Below, piece by piece: positions 1 to 64,000 of a stretch of DNA of 64,000 nucleotides. The DNA is taken from contig AP026140.1 in NCBI GenBank assembly GCA_030295235.1, positions 372,001-436,000 of the forward strand. Reading direction: 5' to 3'. The notes below the pieces were generated by a model that made no database searches, was not told the origin of the DNA, and saw only the letters and a list, made by a program, of their open reading frames with translations. This DNA is from Fistulifera solaris (Eukaryota). Every line of letters starts with the position of its first letter. Position 1 is the first letter of the stretch. Both the position numbers and the translations under genes were made by a program.

Positions 1-510
1 GTACTTAGGATTCGGTACTATACTTTGCGAAAAGACTTGATGTATCATATATCATATCTATTCGCGGAATTAGCATGCATACGTAGTACAAAAGAACAAG
101 GACATAATGACTATAAGAAGCTTATTTGCCGTCAGCTTCTTTCGAACTTACGAGATGATGGTCTGGATGATTACAGGTCATCTTGAGGTCCGTTCTCCGT
201 TCCCGTTTCCTTCTCGCGTCTCACTGACAAAACAACAAGCAACAAGCGCAAGACACAAGCGGTACTGGTATCGATTACGGTATCGGTACACTACGTGCGG
301 TCGGCGATCTCATTGTAATTTTTGTACCCAACACACGCCAACAACTCTCCCCGTCGCCCTTCTCGTCTCAACACAAATTTAATTTTGAAAGCTCTCTGTT
401 CGATCAACAGCATTCGGCGTTGGTCCTTGTCCCTCATCATTTGCTCATTCATTTTATTGGATGATTGTTTTTGAGCCGATCTCTAGTTTTCCCTTTCTAG
501 ATTGCAACAA

Positions 511-1966
511 ATGCCAAATGACAAAATCAAGCGTCGTCTGGACGAATCAGAAGCGGAAGAACGTAAGTTGACGAACACTTTTCTTTTACGTGATTCAGAC
601 AATCACTCATCAAAACAGCCGTCTCCTTGTAAATCCAGCCGCCGAGAAAAAACAGCAACTCGAGGCAACTCAGTCTTTGCGAGAGCTGGAAGAAAGGAAA
701 ATGGACGACCATCTCAACCGCAATAACGAGTCCATGAGTCAAGTTATGTCTGTTCAAGCCTTACTGAACCGAGGTATTGGCAACGCCGCCCTCGCGCAGA
801 TTAACTCTCAGAATCAGTTGACAACTGGCATCCGCTCGAATGCGGCACTGCACATACTTTCGCAAGAGAGGGCCAGGGCGGCATTGCAACACAATCTTTG
901 GGCCAGTGCACCGGATTTGATGTACCAGAATGTGATGAACGCAAGCGGTGCTAACCGAGCGGTTCCAGCAGAAATACCTCACCCCTCTGGCGTTTCGCCG
1001 ATTGTTTCTGACTACCTCTTGTCCGACTACAATCGAAGGATCGGCGCAGCAATCACCAATAACACGTCACGTGCCGTACCGCTTCCGGTTTTGCCACCCG
1101 CTGCGACTAGTGGGCTCTCGCAACTACAGCTAGAGCAGGTTCTCTCCAGAGCGAGTGCGCTGAATTATCAGCGAAATCTTGACCAAGCGCTCGCGATCAT
1201 CAGAGAAAATGAGACGGCCCGAAGAGTACGTCAGCTACAGCTTTCTCAAGGCACAACAGGGGCGCGGCCTAATCTTTATTCCGCAGTGATGTGGGACAAC
1301 GCCCAGAGACAGCAAAGTGCCCCGCAGAATCCAATCTGTGATCCAATTCAAACTGCACAACGGTCATTGAGTCTTCCAACTGACGCTTCTAGCTTGAATC
1401 CGACAGTAGAAGCCCTTCATCGAGCGCGCGCTGCTGCAAGTACTCTAGGAAACCGCCAAGGATTCGTCGGGCTTCCTCCATCGATTGCGGGAAATGTACG
1501 CAGCACTAGACGGCACGACTCGTCTGGAGTGTTATTGGCAACCGACGAAGATGAAAAGAATCTGTCGGAATATCAGACGTTGGTACGGAAGCAATTGGAG
1601 TTTTTCGAAGCCAGTGAGGAAGATGTCAGCTTGACAACCCAAGGTCGCAAGAAGGTTGTCTACATTGGCCAGGTAGGGATCCGGTGCGTACATTGTGCTC
1701 ACCGTCCTGCCAATTTACGTAGTCGAGGGTCGGTCTACTTTCCTTCAAAACTCAGCAGTGTTTATCAAGCCGCGCAGAACATGGCAGTGAGTCACTTGAT
1801 GGATGCATGCGACGAGATTGACGAAAGTACTCGCCAGCAGCTTTCATCGTTGCGGTCTCGAAAGGACACGGCAGCTGGGGGCAAAGCTTACTGGGCTTTA
1901 TCGTGTGCGAAAGTTGGCGTTTCTGAAACGGAAACAGGATTGAGATTGGGGAATCCTCTGCGCTAG
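511..1966 (+). CDS. Diatom-type hypothetical protein with a Gln/Ala-rich N-terminus and a conserved C-terminal Cys/His domain
   Basis: ATG at 511 and a GTAAGT...CCAG intron at 563-638 join in frame to the 590..1966 ORF (MPNDKIKRRLDESEAEEPAEKKQ). The C-terminus LSEYQTLVRKQLEFF...QVGIRCVHCA...SVYFP...YQAAQNM resembles an expanded uncharacterised diatom family. Confidence 0.8.
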
Positions 1967-2766
1967 GATTCACTCATCTTGATGCCTCTTCCGTTTTTTC
2001 GCCTAACTCGATTTCTCACAGCTGCAAATAGGTGAAAGAGACGAGAGCAATTGCAGAGAGAAGTAGTATATAAATTGCATTTTGATTTTGATCCTCTCTT
2101 TCATTTAGTAGAGCATATCCCATCCACTCGCCTCAACAAGGCTGCTCCTTCACCTACAAGATAAAACGAGGATCATAGTTTTTACGGAGTGCATCGATAA
2201 GACTTAAATATATTTTTCGGTGCAAGAAGTTGTGTTCTTCTCGTCTGCTGCCACACAAAATGGACGAGGTTGGATCTATTGACGTGACGTATGACGTTTT
2301 GGCTGACATCGCGCGAGAACGTTCTTTTTTTATTAAAAAAAATTTTTTTTTTTTTTTAATAAAAAAAATTGACAACCAAGATCCCGGTGTCTTACTGGGA
2401 ACGCTTGTTGGGCTCAATTGTACTTTTCGGCCTTACGACGTCGGTTTCACGCAGGTCTCATCTTTCTTTAAACGTGAAACGGCTTATACTGTTTTATGCT
2501 TAAAGGGCGGTACTCAATTAAATTACTATATTGTAAACAGTAGATGACTTTTTTTGAATGTACTGTTGAAGATAATGTGGAGTGTAGAGACTGCGGAGAC
2601 CGACGACTTGAATGAAAAAAATGAAAACGATAAAACGACAAAGATTACTCCGGAGTACTTCTTTGATGACAGCTTAAACACATCGAAGTGCTTGCTATTA
2701 AAGTCTTTATTAAAAGCAAGAGCAAAGGCATCGAAGAGGTACTTCTAGCGGTAAAATCTACAATTA

Positions 2767-3345
2767 TGGTGAAGGCAAATATCTCTCTTTTTTCTTTTTC
2801 TGGGGAGTGTGTCGACTCTGATGGCGCTTATTGTACCTTTAGCAACAACCACTCGCACTACCATAACAGCTCTGGCTGCCAGTAGTTTCTATGCTGATGA
2901 AAACACAAAGGATCATTTTCTGCTGGAGGAATTCCGGATCCACACTGGCGAGGTCATCAACCCCTACAAGGTCTTGAGAGTTTCACGAACGGCCGGCCCC
3001 GAAGATATTAAAAGATCGTACCGTGATCTCTCCAGACGGTACCATCCCGACGGATACCGTAATCGACGCAACAATGACATCCTTCCTGGCAAATGCAACA
3101 GCTTGGAGGACGTTCGTGATCACTGGGAACGCATCAAGTTATCGTACGAAATTTTGAGAGACCCCAAGCGACGAAAAAGGTATGATCGGCATGAAACATT
3201 GGCAGACCCTGGTGCAGCTTTGAAACGCGCGGCAGTGAACGCTGCTCTAGATGGTGTGAAAAGCGTTGGAGGGGGGATTTTTCTCTGTCGGAGCTTTTGC
3301 TTTCCAAAAGCTAGCAGAAGGCGCAAAACAAGCAAGCAAAGGTGA
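2767..3345 (+). CDS. DnaJ/Hsp40 J-domain protein, possibly organelle-targeted
   Basis: NPYKVLRVSRTA...IKRSYRDLSRRYHPD...SYEILRDPKRRKRYD contains the HPD motif. Both ends are uncertain because of homopolymer runs near 2790 and 3270. Confidence 0.8.
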
Positions 3346-3573
3346 CAAATGAAGAACAATCATGCCTTACTCATTTAACCGCGACTGCCTCCTTTATATT
3401 TATAAACCTGCAAGCCAAACCAACAGGAACGTATTCGCCCGCTACATCAACAAAACGATATCTGCTCAAGAGATCAACCTAGAAACTGTAACAGCTACAC
3501 AAATTAGAAAGGGTTTCTCTCAATGTCTTTATGTTATTTAACGACTTTGCGCAAAAGGGATACTGCTATGTTT

Positions 3574-4995
3574 TCAGCGAAGAGCACGCTTTCCGGCGGG
3601 CTCCTTCAACTGTTTCTTCATCAAAGCTAGCTTTTGATCCTGAGCCACGCGAGCATGAAGCTCTTCCAGCTTATTCGAAGGATCGACGTAATGATGCGTT
3701 CCGACGACCGAGCCTCCTTGGTTGCAGTTGGCTCCATTTTCCAAGCACGGGAAGTTATGGACCGTGAAACTTCCAGGTGTGGCCCAAGCAACTTCTCCTT
3801 CGATTCCAAGCAAGTTTTTACCAACTTCCAAACGCATGTAACCCATTTCGCCCCAGTACTAAGTAAAGGATAAATTAGAGACTCAAAAGCTGCACCCATA
3901 CATCAAAGTGCATAGCATGCTTACCTGACCCCACGAATTGCGAATCAACCATGCTTGCTTGCCGGTTTCTTCGTCCATTTCCCAACCAACAATTGAGACG
4001 ATGTGATTCGACTCTTGAGGATAGCTATCATCCGTAAAGATACCTCCCTGGTAGCCCACAATAGGCTCGGCGTTGATGGTGGCGGCCACCGGTCTGCACA
4101 CAGTATCACGTTAGTCATAAGTCGTTATGGATCGAAAATCGCAACAGTCACGTACCCTCGCACATAGATTTCCGTCATAATGTTCGTCACAACATTGTCA
4201 TCAAACTCAATCATGCCGAATTCGGCCACGGTCGCGTTCGGAAAGTAATCAATCTCGGTGCAGGCACCTCCCATTCCTCCAAACGTGTCGCAGGTACGAC
4301 AGATATTGTTGGAGGAGCACGTGGTGTCGACGAGGGGCAGAATCCTTCCGTAGACTCATCACTGCAAGCCAAATACGACATGCAAGTGTCATACGGTACA
4401 TAGCCGCGCTCTTGAATGAATTCATAGGTACTTGTATGATATCCACCATGACATGATCCAGCCGTCTCGGTTCCGCAATTCAAAATAAACTGAATTGACA
4501 GATTAATATCGTCCCCCTTGCCCAAGCGCGCAATTTTGATGCGGTCCGCGAGACTGGAAAGCGCCCCATGAGCCCAGCAACTTCCGCAATACTGCGGAAT
4601 GTGCTGATTGAGCGAGTGCGTCAAGTACGATACGCCATTGACATCGCCCCACGAGAATGAATCGGGCAAGTGACTCGATGCGAGGTACGTGTGCGGCAAG
4701 GGACTCTTGAAATTGTTGAGCACAGCGTCGGGGCGGATCTGATTTTCACCAAAAAAAATAAAGAGGGAGAGATAGAGGGAAAGAGGGATCCATGGATTGA
4801 AGAAGAGAGGGAGCGGAAGAAAGAATACGTTAGGATTACTGCAGGATGGACGGGATTGACTGTGACAACAACAGAACATGTATCTTTACACCGCCGCTCG
4901 CGACAAAGCCCACGCACCTTGATCTCACTGAGATAATCACCGTTCGCCTGACTCAAGAAGACGATTACAGAGCTCAAAGCAAGTCCAAACTTCAT
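3574..4995 (-). CDS. CTSZ: Cathepsin Z/X cysteine carboxypeptidase (papain C1A), copy 1, multi-exon
   Basis: Signal peptide MKFGLALSSVIVFLSQANG and intron 4739-4917. NQHIPQYCGSCWAHG carries the cathepsin X HIP insertion. NHIVSIVGW and RNSWG supply the catalytic His and Asn. Further introns near 4095-4155 and 3860-3925, and an indel near 4333. Confidence 0.9.
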
Positions 4996-5431
4996 GATTA
5001 TTCTTATGCAAGTTACAGGTTTAATGACAAGGTATCGTAACAATGAGCATGGCGGCGGCAAAAGAAAAAAAAGAACACGCGATGATGTCGAGAAGGAAGA
5101 AGCCACTATAGCTCTTGAGTGTAGGCGTGACTTCGTGCGTTGAGGCATTTCTGGCAAATAGGATCAGGGTTAAAGTTACCAGTGAATTACGCACGACGGA
5201 AAAGAAGGAGGCCAGCAACACGACACGAATGACCATCGACTTTTCTGTAAGCCTAGATAGTTGCTAGTCTAGAGCAAGAGGAACTCTTGAGTCTATAGTA
5301 CTGTATGAGAATTCTCATCGCGAGACGAAAGAACATCATCGCAAACGCGAAATTCGTTTCTCCGTCTTGTTAATTCCGTTTCGCTGCTTGACTTTGTCGA
5401 TCTAGACTTTGTGAGTCGATCTGTCGCAGCT

Positions 5432-6310
5432 ATGATTCCCCGTGCCATTCATCATCGGAGAAAACGAAAAGCCCCTGTAGTTCCCCGACAATTCGATGAT
5501 GATTTCTCGGAGCATCGATCTCCCTATAGTCATACTCATCCGCGCAGCCGCTCCTTTGATCTAGACCGTCGCGACAGTGAAGCATCGTCCGCAAATGATT
5601 TCTTTTTCGCGTCACTCGAAGAAGAATCGGTGACGAATGAATCATTAGCACCAGTGCGGCGTTCCTTGCATGGTTCTCTGCTATCCACGGGAGAAGCAGA
5701 GCAATGCCTGCTGGAGCTGAATGCGGTCTTTGGTCCGACTAAAACAGATGAGACTTCATCTCGTACACAGCAATTCACAAACTCGGTTCCTGAGAAAGAT
5801 TTTGACTTTGAGAATGCAAGTTTATCTCGGCGAACGATGAGTGATCTCGGAATGACTCGCCCTCTTAAGTCATCGTTGAAGAGCTCTTCTTCACTGAAAT
5901 CATTTCCGAGCCCAACGATGAAGCCGACCGTGAGTTTCAGCAAGTTAGATATTCGTGAATACGGTATTGCCTTATCCGATCATCCCAGTTGTTCTTGTGG
6001 TCCGCCCATTCAATTGGGATGGAATTACAGTGAAACGAAGGATTTAAAACTCGAAGAATACGAAACGATTCGTTCCTCGTTGCGTTCCGAAAAGAGGGAA
6101 GATATGCTCTTGTCGTACGACACAAGAGACTATCTTTTGCGCGAAGTCGCGGGATGTTCCAAGGACGAAATTGAACGCTCGATACAAGAAGTGGAGCGGG
6201 TGAAGCGAAATCGACTCATCACGGATATCTGGATGCCGGCGAATCTTCTCTCCGAAAAGATAACAGATGTCGTTCATCACATGTCACACATCTTTAGTGC
6301 CCATCGATAG
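5432..6310 (+). CDS. Diatom-type hypothetical protein (VSF..IREY...DHPS..GPPIQLGW family)
   Basis: Intact ~292-aa ORF with a Ser-rich N-terminus and the conserved-looking block KPTVSFSKLDIREYGIALSDHPSCSCGPPIQLGW. Confidence 0.7.
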   Translation: MIPRAIHHRRKRKAPVVPRQFDDDFSEHRSPYSHTHPRSRSFDLDRRDSEASSANDFFFASLEEESVTNESLAPVRRSLHGSLLSTGEAEQCLLELNAVFGPTKTDETSSRTQQFTNSVPEKDFDFENASLSRRTMSDLGMTRPLKSSLKSSSSLKSFPSPTMKPTVSFSKLDIREYGIALSDHPSCSCGPPIQLGWNYSETKDLKLEEYETIRSSLRSEKREDMLLSYDTRDYLLREVAGCSKDEIERSIQEVERVKRNRLITDIWMPANLLSEKITDVVHHMSHIFSAHR

Positions 6311-6388
6311 CATGGAATGTATGAATAGTAAAAGCAAATGTATTTGTACATAACGTTCTTTGTTACAACTTGTAAGTTGATCATTCGC

Positions 6389-7902
6389 TTAACCGTGGCG
6401 AAGACGACGACCGATCTGAACGAAAGGGTCCTCGTAAGTTTGCCACTCCATATGACCGGCATCGCAATCGCTGCCATCCACATGACAGGGATAGTTCTTG
6501 GTTGTGAATGTTCCCGGAGTGGCCCATGACACCTCCAGCTCGATTCCAAGTGCATTGTGGCCCATAAGAATACTGAATAGCGATGAAGATGTGTGCATTG
6601 ACTTGTAAGAGGACTTCGCGCTTACACAGTGACAACAGAACGATATCTAAAGACGAACTTACTTGAAATAACCCATGTTGCCCCAATAAGCTCCCCAGCT
6701 ATTTCTAACAATCCAATATTGATCTGTTTACAAGCAAACGACAATTACGTCGAAAATGAGAAGCCGCGAAAGGAAAAGATCTTATCCGTGTGAAGCTAAT
6801 TCGCACGTACCACCTGTTTCGGGATCCATTCCCCATCCTACGATGGACACAATGTGATTCACCAACATTTTGAAGATGCTTGTTTCTCGAATAATTTCGC
6901 CGTTCCCTTTGTAGTTGACCAATGGCTCTGAAAATATATTCCCGATTAGATGTTGTGAGACGCGGTCGATGACGGAAAGCGGATTAACCTGATAGCTACA
7001 TACCTGCATTGACACCAGCAGCAACGGGACTTCAATCCGCATACGTGTGAGTTGCAAATGAAAAGCGAAAGCTAGAAGCAGACGAACCGACTTACCCCCG
7101 TGCATAAATCTCTGCCTTGATTTTGTTCGCCACCGCTCCAAATCCATCCGTCACATACGAGTACGTTCCATATTCTGCTATTGTAGCGTTCGGAAAACGC
7201 TCCAAGGCACGACAGCCCTTTCTCGTACAAGTACGACACGTATTCATGGGCGTGCACGTGGTGTCAACGCTTTTGCAAAATCCTTCTCGCGACTCACTGC
7301 TGCACGCCAAATAAGGCATGCAGGTATCGTATGGAACGAATCCTTGTCGCTGAATGAATTCGTAAACTCCCGTAGCAGAACCTCCATGACACGATCCAGC
7401 GACACTTCCTCCACAATTGAGAATGTACTGCACCGACAGATTGATTTGATCACCACCGGTCCCATTGCGAGCAATATTGATGCGATCCGCCAAAGAAGAC
7501 AAGGCCCCGTGTGCCCAGCAACTTCCACAATATTGAGGAATGTGCTGATTGAGTGAATGCGTCAAATACGATACGCCGTGGACGTCGCCCCAGTGAAACG
7601 CGTCGGGAAGATCGTTCGGATCAATGTAAGTATACGGCAAGGGGGGATTTGTAGGCCTCGCGTTTCGTGTGACCTTCAAGGATCTGTCGGCAAGAAAATT
7701 AGAGTTTAAGATCGCAACTGATTAAGTTCAAAAAGATCTCAAAATAAAATCTCAAGGTAATCTTTCTTCCGTCAAACACAGCTTGAACGGGTCGTACCTG
7801 AAATTCATTCCGAAACGACTGTGCCGGGGCAACTTCCGTTTCCTGTCCCTGTATAACAGTCGAGAGAACGATACTAAGGAAGAGAAGCGATTGCAGTGGC
7901 AT
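6389..7902 (-). CDS. CTSZ: Cathepsin Z/X, copy 2, multi-exon
   Basis: Signal peptide MPLQSLLFLSIVLSTVIQG. Contains SYLTHSLNQHIPQYCGSCWAHGALSSLADRI, NHIVSIVGWG, and a C-terminal GIELEVSWATPGTFT..NYPC...C homologous to copy 1. Several short GT-AG introns. Confidence 0.9.
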
Positions 7903-8174
7903 ACTTGATAAGCAGAAAACGAAGAAGTATATTATTTGTGAAGAAGAAAAGAAGAAGAAGAATGTCAATTATACGCCGCTCTGCGGTGTCGCGTCGCGTC
8001 GCAGAACAAAAAAGTGTCCGTCGCGACTGAACTTCAAACTGAGTCGCGCTAGCTACATTAAACGTCCGAGCGGACGACGGACAGACAACCAATCATTTTC
8101 TGTTTGCTTTATAGTTTTGTGTCTCATTGTATCATTCTTTTCCTTTGTATAAATACTGACAAACGCACTTCGCC

Positions 8175-9387
8175 ATGGCACCACCAACACAAGCAGGGCG
8201 TTTCAAGCCTCGAAAACCGGCCAAGCGGGCAGCTCCTACCGCTATAGCGACGCCGATTGCGATTCCGAGCGCCGCCGCCGCCGCCGCCGCCGCAGTGGCT
8301 GCACTGCAAGCGACCGCCTCGACCGACCGAGGCGGAGGACGCGGGGCAGGAAGAGGCGGTCGGGGACGGGGTGGTCGAGGTGCTCCTGTCATACCGCAAG
8401 GTCAAGTCTTTTTACGGGAACCGACAAACCAGCGGCGTCTTCGACACGAACATCGGCCACGGCGGTAGCAGCAGCATCTTCGAAACGAAAAGGAAAAGCT
8501 GCGGGGATGATTGTTTCGTCAACGACGGGAGGAGCGAAAGAAGTCAAATCTGTAGCATTAGAAGTGCAAGAAGAAGTTCTGAACATTGATGATGAAGGGA
8601 TAGATGCACTCCCGGATCCAGCGCCGCGTTCTTCAAAATTGAGTTCCGCATCGACTCGACAATCGAATACAAGCAACAATCATGAATCATCAAATGAGTC
8701 ACAGCGAGCAGGCGGGGTTGCTAGTCATGACGCTCCTTCAGATGTACTGGCGTACTATTATGATTCGGACTCTGACGAGGACGACGAACCGATGCCAGAT
8801 TATCGAAACGATTCACAACTCCAACCCTTTTTAATTGACTCGGCAAGATCGGACCAGATCACTTCCAATCAAGCACCGCATATGTCTACATCGGATGAAA
8901 ATGCTCACGTTCAAAAAGTTTCGCCATTGCTGGTTCAGTCCGAAGCGGACGCCACCGGCCATCCGCTTATCAACGACAACTCTTTTTCCTTGTTCAATTA
9001 CCGACACGATTGCCACCAATCATCTCGGCGACACGACCAGACGAGGTCCCGAAAGCACCCATTAGTGGGATGGATATCGGTGATGAAGACCCGGTGCCGG
9101 TTTCCACGCCAGCGGTGGAAGTCGGTTCGTTCGACAATCAGTTGACTGATGCCCAACCCGGACGCATGGGCAAAATACGAGTTTACCAGAGCGGACGGAC
9201 GGTGTTTGTGTGGGAGAGTACGCCCGGGCAGGCGGTGGTGGAAATGAATGTTACAGAGGGATTGAATTGCAGTTTTCGTCAGCAAGCTGCTCTCATTGAC
9301 TTGGCCCGCAAAGAACTCACTCCGTTGGGGAATGTGCGAAAGACGATCGTAGTATCTCCCGAATTGGGCGACGGATATCTTGCTTAG
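8175..9387 (+). CDS. RPC4: RNA polymerase III subunit RPC4 (POLR3D)-like
   Basis: N-terminal RFKPRKP with an RGG-rich segment. C-terminal LFQLP...GRMGKIRVYQSGR...NVTEGLNCSFRQQA...LGNVRKTIVVSP matches the RPC4 domain. Split over three ORFs by indels near 8410 and 8985. Confidence 0.8.
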
Positions 9388-9485
9388 AAACGGTTTCTTG
9401 TAGCTATTTCTATATGAATAGTGTTATGAATTATGAATAGTAAGATTAAGACTACCATAACCCTCAATAAGGGGCACAAGGCCGT

Positions 9486-11209
9486 CTAGCGTTTCGCGAA
9501 CTTAATCTGCAACGGAGTGGAACGGTTTTGTAAAACTCGCTTCCGTCTCGCGAAACCTGTGGGTGCTATCGAGGTTCGCAGAGGAGGAGCAGAGATCGAT
9601 GAAGGCGCTACTTGACTCGCAGCATTGGACTCGTGAAGTTCCACCCCGAGTCGTTTGGCAGACTGCAGTATGTGGGCTAGCTCTTGTCTGACTTCTAAGC
9701 AGCTTTGCATTACAGCACTGCGACATGCTTGTTCCGCCTCTGTCATCTGGACGAGTGATATTGTATGCTGATCATCGTCATTTCTCGTTTTTCCAGCATT
9801 CTTTGCTTTCAAGCTGTCCGCGATTGCTAGAGCTTGGGACCAGGCAGAAAGACGTGGCATGTATCTTACGGAAAGAAGTCGAATTACTCGATCCAGTGCC
9901 TCCTTGGTTTCGGCGTGCTGTGGTCTAGATTCGGCGTCTGCGCCGTTCTTCTCCTCATCTCTCGAAAAAATAGAAACTTCCAATCGCCCTTCATGCATAC
10001 CGCCTGTATTTTTCATGATTTCGAGCGTCCTTTCTACGGCATCCGCGTGAGCGATTCCGTCGTGTACGGCGCTGTTGATCTCCGCCCCAGAGTCGTCAAA
10101 ACCGTCTTCCCAGTCAATGTCGCCATCCTCTTCCTCGACGTCTTCTGTCTTCGCACTTGGCTCTGCCGAAACACTGCCATCAACTCGAGGCACCAGGACG
10201 TCAAAACATTTTTGGCTTTCCGAATGAGTTTCTGAACTTTTCTATTCATTTCATCCCATCGCTCCATCGCTGTATCCCTCAGAAGGCGCGAGGTTGTCAT
10301 ACTTTTCGCCTGTATTGACTTTCTTTCTACCCTATCGTCCAAATCTCCTAAGCTAAGCACATCTACAGGGCACTTTTGGTGAAATCGTTGAATAGCCGAT
10401 ATCAAAGTAGGATAGAGATTTCCGTAACCTTTGCGTTCCAAATGTTGCAAAACATCCAAAGCCTCCAGTTGCCACACCCCGTGAGAACAATCCGATTCCT
10501 CGTTTCCCGCTGGCGCTGCGAGTACATGATCCATCCATACAATTACGGATGTTCTCTCGCGACGTCGCGACGGGACACCATCTTCCTCGTCGGTCTGCAA
10601 CCACCACGACCGACACTCCGCACTCTTTTCCAGTAACATTCCCGCCAGATGCTGCGTAGCCCGACGCACGCTATATCGTGAGTGATCCAATCCAATAGTC
10701 CACAGGTGCTGCAACGCCGACACAGGGACGGAATAAGCAGCACTACGACCTTCCTCCGACGCTTCGCGCGTTTGACGACTCTTATTGTCTTTGACACACC
10801 GGTGTATCGCATTCAGCCAAGCCTGAGCGCCATCTTGGTATTTTTGTTGTATTTCGTTTTTCGTTCTTTGCTGTTCTTCTGTGGTAGATACATTGTTTCG
10901 TGTTGCGTTTTCGACTCGTTGCATGATATTTTTTAACAAAGAACCATCCTCAGTTTCCTCATGTGCTGAAACAGCTTGCCTTTCCTGGCGGTCATCATCT
11001 CTCCGATACAGCGGTTTCGATGCATAGGCGCCGCTTTTTCCGAACAATTTCGCCGTGACTTTCACTGCGTGTACATGGAGCGGAATGACTTCCACCGGCA
11101 ATCCTGGAATGTCGGGTAAATCGACGCCATATTGTCGAAGCTTCTCTAAGCGCTGCAGTTTCTTGTCGTCCCTCTTGATCTTATTCTCTTCCTTTCTCGT
11201 CGATGACAT
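9486..11209 (-). CDS. UVSSA-like protein (VHS-type N-terminal region)
   Basis: ORFs 10034..11209 and 9486..10193 join across a homopolymer near 10210 (...KAK-CFDVLVPRV). Colinear UVSSA-like blocks: SVRRATQHLAGMLLEKSAECR, GYGNLYPTL, CFDVLVP and IRLLSVRYMPRLSAW. Confidence 0.55.
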
Positions 11210-11636
11210 TGTTTACAAGGTAAGGTCTAGCCATTAGCAGCTACAGCTTTCATATTTCAACACAAAATAAAAAAAAGAGCATCAAATAATTCAATGTTGC
11301 ACGACTGATTATGCAGTCATGAGCGGAAAAAAGGCGTTAAATAAGTTTTAGGGTTTCATGCTTTCGGGATGACGTGGATTTTGACGGTTGACGCCCCGTC
11401 CAATCGTGACACGTCATCCGAGAGAAAACTACGCAAAGCGTCCGCACACACGCAAATGTCACGATTGCGCGAGCACATCAGCAGTATACAGGTACCGTAC
11501 CAGGTATCAGCAGCGCCATTACACTTCAAATCTTTGTTTTATTCTCATTCTTTTCAATCACAAAACACAACACGCATCAAACCTTTTCGGCTGCATTTAC
11601 TGATTGACACGACTGAACGAAACATAAACAACACAG

Positions 11637-12191
11637 ATGATGATGACAAACCGTGCCGCACTCTTTTCTTTCGTAGCTTCCATGCTGCTTGCTAGCTCTT
11701 CTGCATTTGCGCCGCGTCCATTGATGGTGACTCGTACGCGATTGGCACTGGCTGACCCGTCGCAAACCATGGAAAGTTCGAACAACAATTCGCAAAGCGC
11801 TCCTTCTGTAACCTCTTCTCTGGGAGGTGAATACATGCAACGCACCGCCATCGAAACCCCACCACCCGCCGAGGACAAGAATCCGGCGAATATGATGCAA
11901 CAAATCAAGGATGCCGGAAAGGCCGGTATCATTTCCTATGCCTTATGGGAATTGGGCTTCTGGTTCATTAGTATTCCCTTCTGTCTCTTTGCTTATCAGC
12001 AAGCGACGGGTCACTGGCCGGATCTTTCGAATCCGGAAGACACGGCCAAGTTGGGGGCCGAAGCTTTTGCTTTTGTTAACTTTGCCCGCTTTGCGGTTCC
12101 TCTCCGCATTGGCTTGGCTTTGAGTACAACGCCTTGGATTCAAAAGAACGTGGTAGATAAATTTGGCAAAGAGGAAAAGACTGGGGCTTGA
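11637..12191 (+). CDS. Plastid-targeted small membrane protein, DUF1279/FAM210-like
   Basis: Signal peptide ending ASSSA-FAP (diatom bipartite ASAFAP-type presequence). Core GKAGIISYALWELGFW...FAVPLRIGLALSTTPWI. Confidence 0.7.
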   Translation: MMMTNRAALFSFVASMLLASSSAFAPRPLMVTRTRLALADPSQTMESSNNNSQSAPSVTSSLGGEYMQRTAIETPPPAEDKNPANMMQQIKDAGKAGIISYALWELGFWFISIPFCLFAYQQATGHWPDLSNPEDTAKLGAEAFAFVNFARFAVPLRIGLALSTTPWIQKNVVDKFGKEEKTGA

Positions 12192-12394
12192 AGGCGTTAG
12201 TTGCAATGCTTCTTTATGACGACGCACACACGAAATACAAACAATTGTACTACTGACACAAATAACTACTAATTAGAGAATGATTACATGTAGAGACATG
12301 TATTATTGCTTTCGTCAAGCTTGTAACATCGAGCGAGAAACCCTCAAAGAAGAGTTACGTACTTTCTCGTGACCCCCCGTTGAAGAGCGTCGCG

Positions 12395-13437
12395 TTACTT
12401 CTTACTCAATCGCTTCTTCACCCAGTCAATTACGAGACCCATGCACTTTTCCGCATCCGGATCCGCGAGTAGATCGTGGTAGGCTCCATCGATTTTATGA
12501 AACTCGCGATCGGCCCCGGGGTCGATGCCGTGTTCCACATGTACTCGGAACCCGTGATGGGAACACCGTAGTCATCCGTACCGTGTAAAATACAATACGG
12601 GACGTTGAATCCAGGAATGGCTTTGGAGCGAACTTCTTCGAGCGCTACCACCAAGCCGACGGCGGTACCCAAACGAAAGGGAATGCCACTGCCGTCAATG
12701 CCCATTTCCACAAAGCGTTTGTCGGTTCGCAATGCCAGTACCTCCGGATCACGCCAAATACGATCCGCACTGATCGGATTCGGCATGAAGAATGGTCGCC
12801 ATTGAGGATACATGGGTCCGAGGACGTAACGGAGAAGAAAGTACACGGGGTAAGGTGGGAGATCTCCAATAATTGCGGGGGCCGTGAGAATGATGGAATC
12901 AAAGTTTTTAGGACCCGTCGCTGGGTTTTCCTGAAACCGTTTGGCCGCATGAATGGTGAGTGTGCACCCGTAGGATTCTCCCATGAGGAAAATGGGGACA
13001 GTATCACTGTGCTTCGAAGCCACCAAATTAATAAAGTTGATGTAGTCTTTGAGGTTGTTCTCCCAGGTTCCCGGAATATAAAAGCGTTTTCCTTCCGAAA
13101 AACCATGACCGTACAAATCAAAAGCATAGGTTGCGTAACCTTCCTTCAAAGCGGCTTCGGCTTGTAAGGCTGCGTTGATCTTGCGCCCGTCTTTTAACAC
13201 AAACGCTTTGCCCGAATGCGTCGAAATGCCGTGCATGAAGATGATGATGGCCTTGGGTGGCGCTACCGGAACCCATTTGCGATAATGTAACTTTGCTTGG
13301 TCGACAACCGAATCGAACCAGCCGTGTTCACATCCAGGCATGGTACTCTCGAGGGCGTTCAACTCGTCCTCCGTGGCGAACTTTTCGGTCGGAATGTCAA
13401 TGTCTCGTTCGACGCCGAACACTTTGTGATTCACCAT
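12395..13437 (-). CDS. Alpha/beta hydrolase of the monoacylglycerol lipase/lysophospholipase type
   Basis: HGISTH oxyanion loop, FDLYGHGFSEG, GESYG nucleophile elbow and LHGTDD. The catalytic His block (GAYHDLL) lies after a 1-nt indel near 12513. Confidence 0.85.
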
Positions 13438-13751
13438 GATCGTTCGTGCGAGAGATAATAATGCTAAGATGATTGTTGTTTGAATGTTTGATTGTATCGC
13501 TTCAAAGGAACTGGTTTTAATATTGTATCGCTGTATGCGTCGCGCCATTTTCATTTTCTTTTTGTTCGGATTTTGGATACGGCTTCACTCATGACTGGAC
13601 TGAGTTTAGTCATGTGTCAGCGCGCGCGATCGTCCCGCCGTCATCCGCCCCATACCGTACCGCCCACAAAAATAAGTCACATTTTTTCTGTTCTTCTAAA
13701 AGTGGGAGGGCAACAAAAGATCCATATCCCAAGAGTTGCATTATTTTGAAC

Positions 13752-14833
13752 ATGACGGCGAATACCACAGAAATAGGGAATACAGCAGCTACAATAGAGC
13801 CAACGAATGCCAAACAGTGTGCGCAACAGGCTATCGCCAAAGCTCTTCTCGATCATGCTTCCGATTTCACGGCCACCGATTTGTTGCGCGAGTTCCGGCG
13901 TCAATCGGAGTTATTGGGTGAGACAGAACGGGTTCGAGAATTGTTGATCAGTGACCCTTTCGAACATTGGAAGGAAAATGAGAGTTTGGCCAAGAAGATT
14001 GAGGTTTTGGGAGAGCGTTTACAAGTGATAGACGTCCATCGTGTGGCGACCTTGTCGGGCTATTCCTTTATCGATGCCGTGGTCGAGATTTCTCAGAAGC
14101 CACCATCGCGATTGGAAGAGCGAAAACGAAATGTGAAGGAGAAGTTGAAGAAAAAGATGGAACGGTGTACAATTGATGATCGATCATCGGTGAATCAGAT
14201 TGATACGGCAGTTCCCATGATGCAACTAATCTTTCGCTACGAACGACGCTCTGAGGAATCGACTGCGAACACTGAAACTCACCGAGTTGATCCAGGAATC
14301 GATTCTCCAACGGTTTGCTATTCAATCGATCTTACTAATGGATTGGGACCGGTACAAAAACTTTTATGGGTGCAAGTATGGGCCGACGGACATCGTCGTA
14401 CGGAACATTTGACGCCAGTGAATCTAGATGAGGATGGTGATGCGGATGGCTGGGAAGACATTGACGAGGACGAAGACGAGGGAGTTGATGAGGCACCCGA
14501 GCAAAAGCGACAACGGAGAGATGAGGAGGTAGAACCGACTGTCATAAAGGAGCAAAGCGAGCCAATGCAAGTCGAAACACCAGAATCAGTGGATGAACGA
14601 GCAGATCGATATGTCGCTGGGATTGATCCTGAGGTGCTACAACTCTTTATCGAATGGATCGGATTGGGTTCCCATTCAAATGGGGAAGTATCCGATGTGA
14701 CGATTTTCTTTTACTGATGACGTTTCCGTTTTTTGAGCACGAATGGGATATCATTGGATATCTTTTAGACAGCGTATTTGGCGATGCCAGTGAGAATGGC
14801 GACGACGGGAAAGATGAGGATAGTGAAGGGTAA
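13752..14833 (+). CDS. Hypothetical protein with acidic patches
   Basis: Long ORF. Beyond the T-run at ~14705 another frame continues LLMTFPFFEHEWDIIGYLLDSVFG to TAA at 14833. Confidence 0.65.
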
Positions 14834-14859
14834 TATGAATAATGAGGTTGTGAATATTT

Positions 14860-16065
14860 CATCAAACTGGTGTGTTTGACCAAAAAGAAGTTCTGATAAT
14901 CGACCGGAAATTCTGAAGTGATGTGTTTACTTACATAAAATCAAAATCTGTAAAACTTCCAGAAATGTTGGAACTAATGTGTTAAGTCATACGGAAAATC
15001 TGAGGATGCTTCATAAATTCTGGAACTGGTGTGCTTAATCATGCATAAAATCTAAGAATGTTTCAGAAGTTTGCTGGAAATGATGTGCTTACTCACACAT
15101 AAAATATAATGTGTTTGATAATACAGAAACTCTGAAAGAGGTCCAGAAATACATAACAAGTAGTGTGTTGGTTCACACAGAAACTCTGTGAAAGTTCCAG
15201 AAAGTCTGGAATTGGTGAATTTTTGCTCATGCATAAAATCTAAAAAAAAATGTTCCAGAAATTCAGGAACATCGGTGTTAGCGATCAAACAGAAATTGTG
15301 TATTAGGTTCAGAAAATCAGGACCATCAATGTTTGCAATCAAACAGAAATTCTGTTTCGGTCCAGAAATTCTGGACCAGGTGTTTTCATCTCACAGAAAT
15401 TATGTGCACCTTCAATATCCTTTTGACCTCATTGTCATAGATCATTAAAGAGCTTCCTTGCTATTTCCAGCAAATGTGGAACCGGTTTCTTTTTAACAAA
15501 CATCGTTCCGAAAAAATTCCAGAAATTCTGGAAATCGCGATCTCATCAAACAAAAATTCTGTTTTGGTCCAGAAATTCTGGACCAGGTGTTTTCATCTCA
15601 CAGAAATTATGTGCACTTTCAATATCCTTTTGACCTTGTTGTCGTAGATCATTGCTATTTCCAGCAAGCGTTCCGAGTAAATTCCAGAAATTCTGGAAAA
15701 CGCGATCTCATCATACAGAAATTCTGTTTCGGTCCAGAAATTCTGGACCAGGTGTTTTCATCTCACAGAAATTATGTGCACCTTCAATATCCTTTTGACC
15801 TTGTTGTCATTGATCATTAAGAGCTTCCTTGCTATTTCCAGCAAATTCGGAACCGGTGCAACAAACATCGTTCCGTTCCAGAAACTATTCTGGAAATCGC
15901 GATCTCATCAAACAGAAATACTATGAAGGTCCTGATGTCTTTGTCTTTGTGTTTGCTCGTAGTTTACAGAATAACTCCCTGTAAGGTTCTTGTCCAGAAA
16001 TTCTGGACCTGCTGTGTTTGATCACACAGAAAACTTGTGAACGCTTCAGAAATTCTGGATACAAA
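14860..16065. repeat. Satellite-like array A: degenerate ~51-bp monomers plus a ~207-bp higher-order unit
   Basis: The motif gtgtt...tca.acagaaa.tctg.....tccagaaattctgga recurs. The block ccagaaattctggaccaggtgttttcatctcacagaaattatgtgcac occurs at ~15362, ~15569 and ~15734. Confidence 0.85.
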
Positions 16066-16342
16066 GTAGGTCTTCGCCGAAACCTCTTCCTTCCGTCGCG
16101 GTGCCCTTTTACTTTATTCTCTTGAATGGAATCAATCGAAATTAATAAAAACAATACTCCGTACCAGTTAATTTTAAAACAAGCAGCGCCTATAGAATTG
16201 ACTTGAATGAGAGGAGTCAGTTAATTGTTGACGCAGATTGTAATTTATCTCCTGACAAGCCGCCTTCATGTCCATTGTCAAGCGGAAAGCAAAGGTCGAT
16301 TATCCGTGTTCGTTGCTGCTAACAATACTCATTTTGAATAGT

Positions 16343-17679
16343 ATGATCGGACGGTATGTCACGCATCCTTTGACACTTCGACGAATTGCCTGCATGCGAA
16401 GAAAAGTCTCATTTCGACTGGCTTCAACACAACTATCCGTACAACAAGAGGAATCACCCAAAGAAAAACGACGCAAACGATTCATCGAACAAAAGGATTA
16501 CCAAAAGCGGTCGATCGAGGACAATTTGCGACCACGTACCGTCCATTCGATGGCCATTCCTTTCAAGCCTTGTCCGGATTGCCGCCCAATTTACAAAATT
16601 TTACCGTCTTGGGCATTGAAAGTAGTTGTGATGATACCGGCGCGGCGGTCGTTCGGAGTGATGGCACCATCTTGGGAGAAGCCTTGGCTTCGCAATCTCA
16701 CATTCACGCACCTTGGGGCGGGGTCGTCCCTGGCTTGGCCAAAGAAGCTCACGAAGCGGAAATTGATCGGATTGTTCAAGAAGCCTTGGAGGCAGCGGGG
16801 ATGACATCGGCCGCCGATGTCGATGCGATTGGTGTCACCGTCGGACCCGGGTTGGAGATTTGTTTGCGGGTCGGGGCAACCAAGGCACGTGCTTTGGCTA
16901 TCGAATATCAAAAACCCTTCGTTGGGGTCCATCATTTGGAAGCACATATTTTGATGGCGCGATTGCCGTATGATTCGGCGTCGAAACAGCTCGAATTCCC
17001 GTTCCTGGCACTCTTGGTGAGCGGGGGGCACTGTCAATTGCTGAAATGCACCGGTATTGGGGATATGGCGGTCTTGGGCGGTACATTCGATGATTCCTTG
17101 GGGGAAGCTTACGACAAGACAGCGCGATTGTTAGGATTGCCTGTCGGAGGCGGTGGGGGACCGGTTGTAGAACGATTGGCAAGAGAGGGCGATCCAACCA
17201 CCATTCCTCTATCGGTCCCATTGCAATCGAGGAAAGATCTGGATTTCTCTTACTCGGGATTGAAAAGTAACGTCCGACGCGTTGCGGAAAGATTGGCGAA
17301 AGAACAAGGCGTAGAAACACCCGCAGATTTGTCTCATTCGATCAAAGCCAACATAGCGGCTTCCTTCCAGCACGTCGCCATTCAACATGTCGAACAGCGA
17401 TTGCGACGCGCCATGATACTGCTGGAAGAAAAAGAAAACATTCGATCCTTGGCACTCGTGGGAGGTGTCGCCGCGAATCAAGTACTACGAACCCGCATCG
17501 AAGGCTTGTGTAGGAAACGATCGTGGGATTTATGGATCCCTCCACCCCGGTTGTGTACCGATCAAGGTACGATGAGTGCCTGGGCCGCAGTTGAACGCAT
17601 GCGAGTCCAAAGTACCGATGATCCTACGATACCAGACGTGTACGCTCGCTATCCTTTGCGCAGAAGTTGTAATAGATGA
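16343..17679 (+). CDS. OSGEPL1: tRNA N6-threonylcarbamoyltransferase, organellar TsaD/Qri7/OSGEPL1 type
   Basis: VLGIESSCDDT, GGVVP, VHHLEAH metal motif, LLVSGGH, GEAYDK, DFSYSGLK, GGVAAN and CTDQG. The basic N-terminal presequence is in another frame (indel near 16560). Confidence 0.92.
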
Positions 17680-17791
17680 AGATGAGAATGAGTAACAAAA
17701 GATAGATTGAAAAACGACAGAAAAAGTTTTCCATAAGATAGTTGGAAGCGTACTTATGTTTATCTATTTGATATAGACAATAAATAAGCCG

Positions 17792-18095
17792 TTACATGGT
17801 CACTAGTTTCCGCAACGCCGCAACCACTAAAGTCTCCCCCCTCCGGCGAATCCTGCGCCACTTGTCGTAAGGTCTTTTGCGCCATTTCTTCCGTCACTTC
17901 CAATTCGGAAACGATGAGATCAATATCTTCCTGAGCAAACGCAATGCCGGTTTCACTGGCAGAAGCAGCTTGAGTTTGGTTGGAAGAGAAGGAACTGAGC
18001 GCTTGTTGGGCTTTCGCAATGTCGACTTCTTGTTCTTGTACGACGTCCGTGACGGAATCCAATTGTTGGGCTTGCTTCGCTTCGTCTGTGGCCAT
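17792..18095 (-). CDS. HYPK: HYPK (huntingtin-interacting protein K)-like, UBA domain
   Basis: LDSVTDVVQEQEVD...EDIDLIVSELEVTEEMAQKTLR. The end (LVVAALRKLVTM*) is restored by an indel in the C-run at ~17836. Confidence 0.75.
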
Positions 18096-18429
18096 CTTTT
18101 TAATTGAGATCTAGATTGATTGTGTAGATAATTGTATGGGTGGTTTGAATGAGGTTTCGATAACAATTCTTGTTTCGTTGTCAATAAAATAATTGAAAAA
18201 AAAATAATGTGCGGGGCGCCGCGCGGGGCGGGGGCGCCGTCACGAAATATCGTGCAGTATTAACGATGCGTACAAAATTGTACTGGAGCAGTATGTCCAT
18301 CGTCCGTTTCACCGAAAAATGAAAGCCATCAAAACAAAAATCGCGATCATCGCGACCATTTTCTAAAAAAAATCGACTGTCGCTATGAGCTTGTGATTGT
18401 GCTCTTTCTATCCAGCAGATAACACTAAA

Positions 18430-20819
18430 ATGACAATATACAACGGAATCTATTTATCACTATTCTTGCTCGTCCCATGGACGCAAGGACTGTTGATACC
18501 GTCCCTTCGTATGCAAAGTTCTGCGGGACGTTGTTACGCGGTCCCCGATGTCACACCCACCCAACGAAAGTTTTCCAAGAGGAGAACATCCCGAATACAG
18601 GACGCGTCATCAGCTGAGCTGATACAAGGAGTGGAAGCAGTGCCTTCCCTCTCTGCGTCGCGCGTCGAACCACAAGGTGCTTTGACGGAATCACCTGCCA
18701 TCACCCAGAGTGAGTCACTTTTGCGCAGGATATTGGAAAGCCAATCGTCGCAACAGGCAGTGCTGAAAGTTACGGAGCAGGATTTTGTCAACTTATTTCA
18801 GCTATGGGAAGATGTGTTGCCCTCTGTTGGAGATATCTCGCAGTCGTCACGTCGGGAGACGGCGTTCAGTGAGCTCGACAAAGAGAACATGATACAAGCC
18901 GGTTATTATACGCAACAATTGATCGAGGCATGGACGGCATTGTATCAAGAAGGTCGAATGACCACCGCGCCCTCCATTGCAGTTTTAGAACAAGTGATGC
19001 GCATTCTGTCATCGGCACGAGCCAAGGGAATGGATCGGGCCTGTCGGACTGTGTTTGATGATTGCACTGCCGTATTTCATCATTCCTCTCCGACCTTGCC
19101 CATGTATCATTCTTTGATTACGGCATTGAGCAAAAGTCGCGACAAAGGTGCCGCACATCGCGCGGAAACCTTTCTGCGTCAAGCGGCCGAACTGTTTGCA
19201 CCGACTGTTGAGGGCGATGGAATTACAATTGATACATTCAATGTCGTCATGACCGCATGGGCGAAAAGTGGATTCCAGTATGGACCGGAACGAGCCGAGA
19301 AGCTAATTTATTTGATGGATGAACTCGATCAGCAGTATTTGGGCGGACAAGGGATCTTTCGTCCCAGTGTTTCGAGTTTCACGTCACTGCTGGATGCGTA
19401 TGCACAAACGCTCGAGTGGGACTCGGTCAGTCAAGCCGAACGGATCTTCAATCGATTGCTGGATGAATATTTGGAAACGGGTCAAAGGGATCTTGAACCG
19501 AATGTCGCGACGTGGACCATTGTATTGAGTGCGTGGGCCAAATTGTCGCGCAAGAACAATCGCGGAGCCGCGGTTCGGGCCAATCGATTGTTGGAACGTA
19601 TGGAAAGCTTGCACAAGGAAGGGCGCATTGGTTTTGGACCAGATGCGATTGTATATATTTCCACCATGAACGCCTGGGCGTTCTCGAAAACGACGGAAGG
19701 TCCACAGCGTGCTACGGATATTCTTCTAGAAATGTACGAGCGGTATCTGGACGGTGATAATACGATGAAGCCGTCACCCAAAAACATTCGCGTCGTCTTG
19801 GAGGCATGGATAGGAAGTGAAGAAGAGGATGCTATGGAACATGCAGAAAAAGTGATGGATGCATTTGTGGATCACTTGGATGCCATGCTGTCAAGGACAA
19901 CGGAAGCGGATATGTCGGACGAAACAGTGCGGGAAGCTGTTTCCGACATTTATCGAACTATGCTATACGGTTGGTCGAAGCGCGATAAGCCCCGACAGGT
20001 ATGTTCATCATTGATGATCCTTTTATAAATTTTGTGGGGTATTGCTAACCCCTGACGCCTGTACTTTTTCAGGCTTACAATTATTTGCTCGACATGGTGG
20101 ATAACAAATTGAACATTGATTCATTCTGCTTTGATCGTATTATTGAGACGAACAATCGACTGAATGACAGCGGCGCCATGGCTCGTACAAAGGAAGTTTT
20201 TGACTTGATGGAGAAATGTCGAATCAAGGGATTGCTGAAACCCAACGAACGGGTCTACAGCTCGTATATTCGGGCCATGGTCAAAGCCGCTGTACCAGAT
20301 GTTGCTTCCAAGACGTACGCACTACTCAATCAGATGAAGCAGATTCATTCCGAGGGTGATAATCAAGGAATTCAACCAACGGTCTTCACATACAACGCCG
20401 TTCTCATGGCTTGTGCCGCGACATCGAAGGAGAAGGACAGCCAAAAGAAGGCAGACGCTTTTAAAATCGCTATCAATGTCTTCAATGAGCTACGAAACGG
20501 AAAGGGAGATCTCGCCCTTGATCATGTTTCGTTCGGAAATCTACTGCAATGCGCCAATTTGCTTCCTCCAAGTGAACAAAGAGATTCTTTGATTCGTTCT
20601 ACATTCGCCTTGTGTTGTAAAAGTGGTTTTGTGAACAATTTTGTTCTTCGTGATTTCCAATCCGTTGCGTCGGACGAGTCATGGGTCGCCACTATGAAAT
20701 GTTCCCCCGACACGGAAGTGAATGTTGATCGTCTGCCCGCTTCATGGCGACGTATGACGCAGCCCAAGCAGCCTGCGGAGCAAAGGTCAAGGGAGCCGTT
20801 CCGGAAGTCTAGACGATAA
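18430..20819 (+). CDS. Pentatricopeptide repeat (PPR) protein, probably organelle-targeted
   Basis: Repeated ~35-aa units (TFNVVMTAWAKSG, SFTSLLDAYAQ, TWTIVLSAWAK, TYNAVLMACA). The GT-AG intron 19999-20072 joins the two ORFs in frame. N-terminal signal peptide. Confidence 0.9.
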
Positions 20820-20955
20820 GATTTGCATTCGATTATAATATACCAGGTATGAACAGTAGAGACTATTCTGCTAGACTAGTTGCTTGTCGCATAATAAACT
20901 GCAGAAAGAAGCTGTCTAATATCTAAACTGCGATGAAGCAAGAGCTTCGCTTATT

Positions 20956-21560
20956 TCAAAGCAGCACCGAAAATGGATTCGACCTTTCTTGGAATGAATC
21001 GTCATCACTTGAACTTTCATCTTCCCGAGTGACCGATAATGAATCCTTTAGATCACTTTTGCTATCATCCTTTTCAAACAGCTGCGCTGTTATTCCTTGT
21101 TCGTCGGGAGTCGCACTCTTCTCCAGGATTTTCTGAGCAGTATCAGTCGATGTTTCTCTCATTAGTTTCGCCTCTAACGCACAATTTTCTATCGTATATC
21201 GCGACTCCTCTCCGCTGCTTTTTGGAGACCGGACACGTACACGAATCTGATTGTTTTCTAGCAACCCTTCCTCGCGGCATCGTTTTAGAACCCACAAGCG
21301 GCGGTTGTTCAGCGAGAAATACCACGGCTGCCCGTCCTCTCCGATGGGACCGATTAATACTTGGATGGGTGGTAAATCCTCCGGTGTCATTTCACCTTGT
21401 CGAATCGACTCCAGAGTTTCTGTAACACTCCGTCCGCATCCGCTAAAGACAGGACGAATGCGAGAATGCTGAAATCGAACGCGTGCAGGATCCACATGTA
21501 TGAAGTCCGCATCGACGTTGCCGTTCTTTTTCGCGCTTTGGTTCTTCTTCTTTTTGTCAT
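20956..21560 (-). CDS. Conserved hypothetical protein with a ParB/Srx-like short domain
   Basis: DPARVRFQHSRI...FSGCG...LPPIQVL...FSLNNRRLWVLK. The start at 21560 requires an indel in an A-run. Confidence 0.6.
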
Positions 21561-22057
21561 TCTCTCCAGGAGAGATGTATATTCCTCACTATGTTATAAA
21601 CGATTAATGCTTTCTTATGATACTGGGGCCATTCATTTTTCGAAAAATGTTTGCGAGACGAAAACTCGCGAACTTTTTTTTTTTCTTGTCGTTCCAGTCT
21701 TGTTTCCGACTGAAAGTTTATAATCGGCATCATGCGGACAACAATTTTAGCTAAATTCAGCGCTGTTGAGTCCTCTTAATTAATTATTTGTAGATATACA
21801 TGATAAACGCATTAAACTGCAGTCCTTCTTGTCGAGGAAGATGTTATCATCGCTCATCGTTCTCACCCTTAGAAGACTGTTGCCTCTACATACGCAAGAA
21901 GAGAATCCCTGCAAGAAAAAGGAGTAAAGATGAAACGTAGACTCTAATATATCATATACATTATGATCAAGTAAGAAGTCTAAGATGAAGCGCGTAAAAT
22001 TCAAGTAGTGGGCCAGAGTCGAGGCGGCAAAAAGCAAAAACGGCATCTATCGATCAG

Positions 22058-22987
22058 TCACCCGGAAGAGAATACTCCATTGAAAGCACCTAAACTACCA
22101 ATCGCAATGCCGACACCGACCGCAAAGGCACCCATAAATTTGCGGCGTCTTTCGCAGGCAATGACCATGGCCGCCGACTCGTCGGGACTACTGAGGATGG
22201 TAACAAAATCGCTAGCGTCTGCAATAATTCGACCGGCTGCGGCAGATCGCATGTTCGGTGTAGGAATTTCGTTGACTTGTAAACATCGCTGTCCCGATAT
22301 CAGCAAGCTGTCGGCGAAAATACCCGACGGATCGATCCCGCTAATGGATAGGGCGCCCCGACGATTCTTGAACGACAAGCCAACTTTCCGGCGGTTAAAG
22401 TGCTTCTGTGAAGCATTCGAAACCAGATTGGGATTACCGTCTTCATTGTGAACGATGAGTGAAACGGCGGTGGGGGCATCTTGAAACAGCTGACGTACTT
22501 GCTTCGCCGTGCGCTTCAAACAGGAGGCCCCATTGACAGATAAAATGCGATCGCCGGCGCGAATGTTGGATTGTGCAAACAGCCCGTCGGGTGAGATTCG
22601 CGAAATGTAGACCGCATCTCCGCGTCTTCGCAAAAAGATACCGACATTGGCGTCCGCGTGCGGTTTCCACACCCGACAAAAGAGCAATGCGGGCCGTGAC
22701 TGCGTAAAGGAACTCGTCCCGAGATGAACATCTACATCCGTCGGTAAGGAAAGAGGTACGGCTCGAACTTCATTTTCTAATAAAGGGACACTCAAATCTG
22801 TTTCGACAATGTGATCGAGTCCTAATTCAATTCCGCTGAATCGGTCCCATTCCTCCGAATGCGAGCCATCATGATCTTCAACAATGTCGCACGGTTCTAG
22901 AACGACGATATCATCCTGTCGCTCATACAAAGGCTTCCAGGGTCTTTGAATACGGGTTTCTATTGAAGGGAGTTTAGGAGTTTGCAT
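22058..22987 (-). CDS. Multi-PDZ domain protein with a C-terminal hydrophobic segment
   Basis: VGIFLRRRGDAVYISRISPDGLFAQSNIRAGDRILSVNG, a second PDZ-like unit KVGLSFKN...ISGIDPSGIF, and a hydrophobic tail. Confidence 0.8.
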   Translation of the reverse strand: MQTPKLPSIETRIQRPWKPLYERQDDIVVLEPCDIVEDHDGSHSEEWDRFSGIELGLDHIVETDLSVPLLENEVRAVPLSLPTDVDVHLGTSSFTQSRPALLFCRVWKPHADANVGIFLRRRGDAVYISRISPDGLFAQSNIRAGDRILSVNGASCLKRTAKQVRQLFQDAPTAVSLIVHNEDGNPNLVSNASQKHFNRRKVGLSFKNRRGALSISGIDPSGIFADSLLISGQRCLQVNEIPTPNMRSAAAGRIIADASDFVTILSSPDESAAMVIACERRRKFMGAFAVGVGIAIGSLGAFNGVFSSG

Positions 22988-24115
22988 GGTGTTTATTTTG
23001 ATAATATACTTTAGTCGTCTAAATGAATGATTGCTATCGGATCGAAATGCTTCAATGAAGGCGGTGAGGAGACGCTTCGTATTCGCGTTATAGAACGGTT
23101 AGGAGGTCTTCGCAGTTCCTCGGAAAACTCTTCACTTCCGTATTGGGTTCTACGTGCTTCTACGTAGGTCGGCGCATTCAATGACGATAGACTCCGATAC
23201 GTGACGTCTGATACGTGATAAGTAATAACTTTCTCGTTTGTCACGACCGGAAAGAACATGGTGTGACGTGTGGAACCTACTCGAAGTACTACACTCAAAT
23301 GCAGACTTCGGTCTTCTACAGTATCTATCACACTGTCAAGGTTCCGTCTTCTGTGTCGGAACACGGAACTTTGGCTCGCGCTCGCGGCTCGCGCAGGTTC
23401 CAGGTTCCACGTTTTGTCTGGCCAGAAACCGGAGCGACTATCTGACCGACGAGCCTGCGAGCTGCGAGCTGCGAGATGTTATGATGTTATGACGAAAATG
23501 ACAAATGACGACATCCGATCCCGAATGAATAAGTAGAACTTTTGTATAGCCTTTCGAGTACGGAAAAGAATTATGACTCTCTTGTATGACCTTTCGTACA
23601 TGCGTACTGCGTACATGTTATTCAATACTGAAGATGTACTGACCAAAGTAAGCTGGTTGAGTTTAGGGACTTTACGGAACGCCAGACCTTTAAGTCTCGA
23701 GTCACGAACTAGTACTCTATCTTAGCATAATTGTGGCCAGCGAACAAGCAGGGTTTAGGAGGGCGATAGCTTTACTGATTAACTTTTACTGGAACCGTAA
23801 ACGTTCCACGTTCCCATTGACATTTCTCTACTTTTCATAAGATAGATAACAACGAATTACGTTTACGGTGTACAATGTAAAATGTCATAGATCTTGAGTC
23901 TTGAGACTTGAGAAGGGAGAAAGAAGAAAGCCCTTTCGTCTTTCATACCAGCACTTCACACTTCACGTCTCACGTCTCACGTCTCGCTGCCCAGCCCTGT
24001 TCCCGGGCTTTTTCCAGTAATATGCGCTGCTTCCTATCGGTCATCCGATTGATTTCTCCCTCCAACATTCATTTTCTCGTTTCAAGTTTTGTTGGTTAAC
24101 TCAATTTAACCAACC

Positions 24116-24850
24116 ATGGCTCCTTTATTAAGATATAATTCATTCGAAAGCCACAGTGGCAATTTACATAATGATACTTTTAGCAGCGAAAGGTTCGCTG
24201 CACCCATGAAATCGCAGCTGGAAGCGATTGCGCCGATATTATGCACCATCACAAAGAAACGCGTTCGCTTCAATGAACATCTCAACGTTACATTTGATCC
24301 AGAGAATCCCTATTATGCAGATGAAGATATTGCAACAAGATGGTGGGGCGAAAAGACTTTATTGGAAGTACGGCAACGGGCGCGAGAGCTCAGTACTTCG
24401 CTTCGACAGTCTTCAGGAAGTCACGATTGCGACCTTACGATGGCACACCGAAAAATCACGTTGATTCTGAAAAGAGATTTTAATTCATTGTTAAAACTGA
24501 CAAGAACTTCTCCGGATCAAGATCTTTCCTCTTGGTGTTCTCATGACGACGGTCGGCGGGGATTGGAACGTTTTACTTCAAAAGTGTACGCTAGTTTTCG
24601 GAAGCGAGACGTGGCCGGAACGGTTGCTGCGGTTCTAGAAGAACAGCAACGTCAATTTCTCTCTCATTTCAATGACCCCGAACTGATAGCACAAGCTTCC
24701 AGAACAGTATCGCAAAGGTCAAGGTCACTAGCAAACTTCTTTGGTGCAGCGGATGCAAAGCAAGCGCTATCGAAAAGAGTAACAGAACCCACGCGCACTG
24801 CACCTGCTCGGAAGAGGAGTAAAATTTGTGATGAAGGGAGTCTATTTTGA
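24116..24850 (+). CDS. Diatom-type hypothetical protein (KKRVRF ... RGLE family)
   Basis: Intact 244-aa ORF with KKRVRFNE, RRGLE, VLEEQQRQ and A..S...S..S...A...G..DA motifs typical of an expanded diatom family. Confidence 0.75.
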   Translation: MAPLLRYNSFESHSGNLHNDTFSSERFAAPMKSQLEAIAPILCTITKKRVRFNEHLNVTFDPENPYYADEDIATRWWGEKTLLEVRQRARELSTSLRQSSGSHDCDLTMAHRKITLILKRDFNSLLKLTRTSPDQDLSSWCSHDDGRRGLERFTSKVYASFRKRDVAGTVAAVLEEQQRQFLSHFNDPELIAQASRTVSQRSRSLANFFGAADAKQALSKRVTEPTRTAPARKRSKICDEGSLF

Positions 24851-25542
24851 AAATTTTGTAAAGTTAAAGCTACTTTTACCCTCTGACTTTGCTAGGTATG
24901 TTATGACCACAAAATGTTTTAGCTTGAAATGTAATCCTATGATTCAAAATTAAGATGCAAGGCTTTGAAGGATGAGCAGCTTTGACAACGGGAAAGGAAT
25001 ATTCAAGATACTGCAAGCATTTCCTTTGCTTCAAGGAATTTGACACGCAGATCTAGATACTGTGCTGCTTACATAGTTGGAGCTGATGCTGCGTGTAAGG
25101 ACGTAGCTGCGTGCGCTGGGCAAAAACTTAACGAAGACGATGTAGATCAAATTTTAAAATTTTGTTTGTGTTGTCGCTCGACTAGCATACCAGGTAAGGT
25201 TAATGCAGCGACGAAATGAAACTTTTATTAGAACTCTTTTCGTTGGGTTGATTAGTTTTACACTTTCTTGAAACATAAATGAGGATTTAGCAGCACGTCT
25301 AATGGTTCAAAAGAACATGTTTGCGTCAGATAAGGACCCTTGCAAGCACAGAGACAAAGAAATAAGGGCTGTGATCGACGATATCACTCTTCCAGCACCT
25401 TTGGCACAATTTATCAAGCACAAACTCCTTTCGGAGCTTTCAAAATTGAATGCGGCGAACTTCCTTTTCAAGAAGTTCCTCCATAAGGATCTGGTACAAG
25501 TTCAGCGTATTACGTGGACTTACCTTGACTTCGTATTCTAAT

Positions 25543-26937
25543 TTACTTTAGAGCTTGCGGTGGTAGCTTTGGCTTGCGTGCGACGAATCGAGTACACCTG
25601 TATTGCAAGCTCACCATCGAACGCCGATCGGATGTATACAAGGCCGGATGGCCGCACGACGACTCTATTATTTCGAAACCAATATTTTTCAATATCTCTA
25701 TCATGTCATCCAGTGATAGATCAATTGATGTGAGATACTTTGAGTCGAGATGGTTCAATCGTTGGTGGTAATCGTCCACAGTTTGATCGTCTGGTCTCAT
25801 CGCAGGCCCCGACCAGTGCCACAGTAAAGGGCCAAAGTTGAAAAGAAGCCCCCAGGCTTCAGCATACGATAGATGACGAGTAGGTACTCCACCACATTCG
25901 GACTTGCGTCTAGGAAAAAGCATGCGACCACTCCATCCCACTGTCCTGCTTCTCTGTCGTCGCTATAAATCGAGACGAAATCGCCAGCTGCCATACTGAA
26001 CCCTGTTGACGACTCTGGGCTACTTTCATCTTCAATTTCATTGACTTTCCTTCTTTTTCAGTTTCGCTCGATGGATTGTCGGTTTGCATTTCATCATTTA
26101 AGTTTCTAAGAGGGGGTGCGAGTCGTCTCCCCCATTTTTCATGATCATTTCAAACGGATCGACGTCTGGGATGTGAACTACTCTTACTGGATCGTCCACA
26201 GAGTGCACATTACGACTCTCCAAGAGGTAAGGAGAGATGGCCAGTGGGGTCGATGGCTGCAAGGGCCCGTTCAAAATGTAGTCCGAAGCCAACAACATGT
26301 GCAAGGAAAACTCGTTGCCTTGAACTGCGTACCCGGACGCTGTTAACTCGCAAGCGAGCCTCCCCACTCCGGCACCAGGAACGCACAATCGCAGCGATCT
26401 GTTGTTCAACGGCAGGTACTTTTGTACCATCTTTAGAAGCGGGGCATACGCCATATCTCGCTCAACCTTGCCTTCGCTGGACCAGTCGCGAGCTAAACTT
26501 TTAAGCACCGATGATACTTTGGACATTTGTGCATCAGTCGAAAATTGCTGCTGTGTCATTTGTTGTGAATGAGGCTGACCTGCGTGCCGAAGGATGCAGT
26601 CGAGACAGAACTGGTTGCGAATCGCCGCATCCTTATACGCATTTGCACGCTCTTGAAATTCATTCGTTTCTTGTCGTAATCCTGCTGGTAGCAGGTTTCG
26701 CTGCGCCTCGGGTAACGAATGCAATCGGTATTGGCTGTTAACCCATTGCTGCATAGCAAATGTCGCGTATTGACGATACGCGCGGCATACATCTTCAAAG
26801 TGATTGTGTTCCTCGTGGTCATCTTCCATGTAGGTCTGGTAGGCCTGAGAGAGCGAATGAAACGGCCTCGCTGCTATCGGTGATTCATTAGAAAGCGATG
26901 CTTGTGTAGAGCTAGGAATTTGATTCGGTAAACTCAT
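25543..26937 (-). CDS. CARNMT1: Carnosine N-methyltransferase (N2227 family)
   Basis: KVSSVLKSLARDWSSEG..ER, VPGAGVGRL, QGNEFS..ML, SMAAGDF, CFFLD, LKPGG..NFGPLLWH. Split by indels near 26110, 26050 and 25850. Confidence 0.9.
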
Positions 26938-27585
26938 GGCCTTGGCGCGAAAAATGTGTCTAGCAAAGCAACAAACAAAAGAGTGTGAGATTCTATCAGG
27001 ACGCCTCATCGGTAAGGAAGCACAAACCGCGAGTGTCAGACAAGACTCTCAGAGCTTTAATGTTCCAGAGGAATCGGCCTCAGTCAGCGGTAGGTAGATA
27101 TAACGCTGATCAAGTTTTGACAGTCTCTGGGAGGGTGAAAAATGGCGAAGGAACGACACGAACCTTTAACGCTCGAGAACGCAAGCTATTGAGAGCTTTG
27201 ACGACCGCGTCGTTGCTGTTCTGCTTTGCTTTGCATTTAAAACAAATACGATTCAGGAAGATAGCTGAACGATAACACAAACAGTGACAAGTGCTTGTGT
27301 TGCGATCAATTTTATTTGCACAGCAATGCGATCTTTTTTTCGAGTGGCTGCGGGCGTTGTGTCACAAGTCATGGTACGACATCGTCACTTTTTTCATGCC
27401 GTTTCGACTCTAGAGTCTAGCTAGGCCTTCGGAGCCCAAAACATAAAATATAAATCTAGAATGGGAACAACGAAAGATCAATGATCAACTGAATTAATTA
27501 GATCATTACATATTACTGATGCTTTCTTTCATTTGCTACTGGAATCCTATAACCGAGCAGAGCGTCGAGACAAGCTTACCGGTTG

Positions 27586-30500
27586 CTAATAAGGCAACTC
27601 GTAAGCAGCGACATAGTTGGGAAAGGCAAGAGGCGCACTCGCAGCAATGCGTCTACCGTCAGCAGACATGGCCGTTGCGTATCCAAACCAGCTTTCACCA
27701 ATGAGGTCATCTCCAAGAATAGATCCTCCAACCTGCTGCCACGCACCGTCAAGATATTCAAAGATACGAACATTGCCGCGGAAAAGACTGGTGTCCTCTC
27801 CCAGCAAATTGGCGTCACGGTAGCCGGTATTCCCATAGACAACCTTTGTTCCGTAATCCGACATGGCAACAGAAGTATCGTAAGCGAAGAAAAAGCAACA
27901 ACCATCTAAATCCTCCACATCCTCGCCCATTTGAGTCCACGAATTTGTCTCGGGTGTCCACTCGAGTACCTTGAAGTAGCCAATGCCAGAGTCACGGCGC
28001 TTGTTTGTGACCACAATCCGGTTTCCACTAGCAGACAACGCCAGGGTATTCGTGGAAGAAGTTGCAACCGCACTCTCAACGACGATATTACCTCCCATTT
28101 GCACCCAAGCTCCAAACGCGTCTTGTTCAAACACCTGGTAGTAAGGATCAGTGTCTGCAATGCCTTGAGAAAAAGCCGCGATTCTCAAACCGTTCCGAGA
28201 AATAGCAACTGCCTGTCCGAGCTGGCTACCGGGCTGTGCGCCTGTAATGACACTTCCGACTTGGGCCCATTCTCCGCCGTTCACAAAGTCAAACACTTGC
28301 ACAATGCCTTGTTTAGATCCATAGTCAATGTCGTTGCATCGAGCGTCGCCGGATCCAGCCACATCTGGAGTACCGACAACCCAACGATTTCCGTCTCCCG
28401 ATAAGGCAGTAGACCATCCCAGAGAACGACACTGAGTGCCCACAATGCTTTGTCCTTTTGAACCCACCTTCCGTTTTCGTACATGTTGACTTGAGCACGA
28501 CCAGCAAGCGGGTCAGAAAGCCCGTTATTGTCGGGCACGCTGCGACTATAACCAGAACCACCAGCGACAGTCATTCCGTCGGCGGAGATAGCGACAGAGC
28601 TTCCAAAACGAACACTTCCTTCGCCGATAGTATCAAAGATTTCTCCACCTACTACATCCCACACTGATTCCGTTTCGTTGTAACGATAAACACCAATGTG
28701 ACCGGGAGCGTTGCCAGGTGTTCCAATCGCAATTACCGATCCATCAGCAGACATGGCCATATCAGTCCCAAGCAAACCTTCCCACAGCGGCACAATCGGC
28801 TGGCCGACTTGGAGCCATCGTTGGCCTGATGTACCTGAATGCAGCGTGGGAATCGAAGATGGGGACCAGCTAGGCGCAAGGACGTCGCTACCAGGAATAG
28901 CTGTTGGGTCGGGCGTGTGACTCACAGCAGCTATTGTCGGAGTTTCCGACGGAGAGAGACTTGGAAAATCACTAAAGACGTGGCCGTTAGAGGGCTGCAA
29001 ACTTTTCGGGGTCAAACTGGGAAAGTCGCTTGGTAGAGCATCCGTCGGTCCTGGCGTTGCCATGGACATGCTCATGTAGTTCGCATCACTCAGCATCCGG
29101 CCGTATTCGAAGTTAAAAACAGAAATTTCTTCGAGAGGGGCTTCGACTTTATCAGCGTCAGTCACGGTAAGCAACGTTCGAGATCGCTGACGACGCAAGA
29201 ATGATCCAGCACTGGAAACTGACGACGGAGACGAGCTCGGCGCCAGGGCATCGCTTGCAGGAACTTGAACAGGGAACGAGCTCGGCGACGAGCTTGGAGC
29301 AAGAGCGTCACTGGCCTGAATCGCAGAAGGAGAGGAACTGGGTGCAAGGGCATCACTGGCTGGAATTTCCGTCGGATTTGAACTTGGAACAAGTGTGTGG
29401 CTTACGGCAGGCACTGTCGGACTGGGAGATGCAACAGAGTGGGTCGGCAACGAAGTCGGCGCGGCTGTATGCGAGACTACGGCTGCCGACGGCGACTCTG
29501 AAGGTGACAAGCTTGGGAAGTCGCTGGTAATGACAGCGCCGGACGGCTCCACGCTTCGCGGAAGCATGCTCGGAACGTCGCTGGGTAGAACTTTCGTCGG
29601 CTCTGGAGTAGGTGCGACAGGAGCGTTTGTCATCGACATGCTCGAAAAGTATTTATCACTCAACAGGCGACCATACTCCGAGTCAAAAGCATTAGTTCCT
29701 TCTTCGAAAAAGGCTTCTGCTTTGTCACCTTCTTGAAGGGTCAACAGTGAGCGTAATCGTTGACGACGCAAGAGTAAACCAGCGCTAGGGGCCGATGACG
29801 GAGACGAGCTCGGGGCAAGCGCGTCACTGGCTGGAATCTCCGTGGGTCGGGAACTAGGCGATGAACTCGGAGCGAGTGCATCACTCGCAGGAATCTCCGT
29901 CGGAGCCAAGCTGAGAGAAGCGCTCGGGACATCACTGGCAAGAATCACCGTGGGCGACGAGCTTGGAAAAGAACTCGGTGCAAGCGCATCGCTATCAGGA
30001 ATTTCCGAAGGGAAAGAGCTTGGTGACGAGCTCGGTGCAAGTACATCACTATCGGGAATCGCCGTCGGAGCAGAACTCACAGAAGCGCTCGGAGCATCAC
30101 TGACTACAATCACCGTGGGTGACGAGCTTGGAAAAGAACTCGGAGCAAGGGCATCACTGTCGGGAATCTCCGTCGGCGCCAAGCTGAGAGAAGCGCTCGG
30201 GGCATCGCTGGCAGAAATCCCCGTCGGATCTGCGCTGGGTGAAGAACTGGGAGCAAGTACATCACTGTCGGGAATCTCTGTCGGGGCAGCGGATCCTTCC
30301 GTCGGCAGGGCACTCGGAGCATCGGAGAGTGCCAGCCCGGTCGGAGTGGAGCTTGGGAAGAGCGTGTGACTGACTGCAGTAGGACTTGGAGATGCAGCCT
30401 CCGTGGGAGAGGAACTGGGGAAGAGCGTATGAACGACGACAGACTTGGTAGGACTCGGGGTAGCTGCGACTTCGGTTGGGACGCTCGACGGAGCCAAGCT

Positions 30501-30821
30501 CGGGAAATCACTGACAATGACATTGCCGGACGGTTCCGCGCTTCGCGGCAGCAAGCTCGGAATGTCGCTGGGAAGAACTCGCGACGGCTCCGGGGTTGGG
30601 AATGCGACGGGGGCGATCGTCATGGACATACTCAGGGAGTACTCGTAGCGCAACATGCGACCGTACTCCGCGTAAAAGAGATCTTCATGAGGAACTTCTG
30701 CGTGAGGATCCCCTCCGACCTGCAACAAAGAACGAGATCTTTGTCGACGCAAACGGTCAGCAGAGACAACCGAGACAAGAAGGATGCACGAGAGTGCGGA
30801 GACGAAGTTGCGTGCCTTCAT
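27586..30821 (-). CDS. Large secreted Ser/Pro/Thr-repeat protein with a C-terminal FG-GAP-like beta-propeller
   Basis: Signal peptide followed by many PSSSPS and IPASDALAPSS repeats. The C-terminal repeats read W.QVG..I.G....G.SVA(M/I)S.DG..IA.G. The two ORFs join by an indel near 28460. Confidence 0.8.
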
Positions 30822-31219
30822 GATGATGAAGCGACAATTTTATGAGGACAAATGATGACCCATTTTGGGCCGTCGGCTGCGCGGTTAATTCCTCCATTCT
30901 GTAAGGCTTTCCTTCTTAGGATGTTTGAATGCAAACAAAAGTCTGTCCTAAGTTGTTTTAGGGAAACGGTTTAATTTGCAAAGTATGCTCGATCAAACAC
31001 AAAGAATGCATTTTTTTGCAACGGTGTGAAACGTTCTTTTGCAACGGATGCAATGAGTACCGCCTGAATACCGGACGGGCGAGAGAGTGCACCTCGATAG
31101 GGACTGGATGCACACTCGGGACTCGCAAATTTCGGTTGACATAATCGCGTCGTCCCTTCAATCTTTTTAAAATAGATTATTCATAAGCTCCTCCGCCTTC
31201 CTTGAGTAAAAATAGTCGA

Positions 31220-33156
31220 ATGACAGACTTAGGGAACGACCCCGTCATACGCCGTCGCCCAGTACGCAGCTTGCGCTGTCGAAATGGTCTCATTCGATTC
31301 GCCAAGGACAGGACGAGTCAAAATGGTGAAGACGGCATCATTGAGCGCCTATTTGAATTGCTTCCCAGTACTTCCGATACCAGTTGGTGTGTCGATGTGG
31401 GGGCCTGGGATGGTGTGCATCTCAGTAACACGCATTCTCTGCTGGTGGGAACGCAGAAACGAATATGGAAGGGGGTGCTCATTGAAGCGGACGTTCACAA
31501 ATATGAAGAGCTCTTTGCCTTACACCGACCTCTGGGAAATGTATGTGTACGAGAAGAAGTCTCCGGTCTTGAAAATAGTCCTCGGTCGCTATCGAATCTT
31601 CTGCAATCAGCTTCGAAAAATGGGATCGACATTCCTCGCCAGCTGGAATTTCTGTGTATTGATATCGACGGATCAGACTACTGGGTATGGCATGATTTAT
31701 TGAAGGAAGGCAGATACCGAGCAAAAGTTGTCTGTATTGAGTTCAATCCTACTATGCCCGATGATTTAGTGTTCATCCCTTGTCGAAGCGACAAATTGCG
31801 ACAAGGAGCCAGTTTGTCGGCACTCGTCGAGCTCGCCAGTCGCTTTGATTACGTACTGGTCGAAACAACTCTGTACAATGCATTTTTCGTACAAACGCAA
31901 CTTTATAATGCTTATCTAAAAGAGGAAGTACCGGATACTTCCATCGAGGCCCTTCACGACCTTACTATGGGAACATCTCTTTATCAACTGTACGATGGAA
32001 CTTTGAAATTGTGGGGGTGCAAAAAATTACTGTGGCACCGAATACCTTTGGATGAAAAGAAATTACAAATGGTTGCCACAGGTCAAAGATCATTTCCTTT
32101 TGAACCGAACGTACACACCGAGACTTTTGACTTTTCCTCGGTCGTTGATCTCGCCCCTTTGTTGTCAAGGAAGACATCGCTGACGACCGACATCAAGCAA
32201 GGATACGTTGTGCAGCACTGCTGATCGATCAACTGAAGAAAGACGGTTTTTGTTACGTAAGGGGACTCGGATTGTCGCAAAAGATATGTGAGGACGCTCT
32301 CGTGCAAACGAACGCTCTTCTGCAAGAAGCTAGTGAAGATGTTCGGCGATCGTGCTTGACCAAAGACCGTGCGAGACGAGGATATAGTCCCATGAATATA
32401 GAGAATTTCGCTTCGTTGGTGGGAGAGAATGGGCCGAATGATCTGGTGAAAAAGTATCGAATCGGGCCTCTAGATCCGAAACACTCGGGCCCACTTTTAC
32501 AGCCCAATATTTGGCCGCCCGAAGATCAATGGCAGAATGCGGCTTCCTTCCGACAGACCATGGAAACATTTTACAGTGAAATGTGCAGTGCTGGGGCCGT
32601 GGTAGTGGACGCAATTTGCGAAGGCTTGATGAGTGAAGTGCCGGGACTGAAGTCTGCTTTGAATCCGTTGTTGAGTAGCTCCGATGAAACGGAATCAAAC
32701 AAGACTTCCATACTAACCCTGCTGAGCTACCAAGTAACAAGCCGCCACAAGAAAGCTCGGAAGAAACAAATGGCTCCTTTAGTTGCTGCTCACACGGACG
32801 TAGGAGTGATCACAATTCTCTTGTTTGATAGCGGCGATTGTGCTACGCTACAGCGAAGCGATGGTAGTGGGGGATGGGTTGATGTCAAACTACCGAAATC
32901 AATTCCCGACGATCCTGTTTTTGTGGTAAATATGGCCGACTGCTTGTCAGACCTTACGGGAGGACATGTCCCGTCTACACTTCATCGTGTTGTTGCTAGT
33001 GATGGGACGCAGCCGCGAAACTGTTGCGCGTTATTTGTGGGTCTCGAAGCAGACACAAAACTTCAGGTAGATGGAGAGTCCATGACTTACGAGGAATGGA
33101 GAAGAGATCGTATACAAAAGGCTCAAAATGTGCTTCAAATGAAAGCGAAAGAGTAG
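31220..33156 (+). CDS. FkbM-like SAM methyltransferase fused to an IPNS-type 2OG-Fe(II) dioxygenase
   Basis: N-half: SQNGEDGII, VDVGAWDG..LSN, GVLIEAD, LCIDIDGSDYW, IEFNP. C-half: VVDLAP, KDGFCYV, RRGYSP, NIWP, AHTDVG (HxD), HRV and RNC. One T indel at ~32157 makes a single ORF. Confidence 0.75.
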
Positions 33157-33894
33157 AGGAGCACTGAAAGGTGTGCCCCCGCTGTCATCGGTGAAGCGCC
33201 TTTCCAGCAGATTCTTGGTCGCGGTTTCGCCACTATGTAATTAGAGACTCTGCATATCGTGTGGATCTCTTACTAGCGCTCTACCTGATGAAATAATGTT
33301 GGCAACAAACATCTTGACTTGGAACAACGGAGTGAACGATTCATCGGCCTTTCCTTGCAAGCTTATTAAAATGCATCCAACAGTCGTGTAAATGATTGTC
33401 ATAGTTATCAGAGACAATATCTTTGTCTGGACATGATGGCTGGAATATGCGAATAGAAGTGTCGAGAAATCTCACCTTTATTATTTATCTCTTCATCAGG
33501 ATAACCTTAGCACTTGCCTTAGCACTTAGCATCAATTTTCCTCAACGGAAAAGCGGTGTACAAACCGAATGTCGTACAGAGCTTAAGAAATAAGTACTGA
33601 ACCTCTTCTAGTGATAGTATACACAATAGTGTAGGCGGTAGGCATTGCCGTAGCGGTGCGCGGTGCAACTTTGGCACCCGTTGAGAAAAACAAAACTCTA
33701 CTACTTTTACTTGCTATCATTGAACATCTTTATAAGCTTTCTTTATCTTCTCAACTGTGTTCGCGCTCAGTATCGATTAGCTGAAGAAAGCCGTCGGTTT
33801 GCAGCAACGTGTCACGCAAACAATCAGGTTACATGGCAGTAAATTCGGCCATTTCACGACGCGACTTGCTTTCCTCGTTGCTTTGACTTTTGCA

Positions 33895-36800
33895 ATGGAG
33901 CACTTTGCACCAGAGAACAATCCGCACAGCACTCCCAGTCGGCATTTATTACCAGCTTGCTCCGACGATTCCGCCGATACGCCTATTCAGTACACTTCAT
34001 TCGATGAGGCGACGTCGAAACGCTTCGACTATGTCCAAATAGGGCTATCCGAATCGCAAAGCCCTATTAGTGAAGAAATGGACGCTTATCCCTTACATGC
34101 ACCAACACCGGCCCGGCTGCAATCACTCAGTGTCGAAGAAGCAACCCCACTGGTTTCCAATCGAAGTTTCTTGTCTCATGTGCGCGGAATTCATCGTCCC
34201 GCGTCGCCTTCGGGAACATTTCCTGTGGAATCGCCCAAACGGATGAATCGTCCCAGCGAAACCAAGAGTTTGGTCGACTCGGAAGGAGACTGTTCGGTTG
34301 AAGAAAACACAGCCGTATTGCCGCAGCACTTCATGGTCGACAGACACGCAAAGTCCGTGCACTATCAAATCGTTTATCGAGGCACGGTTTCACTGCTCGC
34401 TACGCCTTCCATTAACGGGACGCGGAATGGTTCCTATCTGAGTTACGGGGATATTTTTGAGAGTTCATGGTGCAGTACAATGCATGAGACAGTTTCGGAG
34501 AGTGAAGCGCGGCAACTGAAGCCTAGACTCGACGTCGATGTGCTCCAGCACCACACTTCACAAGTTGGGCTACCTACAATGCCCTCGCTGCAGAATCTTT
34601 CCACAAGCCAAATGAGCAGTTCACATTCAATCATCCGTGTAGATCGCGTGTTGACTAGGGGATATTCGGTCAATCCGAATTTGCAACGTGTGAACTATAA
34701 TGGATCCGAGATTTCGCCCGGAGAACAATTCTCCGGATTTGTCGTTTCGCATGTCGGCGACCAATGCATTGCCAAAAAGCTAGATACCTTACCAGAAATC
34801 GAAGAAAGAACTATACTGTTAAAGGTGACTTCATCCTCTCCGATACCTATTTTCTCGGGTCCTTCATTCGATGCCCCCAAGCTGAAAGCAATGGCTCTGC
34901 CAGGGACGACAGTGGAAGCATCCTTACGAGTTCGACTGATTTATGAAACCAAAGAGGACAACGGCGTTTCTTTCCTGCGGCTCAATCATCGGCATGGATG
35001 GCTGGCTGATCGAAGGCAAGGTTCTGATGTGCCCACCGTAATTGAAATCCCTATCCATACGTTGGGATGTGGTAATTGTGATGAGTCAATAATGTCGACT
35101 GCGTCAACAATGACTTCCTTCAGCGTCTCCTCTCATGCACGGCGCAAGCACCGTCCACCGCGCAGAAGAACGGATGCGTCCATCGAAGCTCCTGCATTAA
35201 ATATCTCTCGAATAAACAGCGAGATTGTTCCCAGTGGGACGCCCGAGAGAAATTCGTCTTTTCAAGATTCTAGTCAGTGTTCAAAGAAGTTGCCTAGTCC
35301 TGTCTCCAATCTATCACTTCTTTCTGACGAGTCCTCGATAGGTCATAATACGTCCGACTTACGCCATCCTCAATCGCCAGACGTTTCACACTCAACCATA
35401 AGAAGCACTGGCTCATCGAAGAGCAAATCAACCTCATGTTTGTATCTGATGCGAGTGACATCACCACGGGGTCTCAAGATTCTCGATACGCCACATTTTC
35501 AGGTCAACCGTTTGATCCGTAAAAATTTGAATACTTCAGACATCGTCTCTTCTTCGCACATGGTGAGCCAAATGGAATCCGGTCCTCCGAAGAAACACCA
35601 TTCTATTTTTCACACCATGTCGGGACGTACAACAACAACGAGCCCCAGTAGCCGTACTGGCAATCCAGCAATATTCGATTTTGGCTCACGAACTAGAATA
35701 TTGCCGCGTGGGAGTTCTTTTCGAGGCAGCAAGCCGGCTCGAGCAAACAGGAGCTTTTAGTGACGGTGAGGGATTGATTAAACTATCGGACAATAGTGGA
35801 TGGGCGATTATTCCACACGAGGGCGGTGGAAATGATCAGCATCACAGCCACCAGGGCCAGACCATAGAACATCGTCGAGCTTTTGAAGAGGTAGGAAACG
35901 CAGTTTTACATGAATCGATGTCTCTCGGCGATGAAAACAAATCGACTATTTGGTTACGTGTAGAAGTTCGATCAGGCTTGTTCATTGCTTGTCCTCCGCC
36001 GATAGGCAATTTCAATGATGGGGATACTTCGCCAACATCTTCGCGAGTTTCATCTTCAAACGGCGGTTCCTATGCAGGCTCTAATGTAATTGTTGGACAT
36101 GATTCTGATGTGGCTTCTTCTGTTGGAAGCACTTTCATAGACTCGGTCTTTCGGACCCCGGGTAAGAACCGAGAAGCAGAAGATAGGGCAGGCGAAATTC
36201 AGAAACACGCAGACATTGTATCCTCGCTGATGAGTGACTCTTTGGCGTGCGGAACATGTGTTGAGGTCCATAAATGGTTTGTCCCCACTGATGGAAGTTC
36301 GGAGAGACAAGACTACGCACGATTACGAGGCGGCCAGGGGTGGCTCCCTATGTTTATTAGCGGAAAGGTGACATCTGTTACAATACCAAAGCCCGAGTTT
36401 CGCTTTGGGTCATTCTGGTTTCGAGTCAAATCGTCGCGCGGTGTTAAAGCCCGACACGGGCCCTCTAGGAGGGCACCTTCGATCCGCTCTGAAGACGGCG
36501 CACGTGTGATGCGTTTCGAGTGCGGAGAATTTTTGAGGGCGTCTGAAATTGTGACAGTTTATGCTCTCGATGGTCAAGCGATGGAGAGTTTCGCCAAATT
36601 GTATAGGAATCGCCATGTACAGCTCTACCGAGGACACGAACCATTTCGGCCTCTAGTTTCATTAGTAGCACCAGCAGAATGGGTGCCTATTATTTCATCG
36701 TCTGAACAGTTTTTGGAAGAATGCGCAAATGCCCCTAAGATTGAACGTCACAAGCAAGGATGGAGGTACAACGTTGTCCCCGAAACCGGTGTTGCCGTGC

Positions 36801-37144
36801 GCAAAGGCCCTTCCTTTGCTTCGGAAACAACAGGGGCTGTTTTACTTGGCGGGGAGAGTGTGATTGTCAACGAACGCGTGACATCAGGAGGCGAGACTAT
36901 TGCCTGGCTTCGTCTTAGTGATGGTCAGTGGGTTCATGACGCAGACGACGACGGGAACAAGGTGATGGCTGCGCACTCGCTGTTTCATCGATCAATCCCC
37001 AGGCCAAAGAAAGAGAAGACGGTTGCTGGCTCAATTGAGGGAAAGGAAGCGGCTTACAACAGGATCGTCTCTCGCTTGTTTCACGGCGTGAAAAATGAGA
37101 TACCTCGGATCAACGCGCAACAACTTGATCCCAAGATGGGGTAA
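33895..37144 (+). CDS. Large Ser-rich hypothetical protein with several SH3b-like beta modules
   Basis: Recurring modules end in FLRLNHRHGWL, IKLSDNSGWA, ARLRGGQGWL and WLRLSDGQWV, and start with V.VR.GPS-like strands. The ORFs join by an indel at ~35711. Confidence 0.65.
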
Positions 37145-37203
37145 ACTTAAGTGCCCACCAAAAAGTCAAAAAAACTGCATCGCATTGTCTGAACACTGGG
37201 GTG

Positions 37204-37372
37204 TCTAGCTTAGTAGACGGTAGACAAGAAACGGAAGATGCCGGAGACAAGAATTTTAGTCTCTAACCTCTCTAGACTCTTTAGAGTCTCCATCTAGCTT
37301 AGCAGACGGTAGACAAGAAACGGAAGATGTTGGAGACAAGACTAAATCTTTCTATAGACTCTATAGAGTCTC
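37204..37372. repeat. Two-copy ~89-bp tandem duplication
   Basis: tctagcttag(t/c)agacggtagacaagaaacggaagatg..ggagacaaga occurs at 37204 and 37293. Each copy ends in the near-palindrome agactct(t/a)tagagtct. Confidence 0.85.
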
Positions 37373-37715
37373 CAATGAATGCACCAAAATGCAAGTACGG
37401 GTATTCTCGCGCACCGGTACTCCTTTTAGTAGTAGAAATAATCATAGAAGTAAGGCTACTACGTACTACTACTACGTAACATGCTTTTGCATACTTGAAA
37501 CAGTACGGAATACGGATTTACGTAATGTACTTAAACTCTTATAATGAAAGTGAATTATGACCGCGTTCAGTCATTTTCAGCGACTTCTGCTGTTGCAATT
37601 GTTCCAACAAAAGCAGGGTGCGATTTACACAAAAACTCACAAAAAATGCTCTGCATTATATTGATAGAGGAATTGGGATCTGTCTCGGCTAGGTTGCTGT
37701 CAACCAAGGATAATC

Positions 37716-38437
37716 ATGCCTCATCTGTTTTGTCCGGGGAAGACAAAACAAGTGGCGCCGCCTGATGTCGGCCTAATGAGCGCCTCTGTTCAAAAGTTGG
37801 CGGAAGATGGAAAACTCGACCATATTTACAACATCCCTTTAATGGAACTTAATTGCCAGTTCGGCCTTGTTCGGAATCGTACCGATGAACCAACTCCTCT
37901 TCAACAGGCTGTCAAGCAGGAGCGTGCAAGGCAACAAGCAAAAGTAACATTGGTATTCGCAGTTCGGCGCCCTGGGTGAGCTTCGTGCCGCGAGCACGGC
38001 CAGCAATTGGCTAAGCTCGTGGCAGAAGAACCGTCGGCGGCCCTTCTCGCCACGGTCAAAGAAACAGGCGCTGACGACGAAGCCCTCCCTCGACTTTTTA
38101 CGAAAAGTACTTTGCGAGGCATGTTATTTATCAAGACGAGAAGTGGAAGTTGTATCATGCCATGGGAGGCAGAAAGATCGGCACGGGCAAGTTGGTAACT
38201 GGACTACTAAGATCTGTAAGAAGGCATCGAGCAAACAATATCGAGGCGAGCCATAACACCACCACTGTGGATACATGGATGCTGGGTGGTGTTCTGATAT
38301 TCGATAAGAAAGGAAATTTAATGCATGTTGTCGAAGAGGATTATGGCGTGGCCCTTGATATTCAAGCGATAAAGATGATAATTGATGAAATCAAGAAAAA
38401 TCAAGGTACCAAGGACACTAAGAATACAGCATCATAA
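37716..38437 (+). CDS. SELU: Selenoprotein U / PRXL2A-like (AhpC/TSA_2 thioredoxin fold), copy A, TGA=Sec at 37977-37979
   Basis: FAVRRPG-TGA-ASCREHG continues in the same frame and matches the AVRRPG(C/U)xxCRE motif. Downstream are VKET, LYHAMGGRKI and GGVLIFD. There is a +2 homopolymer indel near 38085-38100 relative to copy B. Confidence 0.8.
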
Positions 38438-38511
38438 TCAGCAGAGGATGGCAGTGATAGTATTGATGGCAAGAGGGCGGGAAGTTTATAGCCGTCATGA
38501 TTGCATGTACA

Positions 38512-38572
38512 TGCATTGTGAATGATATTCATCTGCTTACAAGCGATGGATTGACAAACGCGCAATTATGCA
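38512..38572 (+). promoter_or_regulatory. SECIS-like hairpin A1 (3' UTR of SelU copy A)
   Basis: ATGAT (38522) and TGAC (38552) form the core, flanking an ATTCATC/GATGGAT stem with a TTACAA loop. Lower stem TGCATTGTG/CGCAA..ATGCA. Confidence 0.5.
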
Positions 38573-38620
38573 GTTGTTCTGTAAGAGGATGAAACAAAAA
38601 GTCAAGAAGACCATGAAAAT

Positions 38621-38670
38621 TGTGAATGACGGTTGTTCACACCCTCATCGGTAGAGCGACCTGATCTACA
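38621..38670 (+). promoter_or_regulatory. SECIS-like hairpin A2 (3' UTR of SelU copy A)
   Basis: TGTGA-ATGAC (38626) and TGAT (38662) flank a GGTTGTTC/GAGCGACC stem plus an ACC/GGT minihelix. Homologous to the copy B hairpin. Confidence 0.55.
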
Positions 38671-38711
38671 TATTGTAATACGAAATGACTAGTCGTCTAT
38701 ATTGTTTATCA

Positions 38712-38750
38712 TCATTGACCATTTTGTGATCCTCGCTCGTTCATTCTGTT
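38712..38750 (-). pseudogene. Relic of the ABCE1 terminal exon
   Basis: tcattgaccattttgtgatcctcgctcgttcattctgt resembles tcttgatccttttgtgatcctcgcttattgattctgt (40862-40898). It translates as RMNERGSQNGQ* versus [11 protein letters not shown]. Confidence 0.65.
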
Positions 38751-39645
38751 ATCATGCATTGAAGCTACATCGGGAAAAAAGAAGGCTGTAGTGGACGACG
38801 ACAGATGTCTAAGAGCATAAAACAAAACATTGTGTTCCTGTGTATAGCGAAGCTCGCCCGAGAGGGTAAATATAGCTATGGAAGACCGAGATGCTTGTTG
38901 TTTCGGGTTAGTACCTTCCCACCGCATCACCTCATTGCTCTTGATCTCAGTCTCAGTGCACTTTTATATCGACGTCGAACAGCTCAAAACGGTAAAAGGC
39001 CAATGCAGAAGCTAGTGACGACGCGCAATCACCGATCATCATCCGTCGATGACCTCCTCACTTCTCACTTAACCGCACTCGTCAGCAGATCGGTGACGAT
39101 TTCAGAAATGGTTGATGGTGAATGGTGAATGATAAGAGTGAACGATGAATGACGAAAAATAATAATGATAAGAACGAAATAACGAAGTTGAAGTTACTCG
39201 TTACTTGAACGTTGCAAGACTTAATTGGACCTAATTAGATTAGCTAATAGTGTAGTCTCGTTATTCTTTGCTTCTTTTGCCAGATGTCATATGACCATTA
39301 GATCAGTACACCGGAGTTTCCCAACAGTTATCAAAGTACAATACAGATTACTGTCCATTTACCTTTTCTGCTTCATGCAACGAACAGCAAGAGCAATGGG
39401 CAAAGTGGGCAAACGCGCAACACGCAACACGCAGCACATCATGAAGAATCAATCATGGTTGGACGTTGTGCTGGTGATGCATGATGCCTGAGTCATCCCT
39501 TCAGCTTCCAACTTCCAATTTCCAACGACATCTTTCCATCCACTGACTTTCACTTTCACCCATTTGCTCAAAGATAAAAACAAGGTTGGAATCAAAGCCT
39601 TGAGCCTTGTTTTTGCAAGCCGCTTGCAGCCATCAAAGTTCCATC

Positions 39646-40419
39646 ATGCCAGGTCTCGTTTCTCCGAAGAAAACGAAGCAGGTAGTGGAGGCACCATTCG
39701 ATTCGAGTCTCACAAATGCCTCTGTCAAAAAATTGGCTGAAGACGGAAAGCTCGACCACATTTACAACATTCCTTTACAGGAACTCAATTGCCAGTTCGG
39801 TATTGTTCGAAACCGAACGGACGAACAAGTTCCTCTCCAAAAAGTGGTAAGACGAGAGCGTTCGAGGCAGCAATCCAAGGTGACGTTGGTGTTTGCCGTA
39901 CGACGTCCTGGATGATCTGGGTGCCGCGAGCACGGCCGACAGCTGGCTGAGCTCGTGGCGGAAGATTCGTCCGCGGCCCTACTCGCGACGGTTAAGGAGA
40001 CAGGAGTGGACGACAAAGCCCTCCTCGACTTTTACGAGAAGTATTTTGCGCGGCATGCCATATACAAGGACGAGAAGTGGAAGCTGTATCATGCCATGGG
40101 AGGCAGAAAGATCAGTGTCGGCAAGTTAGTCACTGGACTGATGAAGTCTTTTCGACGGCACCGAGAAAAGAAAGTCGAGGCAAGTCCTAACATTACTGCC
40201 GGAGATGGATGGATGCAGGGTGGCGTCCTTATATTCGATAGACGAGGAAATCTTAGACATTTAATCGAAGAGGATTATGGCGAGCCCCTTGATACACAAG
40301 CAATCAAGGACGTGATAGAAGAAATCAAGCGAAATCAAACTATCAGGGACACTGATGATTCGGGATCGCAATTCGCAGAGGACAGCAGTGAGAGCCTCCA
40401 GGAAACCGAGTCATCTTAA
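39646..40419 (+). CDS. SELU: Selenoprotein U / PRXL2A-like, copy B, TGA=Sec at 39913-39915 (257 aa, Sec90)
   Basis: One continuous frame runs from ATG 39646 to TAA 40419, interrupted only by the TGA in FAVRRPG-U-SGCREHG. Later motifs are DEKWKLYHAMGGRKI, GDGWMQGGVLIFD and EEDYG. Confidence 0.9.
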
Positions 40420-40485
40420 TTAACAGGTCCAACTCAACCGAAGCGGGCCTTTGGGTAGACTAGCACGAAGAGAAAGATTGGCATG

Positions 40486-40556
40486 GTCATGGAACTGTGA
40501 ATGATGGTTTCTCTAGCCTTTTTGGTTAAAAACCTGATGAGTATTTGTTCCATGAC
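40486..40556 (+). promoter_or_regulatory. SECIS-like hairpin B (3' UTR of SelU copy B)
   Basis: Perfect 10-bp lower stem GTCATGGAAC/GTTCCATGAC. Core ATGAT (40501) / TGAT (40535). Upper stem GGTTT/AAACC plus TAGCC/GGTTA. Starts 66 nt after the stop codon. Confidence 0.7.
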
Positions 40557-40785
40557 GCGCCACCCTTGCCGACTTTGTGCCGGGCATACCTGGTATTTGG
40601 TTAAAGCATAAGCACGTAGTTATTCATATTAGGAATTTTGTGACGTATTCCGCATCAGTTAGAATGAACTACATTATTGGGACCACCAAGAAAGAAAGGT
40701 TACTTAAGAATAGGTTGCTCTTTGTTTTGCATTTGCGCCGAGACTGTCGCTCACATCAACGCTCAATCGTATACTGGGTATTCTT

Positions 40786-43143
40786 TTAGAGATCATCATC
40801 ATCAATGTCGTCATCATCGCCGTCGTTCTCGTAAAAGAAGTAATTTCCGCTAGCTTTTTGTTCTTGATCCTTTTGTGATCCTCGCTTATTGATTCTGTGG
40901 GTAAAAGATAAGAGCACGTTGTCAGTGACGCAACATTTCAAATGAATAGGCTACCCAAGAGCCACAGAAATAACGCTGGTAGGAAATTAAAACATAAGAC
41001 TTGAAGCTTTCATAGCCAACACTAAAACAGCGCTCGCGTTTGCGAAAAGGCGTAAAGAATTGTTTCTCGTCATTCCAGTCAAACACATACAAGCCACCGA
41101 CTAAAGACTTACCGAGGACGGAAGTTGACAGGATCACGACGAAATGTAACCTGCAAGCTCTTAAGAAACGTGTTCATACCGGTGAGAAGCGACTGCGGAG
41201 AGGTAGCGGTTGCTTCCACACCAGGCTTTCCCTCGTAGACAACTACTCGATCAGCCAAATACGTCGCCATGATAAAATCGTGTTCCACGACAAAGGCTGT
41301 CTTCTTGCTATGCATGATGAAACGCTTAATAACTTTGGCGCAATTGACGCGCTGCTCCGAATCCAGATACGCGCTGGGTTCATCGATGAGATACACATCG
41401 GCTGGTTGACCTAGAGCCAAAACGATAGCAAGTCGTTGTAATTCACCGCCGGAAAGATTCTGGACACCGTTGTCGATGATGTTGTCAATTACCAACGGTT
41501 TCATCACATCAGATATGAACTGAGGGTGAATGTATGCATCTCGAACGCGTTTGTGAAGAAGTTGTCGAACCGTGCCCTGGAATTTAGGTGAAATTTTCTG
41601 TGGCTTGTAGCTAACATTCAGCTCCGGTACTCCAGCCAGCGACGCTTCGTAGTCGAGTCCCTCAGCTTCAAGCTGAACCTGCTCGTCACTCTTCAGCAAG
41701 CCTGCCAACATACGCACGAACGTCGTCTTTCCGGTTCCATTTTCTCCGAGAAGCACAATAATTTCAGAATCCGTGAATTCACCCTTTTGAACATGCAAGA
41801 TAAACTTCGAATCATCTCGCGATTGCGTTTTTGTCATGTCTGGATAAGAATAATTCTTCAAAATATCGTTCTTGTCGCTACCTGCTTCAGCGCGTTCCGA
41901 AACCTATTATAAATAAAACAAAGTTGTAGTCAGCAAACAAGAAAGTCATCGACCAAATACACCGCAACAATAGCTCCTACGTACCTTGAACGTCAGTGCA
42001 TGATCACGGAATCGCATATTCTCGGACTGAACAAAACCAGCCAAGAAGGCATTGATACCGTTGCGAACACTGTGGGGCATCGTCACTACACCATAACCAC
42101 CGGCTTGGCCGTACAGAATGCAGATATAATCACTGAGATAATCCAAAACCGCCAAATCGTGCTCCACGACCAATACATAACGCCGATCGGCTCCCGTGCC
42201 CTCCAAGATTTTGCGAATCATCGCGGCCGCCGTCAAACGCTGTTTCACATCGAGATAGGACGACGGCTCATCGAACATGTACACATCACTGACTTGCACA
42301 GCAACGGCAGCAATCGCAAATCGCTGCAACTCTCCACCACTCAACACACCGATCTGACGATCGACTAAATGTTCCAGTTCCGCTTCCTTCAACGCCCAGC
42401 CCAGCACGTCCCAACCTTCGGCTTCCGTGCGTTCATCCTTCGACTTGAGTACATCCATGACGGTGCCTTTGACAGCCCGGGGGATGTGATCTACGTACTG
42501 TGGCTTGATGGTGGCTTTCATGGTATCTTCCAAGATGCGGGTAAAGTAGTTTTGCAACTCACTGCCACGAAAGTACACCAAAATTTCTTCCCAATCCGGA
42601 GGTGTCTCGTATTTTCCCAAGTTGGGCTTCATTTTTCCCGCCAGAATTTTGAGTGCGGTCGACTTACCGATACCGTTGGTGCCGACCAAGCCGAGTACCT
42701 GGCCCGGACGAGGCATGGGAAGTCGATGCAGTTTGAATGAGTTGGGACCGTAACGGTGTGTCGTGTTTTTCTCGAGGTCTTTCGGGAGGTTGATGATATT
42801 AATAGCTTCGAACGGGCACTTTTTGACGCAAATACCACATCCTGAAAAAGTTGCAAAAAATAGGAAATGCAGGAATGGGCAAAATGGATGAGAAAACGTG
42901 TTGAAAGCGCAAAACGACGACGTTTAAATTTGTAAACGTACCGATGCAAAGGGGCTCCGAGATGAAAGCAATTTTACTCTTGGCGTCGACTTCGATGCAC
43001 ATTTTTCCTAATTTAACGACAGGACACGACTTTTTGCATTCCTGACCACACTTCTTGGGCTTGCATCTCTCGGCCCCGACGATGGCAATACGTGTCATCG
43101 TCTCTTCCTCCTTGCTGCTGGCGGCTTTCTTTTTCGGCGCCAT
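40786..43143 (-). CDS. ABCE1: ABCE1/RLI1 ribosome recycling ATPase
   Basis: FeS domain [16 protein letters not shown]...[13 protein letters not shown] and two NBDs ([28 protein letters not shown]). Introns at ~42843-42940, ~41905-41983 and ~40896-41112. Confidence 0.97.
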
Positions 43144-43617
43144 GATTGCTGATTATTTCTACTCGGGCAATGAAATAAACTGGTAATCGAAAAGTCTGTT
43201 TGACCGCTAAGTTGATTGAAGTGAAAGACACCAACAATCGAATGCTGCTCCGCCGTACCTTTCTTTTGACATTCAACTCAATAATCTCCTCTATTTATTT
43301 TTTTGCGCTCCGCATGTCGAAGTACGAACGAACGGCTCGAAACGCTGCGTCTGGACGTAGGCCGTCGTTCGTGAACAAATCATTATCGAGTGATCCGTGA
43401 CCGCATTCAGGAGTTCAGCAACCGCCGCAACAAAACGCGGCATTTTTATTGCGAGATGCTGCTTTGAAACTTTTTTCTACGAAATGAACGATCAACAATG
43501 ACTAATACTAGTTAACTTATTTCATCGCGCCGCTGCTGTAATTTCTGGAAAAGGAGCCCGATTGCGACGCGTTTGGTAAATCATGTAATAACAAATACTA
43601 AAGAACGATCCGCTCAT

Positions 43618-46600
43618 TTACGGACGGAGACGTTTCTTGGAATTGTGGACCTGGATGTTGCCTTGAATGGCGGTTCCGTCGTACGAATCATCTGACTGAC
43701 CCATCTGGTTGTCGTAAACGACGGCATCATCCGAAGTCTGCCAGATCTTGATGCGGAAGGTGTCGACTAATGCAACGCAAAATGAGACAATTCGATGTCG
43801 AACAGCGAGACAATCATTCAGAGCGACTTACCTCCCGAGCCCGGTTCGGCAACATCGCAAGCGGTGAGCATGAAACCGTAACCGGGAGTACCATTGATCA
43901 TGCCGCTGCCTTTGTACTTGGCGCACTTTGAACCGGTGATGACGCTATCATGAAGAAAAAGTGAGACAAGTCAGCAATTCTAACGAGAAATGGTGCGCGG
44001 GGACTTACAGCCACTCGTAGGCGGTGCTGTGGAAGCTCAGAGTAGCGGCTTTAAAAGTGAATTGAGTGTTGCCTCCCGGGACAGTCTGACCCTTGTTGTA
44101 CTTGGACACGAAACCGAAACTGGCCTTGCCAACCACAGATTCATCGAGCGCATAGGCACCGGCGGGCGACTCAAACCAACCTCCGCCCGTGACGAAGCCG
44201 GCACTGGGATCGTAGACAACCAACATGGGCAAGGTGCAGCTCCCAACGTTTCCGGTATCATCGGTCGCCGAAAGAGTCACGGCATCAATGTACACACCCG
44301 GGGTGCCCATGGTAGTCGCCGACTGAGTGACCACCGGATTTGCGTCGCAGTTGTCACTGGCAGTACCGGCAGAAATCTTCGAGAAGCAGAAGCGATTTAG
44401 TGGTTGAACAAACAACAGTGGGTGACAAAATCAAATGAACTTACGTCGAATGCGGTGTTGACCGGCACGAGAATGTATTCGGCGCATGTGACCGTGGGCG
44501 CACTGTCATCTATAACACTGACGACTGCGGTGCAAGTATCGGATACACCAAGGTCGTCAGTGACTGCCAAAGTTATTGCGGTATTCCCCAAACCGAAAGG
44601 ACCTTCGGGCGATACTGCATACGTCAATGGCGAGCCTTCGAAGTCAAAAGAACCGTTATCGAATTGCGGTGCGGCAACGACCACAGCTTGGCAATTGCCA
44701 TCTGTAGAGACAGTAACGTCTTGGCATTCTGCAACTGGGGCCTGGTTGAGAATTACCACTTGGACGTCTTGCGAGCAGGTCAGCGTTCCACTTTCCCAAG
44801 TAATCTGCGTGTTGAAGTCCGTGTCACCTGCTTGGATCGTGTATTCGTAAACGTAGGAGGCAGGAAGTTCGTCTGTCGCTGCAGCACTTGTCGAAACAGC
44901 ACCCTTTCCGTCAATTGCCGATGTGACCTTTGAATAAAATAGTGAATGTGAGCACCGTAATTGCACACAATAAAACTGGTTTTGGGTCGAGACTTACAGC
45001 TGAAACTTGTGTTCCTGTCGGCCCGCCCTGGACTTGAAAAATTGTTGATACGGTGTCGCCGAGGTAACCTGCCAACGACAGCGACTCAGTAGTAGCGCAA
45101 GTGAGAGGATCATAGACAACAAGTCTTGGCAATGTGCAAGTTCCGACGTTTCCAGCAGAATCAGTTGCGCTAACCGTCACAAAATTATCATACACGCCAC
45201 TTGTATCCATTGAGGTCACGGATTGGGAGATGCTCTGGCTTAAATCGGCTTCACAGTTGTCGCTGGCGTTGTCGAGTATCTTTGAATCAAGAATTCACAA
45301 AATGAGCCAATAAGCGTTAACAAAATCAAAATCGAAAGGCAATACTTACATCAAACTCAGTATTGACCAACACAGCAAGGGATGCTACACATGTAACCGT
45401 GGGTGCGCTGTCATCAACGACATTGACTGTTGCAGTGCACGTATCGCTTACAAGAAATGTGTCAGTGGCAGTCAATGTCACCTGAGTATCTCCACGAATG
45501 AAAGGGCCTGAGGGAGATAGGCTGTAAGTTAAAGCTTGATTGTCTGGATCCAAGGAGCCGTTGTTAACTTGCGCTGCGGTGACCACGGCTTGACAATTAC
45601 CATCAGCAGAAACGTCGACATTTTTGCATTGCGCATCTGGAGGCCGGTTCTGAAGAACTGTCACCTGTATGTTCTGGGAACAAGTCTGAACACCAAGTCG
45701 CCACTGGATGAGGGTCGAAAAACTTGTATCTCCTGGTAAGATGGTGTACGAATATGTGTACGGTGCTGGAAGTGTTGTGGACAAAGCCGCGTTGGGCGTA
45801 ACAAGACCTTTTCCCACGAGCGTGGTCGTTACCTAGAGAAAGAAAACACCGAAAGTGAGACAGTGCCGAAGTTCGTTTCAGATCAATCAATGAAAGAACA
45901 TACCTGGGAAACTGTTGCGCCACTCTGTCCTCCGCTTAGTTGGAACGATGCTGAAATCGGGTTTCCTGAATAGGCTGTAATAGACAATGGTCCTGTGGGG
46001 TTGCATTGCAATGGACTTCCAACTATAAGCTCGACAATGAAATCAAATGGAACTTTAGCTCCGGTGCCCGCCTTAGACTCAATCATAATGCCCACGGCAT
46101 ATTTGGGAAACCCAGTTGTTAAAGAGGTGGATCCCAGATTCCAGCTCAAAATGCAATCTTGCGAAACAGTGAGCTGTCTCCCAAAAATGGTCTGCTGGTT
46201 AACAAATCCTGATTCACTGTCGGTAGCTTTTCTACACTGGAAAGGGTCCAAGCTTGCATCATTGATAAAGGTCTTGAGATCGAGTGAATTAGCTTGTCCT
46301 TGATAGAATTGAATGATCGCGGGAAAGTTCACTGTCGGAGAAATAGGGTCAGAAAATCTCACCAAGGTTTGCAATCGTATATCCGTGTCAGCTTGATAAG
46401 CTAACGAGCTGATGCGGCAACACTGTAAATAATACGCTGTGAATTCCGTATTGGCCACTGCACCGTAAGTGTGCGAATAAGTGAACTCGTACAGGCTGTA
46501 GCTGGACGCGGCTCCGGATGAATCGGTTAGCCCAGAGCCAAGAATGGTTGTCGAGGAAGGGAGTGCCGATTGACCGTTGCCAAAATAAAGCCGAAATTCT

Positions 46601-46770
46601 TCACCGCTGAGAACAGTACGGAGCCCAAGTCTCATTTTGAATCGAACCGTTTTGGTGGTTGGGTTCGTGACCTCATAAGAGAGCGTGCCTCCGCGAATAT
46701 GCGTTGCCATCACGGATGGAGCACCGAAAAGGAAACAAAAGCAAATCAAAAAGGTTTTGATAATCTTCAT
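43618..46770 (-). CDS. Secreted bacterial-type surface protein with duplicated Ig/HYR-like modules and a PKD-associated-type C-terminal domain, 7 exons
   Basis: Signal peptide followed by ATHIRGGTLSYE. Introns at 45833-45903, 45280-45349, 44928-44997, 44377-44444, 43945-44008 and 43767-43831 splice in frame. C-terminus VYDPSAGFVTGGGWFESPAGAY...GFVSKY...DTFRIKIW...VYDNQ. Confidence 0.8.
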
Positions 46771-47159
46771 CTTTGAAGAACGATCCTGCAACAAAGTTGA
46801 GTAGAGCGTAAGAACGGTAGTGGAAGCAGAAATTTTAGTTCGTGTTAATGTCAATAAAGTGCACGCTTTGGCTTACAACAATGATAGCTGAGATCTGAAA
46901 CGTTGCTGCAAGTTGCAAGTCACAACCAAGAGGTAAAATTTTCTCCGATCCGGAATTATGAGGGTGAAGGCAAGAGCAATTTGAGTGTAAAAAATGAGAC
47001 GACATCAGGCAATCCAATCGATCCTTGCCAAAGAAAATCTTCGCCTCTGCCTCTTCTCTACTGTATGCTAATCTTCCACTACGTACAGTATCTGCCAAGC
47101 AGGATTCGGAATTCGGCATAGGAGTAAGTAGAAACCCGATATTCGAAAGCAAAATTTTT

Positions 47160-48330
47160 ATCTCGAGTTTTGAGTTTTGAGTTTTGAGAGAATCGTGACA
47201 CAATAGCAACCGAAGAACTATCAAGAAGAAGAAGAGAGTCGGACTTTCCGTTTTCAGCTATCAACTTTCCAAATATGTCATTTGTACACGACTACCTGGT
47301 ACATAGCTACAACAAACCACAAAGACATTAGGATTGTGTTTGGTTTCGTTATTTAGACAACTATTTGCCAATTTATTCCAAATTCCAATTTCCAATTTCC
47401 AATCGCCAATCGCCAATCGCCACTCGCCGGCTCGCGGCTCGCCGGTCGCCGGCCAACTAATTAAGCCTCCAGTCCTAAGTCCTAAGACACTCCAGACTCC
47501 AGACTCCAGACTTATTGCGCGCGCGCTATAAAGACTCAAGACTCAAGATTATTAATCCGTACTGCGTATTTTTTCTTTACGCAAAATGTGCAGAGCGAGG
47601 AGCGAAGAGCGAAGATGCGAATTTCAAAGTAGTAAAGTAAAGTGCACAGTAGACAGTAGACCTACGATCTACGATCCAATGAGTAATATGTAATATTGCT
47701 GCTACTGCTACCTATAACCTATTAACTAGGGTTTATTAACCCACTACTACGTAACAAAATCCTAAATATTTATTCCTAATTGTCATGCGTCATGCAACAT
47801 GCAACATGCAAAATGCAAAATAAAGTACGGAGTACTAAATACTGGTACTGGTCCATTGTCCATTGTCCCATCGTCTGCTGTCCTTGTTCGTTCAATGTTC
47901 CTTGTTTTCCTTGTTCCGTGTTCCGTGTGCAATTGTGCATTGTGCATTATGCGATAATGTACTGGTACATGGTACATGGTACATGGTACATGGTACTGGC
48001 ATTACCTGGTACTGGTACGCGACATTTCGCATTTCGCCTTTCGCGTTTCGCCGCTACTTCTCTCATCTCCGGTCTCCGGTCTCCGGTCGCGGTCGCGGGT
48101 CACGGCTCGCGGGCTTCGGAGAAGTCGGGAGCGTCTCATACGTCTCACTTGGAGCTGCTTGCCGCATCTTTTCTCTTTTCCCTCTTCTCTCTTCTCTCTC
48201 TACTCCCTAGAGACTGCCGCTCGTCTCTTTTCTCTTTGCTAGAGTTGCTCTCTAGAGAGTCTCTTTGGAGTCTACTGTAGCTAAAGAGCTAGTAGCTAGT
48301 TTGGAGTAGAGAGTAGAGAGTCTCTCTAGC
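47160..48330. repeat. Intergenic tract dense in short, mostly 7-bp, tandem duplications
   Basis: GAGTTTT x3 (47165), CCAGACT x3 (47492), CATGCAA x3 (47791), TGGTACA x4 (47963), CTCCGGT x3 (48067), plus many two-copy heptamers. Confidence 0.85.
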
Positions 48331-48504
48331 GTTGCAACTCGTAATTTGCTGCAGAACTGCAGCATTCCCACTCCGTATCTTTTACTAAAGAGACTGAGAC
48401 GCTTCACAAATAATCACAAATCGCAATCGACCTGAAAACTACTTGCTAATACTATAATAATCATTACTAATCACTGCAGCAACGAATCCAGCTGAGCAGG
48501 ATTT

Positions 48505-49178
48505 TTAGTGACGACCATCTCTTTTTTTCGCTTTTGTGAATTCTGTCTTGGACACGTCAACATCGTTGCCCTTCAATTCGTAAACATAGCATACAACTTT
48601 ATCATCCTGCACCGCCAGCAGCACGAACGAAGGTACGACATCGGTTGTCACCGTCGATGTTGCGCCCGTAATGGATCCCTAGGTTGTAGTTTGGTTCAAG
48701 AGAAGAAGCAAATGATTTGAGCCCCGCGAGCAAAGATTGCAGTTCAACTTCTCCGAAATCCACTCACCGGATTGATGTAGCAGCAATCGTCTTCAATCAC
48801 CACCGAGTTTTGATGCGTGTGTCCGGTAATCAATATGTCAACATTCAATTTCCGCCGCGTCGCCGCCAGTGCAGCATGACTCTTCCACGGCACAATCTGA
48901 TGCCCGTGCATGACACCAATTCGAAACGGTCCTACTTGCACGACACGACTTTCCGGATACACGGAAGAACTATCATTATCCCAATCCCCGGCCACAAAAT
49001 GGAGATTGGGTGCTAACGACTGTAATTCTTCATCGTTCGTGGGACAATTGCCGGTACAAATCACGTGCTGCATGCGACCCGGAACGAGCATGCGTTTGAA
49101 GGGCGCGGGGATCTTGCTCGCTCGTGAAGGAATGTGCATGTCTCCCAGGACCAGCACTAATTCTCCAAAGCTTGCCAT
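48505..49178 (-). CDS. VPS29: Retromer subunit VPS29
   Basis: LVLVLGDMHIP, HGHQIVPW, DILITGHTH, INP|GSITGA across intron 48679-48767, and PSFVLL...YVYEL. Confidence 0.95.
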
Positions 49179-49369
49179 GACTTAAACTGTTAAAGTTGTA
49201 TAAAATAAAAATTGAATCGACGAAAAGACAGAATTCTACTCGATCATGTTTATGCTTCGAGATATCTTTTTTGTTTTTTTGTTGTTGTCGTTGTTTTATC
49301 TCAGCGCGCGACGATGGCCAGACACGTATTGCTTCGGTAACCGGAACGACATCAAATGCGGGGACGAGA

Positions 49370-50285
49370 AAATTTTTCGATCCTACCTAAAAGCTGAGCA
49401 AGTTCCAGAATGTCATGAAATAGTGATATAGAGCATAATGAATAATGAAAGAAAGTGCGTGTTCCAGATTTCCAGGAAACTTTGTTTTGCGTCTTAACGA
49501 AGCAAAATGCAAATTCCAGAATTTCTGGAAAAAGTGTTTTGCATCATACCTGGTACAGAAATTCTGATGTAGTCCAGAAATTCTGGACCAATTTTTCGAT
49601 CCTACCTAAATGCTGAGAAAGTTCCAGAATTTCATGAAATAGTGTTATGGAGGATGACGAAGAAAGTACGCTTTCCAGATTTTCAAGAAACTGTGTTTTG
49701 CGTCTTAACGAAGCAAAATGCAAATTCCAGAATTTCTGGAAAAAGTGTTTTGCATCATACAGAAATTCTGATGTAGTCCAGAAATTCTGGACCAATTTTT
49801 TCGATCCTACCGAAATGCTGAGAAAGTTCCAGAATTTCATCAAACAGTGTTATGGAGCATGACGAAGAAAGTACGCTTTCCAGATTTTCAAGAAACTGTG
49901 TTTTGCGTCTTAACGAAGCAAAATGCAAATTCCAGAATTTCTGGAAAAGTGTTTTGCATCATACAGAAATGCTGTGTATTGGTCCAGAAATTCTGGACCA
50001 ATTTTTTCGATCCTACCGAAATGCTGAGAAAGTTCCAGAATTTCATCAAACAGTGTTATGGAGCATGACGAAGAAAGTACGCTTTCCAGATTTTCAGGAA
50101 ACTGTGTTTTGCGTCTTAACGAAGCAAAATGCAAATTCCAGAATTTCTGGAAAAAGTGTTTTGCATCATACAGAAATGCTGTGTATTGGTCCAGAAATTC
50201 TGGACCAATTTTTTCGATCCTACCGAAATGCTGTTTTGCATCATACAGAAATTCTGTTGTGTTCCAGAAGTTCTGGACAGATTTT
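49370..50285. repeat. Satellite-like array B: ~205-206-bp tandem unit, about 4.4 copies
   Basis: gacgaagaaagtacgctttccagat starts at 49656, 49861 and 50067, with a degenerate copy near 49445. Each unit holds ttccagaatttctggaa and gtccagaaattctggac palindromes. Confidence 0.92.
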
Positions 50286-50381
50286 TCCACGTCATCGCGC
50301 CCATTCGAATGCAATAAAAACATACTGTCGAGTCACTATTCGATCTATTCCTTCATCACTACATCTATTACCTTTCATCAA

Positions 50382-51179
50382 ATGCCGCAATTACGAGCAC
50401 TGGGATTTTGTGGAGCCGATGATTCCGTTCATCCGCATCATTTAGTGGTCTTGGCGCAAGCATATCCTTGCGTTGAATTTGGTGTCTTGTTTCGACCCGA
50501 TCTGGAAGGTCAACCGCGATATGCGACAATGGCGTGGGTTGAACGCTTGTCCAATGCCATGACTTTGTGTAGTGGTATGAAATTAGCCGCGCATTTGTGC
50601 GGGAGTCGCGTCAATGATGTTTTGCAAGGTGATACAGCTTTTATAGAGCAATTGCAAAAGTGGGGTTTCAAACGTGTGCAAATCAACGCCACTGCCGTCA
50701 ATGGTGTCGATACCAGTCGACTTGCGGAAGCTGTACCAGTATTATGTGATATAATAAGCAAATACCCTGCTCTGGAGTTCATTCTGCAAAAGAACGACGA
50801 AACTGAGCCTTTGTACAATGGCTTATTATTGCATTTTGTCAGTGGCGAAAGAACGTTTCCTGCTAATCTTTCCTTCTTAGTAGACGAGTCAAAAGGAACG
50901 GGGGTAGCACCTACAAAATCCTGGCCGTCTGCAACGGATGCCTATCCGATTGGTTACGCCGGGGGCATTGGCCCGGCCAATATACAACAAGTTTTGAAGG
51001 AGACGTCGGTTGCGGCAGGAGAACATCCATTCTGGATCGATATGGAAAGCAGTCTACGCAGTATCAAGAATGGTGTCGATGTCTTTGATCTGGATAAGTG
51101 CTTCTTGGTTATTGAAGCAGCGTGCGAGGCGGGTCTCATGGAACGTCCTCATTATCTTGTTGCCTCCGACAAGGAGTGA
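50382..51179 (+). CDS. TrpF/PRAI-like TIM-barrel protein of unknown function
   Basis: GFCGADDSV, VEFGVL, AAHLCG, RVQIN, LVDESKGTG, GYAGGIGPAN and FWIDMESSLR. The true start is the ATG at 50382; the ORF-track extension is repeat DNA. Confidence 0.65.
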   Translation: MPQLRALGFCGADDSVHPHHLVVLAQAYPCVEFGVLFRPDLEGQPRYATMAWVERLSNAMTLCSGMKLAAHLCGSRVNDVLQGDTAFIEQLQKWGFKRVQINATAVNGVDTSRLAEAVPVLCDIISKYPALEFILQKNDETEPLYNGLLLHFVSGERTFPANLSFLVDESKGTGVAPTKSWPSATDAYPIGYAGGIGPANIQQVLKETSVAAGEHPFWIDMESSLRSIKNGVDVFDLDKCFLVIEAACEAGLMERPHYLVASDKE

Positions 51180-51279
51180 TGAAACGCTAATTCTAAGCAA
51201 GAAAATAAATCATAATTTGAAATGCTATTAGACTATTTATGAAAAAATATAGTTTAGGCTGTCAGAGCTCAACTTAATG

Positions 51280-51933
51280 TCATCTACTGTCTCCTGTCTC
51301 ATTCTTTTCGCGGGAAGCTTCAGCATCTCCTTGTTCTAATGATTGCTGTTCTTGTAGATAAAAATTTCCCGCATCAATTCCGGCTTGTATAGTCCCAAAC
51401 AAGGCCCCCAACAAGGCTCCTACACCCAATCCCCATGCCACCATGACGGGAGGGCGCACAGTGCCGACGACCAGCCGTCGACGATATTGATTCATCCCGA
51501 TGACACCCGCCAATCCAGCGACGGTCCCACCCGCCATAGAATCACCGACTGCTGTCACTGCAATTCTCCCGTAATCGTTCTGTATCCACGAATTCGGACT
51601 CGCCGTCGACAAGTATGTCAATGCGGAAGACGTCGGTGACACGAGGCGACTCGTTTCGATGACCCAAGCAAAGAACATACAGGAAATCGCCCATGTCATG
51701 GGCAAATGCTTGTTCTTGTTCACTAATACCACAGGGCGAGGCATGCTGGTTGACGCTGATTGTTGTTTTTGTAACGCGAGACCGACCAAGGAACCACCCG
51801 ATCCGGCGAACGTAATTCGCACGAGACTTTCCATCAGACGTTCCCAGGAAACGCCCTTGGTGTTCGTTGTCGGCGAAGAAGAATCTGCGGTTTCTGCACC
51901 TTCTTGTGATCGTTCACCGGATGGGCTTTGCAT
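51280..51933 (-). CDS. Gly-rich multi-pass membrane protein, weakly Tim17-like
   Basis: Intact 217-aa ORF with four Gly/Ala-rich hydrophobic segments. Confidence 0.6.
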   Translation of the reverse strand: MQSPSGERSQEGAETADSSSPTTNTKGVSWERLMESLVRITFAGSGGSLVGLALQKQQSASTSMPRPVVLVNKNKHLPMTWAISCMFFAWVIETSRLVSPTSSALTYLSTASPNSWIQNDYGRIAVTAVGDSMAGGTVAGLAGVIGMNQYRRRLVVGTVRPPVMVAWGLGVGALLGALFGTIQAGIDAGNFYLQEQQSLEQGDAEASREKNETGDSR

Positions 51934-52019
51934 CGTTTATTTCTGGTTTCATTGCAACATGAGGCTTGATTGCTTATTGCAGCGTTTATTGTTTTATGCT
52001 GACATTCGCGCTCCATTTG

Positions 52020-53193
52020 CAGGCCACTTTATACTACTACGTCAGTAGCATTTTGTAGTAGAAGTAGTACTTTGTCAGCCAAAGTTGTACAGAGTAGTAT
52101 TTTAAGTATGTAGTGTGGTTAGGGATAATTCAATGTGAAAGGGCAACGTCACGTTTCTAGCTCACTCATTTTGCCCTAAATAAATCATTTTGCGCCCTAG
52201 TAACGGCTTATTTGACATTTTTTCATTAAAAGTCTTGTTTGATGCAGTGGTGGGAAGCTGCAGGAAGGTGAATGCCCTGGAGCCTGGGGAAAACGCCGAC
52301 GAAAATGTTTCATTTCACGCTTTACTCTTGCAAGTCCAGGGTTTCCTTGTTTCCTTATTGCTCTACTTCTTTTCTCTTGCACCATCTAACATCCAGTTCC
52401 TGGTGCAATGCCTCGACCAGCAAAGCGAAGTGCCGAAAACGAGCCTGCAGGAAGCCCGTCTCCCAAGAAGCCCAAGCGCACTTACATTTTGGCGGCGGTC
52501 AAATCGACTCTCCGACAGCAACGCCATCAATTCTTCGACTTCATTCCGCTTCCAGCAACATCTTCATGTCAACTATGAATCGAAACGCGGCCTGAACCAA
52601 TTCTTTCAGCAGTTCTATATCCAAAAAACGAGCAACGACAGCTCCCCGACGGCATTTTGGCGCCGGTCAAATCGACGATCCGACGGCAAAGCCATCAATT
52701 CTTCGACTTCATTCCGCTTCCAGCAACATCTTCATGTCAAATATGAATCGAAACGCGGCCTGAACCAATTCTTTCAGCAGTTCTATATCCAAAAAACGAG
52801 CAACGACAGCTCCCCGACGGCATTTTGGCGCCGGTCAAATCGACGATCCGACGGCAAAGCCATCAATCCTTCCACTCCATTTCGTATCAAGCAGTTTCTT
52901 CACGTCAAATAATAATGGGAACGCGGCTTGAAACCGTGCTATCTCTTGTTGTTGATCAAAAACTTGCAAAGAAATACAAAAGGGTAAAGAACGATAATAA
53001 ATACTCCGTAATAATTTTTTGTTGCGCAAGAATTGGCGAGAGGATAAAGCTGGCCGGCGCTCTAGTATTGTATTTCATGTACATATCGTGTCCGTTGATC
53101 TTTGTAATACTTTGAGTATTTTAAGGTCTCAAAAGTGTAGTATTTTAAGTTACGGTACTGCAGTACTACAATGTAGTAGTATAAAGTGGCCCG
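52020..53193. mobile_element. Non-autonomous hAT-type DNA transposon (1174 bp)
   Basis: TIRs CAGGCCACTTTATACTACTAC (52020-52040) and GTAGTAGTATAAAGTGGCCCG (53173-53193) match at 20 of 21 positions. The 8-bp TSD TCCATTTG occurs at 52012-52019 and 53194-53201. Confidence 0.9.
52485..52935. repeat. 168-bp tandem repeat (~2.6 copies) inside the transposon
   Basis: ggcg(g/c)cggtcaaatcgac starts at 52491, 52659 and 52827. Confidence 0.9.
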
Positions 53194-53739
53194 TCCATTT
53201 GTACTAAGGTTAATGATGATTCGCGGGCGCGCGCGAAAATTCGTGCCCATGACTGAAAATCCAGTCGTGCAAAAAAGTAATCTACACTTTGGATGATAGT
53301 CAACTATAACCAGCACGGTTGGCGAGAAAACTGACGTTAAAAAACCAAGGGATGCGTGATAAATTTTGAAATTACGTCTTATAACATGTTGTGTTGAAAA
53401 GGACCGTAGACTTCACCTTCGTTTATCTGTGCATTAATAACAAACGACACTCATCTAAACAATCATGACTGATATCCAGTCTTGGCAAAACCGAACAACA
53501 CTGTGAGGCTCTATAGTACATTTCGATGCCAACACGTTTGTTCTTTTCGGCGACCGCGAACATGACGACGACACCAAAAGTGCGCCGCTCTCAACGGTCA
53601 CTGCGGTCCTTATCCTGCCTATCTTCGATCATACTTCGTAACAATTAGAGACCAGGAAGCTATAAACTACAAGAGATCGGACGCAAGACTATTCTGCATC
53701 GCATTCGATTCACGCGTAAAGGTATCTTACAAGTAAATA

Positions 53740-55329
53740 ATGACTCGTTCTCCTCCGACCGAACAAGGCCTATTCGTCAATTCTTCCGATCCTGCTGTCC
53801 ACCATGAAGGGTCTTCTTTGATAGGAACAATATTTAACTTTACGAATTGCATCGTTGGCGCTGGAATGATCGGATTGGGCGGCGCAGTCGCCGTGTCGGG
53901 AGGATTAATTTCGGTCGTCACGATTGCCTTTTTTGCCGTTTTGACCAAGATTTCCCTGGATTTGGTCATTGAGCTCTCGGTACAAACGGGTCATTCTTCG
54001 TACGAAGAACTTGGCAAGGCGGCATTCGGACGGATGGGTCGCTTCATGGTCGTGTCGGCTAAATTTTGCTATTCTGCGGGCTGTCTGATTGCTTATATTG
54101 TGGTAATCAAAGACAATTTGGGGTCGGCCATTCGTGCCTTGATCAAACATCACTTTTCAGCGGGGCTCTTTACATCTACCGATGCTTTGTTGGGCGTAGG
54201 GTCGCTCTCTGGATTTTTTCATTGGTTGGTGCACAGTGACTTTTGGCTGACATGGATGGTCAGTACTTTGGTGATACTTCCTCTCTGTCTCTTGCGAGAC
54301 ATGACGCCCTTATCCAACCTGAGCATGTTAAGTGTGATTTGCTCCATCACGATTGTGGGCATCGTCATGTCCCTCTACTTCACCAATCCCAACCAAGAAA
54401 TTCGTCACTCGGGAGGTTCTCTCTATGACAACTGGCTCCAGGTACGATGGGGGTATCTGGAAAGTTTAGGGACGTTCGTTTTTACTTTCGTTTCACAACA
54501 CACGGTACATTTGACGTTCAGATCGTTAAAACCGGAACTGCGAACGGTATCGAACTGGAAGAAGGTCTCGTCCGTCGCTCTATTTTTAGCGGCTTCGGTT
54601 TCTTTGCTGGTGGCTGTCTTTGTTTATATATCTTTCTGGCAAGAAGCTGAAAGTGATATATTTGCAATTTACCCCTCAATACCCGTTACAAATATGGCGA
54701 GGCTATTGCTTTGTATAACAATGCTCTTGACCTTTCCGCTACCCTTCTTTACATGTCGCGAACTGCTTATTTTGACCTTCTTTCCTGCAAACTTGTGCGC
54801 TCTTTCGGAGGTAATATCCGAGAGGGATGATGAAAGTGTTGAACAAGCTACCGATCATGATGGATTATCGAGCTTGCAAGAGCCGCTTTTGGGAGAAAGA
54901 CGGGACGTGGAAAACAATACTTCTATTGTTTCTCTCTCTTCGGCCAGCGACGAAGCTGTTGGTATATCTGAAAGCTTGATGGACATTAGCAGCGTTCTCT
55001 CTGCACATGCTGCTTACGTGATCAATGAATGCTTACTTCCCGACAATGATCGGCAGCTGAAATTGCCTTATCACGTGGCATTGACCTGCAAATTGTGGTT
55101 TGTGGTGACCGGTTTCGCTGTTGCTGCTCCGAATTTAGGCGATGTATTGAATCTGGTGGGCTGTGCATCGGGCACAATCATTGCTTTCATCCTTCCCGCT
55201 TGTCTGAGTTTCCGATTAAAGGGCTTTTCTTTGATGGCTTTGATGATATTAGTAGTGGGAGGAATCGTCGGTGTATTTGGGACGTTTTTTAGCGTGAAGC
55301 GATTGTACATAGACATTTCCAGACTCTGA
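53740..55329 (+). CDS. Amino acid transporter, Aa_trans/SLC38 family
   Basis: FNFTNCIVGAGMIGL, SYEELGKAAFG, ILPLCLLRDM, FTFVSQH and AFILPA, with about 11 hydrophobic segments. Confidence 0.92.
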   Translation: MTRSPPTEQGLFVNSSDPAVHHEGSSLIGTIFNFTNCIVGAGMIGLGGAVAVSGGLISVVTIAFFAVLTKISLDLVIELSVQTGHSSYEELGKAAFGRMGRFMVVSAKFCYSAGCLIAYIVVIKDNLGSAIRALIKHHFSAGLFTSTDALLGVGSLSGFFHWLVHSDFWLTWMVSTLVILPLCLLRDMTPLSNLSMLSVICSITIVGIVMSLYFTNPNQEIRHSGGSLYDNWLQVRWGYLESLGTFVFTFVSQHTVHLTFRSLKPELRTVSNWKKVSSVALFLAASVSLLVAVFVYISFWQEAESDIFAIYPSIPVTNMARLLLCITMLLTFPLPFFTCRELLILTFFPANLCALSEVISERDDESVEQATDHDGLSSLQEPLLGERRDVENNTSIVSLSSASDEAVGISESLMDISSVLSAHAAYVINECLLPDNDRQLKLPYHVALTCKLWFVVTGFAVAAPNLGDVLNLVGCASGTIIAFILPACLSFRLKGFSLMALMILVVGGIVGVFGTFFSVKRLYIDISRL

Positions 55330-55616
55330 GCAACGAGGAAAGAGAGACTTCCGAACAAAATGATTTGGCACTTAGACTACCCTTGTTGACGGTTTGGCGA
55401 AAGTTAATAATTGAAAACATAGCGCATCTAGTTTCGACCGGTACTGATCCTACATGTCAATCCACAATCGAATACCGATAAGATTCGATATTAATTTTGA
55501 CTCGTGTCTGCACTTCTGTGACCGTTTTGGATCGGTTTCTTTCAGCAGTTTTCTCGAAGCGGCTAATGCCAATGACCACGAATCAGCATACCAAGTATCA
55601 TTATAACTCATAAAAA

Positions 55617-56297
55617 ATGAAAAGCATGTTCCAACGATTTGCCCCGATTCCGACGGTCCAAGACTACGATTACGTTCACCATTTGGCTGGGCCGTTGTTC
55701 TCCGATCAAATCACTCCCTCTTCTCAGCCGGGACAAGTCCATCATCTCAGAATGAAAGAACAATTGTGGACACGCTGGAGCAACGACATGTACGGCATTC
55801 GCTATGCAGATGGAACTGTTTTTGCTGCAGACATAAAAGGGCAAACATTCACATTTCGTGATCGTATGGTCCTGCGCGACACAAAAGAAGAAGTGATCGG
55901 GGTCATGGTAAAAGTGATGTCTCGAACGCAGCAAACAATCAAGATTTACGGTTTACGTCCTTTCACAGCGGGTCAAATTTCCAGCGAACAAAGGTACAAA
56001 AGTAGTGCTCTCTACCTGTGGGCGGAAGTAACGGAACTATTGACGTCCTTCCAGTACGTCATGACGATGGCAGATGGTACGGAATATGTGGCCGATCCGG
56101 TGGGTGGATTTGTAGGTTCACAGAACATGCGCTTAACGCGCAACGGGAAGGTGTGCGCTGCTTTGAGACAGATCAATTGGGCCGCGGACTTTGAAGGAAA
56201 GACATGGGATGTCACTGTTGATCCTGGAGTGGATCCTTGTTTGATATGCTGCTTCATTGTTGTGATAGACGAAATGAACGAGAACCGCAGAAAGTAA
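55617..56297 (+). CDS. LURP-one-related (LOR)/Tubby-C-like scramblase-fold protein, copy 1
   Basis: MKEQLWTRWSNDMYGI, FTFRDRMVLRD, and a terminal V.V.PGVDPCLICCFIVVIDE helix. Confidence 0.8.
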   Translation: MKSMFQRFAPIPTVQDYDYVHHLAGPLFSDQITPSSQPGQVHHLRMKEQLWTRWSNDMYGIRYADGTVFAADIKGQTFTFRDRMVLRDTKEEVIGVMVKVMSRTQQTIKIYGLRPFTAGQISSEQRYKSSALYLWAEVTELLTSFQYVMTMADGTEYVADPVGGFVGSQNMRLTRNGKVCAALRQINWAADFEGKTWDVTVDPGVDPCLICCFIVVIDEMNENRRK

Positions 56298-56687
56298 TGG
56301 AAGATGGCGGGCTTATTCGAACTTTACAAAGCACTTTTTCAACAGATCATACGAACATCTACTTTTTTAAAAAATCGTCATTTGTCCATTTATATTTTGA
56401 ATTTCATGATATATAAGAAAGAAAAAGCCTGCTACAAGTGCGTTTGTTTTTTATTTTGAAATAAAATTAAGGACAATAACCTTGACAGGTATCGATAAGA
56501 CACTCTAGGAGTCATTCGTGCCTTTGTCGAGCGCACGTTTCAACTTACTTGTTTCAACCTTCCTTCCGAATGTTTCGCCAAAACGAAAAGATGCACGCCA
56601 TCGTCGTCGCCCATCGCATATGTAAGCAGTATCATTTTATATTCTTTTCGTCACAAGAAAGAGCATAGCTTCTACAAACCAAAACAA

Positions 56688-57358
56688 ATGTTCCAACATT
56701 CCACTCCGATTCCTAAGGCGCAAGACTTTGACTATGTACACCAGGTGACTGGACCGATTTTCACGGATGAAGTAATGCCTTCGTCTCAGCCACGACAAAT
56801 TTATCGTCTTAAAATGAAAGAAAAGCTGTGGACGAGCTGGAGTCGCGATTCCTACGGTATTCGATACACGGATGGCACTCCTTTCGGGGTCGACATTCAG
56901 GGACATGCCTTCACGCTGCGTGATCGCATTGTGCTGCGCGATTCGAAAGGGGCTGTGATAGGAGTCATGTTACGAATGTTCTTTCGCTTACAAGAAACTT
57001 TCAAAATCTACGGTTTCCGGCCGTTCAAGGAAGGTCAAGCTCCAAGTGATCAAGCCTACGAAGGCAAATCTCTTTATTCATGGGCCGAAGTAGTGGAAAA
57101 GTTCATGTCGGTACAGCGCATCATGACCATGGCCGATGGCACAAGATACGTGGCCGATCAAGTGGGTGGCTTTTAGGACCTCAACATCTGCGACTCACTT
57201 ACAATGGTAAGGTCTGCGTTAGTGCGAAACAGTTGAATTGGGCCGCAGACTTTGCAGGCAAGTCATGGGACATTACGATCGGTCCTGGAGTGGACCCTTG
57301 TTTGATCTGCTGCTTCATTGCTGTCATCGACGAAATGAAAGAAAATCGCAATGACTAA
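56688..57358 (+). CDS. LOR/Tubby-C-like protein, copy 2
   Basis: Colinear with copy 1. Split by a 1-nt indel in the T-run at ~57171. Ends IGPGVDPCLICCFIAVIDEMKENRND. Confidence 0.8.
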
Positions 57359-57755
57359 ATGTATAAGGCGCGCACTCATCTTGTATCTACGCTCAAGATT
57401 TTGACAGCTGCTCTACCGTATCCCGTGTGTCTTATAATCTACCTTGTCCAGGCTTTTTAAGGAAAATACGTTGATTTTATGAACCTAGGCATGTCCAACA
57501 TCATGTAAATGCATGTATTGATCCTTGTTGTTAACTTGTTGGATTGAAGCAACCTCCACGATCAACGTAGCATATTAGGCTTGAGCTCGCATAGACGTTT
57601 ATTGCATACGACACACGAACGATAAATCCAGTCCCGCGACGCTCATCACAATAAATCACAATGATGAAACTCGAGATTATTGATGATGAAAGATGAGACG
57701 ATACGGCATGTCATTCTCTGTCAATGACAACTATTTCAGTTATTGCTTCATTTAA

Positions 57756-58962
57756 ATGAGTGTCGCACACCGCAGTATAGCCCGACTGCCTCTGGAGATC
57801 TTTGAACGCCTTAGCGACGATAGTAATGTTTCCGCAATCGATCTGCGGGCCGCCATTTCCAAGCAACTGAAAAATGTCGCTAGAAAGAAATCCTTTCGAA
57901 CCGTTTACGTCAAAGTACTCACAGTTGGACCCATGCTACAGTTGTCGGTTACTTCTTTGATGCGAGCACTCGATCCTCTTTTGACGTATCAGGAATGCAT
58001 CGAATTTCGACGACGTGTAGCGGAAGCATGTTCTCCGCAACCGGTCACCGCACTCCATCTTCTGCAAAATGTTAGTCCCCACACAAGGGTGCTTTCGACG
58101 GGACTTTTCCCGCTCGATACAAGCTTGTTGGGCGGTATTCGCGTCGGAACTCTCACGGAATTGGTAGGGTCGGCGGGTTCGGGAAAGACACAACTAGCGA
58201 TGCAAATGATCGTTCAAGCGGCAGCGAAACGACAAGGAACTATTTTTATTGATACGGAACAGAAATTAAGTTTGCCGCGATTGCAGGATATCGCATTGGG
58301 AAAAGTTCGCCGCTGGCGCGGCACTGTTGTTGCATAACGATAGCTCAGTGCAACCTTCGGTACAAGACCTCACAACGGACTACTATGTCGATCCGAAATT
58401 AGTTTTACAGAATCTATCAGTGTATTCGCCAGCCAGTATGGATGATCTCACAAGCGTTTTATCCTCCATGGAAGAAGAAATTCTTAAACGCAACGAAGAA
58501 GCGGAAAAGAATCCCGATCAAAAGTTCCCGGTACGATTCGTTGTGCTGGATAGCATTGCCGCTCCGGCTCGTCGTGATTTTGCTCCAGGATCCGGTCCGC
58601 AAAGAGCCGCGGCCGTCATGTATTGCTCGCAGAAACTGAAGCAAATAGCCGATCATATGCATCTGGCGGTCTTGATCATCAATCAAGTAGGAGGCAGTTG
58701 GAATTCGGATGACAAGCAATCCGATGTCGCCACTCGGGCCGCCTTGGGGACCACTTGGCATCATTGTGTCACAACGAGAATTCAGCTAGAGACCGCGTCG
58801 AATGTACCTTCGACAGAATTGACAAATGGCGGTTTAGCAAGCAACCCACTTCGATGGGCCTCCGTGGTGAAGAGTAACATTGTGGGACACGGTTCGAAAA
58901 TTCCTTTTGCTATTGATAAGGCAGGCCTTGCAGCCAACCATGTTGTGGAAAGTGCAAACTAG
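57756..58962 (+). CDS. RAD51 paralog, RAD51B-like
   Basis: LSTGL..LD..L.GGI..G.LTELVGSAGSGKTQ (Walker A), FIDTE, VVLDSIAA (Walker B), INQV and AALGTTWHHCVTTR. Indel near 58305-58325. Confidence 0.85.
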
Positions 58963-59511
58963 CTCTTGGGATTTCCATTTTCGCTTTCGGCTCGAATCTT
59001 CAATCACTTTGTAATAACATTACCATCGATATGAATGCCCCCTGGTATTTGAGTCGTGCAACCTTTCTTGACGGAGATTTACCTATCACGTATACTCAGC
59101 AGAAGCAATACAAAGTACTCATTTATTATAGCAATGGAGGCCTTTACTAACACCTCGAATTAACCCAATGATCGGCTATTATTCCTAGAGCGATTCATCA
59201 TGGTCATCCGTATTATTTTTCCCAGAAACCAAGACTGGATTTCTGTCATGAGCTGATAAAATATTTGAAATTATCAACGGAGATGTACCTATAGCAAAAA
59301 CCGTGATAATTTCCGTTGAATTCGAACCGGCAACGAATTTTCACTCCAATGATGACCGCGGACTGCGTTGCGTTTCGCGGCTCTTCATTTTTTTATTCAT
59401 TCGCACAACAATACCCCCTTCAAGCTTCAAGGTTCGTTAAAATTACCTGGTATCGTGCGTGAGCCTCAGCTGTCGTTGGCTAAGTAGCGACAAGTGATAC
59501 GCACGAGCATC

Positions 59512-60403
59512 ATGAGTTCTGCGTCTTCTTGCGTGCTCGAAGACAGAAGTCAGCCATTAGTCAACAACAATCCTTCGGCACTAATAATAAATGATCGAAT
59601 TTTAACGCACTACGTCGACGTTGCGGAAAATGACAACTCGTGTCATGCTCACATAGTACGGGCCGTGGCTTACTTGGTGGGGTCGATTTTCGTCCCTCGA
59701 CAGATACTGGCGATTCTTCGGGTTTTAAAAGCCATCAGCTTGCTGTTCATTGTGCTAACAATCCTGGCCAATTTCATGTATATTCTGTTTGTTGAAGTGT
59801 TCACGAGTGATGCAGTACAAGAAATGACAGGCGGGGTGCGCGACACATTGCTGCGCCTCTTTGCGTTGCTATTATCACTGATTGCTCTGGCGATCGAGGT
59901 CGATTACACCAAAGTCGTGAAGCTGTACATCGGGCTAAAAGCCTTTATTCCGCGCGCACTTTTATATCTTTTCATCGCGATCATCACCTCGTCGCATCCT
60001 GTCGTTGCGATAAATCAGAAAAAGCATGCGAATGGTAACGACGCGAATCAAATGGATGATGCTTTTCAAGACGATTCTTACTATAAGTCCGCCAGTTCGG
60101 AGATACCATCCAGTGCCGTGGCCTTTCAGATGGTGACATCTTTTGTGCTGTAAGTCACTTTTACAATCACGCTCGTTATTTTTGATATCAAACTAATCAT
60201 GCTTTCTTGTTGGTCAAAGTGGTGGCTGTGGGTTTGGATATTTAGCTTGCGGAATGCTATGTTTTGATCGTTTTACGGCACTGGCTTTCATCTCGACCAA
60301 AGATCCACGCGTGACGACAGCGATCCCGCCGACAATGATGGACAGCGGAAGTTCTCTGGACGAAGAGCAACTAAGCGATTTGTCGGAGGGTGTATATTCC
60401 TAG
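59512..60403 (+). CDS. COPI-associated/TVP15-like four-pass membrane protein
   Basis: Four hydrophobic segments with IEVD and FIPRALLYLFIA. Intron 60150-60219 splices in frame to an exon ending at TAG 60403. Confidence 0.65.
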
Positions 60404-61112
60404 TCCGTGCCGTGCAATGCACGAAGGCTTGTTTCTGATTTGTATAAAAAGACATTATAAGTGCGTAGGCCGGCTTTATCTTTCTCTAAAAGAAGCGTTT
60501 CACTCGAGATTCTTTATTGCTTCGTCTCTCAAGTGCTCTCCTTCTTAGATCGCAAAATGCTCGACGACCTCAGCCAGTGCGTTTTATTTTATTTATAGTC
60601 AATAGTCAATACCTGGTACCTGGTACATGTACTGTACCTGGTACTGTAAGCGACAAAGAATGAATGAATTGGTCCATCGTAACCACGACTGCATTTCAGT
60701 CATGAATCATGATTCGTCCTAGGTCCTAGCCGCACTATGCTATTCATCCTCGTTCGTTCACAGCGATTGGTAGAATTGCAAATTGAAATCACACAGCATG
60801 TAACTACCACCATCAGCATTTACAATTATGTAATCCTTCAGTCCTCCTCTCGAAAACGTATGCGGATCGTTGTTGTCTCATTTTACTATAGGAAAGAGTG
60901 TTGGTTTACGGGGGTTAAACTTCTACTTTGTAGCATACTGTGGCTTATAGCTCATATCTTCCGAACCCATAACCCTAAACGGGATCTTTACGCCACACTT
61001 ATTGCTTACTCCTATGCGACAAGCGACAACCCCAAAAAAATGAGACGACGAGATACCTGCTGGTACCAATAATGGTGATGCTTTTTAGACCGTTCTTAGT
61101 GGCTTAGAACCT

Positions 61113-62329
61113 ATGATGCACCGAAAACTGACAATTCTTCTCGGCGGCGTGCGCATGTTCGCGAACGGGTTTCAACGCCCGTTTCTTTCGCAAAGCACAA
61201 GCCACGTGCGGCTGCAGAGTCGGCCCCTCATTCACTCATTCGCCGAAAAAGCGACCTATTTAGTAGTTGGTGATGGTGACTTATCGTACAGTGCTCAGCT
61301 CTCCACCGAACTTGACAAAGAAAAGATACAATTAATTGCTTCTGTTTTAGAGGATCAAGAGACTCACCATTCCGTGTATCGATGCTCGCAGTTCAACTCC
61401 GAGATCATCTTGAAGGCGAAACAGTCTATACGGTTTGGGGTGGATGCTACGCGTCTTTCCTCGCATTTTCCCGAGCAACATTTTGATCGCATTATATTTA
61501 ACTTTCCACATTGGAGAGGGAAATCCAACAATCGTTACAACCGTCAATTACTCAACAATTTCTTAGCGTCTGCAGCGACGAAACTAAAACCGGCTGGGAA
61601 AATACATGTTGCTCTTTGTCAAGGACAAGGTGGGACCGAATCCAAGAGCTCGACGGAATGGAACGCCAGTTGGTATGTGGCAGCTTTTGCCGTCGAACAC
61701 GGTCTACTTTTGCGTCAGCTTTTACCCTTCCAAAGCCAATACAATCGGAGCTCTCATCGAGGTGTCGATAGACCTTTCAGTATGAGTGAAAATCCGCTGC
61801 TCTATGTGTTTGGCTTGCCGAATGGAGAGGCAATCGATGAGAGTTTGCAAATAGCGTTTCGACATGAATTGCGTATGGAACTACAAGGCGACGACTTTTT
61901 TCGAAATCTTTCTTTTCGAGAGAAGATCTAGAAATTGGCGACGTTATTCCCAAATTGGTTCAGGAAGTTGTCAGCGAGTACTCTGGCATAGAAGCAGAAG
62001 TCCCGTTGAGAGAGACTTACGTGACCAAAAAGCTAGCAAAAGACCAAATTGTGTTTCTTGTTGTATACAAGGGTGCTACAAGCCCGCTGACCCGTCGTGT
62101 GGCCGATGAAATTCGATGTCGCTTGGAAGCGCTTGCAGTAGAACGAATAGGACTCCGTTTAGCCAAGGCGGGAAGAATGGTTTCGAAACCTTTTCCGTAT
62201 CCACTTCTGGATTGCTTAGTGGAGGAATTTTTCAGTCGAAGGAAACTGCATGACGTCGATGCGAACGGGTTGGAAACGCACGCCAACTTGATCTTGCCTG
62301 ACGTTCAGAGGAGCACACTGGTCAATTGA
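61113..62329 (+). CDS. BMT5/DUF2431 rRNA methyltransferase-like domain with a C-terminal FDX-ACB-like domain (FDXACB1-like)
   Basis: LVVGDGDLSYS, FGVDATRL, FDRIIFNFPH and IHVALCQGQGGT. The C-terminal part is in another frame after T-runs near 61897-61915. Confidence 0.8.
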
Positions 62330-62406
62330 AATTTCAATAGCTATAGTCTTACATAACTTTACAATGCATAGAATTGCTGAAAACAAGCATGTCATCTCAT
62401 TTTTTA

Positions 62407-63441
62407 TTAACAAAAGGAGACACGATAGGCTTCCAGCCTCTCTATGACTTCAGCATCCAAGTATGCCTCCATGGCTTCAATGGGCGGTGGAGAATGGATG
62501 GTAGCCGGACCCGTAAGAACGCCAATCTTCTCGGCGGTCATCGGATCCAGACATCGGTGCACTAGTTTCCACACCCACTCAAAGGATGGAGGCATTGGGT
62601 ACACATAGCACTTTGCCAAGCGTTCTGGAAATAGCGATAGCAGTAGCGAAGAGGTGGATTGAATGAATGGCAGAAGCTGCGCTCCATTGGGATTCCGCCA
62701 ACCGAGGCCTCCCCGGACATCAATCAAAACAGTCATGCACTCCAGCGAGTTGGGATCCATTTTCCGATCCATATACAGAGCACTTGCTAAGGCATAGGTA
62801 CGCAAGCTAATCAGCCGGTCATCCATTCGCCCCGGAATAATATGAATAATGCGATTCCCCTCCTGATCCCTCATGGGCTCTCCGTTCTTCATAGTGTGAG
62901 TCGTCCCCATTTGAGGGACTTGTACCACATCCACGGTTTCTCCGCACGATTTCGCGGCGACGGCCACGGCAATTCTCCAATCGTCAATGTCTTGGTTGCC
63001 CGTGAGTGTCACGGAGGATCGAATCTCCCATTCCAACGTTTTGTGCTTGGTTTTCCACTCCAGGTATTGTTGTAAATTATGAATCGCAGAGCGGAGGTCG
63101 CCCTTGGTACCGATATAAAACCGTTGTCGTTCCTGCGGCGTTGCCGAAGGAACTTTGACATCCCAGAGTGGATCATTCAGAGGCTGATTGACTTCGGATG
63201 CATCCGATAAGGATGAATCATACGATAGATCATCCGAAAGAATACTCAGTACAGTCCCTGTCGAGTCGTGGAGACCTGCAAAAGACGAGCTAGTCTTGCG
63301 ACGCGGTTGTCTTCTGTACCACCAGAATACGATGAACGCGGCTACGAGATAGGAAGTATCGAAGTACTTCGCCGACGCCCATACCGTTGATGCGACCCAT
63401 CGAGTCACTTCCAGCAGCAACATACCCAGTTGATGGATCAT
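62407..63441 (-). CDS. CRAL-TRIO/Sec14 domain protein with an N-terminal membrane anchor
   Basis: RFY..TKGD...A...L..YLEW, TVLIDVRG and FPERLAKCYVYPMP..FEWVWKLV...LDP.T..KI. Confidence 0.85.
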   Translation of the reverse strand: MIHQLGMLLLEVTRWVASTVWASAKYFDTSYLVAAFIVFWWYRRQPRRKTSSSFAGLHDSTGTVLSILSDDLSYDSSLSDASEVNQPLNDPLWDVKVPSATPQERQRFYIGTKGDLRSAIHNLQQYLEWKTKHKTLEWEIRSSVTLTGNQDIDDWRIAVAVAAKSCGETVDVVQVPQMGTTHTMKNGEPMRDQEGNRIIHIIPGRMDDRLISLRTYALASALYMDRKMDPNSLECMTVLIDVRGGLGWRNPNGAQLLPFIQSTSSLLLSLFPERLAKCYVYPMPPSFEWVWKLVHRCLDPMTAEKIGVLTGPATIHSPPPIEAMEAYLDAEVIERLEAYRVSFC

Positions 63442-64000
63442 TTTCGACTGTCGAACGTGCAATTACCGATAAAACTTTCTTCGCAAATTATGTGATCTTC
63501 CACGATAACACGATAATAACGGTGAGCTTCCTAATTGAGGCTGTCTGTATCGTGATACACAACAAGAATCGCCTTGCCCGTCAGCACTCGGCCTCGTCGC
63601 CTGGGAATTCAATGTTGCGATGTGTGTGAACTCTTGTTGATTTGATGGGACGACAATTAATAACAACAACCATGCATTGACACGCCCCGTTTTTCGTCTT
63701 TTTCGCCAAAAGTAAACTGTCCAGAGCCACGAAGCAGCTGCTTTTTGTTTTGCGTTTTTGTTGTCACAAGTAAAGTCACAGAGTCACAATCAACGGTTGG
63801 TGGCATTTTTCGCGAGGCGACTGTACAGCGAATGTGTTTGGGGCTTATGCAACGACCAACGACTTTCTGTATAGTAATTAAGCAAGCGGTTGGCTATGGG
63901 AAAACATGTAGGACACCGGTACTCCAGTTTTGATGACCAGTTATGATCCAAAAGTCATCAGCGTCTCAGGGTCATAATTCTCTATAATGCCCTTTCTTAG

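Follow-up and report, generated by a model that had tools for sequence, protein, structure and literature searches.

The DNA analysed here, a stretch of 64,000 nucleotides referred to below as the window, carries two old tandem diatom paralogs of the PRXL2/SelU type, copies A and B. Judging from their sequences, each has an in-frame TGA that is very probably decoded as selenocysteine (Sec), directed by a kink-turn stem-loop in the 3'UTR. Sec-containing redox enzymes had been proposed at this locus in a preliminary description, and the proposal is supported by the pairing of TGA with Cys, by selection on the reading frame, by unspliced contigs, by SECIS-like hairpins and by the family placement. 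The features of the locus are as follows.

37716..38437, plus strand: copy A coding sequence (ATG at 37716, U at codon 88, stop TAA at 38435-38437)
37977..37979, plus strand: in-frame TGA of copy A, proposed Sec codon (no other letters in contigs of X1, X2, X3 and X4)
38515..38566, plus strand: SECIS-like hairpin 1 of copy A (ATGA at 38522, GA at 38553; inside X3 and X4 contigs)
38619..38679, plus strand: SECIS-like hairpin 2 of copy A (ATGA at 38626, GA at 38663; sequence counterpart of the copy B hairpin)
39646..40419, plus strand: copy B coding sequence (ATG at 39646, 257 residues, U at codon 90, stop TAA at 40417-40419)
39913..39915, plus strand: in-frame TGA of copy B, proposed Sec codon (bridged by X1 contig 38152-39950, no other letters)
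40486..40556, plus strand: SECIS-like hairpin of copy B (ATGA at 40501, GA at 40536; inside X4 contig 40076-40573)

Coding regions and read support for the TGA codons

Both paralogs encode FAVRRPG-TGA-xxCREHG, with the TGA codons confirmed in the sequence at 37977 and 39913; copy A continues as ASCREHG after the TGA and copy B as SGCREHG. The surrounding codons have diverged as first described (ggg tga gct tcg in copy A, gga tga tct ggg in copy B), and copy B is indeed an otherwise uninterrupted frame of 257 residues, with this lone TGA before the TAA at 40417-40419.

Read-derived contigs were available from four runs (X1-X4) belonging to two studies. The TGA at 37977 is present in contigs of all four runs with no other letter, and the TGA at 39913 is bridged by the X1 contig, with no other letter there in any of the runs. 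No joints (splices) across either TGA were found in the read-derived contigs. Both codons are unspliced in these contigs, that of copy A in four runs and that of copy B in X1. Runs X3 and X4 have zero cover over 38650-39900 and none over the copy B TGA, and have no bearing on it either way; the copy B TGA lies inside no contig from the presumed RNA runs. The copy A contigs end at 38631 (X3) and 38606 (X4), short of the end of hairpin 2, and such contig ends cannot mark RNA ends.

In the window itself, copy A has a +2 frame shift near 38089-38095. All four sequencing runs lack, at full depth, a single letter at each of 38089 and 38095, and the shift is therefore an artefact of the window assembly rather than a property of the gene. 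The two letters are spurious single bases and copy A is intact, so that the view of copy A as a broken gene has to be abandoned. Intact copy A proteins (P0006 and P0081) are found in other public assemblies.

Pairing of TGA with cysteine and conservation of the reading frame

Interchange of TGA and Cys at a catalytic redox Cys is a classic selenoprotein signature. We compared the protein with 25 of its 76 homolog matches (alignment A2), and the TGA falls exactly on the first Cys of the homologs' CxxC redox motif. The column holds Cys in 17 of the 25 homologs, 'W' in three and a gap in five, and the second Cys of the motif is conserved without exception in the 21 rows that reach it. The 'W' of one homolog, P0010, corresponds to a TGA in the underlying DNA (locus L001). 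The alignment of the TGA to Cys or Sec that had been anticipated is seen in the 17 Cys rows and in the 'W' row verified as TGA. Among eight metagenome loci, six have TGA at the same codon and two have TGC (L005/6); the TGA loci span three lineages (L001/2/3, L004 and L007/8), and the TGC loci form a fourth.

Selection was estimated between copies A and B by the Nei-Gojobori method. Upstream of the TGA, 64 of 81 codons encode identical residues and dN is 0.125, with saturation at synonymous sites (42.5 of 56.7 changed); on the downstream side, dN/dS is 0.22 over 149 codons. Together these values indicate that one frame is conserved across the TGA.

Stem-loops in the 3'UTRs

The 3'UTRs of both copies contain an AUGA...GA kink-turn stem-loop, with the kink-turn between helix I and helix II, and these elements are SECIS-like. 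The copy B hairpin has a helix I of 10 bp, an AAUGAU / CUGAUG core and a helix II of 5+5 bp, with an MFE of -25.7 kcal/mol (z -3.37) that none of 200 shuffles equalled. We searched with a descriptor (ATGA...GA with a minimum of 8 bp in helix II and 5 bp in helix I) whose thresholds were chosen after the elements had been seen; with these post hoc thresholds it matches in five of five Sec-type 3'UTRs, twice in copy A, and not in the one Cys-type 3'UTR. The background is 12 matches in 159,470 nt in total, those six counted in, and in 200 shuffles at most one of the five UTRs was matched. The string TGTGAATGA occurs four times in the window, three of them in the 3'UTRs of the two copies; the fourth, at 26564, falls in the coding sequence of a CARME-like gene on the minus strand and was taken as a chance occurrence.

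Searches against Rfam yielded no SECIS family at E≤10, either in 37000-42000 or in two hairpins searched alone. Matches to ssnA, L2 leader, GlsR6, HOTAIR_2, CRISPR-DR47 and snR67 were dismissed as being at chance level; that of the copy B hairpin to GlsR6, a C/D-box kink-turn RNA, is weak (11.8 bits, E 0.99). On inspection of their structures, the three window hairpins have no evident unpaired AA(R) after helix II, and AC, CUC or U is found instead; among the hairpins inspected, only that of L007 has an apical loop starting with AA (AAUCC). CC variants at the place of AAR occur in mammalian SelM and SelO.

With filters off, a covariance model (R1) of the L001 hairpin, built from three identical rows, was run against the window and the loci L004, L005 and L007. 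Of its 13 matches at E≤10, the copy B hairpin ranks last (9.3 bits, E 9.2), and none corresponds to a hairpin of copy A, L004 or L007. We rejected R1 as a SECIS finder, as it does not discriminate and the window hairpins do not rise above noise. Alignment of three hairpins with MAFFT and RNAalifold was likewise discarded, the 3' halves being misaligned and the resulting five-pair structure meaningless. For a GAGAAUGACGAGACA motif upstream in L001, a 3' partner was not detected.

Protein family, predicted fold and proposed mechanism

Placement of both copies in the SelU/PRXL2 family, at family level, is supported by a Pfam match and by structure, in agreement with the original assignment. Copy B matches AhpC-TSA_2 (PF13911) over residues 125-202 with 30.7 bits (cutoff 27; E 4.5e-7), and the A2 profile matches the human prostamide/PGF synthase 9us9_A (E 2.1e-8) with its CxxC aligned to UxxC. 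An RRPG(C/U)xxCRE motif is typical of PRXL2A. Searches of the protein atlas with a Cys-form homolog (P0011) returned only generic AhpC-TSA_2 clusters.

The AlphaFold2 (AF2) model has a pLDDT of 81.4 and places U90 directly before a helix at 91-106. Its best structural match is human PRXL2B, to which residues 35-228 align: 9usa (Foldseek E 2.5e-9) has a VIA-align Z of 15.5, with an rmsd of 2.8 Å over 159 aligned residues, and 9usa and 9us9 come first in both Foldseek and VIA-align (Z 15.5 and 13.9), the next match having a Z of 12.6. Residues 20-89 are modelled with pLDDT 80-96, making the part upstream of the TGA integral to the predicted fold. The N-terminal stretch KLAEDGKLDHIYNIPL.ELNCQFG.VRNRTDE is common to both copies, as had been observed, and is also present in full-length homologs; its description as an unassignable extension of ~65 residues does not stand, since in the model most of it is ordinary N-terminal Prx-like fold.

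We infer Sec insertion itself, as well as the substrate and the reductant. The AUGA...GA kink-turn stem-loop, 80-190 nt 3' of the true stop, would direct decoding of UGA as Sec. The selenolate of U88 in copy A or U90 in copy B, at the N-terminal end of helix alpha1 in a peroxiredoxin-like thioredoxin fold, would attack an oxidised substrate, which could be a peroxide, an endoperoxide or a disulfide. A selenenylsulfide would then form between U and the Cys three residues on, and would be reduced by a thioredoxin or glutathione system. ARAGORN found no tRNA genes in the 64,000 nt of the window.

Comparison with known systems

Decoding of UGA as Sec in diatoms, on which the preliminary description relied, is borne out by Thalassiosira pseudonana, in which a tRNA-Sec has been sequenced and 16 selenoprotein genes have been described, including two for SelU (Lobanov et al. 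2007, PMC2375036). Reports on diatoms in general give tRNA-Sec and a range of 16-44 selenoprotein genes (PMC2375036, PMC7539508), and the same sources give SelU as a Sec family of diatoms and other algae; diatom SelU proteins with Sec have been on record in the literature since 2007 (PMC2375036).

Among the closest known systems is SelU/SELENOU (the PRXL2A/FAM213A family, known from fish, birds and algae, T. pseudonana among them), which shares with copies A and B the AhpC-TSA_2 domain, UxxC in place of CxxC, a UGA-coded Sec (predicted here) and a 3'UTR stem-loop, and which in diatoms is often present in more than one copy, as here. Copies A and B differ in having ~34 additional N-terminal residues and an acidic C-terminal tail, and in hairpins that match no Rfam SECIS model. 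Human PRXL2B/FAM213B (9us9, 9usa) aligns over 159 of 163 residues, its CxxC lying on UxxC, but it uses Cys rather than Sec and has a sequence identity of only 17-24%, and the identity of its substrate is not transferable. Peroxiredoxin Q/BCP has the same Prx-like thioredoxin fold (model residues 21-229 aligned, Z 12.6), although at 11-13% identity and with the peroxidatic Cys in a different motif context, and the likeness is at the level of fold only. An adjacent SELENOU pair has also been described in Emiliania huxleyi, and was explained by a single ancestral gene that duplicated and diverged (Jiang et al. 2020, PMC7539508); E. huxleyi is a haptophyte, whereas the host here is a diatom.

Alternative interpretations

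If translation really ended at these TGAs, each locus would be either a pseudogene in decay or a pair of separate short ORFs. More of the window's ATG-started ORFs of 220 aa or longer end in TGA (11 of 25) than in any other stop, so the codon is not reassigned globally; public gene models skip the TGA or begin after it, and there is no Rfam SECIS match. Against this, the frame is kept on both sides of the codon, TGA recurs at this one position in both old paralogs and in three further lineages, where 17 homologs have the catalytic Cys, and the predicted fold includes the upstream part, all of which leaves genuine termination extremely improbable. A pseudogene confined to copy A, with a genuine +2 frameshift in the strain of the window and copy B as the sole functional copy, is also very unlikely. 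Both extra bases do stand in the window sequence, and at 38435 the window reads TAA, whereas other assemblies encode Gln there. However, both bases are omitted by all four runs, three of which carry the organism code of the best match; apart from those changes the downstream residues are identical to the intact public P0006 and P0081; the downstream frame shows purifying selection; copy A is covered to a depth of 50-336 by contigs from the presumed RNA runs; and the TAA at 38435 costs only a 19-residue acidic tail.

There is little to recommend recoding of UGA as something other than Sec, for example by near-cognate read-through as Cys or Trp, with the hairpins as unrelated kink-turns. It would accommodate the failure of the hairpins to match Rfam SECIS models, their lack of a clear AAR motif and the weak likeness of the copy B hairpin to C/D-box kink-turn RNAs, but not the swap of TGA and Cys at the catalytic redox position, nor the presence of the AUGA...GA hairpin in every Sec-type 3'UTR and its absence from the Cys-type one; moreover, SelU is already described as a Sec family in diatoms and algae (PMC2375036, PMC7539508). 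Less remote, albeit still doubtful, is a pennate-diatom PRXL2 selenoprotein clade distinct from classical SelU, having a divergent SECIS type that is duplicated in copy A. Such a SECIS type may have a conserved (U/A)GAAUGA...UGA core without AAR and be invisible to Rfam models, and its duplication in copy A, and perhaps in L001, may provide one mRNA with two alternative SECIS elements.

Annotation and implications

The expectation that gene callers would mis-annotate the locus is borne out, as the named Fistulifera solaris public model bridges the TGA region, skipping it, and four other public models begin downstream of the TGA. SelU selenoproteins are already reported in diatoms, and copies A and B are further members, mis-modelled in public annotation; the known picture is unchanged, since the presence of SelU with Sec in diatoms was established before. 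The annotation is corrected to two predicted full-length selenoenzymes in place of truncated or falsely spliced public proteins, and two assembly errors in the window (38089 and 38095) are flagged. The Sec/Cys pairs, together with 3'UTR hairpins that curated SECIS models miss, could help to tune the detection of SECIS elements in stramenopiles.

Two genes with an in-frame TGA

On its forward strand the window carries two paralogous genes, copy A and copy B. Both contain a TGA, the proposed selenocysteine (Sec, U) codon, after which the same reading frame resumes, as the preliminary description had it.

In-frame TGAs of the two genes, from reading of the window sequence
Copy A, + strand: ATG 37716; ...KVTLVFAVRRPG, then TGA 37977-79, then ASCREHG in frame
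Copy B, + strand: ATG 39646; ...KVTLVFAVRRPG, then TGA 39913-15, then SGCREHG

Past its TGA, copy B stays open without a further stop until TAA 40417-19, giving the otherwise uninterrupted frame of 257 residues that had been described, and the codons adjoining the TGA have indeed diverged between the copies. With copy B as reference, copy A as assembled has a +2 frame shift at ∼38089-38095. Nei-Gojobori counts, taken piecewise around the two spurious bases, give 64 identical residues in 81 codons upstream of the TGA, with a dN of 0.125 and changes at 42.5 of 56.7 synonymous sites (saturated); the 149 codons downstream have a dN/dS of 0.22. These values show that the duplication is old and that a single frame was preserved across the TGA. 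Among the 25 window ORFs with an ATG start and at least 220 aa, 11 terminate in TGA (TAA 8, TAG 6), and TGA is therefore not globally reassigned.

Evidence from sequencing reads

Logan contigs of four public sequencing runs (X1-X4, from two studies, out of seven matching runs in four studies that one search gave) were compared with window positions 37600-40720. The single letters at 38089 and 38095, extra bases in homopolymers of the window (one of C, one of T), are missing from all four runs at full depth; the frameshift in copy A was therefore introduced by the window assembly. Once both letters are removed, copy A reads ...DDEALLDFYEKYF... and agrees with P0006 and P0081, two public proteins that are intact. 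Both have Gln at the position of the copy A stop, TAA 38435, and extend 19 residues further. This TAA is present in X1, X3 and X4, and X2, a wetland metagenome, reads CAA there. The stop is a natural polymorphism (T/C) and removes 19 tail residues from copy A.

The copy A TGA is spanned by one matched contig per run (records 2, 10, 17 and 23), with no other letter, and the copy B TGA by X1 record 4 (38152-39950). No alternative letter was present at either TGA in the X1-X4 contigs; both TGAs are thus carried by read-derived contigs, and the TGC, TGT or TGG that would speak against a Sec codon was not seen. Nor were any splice joints found in 37600-40720 in these contigs. X3 and X4 are guessed to be RNA runs. 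Each comprises ∼12 million letters, yet their contigs reach depths of 50-336 over copy A, which would be hard to attain with genomic DNA. If they are RNA, the TGA stays unspliced in the copy A transcript.

Public annotation and homologs

Gene callers had been expected to fragment such genes or to bridge the TGA with a false intron, and public models appear to show both outcomes. In the Fistulifera solaris protein GAX09345.1 (P0003) the TGA-flanking segment is missing, ...PLQKA being fused straight to HGQQLAELV, apparently by way of a false intron, and four NCBI-derived proteins (P0004, P0006, P0078 and P0079) start just past the TGA. The GAX09345.1 model also has a long N-terminal extension that is probably spurious.

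With copy B as the query (U as C), 76 of 695 candidate proteins matched at E≤0.001, the closest named relatives being raphid pennate diatoms (Fistulifera, Mayamaea and Seminavis). In an alignment (A2) of the query with 25 of the 76, the TGA column holds Cys in 17 homologs, as predicted, 'W' in three and a gap in five; a Cys lies three residues past it in all 21 rows covering that site. A scan of metagenome contigs (77 pattern matches) revealed eight loci encoding a relative. Six have TGA at exactly the same codon, in three lineages (the near-identical L001/L002/L003; L004; L007/L008), and two (L005/L006) have TGC. The L001 translation has the motif of P0010 with TGA replacing its 'W', and the L001 contig size, 9856, is the figure given for the longest P0010 contig; the P0010 'W' is therefore a TGA translated by another code, and so, probably, are those of P0001 and P0008. 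Comparative work typically recognises a selenoprotein by just this interchange of TGA and Cys at the catalytic Cys.

SECIS-like hairpins in the 3'UTRs

The otherwise diverged 3'UTRs of copies A and B have in common TGTGAATGA(C/T)GGTT...ACCTGAT. The L001-L003 counterpart is CTGTGAATGAAGGCATGTT...AACATGCCTGAT, and thus the helix adjoining the core is altered on both strands. TGTGAATGA occurs four times in the window, three of them in these 3'UTRs (∼0.5 expected by arithmetic). The predicted folds consist of helix I, an internal loop (AUGA facing GA) and helix II, at -25.7 kcal/mol (z -3.37) for copy B and -30.6 kcal/mol (z -4.83) for L001. An unpaired AA(R), which a SECIS would be expected to show, was not evident on inspection of the predicted folds of the window hairpins. 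No Rfam SECIS family matched at E≤10, either in the 5 kb around the locus or with each hairpin alone, and a covariance model built on the L001 sequence by itself did not discriminate.

A generic SECIS descriptor was applied that requires ATGA and GA at a distance of 24-80 nt, a helix I of ≥5 bp, and a helix II of ≥8 bp interrupted by no more than one small internal loop. Its thresholds were set once the elements had been seen. It matched all five 3'UTRs of TGA-form genes and not the one of a TGC-form gene (L005).

Matches of the generic SECIS descriptor
Copy A, + strand: 38522 and 38626
Copy B, + strand: 40501
L001: 1504
L004: 944
L007: 1664

These six are among 12 matches in the 159,470 nt searched, and at most one of the five UTRs matched in any of 200 shuffles. 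Copy A has two hairpins (38515-38566 and 38619-38679), each beginning AUUGUGAAUGA, and copy B one. The first lies within the X3/X4 contigs; the second, which reaches past them, is the sequence counterpart of the copy B hairpin. Both are candidate SECIS elements.

At L001:1265-1345, ∼70 nt past the stop, lies a motif, GAGAAUGACGAGACA, that also occurs in the functional-looking L004 and L007 hairpins. Its 3' partner was not detectable in L001, where the motif may be what is left of an earlier, decayed SECIS next to a newer one at 1494-1560.

Protein family and fold

Pfam assigns residues 125-202 to AhpC-TSA_2 (30.7 bits, cutoff 27), and the A2 profile matches human prostamide/prostaglandin F synthase (PRXL2B, 9us9_A; E 2.1e-8), pairing RRfGCvvCR with RRPG-U-sgCR. 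AlphaFold2 on A2 gave a model (mean pLDDT 81.4, pTM 0.79) structured over residues 20-239, in which U90 immediately precedes helix 91-106. Structurally it is closest to 9usa and 9us9 (Foldseek E 2.5e-9); the best VIA-align superposition (Z 15.5, rmsd 2.8 Å, 159/163 residues) pairs residues 35-228 of the model with 5-184 of the chain, with PrxQ/BCP and other peroxiredoxins next (Z ∼12). Most of the 65-residue N-terminal extension previously considered unassignable therefore corresponds to the first hairpin and helix of the Prx-like fold, a part outside the Pfam model. In the structural model the extra part is limited to about residues 1-34, with residues 1-17 of low confidence. The catalytic cycle proposed for these enzymes is putative, being derived from the family.

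Other features in the window

49373-50233: tandem repeat, 206-bp unit, 4.1 copies, 93% matches, internal 51-bp sub-period
41109-42716, - strand: two adjoining ORFs with one ABC_tran domain each (E 2e-18 and 7e-18), probably a single ABCE/ABCF-type gene with twin ATPases, interrupted by an intron or frame change
40636-40720: X3 contig, may be the 3' end of this ABC gene
26098-27009, - strand: ORF encoding a CARME (carnosine N-methyltransferase) domain (E 4.2e-37)

Comparison with known algal selenoproteins

According to published accounts, Thalassiosira pseudonana has 16 selenoprotein genes, two of them SelU, and its tRNA-Sec has been sequenced (Lobanov et al. 2007, PMC2375036). SELENOU is among the most widespread algal Sec proteins, diatoms have 20-44 selenoprotein genes each, and E. 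huxleyi has a tandem SELENOU pair (Jiang et al. 2020, PMC7539508); the sole mention of Fistulifera in the available text of the latter concerns PDI_e. Entries found in the accessible literature on F. solaris selenoproteins give no account of this locus. The A/B locus is very probably a mis-annotated addition to the already known SelU-type selenoproteins.
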